A stretch of 63,813 nucleotides of DNA, the filler included, from Olpidium bornovanus S191 (Eukaryota; Fungi; Olpidiomycota), in the NCBI GenBank assembly GCA_017911155.1. It is 32 parts of 32 records of this genome, joined end to end, with 100 filler letters (N's around TTAATTAATTAA, not from the genome) between each part and the next. Parts side by side here need not be neighbours in the genome. Positions count along the whole stretch, not along the records: positions 20,393 to 26,248 come from JAEFCI010005043.1; 31 more parts are not named here. One strand, written 5' to 3'. Below the pieces are notes generated by a model. It saw only the letters and a program-made list of their open reading frames with translations, made no database searches and was not told the DNA's origin. Positions 1-63,813 of the stretch are shown one piece after another (positions within the stretch are counted from its first letter, which is position 1; the number at the start of each line of letters is the position of its first letter). The position numbers were made by a program, and so were the translations under genes.

Positions 1-351
1 CATGCTGGTGAGCAAAGCCGCCCCCGCGTGTTCCCCGCGCTTGAGGAACAGGTTTTTGGCCAGGTTTGGCAACACAGACCGTACAACAGCGGTCGATGGG
101 TGGAGATGCGCCCGTCTCAGAAAAGCAACAAGCGCGTTTGTCGCCGAACCACATCGCAAAGGCTGTGACTGCGACCGGCCGCGGGCAGCAAAGCGTTTTT
201 GGCCGGGGCACGCTGAAGCAAGCCGGCCCAGCCGGCGGCAATGGGCGATGCGGAGCACTGAAGTGTGCCTTGAATTATCGACTTGCTACAAATACGCGCC
301 GTGCGATCAAACGCGGGCCAAGCAACATCTTTCCAAAACAGAAAAAGGCTG

Positions 352-1197
352 TCATGATGTTGGTCTCTGCGCCGGAGCGGCTTCGGGCGTCCGGGACATC
401 CGCTGCCGAGCCAGTTCAACGATTCTGAACACCTGCTGGTCGACGGTGAGGTGCGTTGTGTCCAGCACGACCGCGTCGTCCGCCTTTCTCAGCGGCGAGA
501 CCGCGCGCTCGGCGTCCTGCTTGTCCCGCAGCTCAAGATCTTCCTTTATCCGCTGCACCGCGCTTTGCTCGTCCTCCTCCCGAACCTCGGCGGCGCCGCG
601 CCGCTCTTCCTGTCTCCACCGTCGGAGCGCGCGGACGTGCGGGTCGGCGACGACGAACACCTTCAGGTCCGCGTCCGGGAACACGGTCGTGCCGATGTCG
701 CGGCCGTCCATGACCAGGCCGCCGGGAGCCTCGCCGCCCGCGAACGACCGCTGTCTGCGGACGAGGCAGCTGCGGACGGCGGGAATCTTGGCCACGGCCG
801 TGACCGACCCCGCCACCGCCGGGTTCGCCCGGACCGCCTCCGTGACGTCCTCGGCGCCGAGGAATATCCGAGTCGAGCCTGACGACCGGCTCGATTCTCC
901 CGCCGTGCCAAAACCGACGTGCACCTGCGCCACCAGCGCCGCTATCGCGTCCGCGTTTGACTCAGGCTCGGGATCCAACCCGGCGCGAACCGCTGCCAGC
1001 GTGATCTAAATGCGCGCGCGAACGTTTTTTTTTTCTTTCCTCTTTTAATATATCGTTCAGCTCCGGCCATGTGTCGGCTCGTCCCGCCATGAGCATTCAT
1101 CCGCACGACAGACATTCCGGACGTACCGCACGATACATGCCCCCCGTGTCGACGTGGACGAAACCGAGCATCCCGGCTACAAGGCGTGCGGTGGTGC
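352..1197 (-). CDS. cmk: Bacterial-type cytidylate kinase, 5'-partial, spliced (exons 1197-1127 and 1005-352)
   Basis: GTTARLVAGMLGFVHVDTGGMYRA|ITLAAVRAG...LVMDGRDIGTTVFPDADLKVF...RDKQDAERAVSPLRKADDAVVLDTT. The 121-nt GTACGT...TTTAG intron joins in frame. The P-loop exon lies beyond the contig end. Confidence 0.93.
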
Positions 1198-1271
1198 CTT
1201 CAAAAGCGGCGGTCGCGCACTCAGCGGGTACCGGTCGGACATGCGCGGACGAGAGCGGCAAAGCCCGTCGA

Positions 1272-1317
<46 letters not shown>

Positions 1318-1417
1318 NNNNNNNNNNNNNNNNNNNNNNNNNNNNNNNNNNNNNNNNNNNNTTAATTAATTAANNNNNNNNNNNNNNNNNNNNNNNNNNN
1401 NNNNNNNNNNNNNNNNN
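1318..1417. other. Artificial contig-joining linker N44-TTAATTAATTAA-N44 (first of 31). The others start at 3464, 6539, 8070, 10211, 11430, 12563, 14314, 17463, 20293, 26249, 27563, 28843, 31342, 33592, 36121, 38143, 39856, 42159, 44831, 46082, 47957, 49713, 50824, 52009, 54283, 56547, 57983, 59356, 60907, 62518
   Basis: Identical 100-nt block each time; the 12-mer puts stops in all six frames; sequence on either side is unrelated. Confidence 0.99.
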
Positions 1418-2449
1418 CCATGACTGCGACTAATCAAAAATTTCATCATAATTTTCTCATCAGATGTCCAAGGTTTGTGCGGCAGCCCTCCGCAGGCTGC
1501 GGACGTTTTGTCGTTCGGCATACTCAACTTCCTTCCCATAATCTCGGAGTTGTCCTTGAACTCGAATATGAAATAGCCGGGTAAGATTATCTTACAATAT
1601 AGTCTGGGTCGCATCACATGACTGAGTAGCTACCTTTGCATAGCAAGCACCGGGTGTTCTCATTAAAATCTGCCCGATTCGATTCCAGTCCGTAGAGGGG
1701 GACGTACTGCGAAGCTGGAACAACTTTTTGATATCTTCAGCAGCCCACCACCCGATGGTGGGATAAATGCTGACAAGAGCAATCCAAGGAAGGCACGCGG
1801 GCAAACAGTCGCCTATAGCCTGTACGCACCGCGCGTAAAAAACGTCAAACGTCGCTCTTATCCGATATGGCGCTCAGTGACACAACGCGCTCGACAGCAT
1901 ATTTACCAAGCAGAGTACCGAAATTTTTCTGGTACTTGAGCGTTCCTGTGAATTTTTCAAAGGATTCGTCGTTTTTCAAAAGCATAACGGCTTTTCATAT
2001 GTCTTGTTTATCCCAGTGCTAAAGGAGACGCACGCGGGCAGTGGGCCGCACTCGGTGGTACCGAGGTGCTACAGATTGTACTGATCGCCTAAGAAGGTTT
2101 TTTGCAATACTTGCCCAGTGGATTTGACCGGAGTCCGCCAGCGATTACTTTGTTGTTGGTATAAGTGTCTGCGTTTTGTCCCGAGTCCAACGTAAACCTG
2201 AAGCGCACGACACAAGTCCTAGCTTTCATGTGATCTTCACACAGGATGCTGGTGCCCTTCCGACAAGATCTGAACTTGCTGCCCAGTCCAAGCGCGTTTC
2301 ACTCCTAGTGTCTCCTTAAGAGAAAGCTTTGCGTATAGCCTGCAACCGTGCACTCGACCAGGGCTTGTCTCGTCCGAAAACATTACGACGCTTGCACAGA
2401 CACCCCTTAGAAGTCCGCCCCAAAGCACACGCGAAGTCGTCCGAAGCAA
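1418..2449 (-). pseudogene. Multi-repeat Myb/SANT-like protein, probably degenerate
   Basis: Myb-like repeats: KRAWTGQQVQIL; LRWTRDK...IHWASIAKNLLRRS; WAAEDIKKLFQL...DWNRIGQILMRTPGACYAK; KPWTSDEKIMMKFL. In-frame TAA (2147-2145), TAG (2021-2019) and TGA (1997-1995). Confidence 0.6.
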
Positions 2450-3591
2450 ACGCCTACGGGTCGCTTTCCTTCACCCGGTCGGCCTCAAGCAGGGGGTTGA
2501 CTTCCAACTCAGCCCACGGCAGACGCCTCCGCGATCTTCCAAGCCGAGCACTGTTCGCCGGCGCCGGGCCGTCGCCGTCGACGGAGATTCCTTTGACAAC
2601 GCCGGGGTCTTATCGTTTGCTGACGTCCGTGCCGGCTTCACCGCGAGCAAGTCATCTGATCGCGTTGGCAGGGCTCCGCCAAAGCGCCCGGCAGGGAAAC
2701 AAGGCCGGACGTCGGTTTGGCAAAGCCGCCGGCTTCCGCGCCCAAACAATGTTATTTTCGCCCGTCCCCGCCTAGCCGGACGGAACCGCTCCAGGGCACA
2801 CGGTTGCGGTGCGGCCAACGTCCGTCTCAGGCGTACAGACCGGGACGGCTTGCCGCTGAGCGGACCCGCGGTTTTTGCTCACGGGCGGGCCGGGGGAGAG
2901 ATGAGGGGGGCCGACTGCGGACATGAAGCTTCAGGAGCTTAAGCCCCACACGACCGCGGCAAGGCCGGGCCCGGCGGGTGACCCGTGCGGCGGTTTGCAC
3001 GACAAAAGGCCAGCACGCGCGGAAACAAGCCAATGCGGAAGTGTTCCGGCGCAGCGGGCGCGTCGGTCTTGCGCTCACGGTGTCGCCCGGGGGAACGCGT
3101 CCGACGACCGGCAGGTTGCCCTGACGCCGGCGTGCGGCGGCGGCGAGGACGGGCATATCTTGTCGCAACGCCGACACCGGCACGGAAGCCGAGCCCGATT
3201 TTAACAACCGGCGCAGTCGCCTTTGCCGCCCGGTTGCGCTCTTAAGTTATCCTTAAATTAAATCAACTCGCGTAAGAAAAACGCGGACGGCGCAGAAGGA
3301 CGCGCCAGGAGGAGGGGGGGGTGGGGGGGGGGGGGGGGGCCGGGGGAGAGCGAAAACAAAAATCTATGTCGTGGGCGTCGTCCGCCGCCAGCGGAAGGAG
3401 GGGCGGGGCTCCTGACCTTACGTGCTCGCTGGCGGTTTTTCCGTCCCCTGCCGTTTGCACTAANNNNNNNNNNNNNNNNNNNNNNNNNNNNNNNNNNNNN
3501 NNNNNNNTTAATTAATTAANNNNNNNNNNNNNNNNNNNNNNNNNNNNNNNNNNNNNNNNNNNNACCACCACCCAACACCCCCCCCCCCCCC

Positions 3592-3629
<38 letters not shown>

Positions 3630-3639
3630 GCGGGCTTGC

Positions 3640-6332
3640 CTCGTGCGCGACGCCCCTCCACTCCTCTCGCGTGGTGCTGCTGACGCCTGTGCCGCTCACG
3701 AATTCCGCGAAGTCGGAAGCCGCCGTGCCGCCGATCGCGTTTTTTGTCCTCGAGTTGGTAGCCGCCAAAGCCACGACCTTCGGCCTCGAGGTGTCACTTT
3801 TCGCCGACTCCGTACTTGCCTTGCCGGCCCCCGCGACGAGGTTCCTCAATTTGTTCTCGCCCGCATTGATGACCGCGACCTGACCGATGCCGTTTTTTGG
3901 GACAGGCGGAGAAGCCGTGGAGCCCTGCGAAAACGAGTCGGTCTGGCAAAGCATATTGAGCCAGCTGATGCCTACAGTGGAGTCCGAGGAACACCGCGTC
4001 ATCAGGTGCCACAGGCCCACGTCGTCTGCGGAGCGCTCGCCGCGCCACTTCGAGAAGTCGCTGAGGCGCCGGTTGATGGTGTAAGCAGGATCCACGCAGG
4101 GTTGGTTCCACGCTTCTAGATTGGAGCTGTTGCTGCCGGGGCCTTTCAAACCTGCCGCGCTTGCGCCTTCATTGTAACACGCTGCGCGGATCTCGATTCG
4201 AATGAGCGACAGCGCGACGTTGAACGTGTTCTCGTAAACTCGCGAGGCCAGCGCCATGTTCGTGATGATCTGCCGCAGGGCAGCTTCGGGGCTCCCATAG
4301 GTGGCGACGTAAGAGCAGTCGGCAGCCACGCCCTAAACGAGAGCGAGCGAAAATCCAAAGTATCGGGTCGTTAATCGTCTGTGGACGGCCACTCACGCCG
4401 TCGACAAGAAACGCCTCGCACCATTCGAAGCGTTTTCGGTCTTGTCGGGCAGCCGGCGGCGGCCCTTTTCTGGAGTTTACCTGGACCGCCGACGGCGGAC
4501 ACCGAGTTCTCGATCTTCCTCTTTTGCAGCTGCAATCTCCAGAACTCCGCGGCAGCGCCGTTGACGTTCCAGTCCAGGGTCTCGGCTCCGCACGTCTTGG
4601 AGGTGGCCAGATTGCCGTCGTTGTCGCGCTTCTCAAAACGGATCTCCTTTTTGTCGTCTTCGCGATATATAATCATGGTCGCGCGGCGCGCCGAAGAACC
4701 TGTGGCGCTGGGATCGTAGACGGGAGCGTCATGTTCTTCCCTCGTCGAGGCGTAGGACTCGAGAGTTTTGATGGTATACAGGGATTTCCTGCCGCCGGTG
4801 GCTACGAAAATGACGCCCTCAAAGGTGGTATCCGCGTCCTCTTCCAACAGGTCGTGGCTGAAAGGGCCGGCGCGGAGTTAAGGGGAGCGTCATTCCTGGG
4901 CCGGCGAACGACAACAACCGCGGCGACAGGTCGCACCTATGGCTGTGCACGACGATCCTTGCCGTCCCGATTTTTTCGGCCTCAGCGTCGACCTCTGCGC
5001 ATTCCTCGTCGGCGTCAAAGCCCGCCTTCCAAGCACTTCCCCTCCTGGCATCGGCATCGAAGTCGAAAGGCAGGTCGGCGTCCGACGTGGAACCCAGTGG
5101 CCACAAGGGCGTCAGGACCGTTTGCCGGGTTGCCGCCCGGGCCCGCGTCCGCCACTCCTTTCCCCGATGAAACCGCCTATCAGAGGCGTGCTTCGACGAG
5201 AACACCGCTCCCGTGTAGACCTGTCATCAGAAAGCGGGCGAGGGATAGGTAAGCGGGGCGTTTGAGAGGCGGCCGGCTGCAAGCTTATCCGTCTCGCGGC
5301 GCGGCGGCCACACCGAAAAAACCGCCGACGCCGTTTTTTGCAACGGCGAAGAAAAACCTGCGCGGCCCACCCACGCACCCTGACGTTAATCGACAGCGAG
5401 GCGTCCTCCCTCCCGTCCAGGACAACCTTGGCGCCACTGTGAACGACGTGTTCGTGCGGCGCAAGGTGGACGTAAAACGTGGAGTTGAAGGCGGTGAACG
5501 TCAGGCGGAAGCTGTCCTTTGGCGAGAGGCCACCCTTCCTGTTCGCGCCGATTACAGTCGGCGGCAGATCGCCGTGTACGGGATGCCGCGGCAAAAGCTC
5601 GAGCGAGTACGACTCTAGGACTTCGTAACTGTGGAGCGGCGAGAGGGAATGCCTGCTGGTACGAGCTGGCGGACGGGATTCCCCCCCGGCCAGAGGAACG
5701 TAAATCCCGGCACGGGCCGCCCCGGAATTGTAATGAGACCGCCGTGGCGGAAGGCGGAAGGAAGGGGGGGGGGAGAGAGAAGAAGAGGGGAAGTGTGGGG
5801 AATTAGAGCGGGTAGGGAAAGAAGGACGGGAAGCACGAAAGCGGGAGCAGCCGACGGTCAGCGGGAAAAAACGTTTCTCGCCCCGTCCCTTGCGTGGACG
5901 GCGTACGCCAGGGGGGAAGGGGGAGAGACGAGGGTGAGGGGAGGCGGTGGGGGGGGAGGGCGCGGTGGTGAAGCGGCGGACACGGTCTATCTCCGCACCT
6001 CGGGCGGGCGTCGGAGCCGACAGCGAGGCGAGCAGCCAAAGAAGGAGGGTCCCAAAGAGCGCCGGCAGCTTGGCCCTTGGGCTCTCTCGTGGCGGCCGCC
6101 GGGCGACGGCGGCGGGGCCGGGCGAGGCCGGCCAGCGAACAGGGGGCCGGGCGACGACACGCCGGCGTGCCGAGCCGCCGGCGGGAGTGACAAGGCGGTG
6201 GCGCGAGCGGCGGCCCGCTTCGGGCGGCGGGGCCCTCGCCGTGGTCCTCTGCGCCCGCGGGCCGGTCTCGCCGGGTGCGACGCCGTTGTGGCGAGGCGAT
6301 GGCGCGGGGTCGGCAGGGCGGCGTCCGACCAT
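3640..6332 (-). CDS. Fungal ADAM/reprolysin (M12B) zinc metalloprotease, multi-exon, 3'-partial
   Basis: Hydrophobic segment LFGTLLLWLLASLSA; prodomain SFRLTFTAFNSTFYVHL and GTARIVVH; cysteine-switch-like TCGAETL; catalytic GVAADCSYV, VGLWHLMTRC, VGISWLNMLC, FVSGTGVSS, EEWRGVAHE (start of HExxH) at the last exon end. Confidence 0.88.
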
Positions 6333-6390
6333 TGAGGCGGGGGCGGTGTCCGGTTTGGTCTGGCCTGGTCTTATAGAGCGAGCGAGCGGG

Positions 6391-6489
6391 CGAGAGAGAG
6401 AGAGAGAGAGAAAAGAGAGAGAAAAGAGAGAGAAAAGAGAGAGAAAAGAGAGAGAAAAGAGAGAGAAAAGAGAGAGAAAAGAGAGAGAA
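6391..6489 (+). repeat. (GA)n microsatellite followed by an 11-bp unit (GAGAGAGAAAA) about 7 times, upstream of the ADAM gene
   Basis: AAAA recurs at 6411, 6422, 6433, 6444, 6455, 6466 and 6477. Confidence 0.9.
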
Positions 6490-6671
6490 CCTCCCGAGTG
6501 GGGCGGGGCAGGAACGGAGGAAGTGCGCGGGGTGTGTGNNNNNNNNNNNNNNNNNNNNNNNNNNNNNNNNNNNNNNNNNNNNTTAATTAATTAANNNNNN
6601 NNNNNNNNNNNNNNNNNNNNNNNNNNNNNNNNNNNNNNGGGGGGGCGAAGAGGGGGGGGGGGGGGGGGGAC

Positions 6672-6705
<34 letters not shown>

Positions 6706-6850
6706 CCACGCCTTCCCCTCTCCCGTTCGCGGTAAAAACGTTTTCCCGGTGGAATAATCCGGTTTTGTCAACTGGCAAAAGTCGACTAACCGGAGCGACC
6801 TTTTTTTTGTTGTTTTTTTTGGCGTGACTCGTCGGCTCTTCGCCGAACAG

Positions 6851-7966
6851 TCGAGACCCGACTTGTTCAACTCCTGGAGAAAGCGATTGAGGATGAGAAA
6901 AGGACTGGCGGACAGGACGACGAGAAGGAGCTGCTCGCTTTCTTGCGCAAAGCCGGCTGGAAGGTGGATATGCCTTTCTGGGACTGTCTTCCCGACTTTC
7001 CGCGTTTCTTTCGGCTCACACCGACAGCCGCTCTCTTTTTGCGGGTAGCTCCGCAAGAAGGAAGGCCACCACGAGGTCACCCTGACGAAGACCTCTGGCC
7101 GCGAGAAGTACGTGTGTTTCCGGCCGGCTCCTTTACCGGTGTCTCTTGGGGATTTACTGCCATTCTTTTTTTTGCCTGAGCCTTTGAGGGCCTCACGCCG
7201 TTCTGACGCGTTTTCTGCTGTTCTCCTTTTCGGTTCAGCATCAGCGTCGTGTTCAGCTTCATTGACATCAACCAGCAGGAGGACGAGCACAATCACATGC
7301 CGCGTGAGGGAGAAGAGGAGAGTGAAGATGAGCGCCCTCTGTCTATGAACGCCCTCGTTATCTGCGAGAAGGTTAGAACGGGGTCGCGAATGTTTTCAAA
7401 CCTGACACCTTCCGCGTGATCACGACACCATGGTCGTCATCGGTTGCGGCTGGTCTCAGCCTTGTTCTCGTTGAACAATTCCCCGTGTGTTCCGTCCTTA
7501 CTTGAAACTAGCCGGGGCATGGCGTTCTGGTGTTCGGTGTCACCATCTGCGACGGCGAGGTGATTATCCAAAAGGCGTCGTACTGCCCCTCTGCCGATAT
7601 TGCCATGATGAAAACTGCCGAGGCCGAGTGGAAGGGACGCAGCCTTTACTGCGGCCCCAAGTTTTTGGAGCTCGAAGAGGTGAGTGCGCGATTGACTCTT
7701 GGTGATTCCCCCCCCCTCCCCCCTCCTTTTTTTTTTCTTTTGCTTCCTTCGCGTTCTCTTGTCGTTTTCGGCAGACCAACTGAAGGCTTGCGGTTTTCAT
7801 TTTCATACGATTCCAGGACCTTCAGATCACGTTTCGGGAGTACATTGAAGTGCGCGGGATCAATTCAACCCTGGCTGCCTTTCTCGACAGATTCATCGTG
7901 TTCGGCGAGCAGAAGGAGCACATCGCCTGGCTTCAGCGAGTTAAGGATTACGTCAATGCGCGATGA
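6851..7966 (+). CDS. MAM33: Mitochondrial acidic matrix protein (MAM33/p32/C1QBP family), 5'-partial, about 5 exons
   Basis: Exons give HHEVTLTKTSGRE, ISVVFSFIDIN, TAEAEWKGRSLYCGPKFLELEE and (7817-7966) DLQITFREYIEVRGINSTLAAFLDRFIVFGEQKEHIAWLQRVKDYV*, matching the family C-terminus. Confidence 0.88.
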
Positions 7967-8323
7967 GGTTCTCTCTCTTCGTCATCAGGCCGTTTTTCCG
8001 CTCTCGTGTCCGACGTCGGTGCTGCTGCGGCGGCGCAACAGGCTATGCTAGGATGAAGGTGTGCTGACCNNNNNNNNNNNNNNNNNNNNNNNNNNNNNNN
8101 NNNNNNNNNNNNNTTAATTAATTAANNNNNNNNNNNNNNNNNNNNNNNNNNNNNNNNNNNNNNNNNNNNCCCGGGGGCCTTGGCCCAGGGGGCGGGACCG
8201 GAGGAGCAGGAGAGGTTAAAAGGGGCGCCGCCCCTCCCCGACGGGCTTTCAACTTTTGTTTTTCGTTTGTTTTGCTTTTCTTCCTTTGTTATCTTTTTTG
8301 AATTCCTCCGTCGCCTGGCTCCG

Positions 8324-10210
8324 ATGCGGTTGGTCGTCACTTCGTCGTTTGCGGCCTTGGCCGCGCTCGGCGCTTTCCGCACCGTGCCGGCGGTGCCCGC
8401 GGACGTACCCGCGGACGTACCCGCGCAAGCGGACGCGGCCCGCGGCGCTTTTGCGACCAGGAATTTCCCCGCCGCGCCAGTGCCGCCCGCGGCGTACTCC
8501 GCTGGTGCTGGGTCGCTCCGAGACGCTCGTTACCACACACCGCGCGCGGACAAGGTCCGCGGCGCTTCTGCGAGCAGGTATCTTCCCGCCGCGCCTGTGC
8601 GGCTAGCGGCGTCGTACCCCGCGCGGACGCGCTCCGACGGTCGGGAGATCGGGGCCGTCCTCACCACGCCTGCCGTGGAGACGGATTACAGCGCCGGGCA
8701 AATCCTGACTTGGCCTTACCAGCGTGCTTCGCCTGCGGCGGTTTTCTCGACTGCCGAGACGAACAACGACGTTGGGGATCTCGAGGCAGTTTTCGCGTCG
8801 TTCGGCCTTGGTAAGTCCGGAGAGAGTAGTGCGGTAGTCGTTGGCAGCATTCCCCCGGGCTGTAAGAGGGCGTTTTCTCTGTGGCGGCGCCTTTTATTTG
8901 GTGGGCGGTGCCCCTTAACGACCGAGGGACGCTTTCTGGGGGTCTGACGACGGCGTCGTTTTTCGTGTCCGTAGATGACCCGCAGAAGGATTGGGATCGG
9001 GAGCCAAATCTGTTTCCGCCTTGCCCGTTCGGGACGAAAGCCGTCCCCGTTTCGGCGCTCCCTCTTCCGGAGACTTTGGCATACGGTCGTTATTATTCGT
9101 AAGTTTTGTGGCTCAAGATTTTTGAGCGTGTTTGTTTGCCCGAATTCACCGAGTATTTCGAACTGGCCGACTGTTGTGGTAGTGAACATCGTGACTTCCA
9201 GCGGATTTCGGATAACCTCAGGACCTTTGTCGAAAGCGCGCAACACCTCATTGACAGTGCCGTCGGGCATGTCGAATCAGTAAACCCGTGGATTGCGGGA
9301 AAGCAAACGGGAATCACGGGAGACCTCCCCGCGACCAGGTGGAAAACAATCGGCTATATGCAGATTCTCGTGACCAACGTGGTCGTGAAGGCCGTAGGTT
9401 TTCTGGGTGTTCGGCGACATTTCTTGCCAAACCCCAACCGTAAGGACACCATTTTGCTCCTGAAGGCCCTCCTTTGCGGCACCAGCCAACTGCCGAAAGG
9501 TCCTGTGGGCTCTGCTCTTCTGTCCACCAGTATTTGGGACCTCACCGACGTTTCAATTGTCAAATTGTGGCCCCAAGTTATCGACCACATCTCCAAGCTA
9601 GTCGACTATGTCACAATTTCAATAGTCCCGTTCGACCGTTACAAAAAATGGGCCGCCGATCTCAAAGTCAACGCCGCGGTTCTGAAGGGCATGCTGGATA
9701 ATTTGCACACCGGTGGACACAATGCCGCCCTTGCTCGTCAACAGCTTCTGCAGAATTCGTATAACGACGTCGGACAATCACCGGGATTCCCCCTGGTTTT
9801 TGGCGCAACTCCTGAGTAATGCCTTTGGGGTGCGGTTCTCGCCAAATTTGCGCGCCAAAATTGTTTCTTTGACTGACTTCTTTCATTTCACTGGTGCTAC
9901 GCTAACTGTCAGAGGTAACCAGATCCTGATTCAGGTCGCTGTCGAGGCCGCTCGGCGCATCTTCTCCGCCGCTAGCGTTTTGTTCCGCCATGCCGCCCTT
10001 GCCCAGCCGCCCAGCTCCGGCATCTACTCGTTCTCGGAGAACGATCGCCGGAAGCATCTCACGGATCTACATTTTTTGGTCGCCAAGACCATGACCGGCG
10101 ACCGTAAGCTACTGCCGCCGTTACCTTTGTCCTTCGACGAGGAAACCATTCGACGGTACTTCCTGTCGGTCGAAATCTCGCTGTACGCAGCACTGTATGC
10201 TCTGCTCCCG
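8324..10210 (+). pseudogene. Secreted protein of unknown family with an in-frame stop and a frameshift, 3'-partial
   Basis: Signal-peptide-like MRLVVTSSFAALAALGAFRTVPA; in-phase intron 8811-8974; TAA at 9100-9102 between two same-frame ORFs; frame change near 9780-9815. Confidence 0.55.
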
Positions 10211-10505
10211 NNNNNNNNNNNNNNNNNNNNNNNNNNNNNNNNNNNNNNNNNNNNTTAATTAATTAANNNNNNNNNNNNNNNNNNNNNNNNNNNNNNNNNN
10301 NNNNNNNNNNAGGTGAACAGCTAACGGGAGTGCCGGCCTGCTGCCAAATGCGAGACGGTTCTCGCAAGGGAAGAGGGCCGGCGCGCTCCCGGGCGGTCGG
10401 CCTTGGGACTGCTTACATAATGGAGCAGTGGCTTCGCGGCGCACCGCGTGCGGCCACTCCACCAACGTGAACGAAAGCGGGAAAACAGCAACTCTGACCT
10501 TTGAC

Positions 10506-10775
10506 GTGTCTCATGGGAGGAGCCAAAGGCAGGGAGCGCGGTCGAGAGCGGCGTTCCAGAATGAGAGACGAGCTTTGAACTTGGGGTTTTGGTTTACTGT
10601 CTTCCTCGCGGTGTGCGGCGTGTCTCGTGGGAGGAGCCAAAGGCAGGGAGTGCGGTCGAGAGCGGCGTTCCAGAATGAGAAACAAGCTTCGAACTTGGCG
10701 TTTTGGTTTTGCGGGAGAGGCTCAAGTCAGGGAGCGCAGGCGAGAGCGAGAATGACAGGCGAGTTTTGAACGTGG
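10506..10775 (+). repeat. Degenerate tandem repeat, period 114 bp, two copies plus a partial third
   Basis: GTGTCTCRTGGGAGGAGCCAAAGGCAGGGAGYGCGGTCGAGAGCGGCGTTCCAGAATGAGA starts at 10506 and 10620; partial copy near 10728. Confidence 0.9.
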
Positions 10776-10979
10776 TAAACAAAACCGCTGTGGGGGGGCG
10801 GCGTTGGGGGGGCAGCGCGATTTCCCGGAAACAGCTGCACTGGGCGGAAGAGGCGGCCAGGAGGTCTCTCGGGTAAAACACAAGAGGACAACTCCCGCGC
10901 CGCCCCGGTCCCCCCTGCATCCCCAAAACTGCGAGAACAGAGGGCGACGCCGGCCCCGCCCGGTCCCAAATCACCAAAT

Positions 10980-11356
10980 ATGGCGCCCAAAACGTACCTG
11001 GCGTCCCTACTTGGGACAGTTCCGGCCGTGGAAGTTTACGAAAAGTTCCGCGTGAGGCACCCGCGCGCCCCCTTAACCTACCCGGCCTACCTTGACAATG
11101 TGGAGAAAGAAAGTCCGGAACGATACAAGTATACGACAGGATGTGTACAGGATTTCCTCAATGAATCTATCAATATTGTAACGATTTTGAACAAGGAGAA
11201 TATTTTTGTTTCAGAGTCAGAGATTCGTACAGAATAGAAGATTACAGTCGTGATAATGTTGAAGAAGAGGTTATCCAAAGAATGAAAAATGTTCTACCGG
11301 ATGCAAGACATGCCATTCAAGATTTGTTACCGCCTGTCTTGAATATGTTGAAATAA
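10980..11356 (+). other. Unassigned ORF pair with an apparent frameshift across a GC-to-AT transition
   Basis: ORF 10980-11237 (MAPKTYLASLLG...EIRTE*) overlaps a second frame (IEDYSRDNVEEEVIQRMKNVLPDARHAIQDLLPPVLNMLK*, ending 11356). No family recognised. Confidence 0.3.
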
Positions 11357-12662
11357 AGCATAAATCTCAAAATAAAGTCGAAATCAACTTCCATTAAGGC
11401 ATTGTTTTTTTGATTCATTATTATAAATGNNNNNNNNNNNNNNNNNNNNNNNNNNNNNNNNNNNNNNNNNNNNTTAATTAATTAANNNNNNNNNNNNNNN
11501 NNNNNNNNNNNNNNNNNNNNNNNNNNNNNAAGCGGGGCTTCCCCTGGCCCAGGGATAGATGTACCCCTCCAGCGGCTGGTGCGCAGCATCCCAGGTGCGC
11601 CCCGTAACTACCGCCCCAACTGTCCGCCGGAGGTGTCCCCCCACCGCATGCAGTCGTCATGCACATTTCATGCGGTGACGCAAATAGGCCAAAACGTTGC
11701 AGTGTTGCAACGTAGAGAAGGTCGTGCGCTTGTCATCTTCCGTAAACAAGCCAGTTGTAGCCAATCCCGGGCCCGAAACGTTTTTTTCAAACAACGGCCA
11801 AGGCTCTTTTTGGATGCTGCGTATATGGTCACGGCATATGAGCGTGGATTGTGTCATCACTACCGGCAGGTCATCCCGTTGCGCTTACCTCAATCAGGAG
11901 ACTCGAACTCGGACCACGGTACCAAATCACAGGCTGGAGATAGCCGAGAAACTCAGAAAATACGTCCCGCTGCGTGGAAATCGCTTTCCCGCGCGCTTCG
12001 AGTTGGGGGGCCTCTCACATACATAGTCAAATCGAACGGCTTTTCCGGGTCTTACGCAAGATTTTTTGCAAGCCCGGCGTATTTCACAAGGTGGGCCGAA
12101 ATCATCTGTTTCTGTGCTGCAAATACGAACTGAGCTCGCAGGACTGACTCGTTCTGCTGTGAAAGATAGTTATGTTTACCAGCTTCGTCAGGCCTGCAGC
12201 GGCTGTTCCGCAAGCTGCCTTCGGAACAAAAAAAAAAAAAAAAAAAAAAAGAGGGGGGGGGGGGGGGGGGAAACGCGAACGTCATCCGCAATTATTTTTT
12301 TTTGGCTTTGGAGAAAGTCCCTTGCAGAGGCGGTTAAAAGCCGCGCCGTATCCGCCGCTCTTGATCACTGATAAAAAAAAAAAAATTAGTTCAAAAAAAT
12401 TTGAACACGCTCGCAAACCGTCTCTGCCTGGCGGAAAGGTTCATGCCTCCGCCCTCCGATATCCTACCTAGGGCACAACCAAACTGTGGGAAAAAGCATA
12501 AAAAAGCCAGACAGACAATCCCCTGAAAAAAACCCTCCTGGACACGCCAGGCAAAATGTCTCNNNNNNNNNNNNNNNNNNNNNNNNNNNNNNNNNNNNNN
12601 NNNNNNTTAATTAATTAANNNNNNNNNNNNNNNNNNNNNNNNNNNNNNNNNNNNNNNNNNNN

Positions 12663-14313
12663 CCCCACTTCCTTGAGAAGTCGCGTGGCACCGGGCTCTA
12701 GCATAGGGCGGAGCTCGAGAGAACGATTGGCCGGCAGTTAGAGTCGGTGTGGCCGAATAAGCGGCCGAGTCACTACAGGGGTCACGGTGGCGGCCGAGGA
12801 GGTTTCGGCAGACTCGGCGGCGGCCATTACGGCCATGGTTGGGGTCCGGCGTGGCAGGGACCACCTCCCGGCTACTGGGGCAGCAACAACCAGCAGTGGG
12901 TTAACCCACAGGGCCTGCACGGTCCGCCAAGACGCGGCCGTGGAGGTGCCCTGCCCGGTAGAGGCAATGGCGGTGGCTACCACCGTGGCGGCGGCAATTG
13001 CGGCGGTATGCCCCCTGTCGGTCGTGGGCGCGGCAGCAACCACTAGGATGCCGGCCAAGCCGAAGTCCCCTCGGTTAGCGTAGCTACCACCGACGTACAT
13101 AGCAATAAGAATGACATCGGCGCCGCGGAGCGGCAGGGACTTACTTCGGTGGCGGCCATTTTGGGTGCAGAGGCTGGCGGTGTAGTAAACGCAGAGTCCG
13201 TGGCCACATGTAGATTTCCACCGGAGTTTCCACCAGGCAGCACTATTGCGCCACCCGACGCGGATTACGGTGTGAACCAAGTCGGGAAAACAACGGGAAA
13301 TGTGACGGGCGTTAATGCCTTGCGATTAGGAACACGGAGCCGAGAACTAGCCCTCGGGAAGCTGGAGCACCAGCAGGGGCGGCGACCGGTTGGGCAAGAA
13401 GCGAGGGGGGACGCAGTCCCTTTGATTCCAGCAAAAGTAAAATTGCGGCCGGAATCGCGTCCGGAAGAAAAGTCAGAATTGCGTCCGCAATCACGTCTGC
13501 AAACGAGCGATGTATTCGCACCTGTCATTGCGTTCCAATATCGGAAGCCAGAGTGGCAAAAGCGCAAGTTAGTCATACAGCGCGACGACGTCGTAGACGT
13601 CCAGGCAATTTGGACGGTTACCCTCCACCCGGGCGAAACCGCGAGTATCCCGGTGCCCCTGAATGTAAGAATACCAAACGAGCAGTATCAACTTGTTGTA
13701 ACCCCGGGACATCACCGCATCGAGGTCGTAGAGCCATTTGCACCAGGCGACAAGGCAATACGCCTCCGCAACAAAATGAAGAAGAGAACGGTTACGTTCA
13801 ATGCAGGAAGTATTCTGTTCACGGCGGCGCTCGAGAGAGGGCAAGGGGAGCAACGTATGCGTCCGCTCTCAATATCGACGAATGGCAACGGTGGGCGACT
13901 GAGGACACTACCGTCCACGTGCGAAGAGTACAAGCGCGGGCGCAATGGCCGGAACGCACAACAGAAGGAGCGGCGGGTCTAGACTTGCACATATGCGAGA
14001 GCGGATCTATCCTGCCAGGCGAACGGAAGAAGATTAATACGGGACTGTCATTAGCAATCCCCGGCGTATATGCAGGCAAAATTATGGGTCGAAGCGGACT
14101 AGCCTTGCAAAGTATCGATGTACACCCGGGCTTGATCGACTCTGACTACCGGGGCGAGTTGGCAATTATCGCTATCAATAATTCTCGGAAGGAATTCTTC
14201 TTCAAGGCCGGCGATAGACTGGCGCAGCTTGTTGTGCAAGCGATCCCGAAGATTACTCTTCAAGCAGCGAATGATAATGGCGTAGTAGACGCAGACACGG
14301 CCAGAGGGACGAA
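12663..14313 (+). mobile_element. Decayed retroelement-like polyprotein fragment: RGG-rich gag-like tail, degenerate dUTPase-like domain, then dUTPase
   Basis: Intronless contig. One frame is open from 12663 to 13982 except TAG at 12699 and 13044; a frameshift near 13830-13870 leads into the dUTPase. No RT or integrase inside the contig, so the mobile origin is inferred. Confidence 0.6.
13910..14313 (+). CDS. dut: dUTPase domain (motif V truncated by the contig end)
   Basis: AAGLDL (motif I), GRSGLA (II), GLIDSDYRGE (III), GDRLAQL (IV), ARGT at the start of motif V. Confidence 0.93.
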
Positions 14314-14414
14314 NNNNNNNNNNNNNNNNNNNNNNNNNNNNNNNNNNNNNNNNNNNNTTAATTAATTAANNNNNNNNNNNNNNNNNNNNNNNNNNNNNNN
14401 NNNNNNNNNNNNNC

Positions 14415-15353
14415 ATGCCGGAGTCGCGCGAGTCGTCGATTTTCAACCTGTGGATCCCGACCTCCGGGCTGTGGATGAAACGAACCCACCTGCTGAACCG
14501 CTACTTTGGCGACGAAGTGGTACGTGCCTGTTCGGAAAGATTTTTCCCCCGGGGGCTCTGAGGGCGCGCCCCCCCCCAAAAAAAAAAAATGTCGAATACT
14601 CTGTTCACCGGTTGGCTTTTTTTCTCCGCAGCAAACGATCCCGGACGTCGACTACAGGATCCAGTACGAAGTCTTGACGGTGGAGTCCGCCCACCTGCCG
14701 CCGAGGCCGGTTATGTGCGCGAGCAACACGACGGTCGACGACGTGCAGATGGCGCTGTCGGTGGATGATCCGAGGATGATAGAGGAACCGATGAGGCTGT
14801 TCTCGAAAGCCGGCGAGCAACTGGCAAAAAGCGAACTGGTCTGGAAAATCATCCGGGAAATGCCGCTGAACGTACGAGAGCCGCCCCTCCCCCTTCCCCC
14901 CCCCCTTTCTTGCTGCCGGCTTTCACCGCGACCGCTTATGGGTCGTGGTTTGCACGTGGTGGGACAGCGTAGCGACAATTTTCTACTTCTTACGTGGGCC
15001 GAACGAAAGGCGACGGCGGGCGCCCGGCGGCTGACGTGGAATTTTTCGTGTTGACATGACCTTACGAATTCCAGGACACGGTTGACCTTCGGCCGCTGCC
15101 CGACCGGGTCTCAGTGGAAACGAGCATGGACCCGAATGTGACGGTCGAGATGGACGTGGACTCTTCCCAGCGTGTGGCGACCGTCCTCCGGCGCATATGT
15201 CACCGGTTCGGCTTGAAGCCGGAGGAGGCAGCTGGCATTCGCTGCGCACAGCACGACGGATGTAAGCGAGCGGGAGACTCCCTTGTCGCAAATGCCTGAC
15301 GTTAACCCATACTCGCTCGCTTTCGGCACGTAATTGACGGAACCTCGTCTTTC

Positions 15354-15384
<31 letters not shown>

Positions 15385-17321
15385 CCGAGGCAGCCTGCTA
15401 CTTACCCCAGGAAAAAACGCTCGGCGAGCTGGGGATCGCCGGGGGAAGCGCGCTGGTCGCGCACGTCATCGACAAACCGCCGCCTTTTCTGGACGGAAGC
15501 GTGTGGCATCGCGACCCGGAAAAGCCTCGCGGGCTCATTTTCGCCACGGAAATCACAGCGGGGCACCCGTCTGCGACAGACGGAAACGCTCGCCCCCCGC
15601 CCGCCGAAAACGCGGCGCCGCCTCCGTCTCCCGGACACAAACCGCCGGAACGAGAGGTGCGATACGCCGACCTCGTCGCCGGCGAGCTGACGGAACTGGT
15701 CAGGCTGCTTACCGACAGCCGAGGGTCCGGATCGATCGAGTGTAAGGCAAAGGGCAGAGACCCGGCGAGGTTTTCGGGGAGGCCGGGGGGGGGGGTTTTT
15801 TGTTTCCTTTTTTCTTTTTTTTTTCATGGACATTACCGGATTCTCCTTCGTTAGATCTGGACTACGTGAAAACGTTCCTGCTGACGTACGAGTCCTTTAC
15901 CACGTCAGCGAATCTGCTGAGAATGCTCGTTGAGCGGTCGGTATCATGTGCCATTGATTGCGTGTCGCTGCATCATGACGGCTTGTTTAAGCCGCGGTGC
16001 CGCCTGTGTCGGGGGGGTTTTTTTTTTTGGCGCCTCCGCCGAACGTACGCACGACGGTCGTCCGTATCCAGATTTCACGTCCCACGTAATAGGAACATTA
16101 CTTTTGCGGAGTTTGAGACAATCCGGAACACCATCCAGTTGAGGTACGGGGGTTTTTTTTTTAATTTTATCACTCTCTCGCGGCGTAGTTCGTGCGCTCT
16201 CCCGGCTTATAATCGTGGCTCCGTTTTTTCTTCTCTTTTTTTTTTTTCGCCGGTAACGCCTAAACCAGGGTTTGTAACGTCATTTTACAAGTAAGTGGGA
16301 CGAACGGGGCCCAGTTAGACTCCTGCGTTTTTTTTTTCGGAACGTGCGCGCAGCACTCTTTTCCGAGGCCGCGGAAGCGCTTACTACCAGGCTGCGGAAT
16401 TTTAGTGGACGAAAAAGTACAACAGCGACCTCGTGGGCGGTCGCTCGGGCCCGGCAGTGCTGGATGATGTCATACGTTTTTCCGAAACTGTTCTCGCTCA
16501 AGACCACACCTCAATGGCGAAGCAAGTTCGAAAGCACGCCCTGAAGCTGGTGAGCGGCGCACGCCATCCCTTTCTCCACCCGAATCGCTGGGAGCGTTTT
16601 TCTCCCGGACTGTTCCAGTAACGGGTGCTTCCGCGAAACGGGACGGGTCGCGGGGTTCGTGATTTACCAGAAATATGGAAAGCAGGAGCGGGTGACGGTT
16701 AAGCACAGGACTCCACCTCCGGTACCAAAGCTGTCCCCCCGACCTGTAGGTGGGATCGTTCCGGCTCAGCCGGCATTTCGTGATCGTATTGTGAAATGCG
16801 CCGGGGTTTTCGGCCACGCACTTTCTCCAATGTGCCGGATCTTCAACCGCGGCGGAAAACGTCGGAGAGGGGGCTCCCGGACCTCACCTGCTGCGTCCAA
16901 ATTCTGCGGTGTCTCAATCTCGGTCGTTTCCAGCTGGCCAGCATAATCGAAAACGACGCGGAAGAAATCGCCCGGCAGCTGACCATCATCGAGTACGAGA
17001 TCTTTTCTCGAATAATGGTTAGCCGGAGCGGGGGGGTGTGGGGAAGAGCGGGTTACGGCCCACGGAATTTCAAGGAAGCGAAAACATTTTCCTGGGGGGG
17101 GGGGCCGTCTAAGATCCCGGGGTTTTTTCTCCCCCGGAACGCAGCTCTCTGAGATCGTGGATCAGGCCTGGATGCGAAACGACGGCGCAGACGCTCCGAA
17201 CGTGACCCGGATAACCGCGCAGTTCAACCGGCTGGCGTTTTGGACGGCGCAGTGCATACTCGAAGTTCCCACGGTGCGCGCTCGCGCGTATCGTATGGCG
17301 AAGCTGATACGTGTCGCCAAG
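14415..17321 (+). CDS. Ras guanine-nucleotide exchange factor (REM + CDC25 domains) with N-terminal ubiquitin-like folds, multi-exon, partial
   Basis: REM: DLDYVKTFLLTYESFTTSANLLRMLVER. CDC25: DAEEIARQLTIIEYEIFSRI and DQAW...APNVTRITAQFNRLAFWTAQCIL...RAYRMAKLIRVAK. Ub-like: EMDVDSSQRVATVLRRICHRFGL...EKTLGELGI. Confidence 0.85.
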
Positions 17322-17356
17322 GTAAGCCGGAATGGTGGGAAGAGGCCGTCTTCGTT

Positions 17357-17390
<34 letters not shown>

Positions 17391-18569
17391 AATTGGGGGA
17401 ACCCGGGGGTTTTAAAAAACCCGGGCGGGTTTGGGGGGGGGGGGAGGGGGGGGCGGCGGGGGNNNNNNNNNNNNNNNNNNNNNNNNNNNNNNNNNNNNNN
17501 NNNNNNTTAATTAATTAANNNNNNNNNNNNNNNNNNNNNNNNNNNNNNNNNNNNNNNNNNNNCATGGTATCAAGCTAGCAACACGGTGTAAGTGATTTTG
17601 TTCATTGCCAATTTCCTGGCATTTAAAGCGTATGCAACTTCCGCGTACCCGAATAATTGGAGATGCAATTTCACGGAACCCAAATACATTCACCGCTTTG
17701 AAGGCGTTTGGAAAGACGGTGGAATCAAATCTGAGATCCGCTAAAAGACCCATCAGCTCCTTGTGTTCTTGTTCCGCATGCTTCATGGTAGAGTATTCTC
17801 ATTTCTTTTTTTCGCTTCAACCCATCAATCCGACCACAATCATCAAAGAGTAGATTGGCGAGAGGACGGTAAAGAAAGCCAGGACAACGCATCACTTCGT
17901 CCTGATCGTCTGACTCACTATAATCATGGTTAGGGTTAGTTTGCTCTTCCTCGTTCTTTGTTTCGGTATCGCTTTTGTCGCTGCTGCCATCTTCGTTGTC
18001 GAGTTCCTCACACTCGCCGCCACTTTCAGACTCGGATTGCGCCCCGTCCACTGTAGAAATCACGCCAAAGTCCTTGCCATTGAGCTCCTTCCGCCCCTCT
18101 ATTCTCAATCTCGGGAAACAAACTTTGCTCTTTGCCAGGAGCCTTTTGTACGACGTTTGGCAAGCGTCGTCATCCTGCGGTGTTCCGTGAAGTGAGGCGG
18201 GATAAAGGGCGCATAAAACCACGCCTCCTCAGAGGGCGTAAGCTCGTTCTGGTTCGTCGTCACAGAGGCTGCACTTAAAGGACAGGCCTCGTCGCTCGTC
18301 ATGCCAACGCCGTAGATGTCGTTCCAGCGCTGGCTTCCCTCCGGCAAGGCGCAACCGGCAGGAGACGACAGGACAAACGAGCGGGACGCTTGGCATCGTC
18401 GGTTCTGTGGCTACTACTGATGGGTACTAGGCGCATTAGCCAAGCCTCTGGCGCCGTCAGGACCAGAAACCGAAGGCGCATGCAGCCAATTCAATTATGT
18501 GCACTCTAGCGGTTTTTTCATACTTTAGCTCTCTAAAATAACTAAGCCGCCTTTCCATCTGAATTAACC

Positions 18570-18653
18570 CTCTGACCGAGGATTGCCGAGGAAAGCCTGG
18601 GAAACACAAGGCTAACCTCGGCTGCACTCGTCCCTGCGCTCGTAGTGGACCCC
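18570..18653 (+). repeat. Dispersed repeat, copy A (homologous to 30660-30767), probable LTR/leader sequence
   Basis: Shared blocks GATTGCCGAGGA, AAGCCYGGGAAACAC, AGGCTAACC, CTCGGCTGCAC, TCGTCCC and GCTCGYAGTG in the same order; TTCAATTATG also precedes both copies. Confidence 0.8.
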
Positions 18654-18878
18654 TATGATTAGAACCAAGTCCCTGCCCTTCCGCCCCTCCGCGCGCGCGG
18701 CGCTCATCCGGGGTGGACGCGAGCCCTTGAGCACAACACCCTGGGCTGCCCCGCGGCACGCAAGTTCCGGACTCGCAAACAAATCCGACAAGGGCGTGGG
18801 TGTCCGTCCGACGTGGGGACCGGAGGGATTCGCGGTGGCGCCTGTTGAACAACCATTTTCGCACACGCGTTGTTCTCT

Positions 18879-18911
<33 letters not shown>

Positions 18912-19264
18912 AGAGCGGGCTGCTTTGCATTCTAAGAGGTTTTTCGGTTATCGCCTCGGCGGTTTCAGGGGTTAATTTCAATTTACATGAGAATTATTCC
19001 GTGCGTAAGGAAGGCCGTGTAAATCAATCAATTCAACGTGCAAAAAAGCCGATTGCCCCCAACAACACCACAAAGCCGAAACCGGCACCCAAAACTGGAA
19101 ATTCCAAAAGAACGTCAAAGGCGCCCGGCTCCAGCTCAGCCCGCAGCACCAACGCCCAGCTCTGGCGGTCTTCCAAAACCTTGCCCAGGCTCTGCCAGTC
19201 GCCCTGTCAAGTGCCTTACCGTGCTCGGCACACGTAAAACTGTTTTTTCTCTGATTTTTTATTC

Positions 19265-19930
19265 CTATTTTACTCTGTCTTTTCCTATGGAAGTGTTAGT
19301 AAATGCTAGCACCTCACGTGTACCTTGCTCGACACCTTTAAAGAAATGCCTGCTTCCTCGGACCCGTCCCGCCTGCCCTTGACGCCCAAAATGTGTCAGC
19401 CATGGACGCCGACGCTTCCGGTCAGGTAGGTTTCGTCCCGGACTTTCTCGAAGCAACCACCAAACCTGGAGCTCGCTCAGGAACCCTGGAAGGAGCGCGC
19501 GGCACGCCAAGTTGCTGAGTACACGCGCTCCCTGTTTTGAAAAACGCCAGAAGGAGTTTTTCCTGCGTGTGCGGACCCGATTTTGGTTGATCACGTAGGA
19601 GAACACTGCCGCGCGTGACGCGCGCAACGCAGGAGGGCGGCTGGCCTTCAACGAGAACGGGAGCTGCACGCCGCGGCCCCGTTGTACGCCGCACTGGCAG
19701 TGGAAAAGAGAGACTGCCGGCTGCCCGGGACGCAGAGGACATTCTGCAGTTGCAGATGGCGGTCTGCATGCTTGACAAAGACCGTTCCTTGCCTAATGAC
19801 ATCGAGCTCAGAGCTATCGGCCAGTGTGAGCTTGTCGGTGAGTGTGATCTGGGTCACGGGTGTCGGTCACAACTGCCGGATTGTTGACGCAATGACGGGA
19901 AGTGCCAGCGTCCAGATTTACACAAATCCC
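19265..19930 (-). mobile_element. Ty1/copia pol remnant (aspartic protease region), frameshifted
   Basis: ICVNLDAGTSRHCVNNP (W-x-x-D-S-G-A-S-x-H type), then after a frameshift LTLADSSELDVIRQGTVFVKHADRHLQLQNVLCVPGSRQSLFS, the typical copia beta-barrel protease segment. Confidence 0.8.
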
Positions 19931-20912
19931 TATGAGGGATTGAGGGCGACTTGGGTTGTGGACTGCCGCTCGCCTTAAACCAACCACAAAAGAGCCCGGA
20001 AGAGGAAAAACATTGTCCCCAGGCCACTCGTCGCCCCCCGCCCCCGCCCCTTGTCCTTCCGCTCCTCCGCGGGACATCAGCGTGGGGCGGCGGGGAGGGG
20101 CGGAATCTGCAGAAAACGAAAATCCTTTCTCCCCGCGCAGTGTCCTCGGTCAGGGGTGCGGGGGAGCGGGAAGGGGAAGGCAGGGGAGGGGTTGAGGGGG
20201 GAAAAGGAGAGGGGAAGTGGGAGGACCGTTTCTGTTCCGATTGTTCTGGCGCGGTGCAAATTCTCCGAACCTCGTTTTGTGACCGTGACCACNNNNNNNN
20301 NNNNNNNNNNNNNNNNNNNNNNNNNNNNNNNNNNNNTTAATTAATTAANNNNNNNNNNNNNNNNNNNNNNNNNNNNNNNNNNNNNNNNNNNNAGCTGCCA
20401 TCTGGACTGATGGTACCCCTGAAGCTCCTGTTGAGAAAACAGATATAGTTATTAGTTCAACACTATAATCCCTTGCAATACTCCCTTCTCTTTGGTTGGA
20501 GAAGGGTGAAGGGAGCCTTCGGTAGGGGGGAGGGGGGGAGGGGCGGACGCTGTAAATATCGTATGCAGGGGCCACGGACGAAAGGCGTCGTCGGTTACGG
20601 CCCTGTCCTTCGCGCGCGCGAATCACGGCGGGCTTTTATCATGGGCGGACGGGGTAGCGGGTGGGGGGAGGGGTCCGGGTGGAAGAGGACTTGGCAATCC
20701 GTGCAACACAAGCATACGTCATCCGTTTGGCATTCCAGAACCCCGCATGTCCAAGTCGAACCCGACCGTCATTCCTCGGCGACCGCCGAGCTAAGCCCGA
20801 CGCAGGAGGCCCCGTTTGCTTTCCACCGGTTTCCACCGGAGTCCCCGGCAATGAAGCCTGCGGCCCGCACCTGGGTCATGGAATTGGACGGGCCTCCCCC
20901 CCCCCCCCCCCC

Positions 20913-20954
<42 letters not shown>

Positions 20955-21219
20955 CCTTTTTTTTTCCGATTCGGCAAAAAAACTCTCATCTCGCCGGAGA
21001 TGAAGCTTGCGCGCGCGTTTCGCGTGAAACCGCTTTGGAGGAAAGTGTTTTTGCCGGGGGGGGGGGTTTCCAACGCCGCGTATGCTACGGTTCCCGTTCG
21101 CGGATCTTGCGCGTCGGGAATGGCACCGCGGGGAATCGCGAACGCGGGACGAAAGTGACCCTCGCTCGACTTTCGTCGGACACGCCGTTTCCCTTCTCCT
21201 GTGACTTTGTAACTGCAAA

Positions 21220-21317
21220 CAGCAGATTGGGTGGCGCCCGGGCCCCAAGAAACCAGCAAACATCCGCCACAGCAGACTGGGTGGCAACCGGGCCCCAAGA
21301 AACCAGCAAACATCCAC
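21220..21317 (+). repeat. 50-bp tandem duplication
   Basis: CAGCAGAYTGGGTGGCRMCCGGGCCCCAAGAAACCAGCAAACATCC at 21220 and 21270. Confidence 0.9.
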
Positions 21318-21528
21318 CTTCTTTCCTCTCTCGTAATATTTTCTCGTTTTTTTTTTTTAAAGAACAGCGAGTGAACTGGGTCCGTGGCCGGCCACATGCT
21401 TCCCGTTAATGCATCGCAGCATGCATTGGCTGCGCCTCCGGCTGCTTGGCAGGGCCGCCCGTCCAGACTCACAGTCAGCCAGGACCTGTGACACCTGCGG
21501 CGGACGACGGGCGTTTGCAGTACTATAT

Positions 21529-22757
21529 CTACGCACCGGCAGCGTCCTTTATCCCCAGGATTTCCGCCAGCCGAGCGGCGTCGGCAAAGGCGGCCTTCTT
21601 CTGCCGCAGAAACTTGGCCCGGTGCCTGGTGCCGCAAACGAGATTATCAGCGGCGAGCTTTTGCGGCGAGAGATTCACAGCCGCGGCATCTAAAAACATT
21701 TGGATCCGGCCGCGCGGAGCAGAAACTCACGGGAGGCGCGGATTTGTTGTGACGGACGGCTGCGGTGACTGCGGAGGTTTCCCGGACGACTCGCTCCCTT
21801 CCTTAACGAACCCGTTGAGGCCTGCCTTCTTCGCCTTCTTCTTTTTCCCTCCCAGGGTTTCAGCCGAGTCCTCCTCGGCCTCATCCTCTCTCTCCGTCTT
21901 CCTCATTTTCTTCTTATTCTTCCGTCCGAGGTTTCCAGCAGCGTCCTCCGCCGTCTCCCCGCCCATCTCCTTCTTCTTCTCCTTCTTCTTCGTCTTCCCG
22001 GTCAGGTTCTCAGCCGAGTCTTCTTCTCCTTCATCGCCTATTTCATTCTTCTTCTTCTTCTTCTTCTTCTTCTTCTCCACATCCTTCACCGTCTTCTCCT
22101 TTTCCGTGTCTTTTTTCTTCTTTTTCTTTTTCTCTTCCTTATCCTCCTCGTTGTGCACCTCGTCGGAGGCGTCTCTTCTCCGCTTCTTCATCCTTATATC
22201 AGGCGTCGCCATCCCGGTCGACTCCCCGTCACCCGTCCCTGCCGCCGGTGACCGGTCGTTGAGGGTCTTCAATAGTGCGCTGAAGGCGTCAGTGTTGTCG
22301 AGCCACTTGTCGATGGTCTTCTTCGTGGCGCCCACGCCGAGGTTGTCGTCCTTGAGCTTCACTGCGACGTGCCTTGTGACACCTTGGCCGTCCACGCCGA
22401 GGCCCGAACCGGGCGTCCAGCCCATCTTGGCCAGCATGCGGAATCCGAAGTTGGATTGATCTTCGAAACGCGGGCATTGAAGTGGCGGCGGAAAAGGGCT
22501 TGTGAGGGAAAGGGTAGCGACGCGCCAAGAAAGCAAGCAGCAGACAAGAGCCGACGATCCCTCGCACGGTTCTCTCGCCTGAGTTGGCGGAAAAAAAAAC
22601 CGCCGAGCCAAAGGGGGGGAGGGGGGGAAGCCGCATGAGGAGAAAAGACGTGGAAAAAGAGGTCTTTGCCGTTTGGCCCTCGCTCACCGCTGCTCCAGGC
22701 CAAGTTTCGGGGATCGGCGCCTATTCTCTGCGTCTTCTTCTGTCCGGCGAGCCCCAT
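21529..22757 (-). CDS. PXR1: G-patch ribosome-biogenesis protein PXR1/Gno1/PINX1
   Basis: Exon 1 (22757-22688) MGLAGQKKTQRIGADPRNLAWSS; exon 2 from 22460 with G-patch FGFRMLAKMGWTPGSGLGVDGQG and a KKE-rich tract; last exon HRAKFLRQKKAAFADAARLAEILG...* . The donor of the last intron is not resolved. Confidence 0.92.
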
Positions 22758-23018
22758 GGCGACGACGGGGGTCCCCAGAACGTTGGTGCGGACACGAGTT
22801 TCACGTGCGAAGAATTCCGGTTTTTTTTTTTTTTTTTTTCTTTTTCCTTTTTTTTTTTTTTTTGCCTGTTTCGGAATGAGACTTGCCCCAATTCCCCCGA
22901 AACGCTTTTTTTTTTCCCAACGCCGGCTTGCCTTACCGCAACTTGTCGCTAATCACTTCCCTCTGCCAAGAAATCGGGCCAAACTGACCATTTTCTTCTT
23001 CTTTCTTCTTCCCTGCTG
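22758..23018. promoter_or_regulatory. Compact bidirectional promoter between PXR1 and the bHLH-PHD gene
   Basis: Divergent start codons only 261 bp apart, with a central poly-T tract. Confidence 0.7.
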
Positions 23019-25216
23019 ATGAATTTCTCAAACCCGCTCCATTCGGCCTTCGCCTACCCCGTAGGCCCGCCCGGGAGTGTCGTGTTCCAGGGCATTCCCG
23101 GGCAGCCGCTCCAGGACCAGCAGTACGATGACGGCTCATTCATGGCCCCGTTCTCCTCGCTGCCGTCGCCCACGTCCCCACCGCCGCTGCCCAAGGCGAC
23201 CCGGCCGCGGCCGAAACGGCCAAATCACAACGAGATGGAACGCAAGGTGCGAGTTCACCGTCTTCCGTCGAAGAAAGAAACAAAGAAAAAATTTGGCCGC
23301 GGGTCCCGCGGGTGAGGCCTAAAAACCCCCCCCCCCCCACCCGTTCCTACTCCACTTCGTCCTCCTCCCCCCGTCTCGCCTGCCGTTGGAAACGTATCTG
23401 CTTAACCACCCATTCGCCTCCCGGTTTTTAACCGGGTTGAAAATAAAAACAACAATAGCGCCGATCACGTCAAAAGGACTGCATCGGGGAGCTGAAGGAC
23501 GTCATTCCTACCCTTCAGATCGACAAGCCGTCCACCGCCCTGATCCTGCAGACTGCGAAGTTGTACATCGATTCTTTAAAAGCGAGAGTCGCGGAGATGG
23601 AGGACGAGATTTTCGCCACGCGGGAGGCGTTCGTGGAGCTGGCCGAGGGAGCCCCGGAGCAGCGCGTGGCGCTTCTGTACCGGCAGGCGGAGTCCAACGA
23701 GCGCCTGCGCCAAGAAAACGCCGACCTGAGAAGGCTGCTGGAGGAGCAGGAACAGCGGCTGTACTCCAAAACGGCGAAAGCGGACCCGCAGGACATCAAC
23801 CAACTGCCGCCGCAGCAGGAAAAGGAGGTGACGGGTGCCCGCTGTGCTTTTTTATTTTTATTTTTATTTATTTTTTTTTTTTTTTTTTTTTTTTGCTGAC
23901 ATTGCGGGGGCGGCCTGGCATATTTCGTTTTGGCGGACGAGGGTTTTTTTTTTATTTTGCTTAACTAGCCATTTGGGTCCCCGTTAAAACCGCAGGCGGA
24001 ATGGGGTGCGAACGTGCCTCTCCCGGGCATGGAACCCAGGGTCGACCTGGTGGACGCCGGCGGGGATGCTGCGCCCTTCGGCAACGCCATGTGGACGATG
24101 CCGCCCCCGATTTCCGATTTGCGGCTGCAGCAACCCCCCCTCGCGCCGTCGGCTCCGGAAAACGGCCAAAGCTTCGTTCGCTTCCAGCAAAATTCCGTGT
24201 TCAACGGGCCGCTGTTGGTGACCGCTCCCATGGGTCTACCTTCCAGCACGGCGCTTGTCCTGCCGCAGAACACGATGTATGACGAACAAATAGTATGTGT
24301 GGGCTGAGGGTAGGGTTCGTCCCCCCCCCCCCCCCAAAAAAAAAAAATCACAATGTTCTGACGTGCAAGCCGAATTTGCAGAAATCGGAAAACGCCTCTG
24401 GTGACGGCCTCGGCGGAACAGAGAACAATCAGCTGGTCATGCCCGGCCAACGCAGGAACACAACGTGAGCAAACCAAAAAAAAAAAAAAAAAAAAAAAAA
24501 ACCGGAAAGCGCTTTTCCTTAATTATTATTATTGTTATTTTTTCCTTTTCGCCCCTCGGGCTTTCTTGATACAAAAAGAAATAACCGACGCGGCCCTCTT
24601 CCCCCACCCCAATATAAAAAAATACCGGGAAACAGGCAGATCGACGGCGCGCATTTCGTCCAGCATCAGCACTCCGGTTTCTTCCCGCTCGGCGACGCCC
24701 AAGGCCCGATCGAGCCCGACCTCCGCGCGTCCCGCCACTCGGTCCCGACGCTGCTGGCCTCCGCCGCAGGTGCCGGCTCCTTCGGCGTCAGCGCGGCCCC
24801 GAAGCAGCCGTCCCTGCCCGCCCTGGACGCCCTTCCCAGCTTCTCTTTATCCTCCGGCCAGCCCCTAGACTCGATCAGCGACGTGAGCTACGGGTGGGAA
24901 GACGACGAAGTCAGGTGCAGGATCTGCCACACCGCCAATAACGGAACGTCGATGCTTCAGTGCGACGTATGTGCCATCCCCCCCTCCCTCCCGCCCGCCT
25001 GCCCCCTTCCCCCCCCCTCCCCGACTTCTCCGTTTATTTTTTTTTTTTCGCCTCGGGGGGGATTTTTTTTTGGGATGCGGGCTCTTTCTTCCACTTTTCC
25101 GTCCCCTCCCCTCCCCGATTTAGAAATGCAGGAACTGGCACCATTCGCAGTGCATCGGGCTGGACGTCGGAAAGCCGCCGGACTCGTGGGTCTGCTCTTC
25201 GTGCGCCGGCGGCTGA
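23019..25216 (+). CDS. bHLH-leucine zipper transcription factor with C-terminal PHD finger; complete 466-aa model, exons 23019-23246, 23459-23827, 23996-24292, 24382-24464, 24636-24966, 25124-25216
   Basis: All five introns are GT-AG and phase-compatible (1401 nt in total). bHLH: HNEMERK|RRSRQKDCIGELKDVIPTLQIDKPSTALILQTAKLYIDSLK. PHD: CRIC...MLQCD|KCRNWHHSQC...WVCSSC*. Confidence 0.85.
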
Positions 25217-26379
25217 CTTCGAGGGACCTCCGCGTTTGCAAGGATTCGGGCTATCGCAAAAAAACAAAAAAAAAAAAAATTGTAGGCGGCGCTCTGCGGG
25301 CTGGGGCATTTGTATTCGATACAATCGCCCAGCGGCAGTGACCATATTTATTACGCTTGGCTTTTTGGCCGCATTTTACTGTCGAAAAATACAATCCGCC
25401 ACATGCACCCCACCCCTCCCCGCTCCTCCCTTCCATGCTTCCGGCGTTGTGAAGTTGCAGAATTTTATCCGCGGGAGGGCGCCGGCTGCTACAACACCCC
25501 CACCGCTGACATACGTAACATCCGGCCCCGTCGAGCCGTCACGGGTCGGGGAGGGGGGTGGTGGAGGGGGCGAGTGTAACAGCCGGACTTTGACACCCCG
25601 CCGCGCGAACCACAAAAAGACGCAAAAATGCTCCGTAAGAGGCCAACGAAGCCGAGCGCAATTTCAGGGGAAAAGGAGAAAACAAAAAGCTACGGGCCGG
25701 TGGCACCCTCGCCGGTGGCCGACACGCCGGCGTTCGTTTGGTTTCCCAAAAAAAAAAAAAAAAAAAAAACCGCGCGAGAAAAGTTCCAGGCTTTTGCGGC
25801 GACTTGGGAAATGCGAAATTGAACCGCATATAACTGGAATGAAGAGTGTGAGCCGACTTTCACACGGAGTCCGCGAATCGCCGAATCACGGGGTGGGGGG
25901 GGGGGGGAGGGGGGGAGGGGGGGGCCAGGGTAGAAGAACGGGTGGGGCCAGGGTAGAGGAACCGAGCCAGGAGGAAGGGAAGAAGTACGCGGACGCTGGG
26001 CTCGAAGCGAGATGGAGAGCAGAGTTGGAGGACCACTTTCACGGGGTTCTGGAAAGGAATTTACCCTTGCTTTATTAACTTCCAGCCTTTTATTGTGATG
26101 GCTCCCTAGTGAGATTCTCCAGGGAAGCCCTTCGACGGGCCAGGGGCGTGTGTGTGTGTTGCCAGGAAATTGGTGGCCCTTTGGAAGGGCCGGGGGGTGC
26201 GCGCTAGAATTGGACGCCATTGAAAAAAAAAAAAAAAAAAAAAAAAAANNNNNNNNNNNNNNNNNNNNNNNNNNNNNNNNNNNNNNNNNNNNTTAATTAA
26301 TTAANNNNNNNNNNNNNNNNNNNNNNNNNNNNNNNNNNNNNNNNNNNNCATGAAATAAACGAATCAGATTTCCGCCTGC

Positions 26380-27205
26380 TTATCGGTAACAAAATCCGTG
26401 GGGCGAAAATTCGTCGTGTGTTCCAATACCGCGTAACGCCTCCAGCCGCCCCTCGCTCTCGTTCTTGAACTTCCATTTGTAGCTTGTTAGTTCCTTGGGG
26501 TCTACCTGCGACGAGCGTATCCCATCGTAGAATTTCTCTGAAACGCGTCGACAGTCGATGTCAACGCTCACCTGGCGGTGGGCTGGCGTGTGCGAAATAT
26601 TCATTTCAAAACGGCTGTCGTCGTCCACAACCGCTCACTTTCCAGCTTCCCGTCATTCCAGCGGCGCACAAACTTTTTGAACTGCCTGTGGCTTTCGTCG
26701 CTATTCAGCTTATCGAAGTAAAGGCCCTTTCGCTCGTGCAGCCACAAGCGAAACTCGGCAGACTTGGCGAAGTAGTCTTCCTCGGTGATAGCTGGTTCCC
26801 GAAGGAGGGCGGGTCCAACCTTACGTGAGCGGCCAAAGTTCCTCTTAAAAAACATGCGCCAACTAGTTTCCAGCTCTTACGGTTTGAAACTCGGGCCCTT
26901 TCCGCCTCCGCCCTACGCCGCTCCGCTCTCGCCCTGTCGGGATTCCTGCCCTTTTCTTCGTCACTGACGTCGCCGGAGTGTTCGTGGCTTCGCTTCTTGC
27001 TTTGGCGCAGCGACGACGACGTTGCCTCCTTGCTTTTCCTCTTTCGTTGGTGACGTTCCTCATGTCTCTCGTCGCCGTCGTAGCTGCCCTCTCGTCGCCT
27101 GGTCCTCCCGTGCTCCAAGTGGCGCCCACCGTGCTCGCCGCGGCGCGCCCTGTCTCCCGGGCTCCTGTCCCGGTGCCGGTGACGGTGCTCCCCGTGGGCA
27201 GACAT
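26380..27205 (-). CDS. Style cell-cycle inhibitor 1 (SCI1)-like conserved nuclear protein
   Basis: R/H/D-rich N-terminus, then ITEEDYFAKSAEFRLWLHERKGLYFDKLNSDESHRQFKKFVRRWNDGKL and FYDGIRSSQVDPKELTSYKWKF. Confidence 0.78.
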
Positions 27206-27674
27206 CCTTGCCGCGCGTTTGGTACGCCCGGGTGGTTCGGATAACTTTTCACCATCCTATGCGCAGTGGAGGAGCCACTTTGCATCACGTGATCAAATCC
27301 CCCCGTTGTCTTTTGGAGGACGTCGCTCACGTACGTAAGCTACATCCCCATTGCAGACGACAAACAATAAAATACGAAACCTTTGCACCGTCTCCCGTTT
27401 GGCTTTGTTGGCCCTTCCTTTTTATCGCAACACGTTATGAAGGAGTGAGCAGGCCGCTCGGTGGTCCAGAACCGCCGAATTGAGCGGGGAAAGGGGGGAG
27501 GTGAGGGGGAGGGACTTTTTCCTGTCGTTTTTGAAACGGGAAGGACGCATAATGCAAGCATGNNNNNNNNNNNNNNNNNNNNNNNNNNNNNNNNNNNNNN
27601 NNNNNNTTAATTAATTAANNNNNNNNNNNNNNNNNNNNNNNNNNNNNNNNNNNNNNNNNNNNCCTCGAGCCGCA

Positions 27675-28066
27675 CTGTGTGTGTAATTTCCGATGTGTGT
27701 GCGGGCGGGGCTACCCACACCCGCACACACACACATCTGCCGCCGCGCCGCGCGGGCGCCCAAGCCATGCAGCATTGCCCACAGCGATGCCCTTTGACAA
27801 GAGTCGGTCGCTGCCCACAAAGGTGTCGGCCTCCGGCCCCCATAGGCCATAGATATATAGAGGGTAATCATAGATTTAGAGATTCCCCACCTTTTCTTCC
27901 GCTTTCCCGCATTCTCCTAAACACCCCAAAGCTCAGAAGTCTCGGCTGGTACGAGGCTCGAACCCACTTCTTGACTCTCTCACACTCCCATCACTTCTCG
28001 GCCTGTATTCTTGGTCATAGCTTCTATATCGCTATTAATACAAAGCGATCGACTGTGTGCGTTACA
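27675..28066 (-). mobile_element. Putative 3' LTR of a Ty3/gypsy element
   Basis: Lies downstream of the integrase end on the same strand; begins TGTAAC at 28066, contains TATATA and ends near a CA run. No second copy here to confirm the boundaries. Confidence 0.45.
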
Positions 28067-28311
28067 GGTCGGAGCTCACGCGAACTCCCCTTTTTCGGAC
28101 CGAACAACGAACTATTGGACCCGCCAACGAGACGATCGGAGCTTATGCGAACTCCCCTTTATCGGACCGAACAACGAACCGTTGGACCCTCCGACGAGAC
28201 GGTCGGAGCTCACGCGAACCCCCCTTTTTTGGACCGAACAACGAACCGTTGGACCTGCCGACGAGACGGTCGGAGCTTACGCAAACTCCACGTTTTCGGA
28301 CCGAACAACGC
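28067..28311 (+). repeat. 67-bp tandem repeat, about 3.6 copies
   Basis: GRTCGGAGCTYAYGCRAAC...GGACCGAACAACG units start at 28067, 28134, 28201 and 28268. Confidence 0.95.
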
Positions 28312-28583
28312 CGCAAACGGGAGCCCCAGGGCGCCGCCCCCTCTCCCCTGCCAGACCGTCTCCGAATATGCCCACGCTCTGACGGCGACGCGGCAGGGTG
28401 TCAGGTATGGACTGGTCCCGGGTGCGTCCTTCGCGGCCTCCTAACTCCCCTCCTTTCTCGCAGAGAGCGGCTCTCCGATTTGCGCGCCCGAACCTCCGCT
28501 TGCCGGTCGGGAATCCTAGGTTGCCTACGTACTCCCAACGTAAGAGGATCAGGGTCGTAGTAGTTCCGTCTTTGGCGTCATTC

Positions 28584-28842
28584 TCACAGCGCCTCTCCCT
28601 GGCCCCCACCGCGTTCCTCTTTGTCCATCTCCCTCGCGCCCTCCTGCTCCCCACGCTGCCCTTCGTCCTCATCCTGCAAGGCGAACTTGCCGCCTTTGTT
28701 CTTGAAAAGTTTCAACCTTTTTTCTGCGACCCGCCCTTCCAAGGCCGTCCCGTCAAGTTCTCGCAACGAGTAGGTCTCAGTCTCTTTGAGGACCCTATCG
28801 ATGCAATACGGTCCAAACCACCGGCGTGCAAACTTACCATGC
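28584..28842 (-). mobile_element. Ty3/gypsy integrase C-terminus (GPY/F region)
   Basis: HGKFARRWFGPYCIDRVLKETETYSLRELDGTALEGRVAEKRLKLF...*. Confidence 0.85.
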
Positions 28843-28942
28843 NNNNNNNNNNNNNNNNNNNNNNNNNNNNNNNNNNNNNNNNNNNNTTAATTAATTAANN
28901 NNNNNNNNNNNNNNNNNNNNNNNNNNNNNNNNNNNNNNNNNN

Positions 28943-30608
<1,666 letters not shown>

Positions 30609-30659
30609 TCAATTATGCGCCTTGGTATAAGCTGTTGTATTTTTCCTTCTGGATTGACT

Positions 30660-30767
30660 CCCTGGCCGAGGAGGGATTGCCGAGGAGGAAAAAAGCCCGG
30701 GAAACACTGAGGCTAACCAAACTAACCTCGGCTGCACCCTCTCGTCCCCTGAGCTCGCAGTGCCCCG
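30660..30767 (+). repeat. Dispersed repeat, copy B, about 110 bp upstream of a gag start codon
   Basis: Colinear similarity to 18570-18653. Confidence 0.8.
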
Positions 30768-30821
30768 GATAAACCTTTCCCCCCACACCCCTCTCCCATT
30801 CCCACCCCAAACCAAAAAACC

Positions 30822-30852
<31 letters not shown>

Positions 30853-30874
30853 AAAAAAATCTCACCCGCTTCAA

Positions 30875-31341
30875 ATGGCATCCCTCAACGCGGCGCCGGC
30901 CAGGATCACTCCCAAGATCATGGCCTACTTCCAATAGCTACTCGCGTCCAAAGTAGACAAGGCTCGGGAACAAACTCACGCCGAGGTCGCGTCTACAGAA
31001 GCCATTGCCAGCAGGAAGCCCTCGGGGCAGGAGCGAGCTGTGGCCAAGCTCCTCCTGCAGACCATGAAGAACTTCACCGGGAAGGATCGCCGCCCCCTTG
31101 TTCTTCACACCTTCCTCCAAGACTGATGTTTCTTGAAGGGAAGGAGCGTGGGATTACATTCAGTGCAATGCTTGCGGAAGACGCGGCGATTTGGTACCAG
31201 AGCCTCAACCGCCTGTACGAATGGGAAAAATTTTGCCGGGAATTCCTGCACCGCTTCCTTGATCCACAAGCGGAAGAAAACGCGCGGATCAGGCTCCACA
31301 AGCTTCGGCAGACTGCTTCTGCGAAGAAATATACGGAGGAG
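30875..31341 (+). mobile_element. Decayed Ty3/gypsy gag (Retrotrans_gag-like), 3'-partial
   Basis: MASLNAAPARITPKIMAYFQ*LL (TAG 30935-30937)...MKNFTGKD; then a frameshift to AMLAEDAAIWYQSLNRLYEWEKFCREFLHRFLDPQAEENARIRLHKLRQTASAKKYTEE. Confidence 0.85.
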
Positions 31342-31453
31342 NNNNNNNNNNNNNNNNNNNNNNNNNNNNNNNNNNNNNNNNNNNNTTAATTAATTAANNN
31401 NNNNNNNNNNNNNNNNNNNNNNNNNNNNNNNNNNNNNNNNNAAAAAAACGGAG

Positions 31454-31505
<52 letters not shown>

Positions 31506-31523
31506 AAAAAAGAAAAAAAGAGA

Positions 31524-33591
31524 ATGGCTTCGCCGGCCAGCCTCGCTCGCGCGCAAACGCAGAAGCCGCCGGCGGCGACGGCACTGCCGTTGGCCTCCAC
31601 GCCGCCGGGCGGTCCCGTCCCGCCCCACTACCTGCGGCGCGGTTCGTGGCGGTCGGACGTCCAGCAGCAGCCCTCAGGCGGTACCGACGGTCCCGCCTCG
31701 GAACACTACCGGCGGCGCGACTCGTTCCGATCGGACGTACAGCAGCAGCCCTCCGGCGGCGCCGGTGCTGTTTCGGAACACTACCGGCGGCGCGGCTCGT
31801 GGCGATCGGACGTCCAGCAGCAGCCCTCCGGCGGCGCCGGTGCTGTCTCGGAACACTACCGGCGGCGCGGCTCGTGGCGATCGGACGTCCAGCAGCAGCC
31901 CTTCGGCGGTATCCCGGAGCTCCGCGGCGTGAAGCAGCCGGAGACCTCAGGGGAGATGCTCAACCGCGGCGACTGGCCTGATTGGAAGCAAGACGACGCA
32001 CGTTCCTTGAGGTGAGGCGAACGGCGGACAGATCTCGGAGCCGAACCCTCGCCTCCGGAGCGCGGGGAAATGGGGGAGGGGTGAGCTTGCAGCACTGCTC
32101 TTGAACATTCCGTGCGTCACTCGCTGCGGTTTCTCTACCCTGCTATATCAAGTCAAACCACCACGGCGCGTCAACGTGTGCACGGATCAGGTAGAACCCT
32201 GCGGAGGGCTTTGCGTTCGGAGGTTTTCGCGAGGAAAGCCGGCCAAACGGATGAAGCCAGACTCGTTCAGAGCGAGGCAGAGGACGCAGGGGCCGATCCG
32301 GTCATCGGTCGTCCGACACCGCTCAGGAGTGTCGCTCGCCTGGATCAGGCGGGATGGGCTGCGGTGTCTCTGGGTCCCTCGAACAAGCCGACCCCGGATG
32401 CCGTCGACCTGCAGTCCGCGCACCCGGAGGATTCCCGGAAGGCGCTCGAAAACCGGTGGGTCACATTATCGCGAGACAGAACAACCGAACCTCGTTTGGG
32501 CTTGCTCCACGGTCGCTTGGCGGCAAAACGTGGCTGACAGCGGTGCTCGGAACACCTTGCAGCGTCGGGATGGCCGGTAACCCGCAGCGCCGGAAACGGC
32601 GTCCGGCAACGTTAAGCGGCGGAGATCGTGTCGACCAGGCTGCCGATGCAGAGGATGCTGGGCAGATTCCTCCCGCGCCTGCCGGCCGCGGCTGCGATCT
32701 CGGCGAGGGAGAAGCCAGCTGGAAAACCGCTGCGACGTCATTACCGGACCACGCGATTTTCGAACAAGAAATTCTCGCAGCGGAGAATCCTGTTCCGGCG
32801 GTTGGGCACGCCGACGAGGACCGCACAGCAGACGAGATGGACGCGGAAGCGGGGAAGCCTCTGAGGCGACGGCCAACGTCGCTGGCCAGCCAGGTGCGGT
32901 TGGACCAGCGACATCTCCAGGGCCGCTCGCTCCAGCTGGAATCACCGGAAGCCGCCAAGCGAAGAGGAGCGCGCAGCGAAAGGAGAGGGCAAGGGGCCAT
33001 GTTCTCCCGGAAGTCTGCGACGTCCCCGGCCCGCCAGGCAGAGCTGGACGAAGAAGACGTTGTCGCGGACGATTCACTTCCGCCGCCACCGCCGGGCGCG
33101 GCCGGCGGCGGAAGTGCAGATCGCCGAACTCGGAAGCCGAAACGACTGAGGCGGCGGTCGACTTCGCTCTCCAGTCGCGCGCGGCTCGACGACCGAGCGG
33201 CGTACGCCTCTCCAAGCGGGGCGGACGATCCCGTGAGCAGCAGGCCGCGAAGAGCGAAAAACCCGACCAAGGTGGCGCCGGATTCTGCGCTCTTCGTCAA
33301 ATCGCCGCACACAGGTATGGGGCTTCCCGCTTTGCGGGGGGTTTTGAAGGAGAGGCTTTCGAGGGGGCGGAGAGTCGGCTTTGCGGCCGCGCCCGTCCTC
33401 CTACGGGGCCGTATTCGCTCACCCAGCCTGTTTTTCCTGCCGCGCACTTCACGGAAAGATCAGGAATTGATTATTGACCCGGCAGACGTGGTCGCCGATC
33501 TGAAAGTCGGGGAATCACTTGTAACGGACGACCCGCAGTCTTCCCTGCTCTACGGGAAATACTCGCCTTTGCGCGGAGGTCATCTTCCATG
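31524..33591 (+). CDS. Low-complexity, probably disordered protein with an N-terminal tandem repeat, multi-exon, 3'-partial
   Basis: ATG at 31524; GT-AG junctions (donors near 32012 and 32457) link long open frames; many RRxS/T motifs; no folded domain recognised. Confidence 0.6.
31626..31903 (+). repeat. Coding tandem repeat, 75-78 bp (25-26 aa), about 4 copies
   Basis: HYxRRGSWRSDVQQQPSGG units; HY codons at 31626, 31704, 31779 and 31854. Confidence 0.95.
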
Positions 33592-33691
33592 NNNNNNNNN
33601 NNNNNNNNNNNNNNNNNNNNNNNNNNNNNNNNNNNTTAATTAATTAANNNNNNNNNNNNNNNNNNNNNNNNNNNNNNNNNNNNNNNNNNNN

Positions 33692-35524
33692 CATGGTTGA
33701 AGGGGTTGTCGCCGCCACCACTGGACAAAAAGCGGGTAAATCTGCCGTCGTCTGAATAGGACCAAACACAAATCGGAGTCTGGCGCTTGATGAATCATAC
33801 CGCACGCTAGGGATTGGGTCATCGGACGAAATGCAGTTTACCAAGATCTTGGAGTAAGAACAAATCTCTGTTTTCGCCGCCTCTCCGGGTTAATCCTTTC
33901 TGCATGCTGATAAACGCTCGGCGCACGCAGATGCGTAGCCATCGCTCTGCACAATCTAAGGCCGGACGAAAAGTCAAGCGAAAAGGATGTTGTTAAGGAC
34001 GGGCACGGCCGCTTTGCAAGTCCGGATGATATCCCCGTCGTTGTCATTGAGTGAGTTGTGCCTGACGCCGGCGGCGGCGGCTTTTATGTTACCCATTCTG
34101 ACGTAATATCCTGTGGCGACGGCTGTCACCCAGCGATTACGACGTGCGGGAACTGAAAGGAGCCAAATCGCAAATCTGGGATCAGCTCGCCAACTGGGCA
34201 TCGCTGCTTGTTGAAAATCGTATGATCCCGGGGTGACTTTTCTCGGACTGTGCGGGCGACGGTGCCCTAATCTTTTATTATCGACGACGCAGGTATCGCA
34301 CACGTCGTGTTTATAACAACCACGGTAACTGCCGCGAAGCCGCTCTCCAAAGGTGGGTATAGGGCAGATCGTTTCTCTTTTGGACGCCATTGGCCTGAAA
34401 GAATGACCAACGGACCTTGGGCGAATAGCTCTGCCGAACAGGACTTTGGAGGCCGTCACTCTGGCCGACGGTGAGTGCGGAGGTCGACCATGTTGCACAA
34501 TGGCCGCCGTGACCTCCTCGCCTTGTTAACTCGTGCGAGCCAGCTTCTCCGGCCACTGCGGTCGCCTACCTCCGACAGCAGCTGAAGCTCGAAGAGAAGG
34601 AGCTGCCGGGCCTGGGGGAGGCGGTTGATAAGCTTGGAGGGCGGGCGACAGACCTGGAGATATTCCTGTACAAAATGCGCACCGGTTTGGCGCCAGAAGA
34701 GGCCATCAACGACCTGATTTTCCGGGCCGTCATTGAAGTCCGGAAGCACGCGTTCGGCGACGAGCTTGACAAGGACACAGCAAAGGTGCGAAAGGGCTCG
34801 GCTTCGCCTGCCGCGGCGAAGTCTGAATCAAACGTCTGACCGCGTCGCTCTAGATTCCGTGGACACCAATGCAGTTCTGGGACGTTGCCGGCCGTTTGGC
34901 AACCGCTGAAACGGTATGCCTATTGGCTGGCGGTGGGGGTTTGACTACCGAGCGGATTGTTACTCATTCTCCGCACACAGGTGCATTATGACGCCATCCG
35001 CTTTTCGCCTATTTTCGGAGGCGACGAGAAGCCGATTCAGGGCATGGAGGCTGCCGGTCTAATTCAAATAATCCAAAAGGTTGACAGGAGGACCCCGCTC
35101 TCCCCGCGCGCCCGTTGTTTCCGCGGTAACTTTTTGTCCGGGCTATTTCTTATTTTGCGTTTAATTGTGACAACGTCAATTTCGACAGAGCGGCAGGCCG
35201 TATTACGTCCGCGCGAGCCGTCCTCTTTACCGCGCGGCTTTCCAGCAAATGATGTCCGACCCGAAGCTCTCCGCTTCTATGAAGTACCTCACGAGCAAGC
35301 AGCTTTTCGACGGCGCGAACGCCAGCCTGGAAAAGGTGGAGAGGGAACTCGCCGAACTCGGCCGCCTTTTCCTGCCGAAGAAAGGCGCCTGGGTCGCTTT
35401 CGGGACCCCGCCCGAGATCGTATCCAGGATCCACTATCTCCTCGGAAAGGTCAAAGCTTTACAGGGCCAGATCGAGTCGTTCGAGCTCGAGATGGGAACG
35501 GCGAAAAAGACGTTGGAGGCGTAG
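33692..35524 (+). CDS. YME2: Mitochondrial escape protein 2 (RNA12 domain), multi-exon, 5'-partial
   Basis: Exons give VAATTGQKAG, DIPVVVIE, IWDQLANWASLLVENR|IAHVVF, ALPNRTLEAVTLAD, LGGRATDLE, WTPMQFW, PLYRAAFQQMMSD...; ends TAG at 35522-35524. Confidence 0.88.
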
Positions 35525-36054
35525 GGGTTGGGCAGTCAGTCGGCCTAGGTTTTTCCGAACCACCCTGCGATGTTGCGCCGTTTAGTCCTTCATGCTACGC
35601 CACTCTAAAAGGCGACGCTATCAGAGAGCGCGTTCATCGATGGTGCTGCGCGGTTCACGAGCAAAAAGGAATCCAAAAACCGGGAGAGCTAAGGTGAACC
35701 TTTCGATTTCGGAGTTTGTGTCCCTCCGGAAACGGCCGGCGTCCGAAGACCGGACGGTGGCGGGCTCAGATCCAGGATGACCCGATGAGGCTTTCCAGGG
35801 AAATTCTTTGCTGGTTTGATGGACGTTCCTCACGATTTCGCTGTCAGTCGTCCGTTCACAGGCGCGCGAACTTGGTGGCCCGGGCGGGGCCAGTTCACAT
35901 TGCGGGCTGCCTTGCACTAGTCCCTGTTCAGGGTGGTCCGGGGAAAACCAACCTGGGGGCGCAAAGGCAAAACGAGCTGCTGCTCTCCGGCCCCCCGCGG
36001 CCCGGTCTTCGAAGTCTTTCTTCCCCCCTCCCCCCCCCCCCCCCCCCCCCCCCC

Positions 36055-36088
<34 letters not shown>

Positions 36089-37120
36089 GGGGGGGGGGGG
36101 GGGGGGGGCGGCGGGGGGGGNNNNNNNNNNNNNNNNNNNNNNNNNNNNNNNNNNNNNNNNNNNNTTAATTAATTAANNNNNNNNNNNNNNNNNNNNNNNN
36201 NNNNNNNNNNNNNNNNNNNNCTCTTTTTCTCTTTTTCTCTCTTGCTTTCTCTCTATCTGTCCCCCCCCCCCCCCCCCCCCCGTGTATATCACGGACCTCC
36301 CATCCCCCTGCCTCCGGAGCTTGTTCTCGACGCGCGCCTTGGCCTTTTCTAGTTCCCGCGGTAAGAAAGAGACAAAAAATAACGTGTTCTTTTCGCCAAC
36401 TGTCGCCCTCTCTCTTTGGCCCTCGCGCAGGCTGCGAGCCCCTTCGGTCTTTGCCGCCGGCGCGTGGACGGACTGGATTTGTCCTCGCCGGCGTCTGAAG
36501 GGCGCCGCTGCCCACCACAGCATGCGAAGTGCATTCAACGAGCTGCCGTTTCGGCTTGGACGCCTAAAGGTGCTGCCATAGTTACCATTTAGGGTTCCGG
36601 GTTTCGCGGTTACGGCGTTCTCCAGAAAAGTACTCCGGAGACCGTCAGGGCCCCCGAAGCGAGCTCGCGCGGCCCTTCGAGCTCGCGACGCTTGGCTCCC
36701 TAGAAACAGTATTCCTTTCACAAACTAGATTGCACGTTGGTCCGACTGACGTCCCGCTGCGGCCGCGTTATGATACCGCATTTTTCGGGAGGCCAACACC
36801 CGACGTTCCGCAGTTGCAGTCGTCCGGCCTTGGCGGTGCAAATTGCTAAGGGAACACACACGGCGTGGACGTTCACCGCGGCGGCAACTGCCGGGCTTCT
36901 TCCGGAGGCCAGCGCGGAGTTGCGGTTCCAACTACAAAAAAAAAAAAAACAAAAAAAAAGCCGCTTGCTGGCGTTCGCGTCTCCCGACCAGCCAGCAGCT
37001 CGTAGACGGTCGGAGGGCGCTTGGGGCCCGGTCCGTTCGGCAGGGCCCGCCGCGTCCACACGCGGCGGGGGGCGTTTCGGAAGCCGCCGAGTGGGAGGGA
37101 GACTCAATCAGCAGGGCTCG

Positions 37121-37128
37121 CACGTGAC
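37121..37128. promoter_or_regulatory. E-box (CACGTGAC) upstream of the CCDC43-like gene
   Basis: CACGTGACACACGT about 130 bp before the ATG at 37258. Confidence 0.45.
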
Positions 37129-37257
37129 ACACGTAAAAAAAAAAAAAAAGCCGCTGCCCCTTCACTTCCGCCCGGTTTCGTCCGCCGCAGACTCACAACA
37201 CAACCCAGCGGACGCACCGCCACGCTCGCCGCCCGCCGCCGCAGATTGGCCAGCCTG

Positions 37258-38142
37258 ATGATCGACGAGTTCGTCGCAGCGCAAATGGCCGTGCTCGGCC
37301 TGGAGGACGACGTGAGCCCCGCCGGGTATTATTCCTCGGATACTCGTTCTCCGCTTTCTGCGGCATTCCCACTCCGAATTCCCTCGAAGTTTTCGGTTCC
37401 CTCCCGCAGCCCGCCCTCGCGCGCGCTCGTTCCCTTTTTGCGTCGCCGCGTCATCCTCGGTGATAACAGCTGCACCCTCCCCACGTGAAGCCTCGCCTTT
37501 ACTTATTCTTTTGATTGCCCTTGTCGCTCCACCCCCCCGGGCCTTCTTCCCCTTTTAGGCCTTCGCCGAATACGTACTGCAGCTGGCTAGAGAGGACACT
37601 ATGAACCGCGACGAGAAGACTGACGCGATAACCGCTTTTCTGGCAGACGCCACGGTAAAAGACGAACGGCAGGATTTTGGCCGTCAGGACCGACCGCCGC
37701 AGGGGCTGCACCTGGGCGGTAGGTCGCGCCCGGTCGCCCCTCGCGGCGACGTCCCCCCCAGCTGAGCGATGCATTCGCCCACCTCCCTCTTTCCCCCGCC
37801 CCCACACCTCCTTTTCCGCACGACACGCCCTTGCTGCCATGCAGGACGCGCCCGTGGACGACTTCGTGAAGGAGCTGCTGGGCAGGTGCGATGCGGCGCG
37901 CGAGGAGGCAGCTCGTCTGGCGGCGGAAACCCGAGCAGGGCTCGCGGCGAAGTCAGAGGGTCGGTCGGCAAATATGTTCGCCGGAATTTTCGACCGAAAA
38001 CGGGGATGCGGGAGGAGGGGGGAGGTGGCGCTGGGGGGCAACCTTCTGTCTTTATTTTGAAAGTCGGTTGGGCACGGCCGCCCCCGCCGCCGCAACGCCG
38101 CAACAGCAGCAGCAGCCTGCCGCAGCGACCGGAAAGGCCGCC
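37258..38142 (+). CDS. CCDC43: CCDC43-like protein, 3'-partial (exons 37258-37311, 37559-37654, 37845-37959)
   Basis: MIDEFVAAQMAVLGLEDD|AFAEYVLQLAREDTMNRDEKTDAITAFLADAT|DAPVDDFVKELLGRC; junctions are phase-compatible. Confidence 0.65.
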
Positions 38143-38774
38143 NNNNNNNNNNNNNNNNNNNNNNNNNNNNNNNNNNNNNNNNNNNNTTAATTAATTAANN
38201 NNNNNNNNNNNNNNNNNNNNNNNNNNNNNNNNNNNNNNNNNNACATGATTAAATGAGACGAACAACGGCATTATGCCGCTTTTGTTCTGAACCGGGATTG
38301 ATCATACCATATGCCACCAACAAATCATACGTCCTACTCAGCACGCGCGCTCAGTTCCTGCCGCCCGCGCGCAGACACCCCGCCCCCCCTCCCCCTGCCC
38401 GCAAACTCGCGGCTGGGCAAGCACATACTGTCCGTTCGCGCGTACCGCGCCTCGCTTACCGTCCACCCTACCTCCGTCAACTGCCTTTCCGTCCAAAAGA
38501 AAAACCTCAGACATAATCAATCGCCGCACAAACTGATGAGCTAGTCCCGAAATGCTATTTTGCTCATTCTTCCCACCGGTCACATCTCGAAACAGAAAAA
38601 CAGAAAACCTAAAAGTAAGTCCTACAAGCTGAACGAAGCCGCTGGGAGCGAAAAAGAAAGCGTAATTCTGCAAAGCACAGTCCGGGCAAAGTGCGTAACG
38701 CAAACACGAGGGAGGCGGCCGGCGGGGCAGTGGACAATTCCGCCTTTCAAAGAGCAAACGCCCGACCCATCGTT

Positions 38775-39571
38775 TCACTCCTCCTTGCTTATTTTCTTTA
38801 CAAGGGCTTCGAACTTGTACGGCGTGACTTTGTGCGTCCTGAGTCGATTTAGCCAGTCAGCTTTGAAACCAGCAAAATTTGCAAACAAAAATTGCAACGC
38901 AAAACAACGAGGCGGGCAAACAAATTATTATTGCTTTCTTAACTGGTTGTTCTGTGCGTAAACGGAAAAGTAGAATAAAGCGCGTCAAGGCCACTGGCGA
39001 AACAGCCGGCGTCCGCGTCTTTTGAGAACGGGCGGCAAAAACACTATCTCCGGCTGTCTAACCTCGATCACAAAACGCGGGTGCGCCTCGTCAGCCTTGA
39101 CGTTGTGCGGGGAGGATCCAGCCTCCTGCAGCCCGCAATTTAGTTTACAAAAAAAAAACGAGTAATTTATCGAGAACGGGAGAATATGAGGGGGAGAGAG
39201 AGAGACAGCCGTCAGGGTGAGCTACGTCCAGACATTTACTTCCAGACATTTTATTTTGGACCTCAAGAGGAAAGTTGTGGACGCACCTGCGTATGCGTGA
39301 TTATCGACTTGATCACTCCCGTCGATGTCACAGATGATCCCGTCGGGTGGTACTACGGCGGACAAATCAAAAGACGACGGAGAAAACCGCCGCGAAACAA
39401 CAAACAGGAAGCTGGTCAGGCTCCACTGCGGGCACCTGCTCCTCTCACGCGCACCGTAGGACAAAGGAAAAGGGGTGAGGGCAAGGTCGGGGCGCGGACC
39501 TCAACTTCGTCGTTGATTTTGTAACCTTGGTACTCCTGGACGTCCGGCTTCGGCACGCCCTCTTCGCCCAT
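38775..39571 (-). CDS. Hva1-TUDOR (DUF2945-like) small protein, complete 90 aa; exons 39571-39500, 39352-39287, 39125-39063, 38951-38944, 38838-38775
   Basis: MGEEGVPKPDVQEYQGYKINDEVE|YHPTGSSVTSTGVIKSIITHTQ|EAGSSPHNVKADEAHPRFVIE|NNQ|THKVTPYKFEALVKKISKEE*; all introns GT-AG. Confidence 0.78.
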
Positions 39572-40135
39572 TTTGGGAGAAATTATCTTTCACAAGAGGG
39601 AGGGGATCGTGAACTCCGACTGCGCGATTTTCCGTTAAGACGCTTCCTCTTCGCTTTCTTTCCTGCAAGCGGTTCTCTTTTTTTATCCTTTGTTTATTTT
39701 GATTGCCTCCTTTTTGTCCGTTTTCCGGAATGCAGGGCGGGAGGTAAACGGCGCCTTCCCTGCTTTTTTTTTTAATTCTTTTTTTCTTTTTTTTGGTCGC
39801 AGACTCGGTCGAAGGGGTAGTAGGGGAGGGCGTGTCCTCCTTGTCTTCCCCATGANNNNNNNNNNNNNNNNNNNNNNNNNNNNNNNNNNNNNNNNNNNNT
39901 TAATTAATTAANNNNNNNNNNNNNNNNNNNNNNNNNNNNNNNNNNNNNNNNNNNNCGTCATGTTCTCGAGATATATGGTATTCAACGAGTTGAGGATGCT
40001 CGGGACTTGAAGTCTGCGCGCGCTGCTCGGGAAGGAAAAAGGAAGGAAAAAGGGATGACCAGCGCACGGTACAGTGCCCGCGTCCACGCCCCCCGAGCCG
40101 GGCGCGAGGTGCTCTTTTTTTTCGTTCTCAGGCGG

Positions 40136-40651
40136 CTACTCGATTTCCGCCTCTTCTCTTGCCATCGCCTTTCCAACGTCTTGTGCGTAAAGCACGCCAC
40201 CTGTTGCTTTTGCGATAATTTGTGCACGTAGGGGAACGTAAGGCCCGTCCATCTTCAATAGCCGTAGCCCAAGACGAGGGACGCAACCGTGCGAAACGAT
40301 GTAATCGCTCCAGCGCACTTAATGCTTGGTGATTTATATCATCCTCAAATAAATCCTCAATAAGGTCATCTGGGTGAGATGTCTTCCGTTATCCACACAT
40401 TTCCGCATTTGAATCGTCACGCATGTGCTCCTGACGAAAGGCGTGGTGGGGGGCGGATGTTCCCAGCACCATTCTCCGCACCGGAGATCGTCTCTTTTTC
40501 CGCGCATTTTCCGCAGCAGCGTCAAAAAACGGATGCTCTTCCTTGGACAGAAGACGCTAATCCCGCGGCTCACGGAGCATAAGGTTTCCATCTCCGTTTC
40601 CGATGGAACACAGAGGGCCTTCGGTTTATCGTAGTTCACACATCTCCACAT
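40136..40651 (-). pseudogene. Degenerate unassigned reading frame with two in-frame TAA
   Basis: ORFs 40651-40334 and 40318-40136 share a frame and are separated by TAA at 40336-40334 and 40321-40319; no family recognised. Confidence 0.3.
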
Positions 40652-41008
40652 GAACCGGCACTGTTATCGCCTTCATGTCGAGATCAGCCGGAATTGTCCA
40701 ACAATGATTCCAACACATAGCCAGCAACAATTCAACGTGATCTCATTTCATGGTAGTATATCCCGGCATCAACCAGGCCTTTACAAATGAGAAACGAATG
40801 CGTGGTGCAGATCTAGGTAGTGCGTTTATATGGCCTCGCATACCGGTGCGCAGAATCCAATTATGTGGTACCTGTACTGGCGGCTTGTTCAAAAGCATGC
40901 AATAAATGACAGCAAGTAGGTAATTTCTGCGACATTATGGTTTTGGCGCCACCACGCTGGTGCGATACGCACCGGGTCTAGGTCGTTCCGCACGCTCGTC
41001 CTCGGCTT

Positions 41009-41175
41009 CTGCGTCGCTCCGCGCGCTATTCCTCGGCCGCTGCGTCGCTCCGCGCGCTCTCGGCTGCGTTGCTCCACGCGCTCCTGCGGCTTCTGCGGTG
41101 CTCCGCGCGCTCTCCCTCGGCCGCTGCGGCGGTCGCTCCGAGCCCTCCTACGGCTGCTGCGGTCGCACCGACGAT
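41009..41175 (+). repeat. Degenerate GC-rich minisatellite (core CTGCGTCGCTCCGCGCGCT), about 6 copies of 24-31 bp
   Basis: Core visible at about 41009, 41040, 41064 and 41093, decaying further downstream. Confidence 0.8.
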
Positions 41176-41537
41176 TCACGGCAGAGTCCCGTTGCGGTTC
41201 ACGGACAGGGCGCCGTTGGGCTTATAACCTGTTGTATTCTTCGGGAGGTTTCGCGGAGCTACGTTGTTTACAGGAAGGGTAACTGACCTCGGGGGAAAAA
41301 CGTAACCGTTACCATAACCCAGCAGCATTATCAATCAGGATATCAGCTTGAAGCTGATTGAACTAACCGGGGGCGGAAGTTGCGAGTTCTGTCATCATGG
41401 CCTCAAACTCGCATAGTTCGGTCGCAACCGAACCCTCCTCTGCCGCAGCCGAGGAACCTCTAACAAAATGGAACTCCACGCGAGAAGTGGCCACAGCCTT
41501 GTACTTCTTTAATTCCTGGTATTTTTGTATAAGATAC

Positions 41538-41650
41538 TCAGGAACGGCACACACTTTGCATGTAACCGGGCCGTTCACACTTGTAGCAGCGGCCGTCATC
41601 CTTCTGGTCATGAAATATCTTTTGGATCCCGCCCGCAGGCTGGCCAGGTG
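41538..41650 (-). mobile_element. Degenerate gag zinc knuckle (CCHC with His replaced by Tyr)
   Basis: DGRCYKCERPGYMQSVC (C-x2-C-x4-[H>Y]-x4-C) at 41588-41547, followed by a stop. Confidence 0.6.
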
Positions 41651-42258
41651 TTGCTCTTCCGGGTGAGCTGCCACCCCGACGACGGCGACGGCGGCGCACG
41701 GGGCTCGGCGACGGCGGAAGGCAACGCCGCGGCAGAAGGCGCGCGGCGGAGGCTCTCTCGGTGAACAGGCGTGCGGCGAAGAGGCGACGGTTGCGCGCGG
41801 CGGGGGCTCGACGGCAGAGATGCAGCACGCGCGGATGGTGGCGCGGCAGCAGAAGGCGACGACTGCGGCGCGCGGCGCGCGGGTCTCGGCGACGGCGGGA
41901 GGCGGCGCGGCGAGTCCTGACGACGACGGAAGGCAGAGGCGGCGCACGGGGAGGCTCCTTTTCTTTTTCCGCGCGGGAGGTGCTGGTGACGTACTGGAGG
42001 GGCAGGCCTCCGAGGCGCAGATCCGCGAGCTCATCAACATGCTGAAAATGCCTTGGTCGAGCACAGTCTTCTTCCGCGGTGGAAGGGCGCTCGGCGGAAA
42101 GCGTGGGCGGGGAAAAGCGGGGGGAGGCCCCGGAAGAGGGAATGACGTTGCACCACAGNNNNNNNNNNNNNNNNNNNNNNNNNNNNNNNNNNNNNNNNNN
42201 NNTTAATTAATTAANNNNNNNNNNNNNNNNNNNNNNNNNNNNNNNNNNNNNNNNNNNN

Positions 42259-42379
<121 letters not shown>

Positions 42380-42642
42380 GGACGCGACGGCCGACCGGCT
42401 GAAAGAGAACCGCCCAGCCCGAGACCCTCGGCCGCGCACCAGACCCGCCCCGGCCGCACCGCGCGCCCTGCTGGATCCCGAGGAGGAGGGGAACACGGTG
42501 CTGCGGCGCCCCGCGGAAACGACCGGCCTCCGCGTCCCCCCGCCGCGCTCCCCGATAAGGAAAGGCCCCACTCCTCTTCCCTCCTCGCGACTCTGGAAAG
42601 CCGTCCTATCGCAGTAACGTTGTCGAAGAAGCAATTGGAGAA

Positions 42643-44776
42643 ATGATGGCCGACGCGAGATCTCCTGTCTCCCCTGCCGGCAACGGACTCGCCACGCTGT
42701 CTAAAGACGCGGGCGACACAGAGAAGTTTCCGTCCACGTCTTCTCCCTCGTCTCCCGCGCCGGACAAATCCCGCCCGGACTGCGGCGCAGCCAACGCCGT
42801 GGTTGGAAACGGCAGGGTCGACCCGGTGAGTCAATCTGGCGGCCTGCTCGGCTCAGCGGCCGCGGCGTGCTGCGACGATCACGGGAGACGCCATGCGAAC
42901 GGGGCTCCCTCGCCTGGGCGCGCTGCAAAATTTCGTCCGAGGCACTGCTTTCCGAGAAATCCGTGGCTACTTGCGGCACGCCCTAATCTTGTAAGGCTAT
43001 CAGGAGCTTATTCCAGAACATCCCGTTTACGGTCCACATTTGGCAGTGCGATGAAACGCCACAGCATCGTAAAGTTTGCTTCGCGAAAACTGTCGACGGG
43101 AACGATTTCGAACCGGAGGTATCGTAAGCGCTTCTTCACTTGCAGCCCGCGATGAACCTACTCGACGATAGCTAAATTCGACTTCTTCATTCGTCGGTTT
43201 TGATTCGTATGCCTCCCGTCATGTCTCGCGCGCCATATTGAAACGATTTGCAGAGACACTATTATCCACGCGTCCTGAATGCGGCGATACACCCGCTGAT
43301 CGGCTCCTTTTTCTCTCTTGGAAACGAGCGCATTGTTGCGCGCTACGCGCATCTCAATCCAAATGTTAACCAGGATGTCCTTCGTATCCTCCTTTCGTAC
43401 AGTCCGGAATTTTTTCAATGGGCTGGTATGTTGGTTTGTGCGGCACTTTTCCGTCTTCCTTTCCGCTCTGCCTTTTTTTTCTCAAGTTGCTTACGTGCCG
43501 TCTTAGCGCGATTGCCGCCGCTGCGAACTCTGGAAATGCATAGATAATGCGCTTACAGTCACCTGTTCTCACAACGGATTTGGCTTTGCGCGAAGGTTCG
43601 GACCTTTTCAATGTCACGACAGCTGACGGCCGCAGGCAGATGATTATTGTAGAGACGAACAGCTGGTGAGCGTGCCCTTCAGTCCGCATCGACCTGTCTC
43701 GGTGGATTTGAAGCCGTAACATACCGGACCATTCCTAGTCCGAGTGGGCAGAAGTCCATGCCGCTCCTCGAGGAGCAGGGTAATGAGCAAGGCGGTTACC
43801 GCGTGGTTCTCGAATCAGCGTTCAAGAGCTCTTTGGAACGTGCTGATCCCAGCCTAGGAGACCTTGCTGTTGTGTACGACAAGAACGGCATGGAAGCCTC
43901 GGGGTACGCGGCGGCCATGGCCGAAGTTACGAAGGAACGCGTTTGGTTGGTGGAGTATTACGATTGGGACCTCGACCCACCAGTCAAGTGGGATGATGGG
44001 GCCATGTCAGTGAAGGACAAGGATGGAGGTGGGCGAAATTTAGTTGCGTGCACGTTATTTGTCCGTACAGTTATTTCTAAATCGAAAAGTATGCCGCCGT
44101 TGACCGTAATACGGGCCTGCGCTTGGTGGTCTCTGAATGTATTGTAGTATGGCACCCTATCCGTGCTTGTTTCCGATACGTGACCCAGAAACCTTGGAAC
44201 CGGTTTCCGTTGTCCACGAAGACGGTGGTGACTAACTCCATAACTGCGTGCCTTTCCGGTGGGCGCAATAAGGTAAGAGCGCGCTACCGGGTCCGTATGG
44301 TTGAGTCCGATGCGCACTAGATGATCACACGTGTCGCTCATCTTTCGCAGATGATGGCCGCCTACGCGTACGAACTGTTCAACTCCCAAGTAGAGGAATC
44401 GGGATTGGCCGTGCGTGCGCCCGAGACCATCCGAAGCGTGTCGCGCCACGAGATTCCAATGTGGGTGGACTCCATGGGCGGACACGCCGTGCTCAAGGTA
44501 CCTTACTCCAATGCCGGCCAAGGCGTCTACACCATCACCAATCCGGAGGAGTTGCGGTGGTTCATGGCAGCGCATCACGATTACGATAAATTCATCGTGC
44601 AAAGCCTGGTCGGAAATGCGTCGTGGAGCAGCACGACGAAAGCTGGGAAGTTTTATCACGTCGGCACTATCCCCAACAAGCACATCAACACGTTTGTCAC
44701 CGACTTGCGCATGATGGTCACTGCAGACAAGACTGGGTTCCGTCCCGTCTGTATATATGCCAGGAAGGCAAGAAAG
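42643..44776 (+). CDS. Uncharacterised ATP-grasp fold enzyme (apparently circularly permuted), multi-exon, 3'-partial
   Basis: Phase-compatible exons: [32 protein letters not shown]|[67 protein letters not shown]. Confidence 0.75.
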
Positions 44777-46181
44777 GTTGGTTTTCCCGTCAAATTTCGA
44801 GCCGAGTGGGTTTTACCAACCGGGACCTCGNNNNNNNNNNNNNNNNNNNNNNNNNNNNNNNNNNNNNNNNNNNNTTAATTAATTAANNNNNNNNNNNNNN
44901 NNNNNNNNNNNNNNNNNNNNNNNNNNNNNNCATGAAAGGGGTCAACGCAGCTTGCACGGCCGAGTAGAATCTGTAGCGAATCCTTCTGGTTGCTCCACGA
45001 ACAGTTTTTAGGATTCGTCATTCAGGGATGCGGGTACGACATCTCGTTGCCTTTGTTTCCCTTGGTTTTGTGTTGTGTGTATTTCGTGAGTCCGATCGTC
45101 GAGGGGTTTTGTCATATCCGTGCCGATCTCTTTCGGGTTTTTCCTCGTCCACTGCAATTGAAAAGCTCGTCTGGTTCCATATCTGCTTGTAAGCTTGAGA
45201 CCCGTCCATCGTCACGTCGCACCTCTCGACCACGTGTCGGTGGACGGATTCCACAGGCAATATGCGCCGCCGCTGGTGCGGCGCGCGCCTGCTCCCGTTC
45301 GCCCACCAATGCAACGGTGGGACCCGCGAGGCCCGTGCGCCCGCTGGCTCCGGCGCCGTCGACAATGGTTCCCCACTATCAGCGCGCCGGCTGCACCACG
45401 CCGTCCTGGACCTCCATGGCCACATCACCCATTTGAATGGCGGCCGTGCCTGCTCGCTATCCGTCGGGCGATCCGCCTTGCGACCCACCACGGGGTCCCG
45501 CCTGTCCAAATTCCAGGACGGTCTGACAAATACCACTTGCCCTAAACCTGTACCGTCCAACGGACAGATGCGCCCCATTGGCCAGGCGGACAGCATGCTT
45601 TCGCATGGGCTGCAACAAAAGTTGGCGTACTCGCTTCGCCGGTGGTCCACCTCGTCGCACCACATGTCGCACAACATGAGTTATTGTTTTCCGGCATCGA
45701 CGTCAGCGACGGGCCGGGTCTGCTTCTTCCAACAACGTCACGCCCCAGAATTCTCGCATCAACTCCATGGGCGATGGGTTGATTCGAATCGTATCGACAA
45801 TGACAAATTTTCCGACACCGCACCTTTTGGCCGAAAAGCGCAGAACATCCTCCTGGAGACGAAGCACCCGGGGACATACGGTCCAACTCGGCTCGCTAAC
45901 GCTGGCGACGATTAGAAAAAAAAATTCCAAATCGCCCGAAGCTCAGCGTTGGCGACACGGCATGTTTTTCCCTTTTATTCTCGTTTTTCTTCTTGCGTCG
46001 CGGCGCACACAAACCCCGCGAAAACACCAGAAACAAAGAAAAAAAATGCTAAGTCTCGGCTTCAACCACAGGCACAATCGCNNNNNNNNNNNNNNNNNNN
46101 NNNNNNNNNNNNNNNNNNNNNNNNNTTAATTAATTAANNNNNNNNNNNNNNNNNNNNNNNNNNNNNNNNNNNNNNNNNNNN

Positions 46182-47739
46182 CATGCAGAGACCGCCGGTC
46201 GATAACCGCGTCCGGTGTAATGATAATATCGGGACGCCGGTCCAGAGAGTCGTGCGGGATTTGCGTGGGAACGATCTGCTCGCGCAGCGCCAAAGCCACT
46301 GGGCCGCGCAAATTCGGAAGAGGCGGCGGGGGGGATCCCCGTCGGGAAGGGACGTTAACGTCCACGGCGACAAGGCCCGCTGGCGGGCGGCTCAACCCGG
46401 CACCGATGCGGACGCCGCACCTGTCACCGGCATTTTCCTGTTCGCAACCGCGGTCCGGCTTTCGCAACTCTCCAGGTATTTATCGTAAAACCTGTAACGT
46501 AGGACAGGAGGGCACGTGGAAGGTTTGGACACGTCAATCCAGTGTAGAATCTTTTCAGCCGCTCGCGCCTATGCTCACCCCTTGCCCTGCCCTAGCCTGT
46601 TACCGAACCTGTCGAACGCCAGGCCTGGCGAAAACGTTTTCGAGGGGATTCGAAGCGTTACAAACAAGCCAACGCGTCACGCTCCAAAACTGTAACCGCG
46701 CGTACCGGGCATTACGATAAGATCGAGGCCTCCCGTGTCGAGTGCTGCGCGGTTCGTTCGCCTTTGTCAGCAGGTGGCGCCGGTGGGCGGCCTACGTCTA
46801 TCCGATGACGAGACCGGGTTTTTTTTTATTGCAAGCACTGCCCTCCGGCGGGGGGAAAACGCGGAACGCCGTCGTGGACGTCCTGCCCTCGCACCTTCTT
46901 CTCTCTGTTCGTCCGGACCCGGTTCCGGGATATCCCATTTGTTTTTCGCCAGCGACCGGTAATCCTCCATCGATTGCAGTTTGACCATGTCCTAAGACAG
47001 AGGCACCGTCGTCACCGTCCATCTTCAGTCGGAAAAAACCTTCGGGGGCGCACAGCCTGCCCCGTCCGCGCACCATGTGGGCGCCGTCGCACCGCGGAAC
47101 AAAGCATAATTTATCTACAAGGCCAAAGGGGCCAGAGATGGAAGGAGGGGTAGGGGGGGGGGAAGGGGGGGGGAAGCCCCTGAGTAAAAGTCGCAAAACC
47201 GGCGCTGTCTTCATCGTTCCGGCGACGGGAAAAAGCAATCGCCTCCCCCCGCCCTCTTTCTCCTCGCCCGCGGGCCAAAAAGCAAAGCCGACGTGACCGG
47301 ACCCGCCGCACCTTTACGGAATATGTCGGCGATGACATCCCTGGTGCACACCTCGCTGGAGACGCCGATGTAGACGGCGATGCGCCTGCTCAAGCCGTAT
47401 TCGCCGCTGGCGAGCAGGCGCCTCGTGACGGCGGCGGCTGAAGGGAACGCGACGCGAGGAAAAAAGAGATCCCGGCGCGCAACCGCGTCGGGGGAGGAGG
47501 GGGGCCGAGTGCGGTTGCTGTAGTCGTTGTTGTTGTTGAAAGCGCCGCACGGAAAAAATTTTCGGGGTTTACCGCGGAACGCCCCGGTGCGAGCGGGCTC
47601 GGTTGAGAACGGTGGGGGGGATGGGGGTGCACTCACTCTGCTCCTCGATTTCCTCCTTCGACATCAGGGCCAGCCTTCCGCGGACCTCCTTCCTGAGGCG
47701 GTTTTTCAGGTGCCGCAGGCTGGGGGCGGTCTTGGTCAT
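46182..47739 (-). CDS. FAU1: 5-formyltetrahydrofolate cyclo-ligase (MTHFS), about 8 exons, 3' end at the contig edge
   Basis: KNRLRKEVRGRL, IAVYIGVSSEVCT, CFVPRC, KNKWDIPEP, LDLIVMPG|LAFDRFGNRLGQGKG|FYDKYL, VALALREQIV...DRRPDIIITP. Confidence 0.93.
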
Positions 47740-48682
47740 CGCCCCTGGCGGGGACGGTGGGGTTGTGCGGAGGTCTCGTGTGTGTGGGTGTAAGAGGGGC
47801 TTCGGGGCGGGAGAGAGGGGGGGGGGGGGGAATTTCTATTATAAAAGTAGAGCCGAGAGGGTATTCGGGAACCCGCAGGCGGAGGAGCGGTGAACCCGTA
47901 AGACCGGTAGAAGGAAGAGAACTGTATATTTTTGTCGACTTTCTAGCTCGGCGAGGNNNNNNNNNNNNNNNNNNNNNNNNNNNNNNNNNNNNNNNNNNNN
48001 TTAATTAATTAANNNNNNNNNNNNNNNNNNNNNNNNNNNNNNNNNNNNNNNNNNNNGATGCCCGGGGGCGCGCGCGCGCGTTTGAGAACTGGAGCGGCCG
48101 CTGAAAACAGGTGGTGGATTTTGCGCGGGGGGCGGGGCTGCCCGACGAAAAGTCGGAAACTAACTGGAGCCGGCATGGAAGTCTCAAGAAGGGCTGCGCA
48201 TCACCCCGACTATACGTGTATTATGTGTTCAGCTCGTATAATGTTTCACGCGGCAATTTTGATCAAACGATATTTTGAGCGCGTGGGCGAGGCGGCGGCA
48301 TCGGCGGTCCTAACTTGCTGATCTTTTCTGTTGTCGATTTTCTCCCTTTGCCGCTCTGTTGATAATTTCTCTCACATTGCTTGATTTTCCCGCATGGAAA
48401 ACCCGCTAATCGGGACAAATAACGCTGTCTCCACAGTCCCACCCATCCCCCCCTTCCCCATCGCACTCTTCCCTTGATTTATTGCTGTACTTTCTTTTTA
48501 CTCTGCTACGGTTTGCGTGCGATCTGCTGACGACTCCCTCTCGTGCTTTTGCCTCTATTGAGCGCCTTACGGCATTTTGACCCTGCTCGGAAGATTCGCC
48601 GAAACTCGGCGAGTCCCTTTATCTCAGCGGCTTGGAAAAAAAAAACCGTTTTCGAATGTGCCTTCTCCCGAATCGACCTTCT

Positions 48683-49712
48683 TCAACTGCTGTCCTTCTT
48701 CGACTTTTTGTCCTTTTTCGATTTTTTGTCCTTCGCTGACGTTTTGTCCTTCGCTGACGTTTTGTCCTTCTTCAACTTTTTCGCTTTGGGCAAGTCGGCG
48801 TCGGACCCCGCGGTTTCCTCCGATTCCTCTGGCGCCGGCCGCTTCAATGACGGCGCCTTTGCGGGGAGAGCCGCGGCGTCCGCGGAAGTGTTGTACGTGC
48901 CGGGCGTCTGAGCGGGCACAAACTTTTTCTCACCGCGGGCGCTTGCGCCTGCTCCGCCGGGGGTTGATGATCTGCCGCTGGGCCCGCCAGCGATGCCCCT
49001 CTTCTCTGCTCTGTTGGCAAGCTGCTGGATTCTTGCCTCGAGTTTGGCGCGGTTCGCAATGCCGACCTCGGCAGTGTCCTTGTCGCCGAGGGCGTCAACG
49101 CGCACGGAAATGGCCGTCTTGGTGGCCACCATCCGCGCCACCTTGCCTTTGCTCCGCGGGTCGGCCTGCCCGACCAGGCTGGCGTGGTATAGGAGCCCGT
49201 ACTTGGGCGTGTCGTGCTTCGTTTTCAGCGCCCGGAACAGCGCCTTCTCCGCACCCAGGATCTGCACGGTCGACGCCGGGTGCTTGGCCAGGTTCATCAA
49301 CGAACCCGCGTGCGCAATCAGCCGCGCCCCTACCAGCTCGCCGACCAGCGTCGTCAGGTTTGGCGCAATCGCAGCCATCCGGTTTTGGAGATACTCGTAC
49401 AATTGCGCGCGGTACTCAGTTATGCTGATGATTTGGTCGGCCAGGTGCGTGATGTTCATTATGTCCTCTTCGCTGATCTGTCCGGAGTTCAATTTACAAC
49501 GGCAGGTGAGTCGAGCGCCCGCATATCAGGACATCGGCGAATGCAGTTGTTTTCCGCCGGCTACAAAATGGCCACCCACTGACCTCTGTCCCCATGGAAA
49601 TCTCCGCCGCCTCCTTCAGCTCCGCTTCCAACTCTTCGGGGAGGATGTCTGCAAAGTCTGTCGTCGCGGCATTGGACCTGAAACCCAGCTTTTTGATTAC
49701 CTTGGCATAGGC
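48683..49712 (-). CDS. NOP58: Box C/D snoRNP protein NOP58, 5'-partial
   Basis: EISMGTE|ISEEDI (intron 49583-49478), [58 protein letters not shown], and a KKD-repeat tail. Confidence 0.96.
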
Positions 49713-49812
49713 NNNNNNNNNNNNNNNNNNNNNNNNNNNNNNNNNNNNNNNNNNNNTTAATTAATTAANNNNNNNNNNNNNNNNNNNNNNNNNNNNNNNN
49801 NNNNNNNNNNNN

Positions 49813-62662: not shown

Positions 62663-62696
<34 letters not shown>

Positions 62697-63170
62697 GAAA
62701 AAATCACACCCTCCGTCGGACAGCGCGGAGCGTCGCCCGTCCGGCCCCCTCCCACGCCTTCCCCACCCCGGCCATGTCCGCCTTGTATCTAAGTAAGCTC
62801 GGGCCGCCCGCAGTCGCGGCCGCGGTCGGGGTTACGTCCGCGTTTTTTTATTACAAGGTGTGTTGGGGAGTGGGAGGAAGGGGGGTTTCTCGCCCGCCTT
62901 AGCCGCCCTTCCTCTTCTGGGTGACGCTCCAGTTCGATTTGCCCCGCTCACCCCGGCGTTCTCCCGGCAACCACCGCGACGCTCTCCGCGGGGTTCACCC
63001 CTCGTTTGCAGCCGCTCGCTCTCGAAGTTCGCAAGTAGGGGACGCTCCCCCCTTTTCCCCTTCCCCCGGCGCGCCCGAAAAGTGCGGGGAGGCGCCGGGC
63101 AAACGCGGGAAGGTTGACGTGGGGACACCTCGCGGGAAAACTTGGGGGGGGGGGGGGGCTTTTTTTTCAG

Positions 63171-63229
63171 GAAGGCGATTGAACAACACATGGCCGATGA
63201 GGCGAAGCGACTCCAACTGGAAGCCGACG

Positions 63230-63261
<32 letters not shown>

Positions 63262-63280
63262 GAGCAGCCGAGCCAGGAGG
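63171..63280 (+). CDS. Poly-glutamine-containing exon of an unassigned gene, with (CAG)9 at 63232-63258
   Basis: Poly-T acceptor and GTAAGT donor flank KAIEQHMADEAKRLQLEADGQQQQQQQQQQEQPSQE. Confidence 0.5.
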
Positions 63281-63711
63281 GTAAGTCGCTTTGGCACTCT
63301 CGGAAAAAGCGGAGCGGCCCCGGTGTGGGCGTGTGCGACAGGGGGTGGCGAAACGCAACTTTGGGCCCCGGCGGTTTGCTTTTCTTTTTGCACCTGCTAA
63401 CGTCAGGCACGTGGGGGGGGGGGGGTGATGGTGCGGTGCGCGCGTGTGCGCGCGGTGTGTGCGCCGCACCTCCACGCAGTCGTTCCGAAGGTTGTCGAGA
63501 GCCAAGAAGCGGCACCGCCACTCTCGACCGCAGATGCGAGTGCGGCGGCGTGATCTCCTACCGTTCCCCCCCACCACCCTTTTCCCATATCCACCAAAAA
63601 AAAAAAGTCCGCGGCCACTCTCACACGTTTTCGGTTTGCCACGGGCGCTCAAGGTTCCCCACAAATCATCCTGGATTTGTTGTAACAACACTCTTCCCCG
63701 CACGTTTGATT

Positions 63712-63743
<32 letters not shown>

Positions 63744-63813
63744 CCCGGCCGTTAAGGCCCCCCCGGGCGGGCCCGGCTGTTTTAAAAACAAAAAGGGGGA
63801 AAACCCAAACCCC

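What the first reader, a model, noticed from the sequence alone, without database searches (positions are those of the whole stretch)
23019..25216. Complete bHLH-zipper + PHD finger fusion gene: a sequence-specific factor with its own histone reader
Seen: six phase-compatible GT-AG exons give one 466-aa ORF. It has a Max/Mlx-like basic region (HNEMERKRR, with the H-E-R residues used for CACGTG), HLH, a long coiled coil, and a terminal C4HC3 PHD finger. Known: the PHD resembles the MLL5/Set3 type (MxxCDxCxxWxH), whose Met and Trp form the H3K4me3 pocket; bHLH and PHD functions are normally on separate proteins in yeast and animal complexes. I do not know of a characterised protein with this architecture. 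Inference: it could couple E-box recognition directly to H3K4 methylation state.
Basis: partly seen in the sequence, partly recalled or inferred. Interest (0 to 1): 0.72.

Follow-up and report, generated by a model that had tools for sequence, protein, structure and literature searches.

The report
Max-like bHLH-zipper protein with PHD finger
This is a real, expressed six-exon gene of the root-infecting fungus Olpidium bornovanus that joins a Max-like E-box DNA-binding domain to a Set3/MLL5-like histone-reading PHD finger, a layout also found in a few other early-diverging fungi, never studied, and missed by the public annotation of this genome.

Summary
The six GT-AG exons (23019-25216, +) give 1401 nt, or 466 aa. 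One intron-less 1662-nt transcript contig carries all five junctions exactly as proposed. A second run adds a poly(A) end near 25412.

The piece is from Olpidium bornovanus. Its public protein model (BJ554DRAFT_7374, 446 aa) reads exons 1-3 in a wrong frame and clips the PHD, so it shows no bHLH.

- **bHLH-zipper:** it is closest to Max among solved structures.
- **PHD:** the second half is closest to yeast Set3 and human MLL5.
- **Other species:** the same layout occurs in Spizellomyces punctatus (SPPG_01121, correctly annotated), S. 'palustris', Syncephalis pseudoplumigaleata and one metagenome contig. In all of them an intron sits at the same point inside the PHD.
- **PHD-less orthologues:** syntenic chytrid orthologues lack the PHD.
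- **Literature:** no paper on this layout was found.

Most likely it is a dimeric CACGTG-binding factor whose C-terminal PHD reads methylated H3K4. That function is inferred, not shown. Verdict: real, rare, conserved and uncharacterised; a new variant of known kinds.

The parts
22971..25425 (+). Spliced, polyadenylated mRNA: about 48 nt of 5' UTR, the CDS, and about 200 nt of 3' UTR
   Evidence: the 1662-nt contig of run X1 covers this range without the five introns. Run X11 has a poly(A) loose end at 25412.
23019..23246 (+). Exon 1, residues 1-76: Pro-rich N-terminus and the first part of the basic region (KRPNHNEMERK; H70, E74)
   Evidence: joint 23246/23459, listed as 23244/23457, cut +2; tblastn match to the Spizellomyces basic region, E 3.6e-6.
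23459..23827 (+). Exon 2, residues 77-199: end of the basic region (R77, R78), helix-loop-helix, leucine zipper, and a second coiled coil (about residues 150-178, LRQENADLRRLL)
   Evidence: Pfam HLH, 28.5 bits; Max, E 2e-3; family alignment; homodimer model 0.49 against best control 0.01.
23996..24292 (+). Exon 3, residues 200-298: low-complexity, Pro-rich linker
   Evidence: No Pfam match.
24382..24464 (+). Exon 4, residues 299-326 (last codon split): linker, ending in an RRNT(T) motif (24451-24464 plus 24636) that matches RRNS/RRDS in relatives
   Evidence: record pieces 635-717 and 304-634 are contiguous across 24464/24636. for the motif.
24636..24966 (+). Exon 5, residues 326-436: linker and the first half of the PHD finger (24916-24966: C420, C423, M432, C435, D436)
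   Evidence: tblastn match to the Spizellomyces PHD, E 3.6e-4; 100% identity to the public protein over this exon.
25124..25216 (+). Exon 6, residues 437-466 plus the stop: second half of the PHD finger (25124-25204: C438, W441, H443, C446, C460, C463)
   Evidence: Pfam PHD, E 1.6e-4; Set3 1.5e-4, MLL5 6.9e-4, BPTF 1.6e-3; joint 24966/25124.
22802..22807 (.). The only CACGTG E-box in the piece. It lies 217 bp upstream of the ATG, in the roughly 160-bp gap between this gene and the divergent G-patch gene. It is a possible autoregulatory site and no more than a lead.
   Evidence: one site, and 48 of 100 shuffles have at least one somewhere; the Spizellomyces orthologue has its only CACGTG in 6.7 kb at -189.

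Best explanation
The locus is one gene of Olpidium bornovanus. It encodes a 466-aa nuclear factor of a small family found in early-diverging fungi.

The N-terminal part is a Max-like basic helix-loop-helix leucine zipper. It most likely dimerises in parallel, as a homodimer or with a related bHLH-zipper. It most likely binds the palindromic E-box CACGTG through H70, E74 and R78.

A long disordered linker of about 220 residues follows. It carries a conserved R-R-N-S/T motif. The linker tethers a C-terminal C4HC3 PHD finger of the Set3/MLL5/BPTF/DIDO class.

The PHD most likely binds the histone H3 tail with methylated K4 through its invariant Met432 and Trp441. A dimer would then carry two readers. 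It would occupy E-boxes preferentially, or more stably, next to H3K4-methylated nucleosomes at active promoters.

**Shown:** the gene model, the single mRNA, both domains, their nearest solved relatives, and conservation of the layout with a shared intron.

**Inferred:** DNA specificity, dimer state, histone specificity and the coupling of the two.
For: **Gene and mRNA**
- Exon arithmetic fits.
- One intron-less contig carries all five junctions, and a poly(A) end is seen.

**bHLH-zipper**
- Exon 2 matches Pfam HLH.
- Max is the best solved relative. The printed alignment places the orthologue's H, E and R on Max's base-contacting H28, E32 and R36. Olpidium keeps them.
- The homodimer model of exon 2 scores 0.49 against a best control of 0.01. 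The mark was reached by 21 of 30 solved homodimers and 0 of 23 solved single chains among microbial proteins. On eukaryotes it was reached by 17 of 29 homodimers and 0 of 30 single chains.
- The three runs agree in at least 93% of contacts, and partner pLDDT is at least 68. Contacts are heptad-spaced and symmetric over residues 26-62 and 72-101 of the exon.

**PHD finger**
- All eight ligands are present.
- Exon 6 hits Set3, MLL5, BPTF, EBS, ING, TAF3 and PHF2.
- The orthologue's whole finger hits DIDO1 (1.6e-9), BPTF (4e-9), Set3, PHF2, PHF8, PHF13, ING and Spp1. To my knowledge nearly all of these read H3K4me2/3.
- Met and Trp are invariant in the three aligned fingers.

**Conservation**
- The same N-terminal bHLH and C-terminal PHD occur in S. 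punctatus (HLH 5e-13, PHD 6.4e-9), S. 'palustris', Syncephalis and a JGI metagenome contig.
- All have an intron right after ML[QD]CD, phase 0 where the exon ends were mapped.
Against: - No binding data of any kind exist.
- Olpidium lacks the other aromatic cage residues of canonical H3K4me3 readers. The position of BPTF Tyr17 is Asn in Olpidium, Gln in Syncephalis and Tyr only in Spizellomyces. The position of BPTF Tyr10 is taken by the first zinc Cys. Affinity or methyl-state preference could therefore differ.
- Syntenic chytrid orthologues (Phlyctochytrium, Chytridium) do without the PHD, so it is not essential to the family's core function.
- The dimer prediction may be recalled from solved Max complexes (caveat).
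- The Olpidium bHLH is the most divergent of the family (NHNEMERKRRSRQKD; LQTAKLYI).
- The PHD could not be modelled: AlphaFold2 from a single sequence gave pLDDT 41.
Confidence: 0.6

Rival explanations
1. The gene and domains are the same, but the PHD is not a methyl-H3K4 reader. It would bind unmodified H3, another histone mark or a non-histone partner, or serve only as a protein-protein module. The fusion would then recruit a cofactor and would not sense promoter chromatin state.
For: Only two of the usual three or four cage residues are present in Olpidium. The list of solved relatives also holds fingers that, to my knowledge, do not read K4me3: KMT2D, KMT2C, BAZ2B, WSTF, ATXR5 and Jade-1. 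Acidic residues (EDDE) precede the first Cys, as in some readers of unmodified H3 (my knowledge).
Against: The Trp in C-x2-W-x-H and the Met three residues before the third Cys are invariant in the family. They mark the methyl-lysine-reading subclass. The best solved relatives of the Olpidium finger itself are Set3 and MLL5, both H3K4me2/3 readers with reduced cages (specificity from my knowledge of the Set3 and MLL5 structure papers).
Confidence: 0.25
2. It is the fungal counterpart of Max acting as a hub. It would work mainly as an obligate heterodimer partner for other bHLH-zipper proteins. The PHD would give every heterodimer a common chromatin anchor, and the protein would not act as a homodimeric factor of its own.
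For: Max is the closest solved relative. An Atlas structure search on the Atlas's own low-confidence model of the whole protein also lists a 'Protein max' cluster first (TM 0.56). Several related bHLH proteins without a PHD exist in the same fungal groups.
Against: Orthology to Max was not tested by a tree. No partner was sought in the Olpidium genome, because only this 5.9-kb piece is available. The homodimer model passes its controls, although Max also homodimerises.
Confidence: 0.12
3. The bHLH and PHD parts are two neighbouring genes, or the public 446-aa model without a bHLH is the true product, and the fusion is an artefact of hand-joining exons.
For: The public model P0001 lacks the bHLH. 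The junction 24464/24636 is missing from the joint table; the call reports rows dropped at skipped repeats, and whether this was one is not stated.
Against: The record pieces of the X1 contig are contiguous across every junction, including 24464/24636. X11 has the matching 15-letter loose end. The public model's N-terminal 280 residues come from another reading frame and match no family. The same architecture, with the same PHD intron, occurs in four other genomes or contigs.
Confidence: 0.02

Closest known systems
Max (animal bHLH-leucine zipper, partner of Myc/Mxd; PDB 1R05, 1HLO, 1AN2, 1NKP)
   Same: It is the best solved relative of the DNA-binding part. The basic-region residues for CACGTG (H-E-R), the short loop, and helix 2 running into a zipper are the same. 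A parallel symmetric dimer is predicted.
   Different: Max is about 160 aa and has no PHD or other reader domain. This family adds a second coiled coil, a roughly 220-aa disordered linker and a C-terminal PHD. Orthology to Max was not tested. Animal Myc-Max reaches H3K4me3-rich promoters through separate proteins such as WDR5 (my knowledge).
PHD fingers of yeast Set3 (PDB 5TDR, 5TDW) and human MLL5/KMT2E (PDB 4L58, 2LV9)
   Same: They are the best solved relatives of the Olpidium exon-6 half finger. They share the M-x2-C-D-x-C-x2-W-x-H core and Arg before the first Cys. From my knowledge, both read H3K4me2/3 with a reduced cage.
   Different: In Set3 and MLL5 the finger sits beside a SET domain in deacetylase-associated or methyltransferase-like proteins, not on a DNA-binding factor. 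Olpidium uses C-x2-C where BPTF and DIDO1 have C-x-C in the printed alignments. Binding was not measured.
Spizellomyces punctatus SPPG_01121 (XP_016611688.1, UniProt A0A0L0HS20; 461 aa), an uncharacterised orthologue
   Same: The order, size and domains match (HLH 29-81, PHD 413-457). So do the second coiled coil, the intron after MLDCD and a CACGTG about 190 bp upstream of the ATG.
   Different: The bHLH-zipper is only about 39% identical over 101 residues. Its finger has a Tyr at the BPTF Tyr17 position, which Olpidium lacks. It is named only 'PHD-type domain-containing protein', and no paper mentions it.
Other DNA-binding proteins with their own PHD reader: plant PHD-homeodomain and Alfin-like proteins, CFP1/Spp1 (CXXC + PHD), KDM5 (ARID + PHD), AIRE and Sp140 (SAND + PHD). 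This list is from my knowledge.
   Same: They share the principle: a DNA-recognition module and a histone H3K4-state reader on one chain.
   Different: None uses a bHLH. Searches for bHLH-PHD or HLH-PHD wording found no paper.

Membership tests
bHLH-leucine zipper, E-box class B (Max-like) | Helix-loop-helix domain recognised by the family profile above its curated cut-off | tested here: met
   exon 2 alone scores 28.5 bits against a cut-off of 20.7 (profile 12-53 of 53; the rest lies on exon 1); the orthologue scores 49.1 bits.
bHLH-leucine zipper, E-box class B (Max-like) | Basic-region His, Glu and Arg (Max H28, E32, R36) that contact CACGTG | tested here: met
   H70, E74 and R78 in NHNEMERKRR. 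They are aligned with the family. One search aligns the orthologue to Max residue by residue.
bHLH-leucine zipper, E-box class B (Max-like) | Zipper continuous with helix 2 that drives a parallel dimer | tested here: inconclusive
   the homodimer model scores 0.49 against a best control of 0.01, with symmetric heptad contacts. It is a prediction and may be recalled from solved Max dimers.
bHLH-leucine zipper, E-box class B (Max-like) | Orthology to Max, meaning it groups with Max in a tree of bHLH families | not tested
   Only ranked similarity is available (Max 1e-13, Myc 1e-7, Mad 1e-5, Ino4 2e-4, USF 6e-4). The Atlas feature search points weakly to Cbf1-like and Ino2-like clusters instead.
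bHLH-leucine zipper, E-box class B (Max-like) | Sequence-specific binding to CACGTG | not testable with these tools
   Needs EMSA, PBM or DAP-seq.
PHD finger (C4HC3 zinc finger) | Eight zinc ligands Cys4-His-Cys3 with canonical spacing | tested here: met
   C420-x2-C423-x11-C435-x2-C438-x4-H443-x2-C446-x13-C460-x2-C463. All eight are conserved in the three-species alignment.
PHD finger (C4HC3 zinc finger) | Match to the Pfam PHD profile above its cut-off | tested here: inconclusive
   The finger is split by intron 5 and was scanned exon by exon only. Exon 6 alone scores 22.1 bits against a cut-off of 24, at E 1.6e-4. The whole finger of the orthologue scores 36.1 bits.
Methyl-H3K4-reading PHD subclass (BPTF, ING, DIDO, Set3, MLL5) | Cage Trp two residues after the fourth Cys, and Met or an aromatic residue three residues before the third Cys | tested here: met
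   W441 and M432 are invariant in Olpidium, Spizellomyces and Syncephalis. In the orthologue's finger they align with BPTF W32 and Y23.
Methyl-H3K4-reading PHD subclass (BPTF, ING, DIDO, Set3, MLL5) | Full aromatic cage, with further Tyr or Trp at the positions of BPTF Y10 and Y17 | tested here: not met
   The Y17 position is Asn427 in Olpidium, Gln in Syncephalis and Tyr in Spizellomyces. The Y10 position is taken by the first zinc Cys. The result is a reduced cage, as in MLL5 (my knowledge).
Methyl-H3K4-reading PHD subclass (BPTF, ING, DIDO, Set3, MLL5) | Measured preference for H3K4me2/3 peptides | not testable with these tools
   Needs a peptide array, ITC or NMR.

The most novel reading that the evidence does not exclude
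The common ancestor of chytrids, Olpidium and the terrestrial fungi had a Max-type E-box factor that carried its own H3K4-methyl reader. This would be a one-chain coincidence detector for motif plus active-promoter chromatin. It would do in cis what animal Myc-Max achieves through separate chromatin-binding partners. It may autoregulate through a CACGTG in its own promoter. The PHD was then lost repeatedly (Phlyctochytrium, Chytridium, Kickxellomycotina), and no relative from Dikarya turned up in the searches run here.
Probability: 0.3. Interest if true: 0.65.

Novelty: new variant of a known kind. Interest (0 to 1): 0.5.

Why it matters
How sequence-specific factors choose a few sites among many identical motifs is an open question. 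For E-box factors such as Myc-Max, the choice tracks H3K4me3-marked promoters through indirect contacts. A natural protein that hard-wires a Max-like E-box domain to a methyl-H3K4-type PHD would be a simple system for testing whether such coupling sharpens site choice. The test is practical because an orthologue exists in Spizellomyces punctatus, which, to my knowledge, can be genetically transformed.

The family also adds a lineage-specific transcription-factor architecture to the poorly studied early-diverging fungi. On the practical side, the public Olpidium model (BJ554DRAFT_7374) and the Syncephalis and S. 'palustris' models are wrong or truncated. Architecture surveys based on them will therefore miss this family.

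Tried and rejected
- Those steps were run exon by exon by reference. The joined protein was used only inside local scripts for translation and alignment. A whole-protein Pfam, PDB or fold run on the Olpidium protein was therefore left out.
- **Raw RNA-seq runs:** X22 and X16 gave 0 reads on the stretch. This is no test. They share only a species label with the holders and may not contain the fungus.
- **Word-index protein searches:** a search with the ORF that contains exon 5 found only the organism's own public protein. Searches with P0017, whole and restricted to residues 20-140, found few relatives.
- **Exhaustive phmmer:** exon 2 against 1.8 billion representatives gave only 12 hits at E up to 1e-3, and none was the gene's own product. 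The family's true range is therefore undersampled.
- **PHD model:** AlphaFold2 on the Spizellomyces finger from a single sequence gave pLDDT 41, which is unusable, so no fold search was run.
- **Exon-5 half of the finger:** too short for PDB hits on its own.
- **Atlas searches:** feature scores were below 0.9, so they are leads only.
- **PHD exons near PHD-less orthologues:** regex and tblastn scans of about 4 kb on each side of the Phlyctochytrium and Chytridium genes found none.
- **Two-gene reading and the public frame:** both rejected on the transcript evidence.
Full report

All are flanked by GT..AG and are phase-compatible. They sum to 1401 nt, or 466 codons plus TGA. Exons are 58-68% G+C. 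Introns 2 and 4 are 36-39% and full of homopolymer runs.

Public run contigs settle the splicing. Run X1 holds one 1662-nt contig whose consecutive record pieces lie on 22971-23244, 23457-23825, 23994-24292, 24382-24464, 24636-24966 and 25124-25425. All five introns are therefore removed from one molecule exactly as proposed.

Run X11 has a different organism label and dates from 2012. It shows junctions 1, 2, 3 and 5. It also has a 15-letter loose end before 24636 that equals the end of exon 4, and a poly(A) loose end at 25412.

The run type is only a guess of the index. Even so, precise removal of five GT-AG introns plus a poly(A) tail is the signature of mRNA. Two raw RNA-seq runs with the same species label gave no reads at all, which is no test.

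**2. Where it comes from, and the public annotation**

A search restricted to exon 5 found one protein at 100% identity. It is 'MAG: hypothetical protein BJ554DRAFT_7374 [Olpidium bornovanus]', 446 aa, on a contig of 5856 nt, which is the length of this piece.

Comparison shows that this public model is wrong. Its first 280 or so residues come from a different reading frame across exons 1-3, so it has no bHLH. It also skips nine residues (KCRNWHHSQ) in the PHD finger.

**3. The domains**

The exons were scanned one by one.

- Exon 2 matches Pfam HLH at 28.5 bits (cut-off 20.7), profile positions 12-53. The missing first third of the domain is the basic region at the end of exon 1 (KRPNHNEMERK|RR).
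- Exon 6 matches Pfam PHD at E 1.6e-4, profile positions 18-47. The first half is at the end of exon 5.
- The finger reads C420-x2-C423-x11-C435-x2-C438-x4-H443-x2-C446-x13-C460-x2-C463, a complete C4HC3 set.

Against all solved structures, Olpidium exon 2 hits only Max (best E 2e-3). The better-conserved Spizellomyces orthologue hits Max at 1e-13. Myc follows at 1e-7, Mad at 1e-5, Ino4 at 2e-4 and USF at 6e-4.

In that alignment the family's H, E and R sit on Max H28, E32 and R36. From the Max-DNA structures, as I recall them, these residues read CACGTG. Olpidium has them as H70, E74 and R78.

A homodimer model of the exon-2 piece scored 0.49 against a best control of 0.01. The mark was reached by 21 of 30 solved homodimers and 0 of 23 solved single chains in the tool's microbial calibration. 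On eukaryotes it was reached by 17 of 29 and 0 of 30. The runs agree in at least 93% of contacts, and pLDDT is at least 68.

Contacts are symmetric and heptad-spaced along helix 2, the zipper and a second coiled coil. The tool warns that this may be recalled from solved Max dimers.

The Olpidium exon-6 half finger hits yeast Set3 (1.5e-4), human MLL5 (6.9e-4), then BPTF, EBS, ING, TAF3 and PHF2. The whole finger of the orthologue hits DIDO1 (1.6e-9), BPTF (4e-9), Set3, PHF2, PHF8, PHF13, ING2 and Spp1. To my knowledge these are overwhelmingly readers of H3K4me2/3.

**4. Relatives**

An exhaustive phmmer of exon 2 against 1.8 billion representative proteins gave only 12 hits. All that carry a name are from Chytridiomycota or Zoopagomycota.

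Four relatives have the same architecture:

- **Spizellomyces punctatus SPPG_01121** (461 aa) has HLH at 29-81 (5e-13) and PHD at 413-457 (6.4e-9).
- **S. 'palustris'** has the same protein, but its model runs into the intron after MLDCD.
- **Syncephalis pseudoplumigaleata** has a model truncated inside the finger. Its genomic locus shows the rest of the finger in a 12-nt micro-exon and a last exon: MLDCD|RCHSWFHG|RCVG|INERAIPASWICQGC.
- **A JGI metagenome contig (L007)** has the bHLH and, about 700 nt downstream, a PHD again interrupted after MLDCD.

The intron after ML[QD]CD is at the same codon boundary in all of them: Olpidium (24966/25124), S. punctatus (L005 4072/4144), S. 'palustris' (whose model reads on into it), Syncephalis and L007. 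This argues for one ancient fusion and against convergence.

The three aligned fingers keep all eight ligands and the Met and Trp. The family also shares a second coiled coil, LR-x-EN-x2-L, and an RRN[ST]/RRDS motif in the linker.

Syntenic orthologues in Phlyctochytrium arcticum, P. planicorne and Chytridium lagenaria have neighbouring Sad1/UNC and RRM genes, as in Spizellomyces. They have no PHD exon within 4 kb. The Kickxellomycotina proteins are bHLH-only as annotated.

The PHD is therefore patchy within the family. Given the shared intron, the most likely history is ancestral presence with repeated loss.

**5. Most likely mechanism**

The protein is most likely a parallel bHLH-zipper dimer that binds CACGTG. 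Through the long flexible linker, each subunit's C-terminal PHD can reach an H3 tail of a neighbouring nucleosome.

The invariant Met and Trp and the Set3/MLL5 likeness point to methylated K4. This would bias or stabilise occupancy at E-boxes in active, H3K4-methylated promoters.

The weak point is the cage. Olpidium has Asn at the position of BPTF Tyr17 and a zinc Cys at the position of Tyr10. Only a reduced Met/Trp pocket remains, so affinity and methyl-state preference are open.

My odds are as follows:

| Claim | Probability |
|---|---|
| Gene, domains and conserved architecture | about 0.95 |
| E-box binding as a dimer | about 0.8 |
| PHD reads methylated H3K4 | about 0.55-0.6 |
| The two are functionally coupled as described | about 0.5 |

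Two rivals remain. The PHD may read something else or act as a protein-interaction module (0.25). The protein may be a Max-like hub for heterodimers (0.12; this is compatible with the main reading). A two-gene artefact is essentially excluded.

**6. Comparison with what is known, and novelty**

The DNA-binding half works like Max, but orthology was not tested.

DNA-binding proteins with their own PHD are known in other families, from my knowledge: plant PHD-homeodomain and Alfin-like proteins, CFP1/Spp1, KDM5 and AIRE. The principle is therefore not new.

The bHLH + PHD combination did not turn up in full-text searches. These covered 'bHLH-PHD' and its variants, bHLH + PHD finger + fungi, Spizellomyces + bHLH + Max + Myc, and SPPG_01121.

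The combination is present in public databases as an unnamed protein of S. punctatus. The honest label is a new variant of known kinds: rare, conserved across three early-diverging fungal phyla, and uncharacterised.

**7. A side lead**

The only CACGTG in the 5.9-kb piece lies at 22802-22807. That is 217 bp upstream of the ATG, in the roughly 160-bp divergent promoter shared with the G-patch gene.

The only CACGTG in the 6.7-kb Spizellomyces locus lies 189 bp upstream of the orthologue's ATG. Syncephalis has none upstream.

This hints at autoregulation, but the statistics are weak: 48 of 100 shuffles of the piece have at least one site somewhere.

**8. Limits**

- The joined Olpidium protein was never sent to a search or fold tool, by rule.
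- The PHD could not be modelled from one sequence.
- The family's taxonomic range rests on one short-query search plus word-index searches, so it is a lower bound.

Noticed in passing
window 23019-25216, compared with public protein P0001: The public model BJ554DRAFT_7374 (446 aa) reads exons 1-3 in a wrong frame, so it has no bHLH. It also omits nine residues (KCRNWHHSQ) of the PHD. The transcript contigs contradict it.
   Followed up: yes
window 22802-22807; L005 2312-2317: The single CACGTG of the piece lies 217 bp upstream of the ATG, in the divergent promoter. The single CACGTG of the Spizellomyces locus lies 189 bp upstream of the orthologue's ATG. This may mean autoregulation, but the statistics are weak.
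   Followed up: partly
window 21727-22809 (-): The upstream neighbour is a G-patch protein (Pfam G-patch, E 6.6e-16) with a Lys/Glu-rich tail. A transcript contig covers 22688-22803/22809. Its loose end matches the start of the G-patch coding sequence, so there is an intron ending at 22687. The gene is divergent from the bHLH-PHD gene, with about 160 bp containing a long poly-T run between the two mRNA ends.
   Followed up: partly
L001 4849-5160 (Syncephalis pseudoplumigaleata KZ989643.1): The public model SYNPS1DRAFT_28560 stops inside the PHD. The genome completes the finger with a 12-nt micro-exon (5026-5037) and a last exon starting at 5102. The annotated intron just after the bHLH also looks doubtful, because tblastn reads on as ELENVNLRNALMA.
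   Followed up: partly
L002, L003, L004, L005: Sad1/UNC and RRM genes neighbour the bHLH gene in Spizellomyces, two Phlyctochytrium species and Chytridium. These are therefore orthologues, yet the last three have no PHD exon within 4 kb, so the PHD was apparently lost.
   Followed up: partly
window 24451-24464 plus 24636; relatives P0004, P0011, P0012, P0020, P0021; L006: A conserved linker motif, RRN[ST]/RRDS, has the form of a basophilic-kinase site. In Zoopagomycota and in L006 it is preceded by RKR[KR]S-x-[IV]-[DE]. Olpidium keeps only RRNTT.
   Followed up: no
L006 (Logan ERR6807737 contig, 1262 nt): This is the closest relative of Olpidium exon 2 (48% identity, E 1.5e-10). It has an intron right after NHNELERK, the same position as Olpidium intron 1. 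The contig ends before any PHD could be seen.
   Followed up: partly
L007 3884-5021 (JGI metagenome 3300047123): An environmental contig (42% G+C) encodes the same bHLH ... PHD layout with a much shorter linker (about 700 nt). It has the same intron after MLDCD and an RRM gene upstream.
   Followed up: partly
window 22825-22862, 23868-23895, 24313-24347, 24473-24500, 25040-25070: Introns and intergenic DNA carry long homopolymer runs of T, A or C between G+C-rich exons. The reads tool skipped them as repeats.
   Followed up: no
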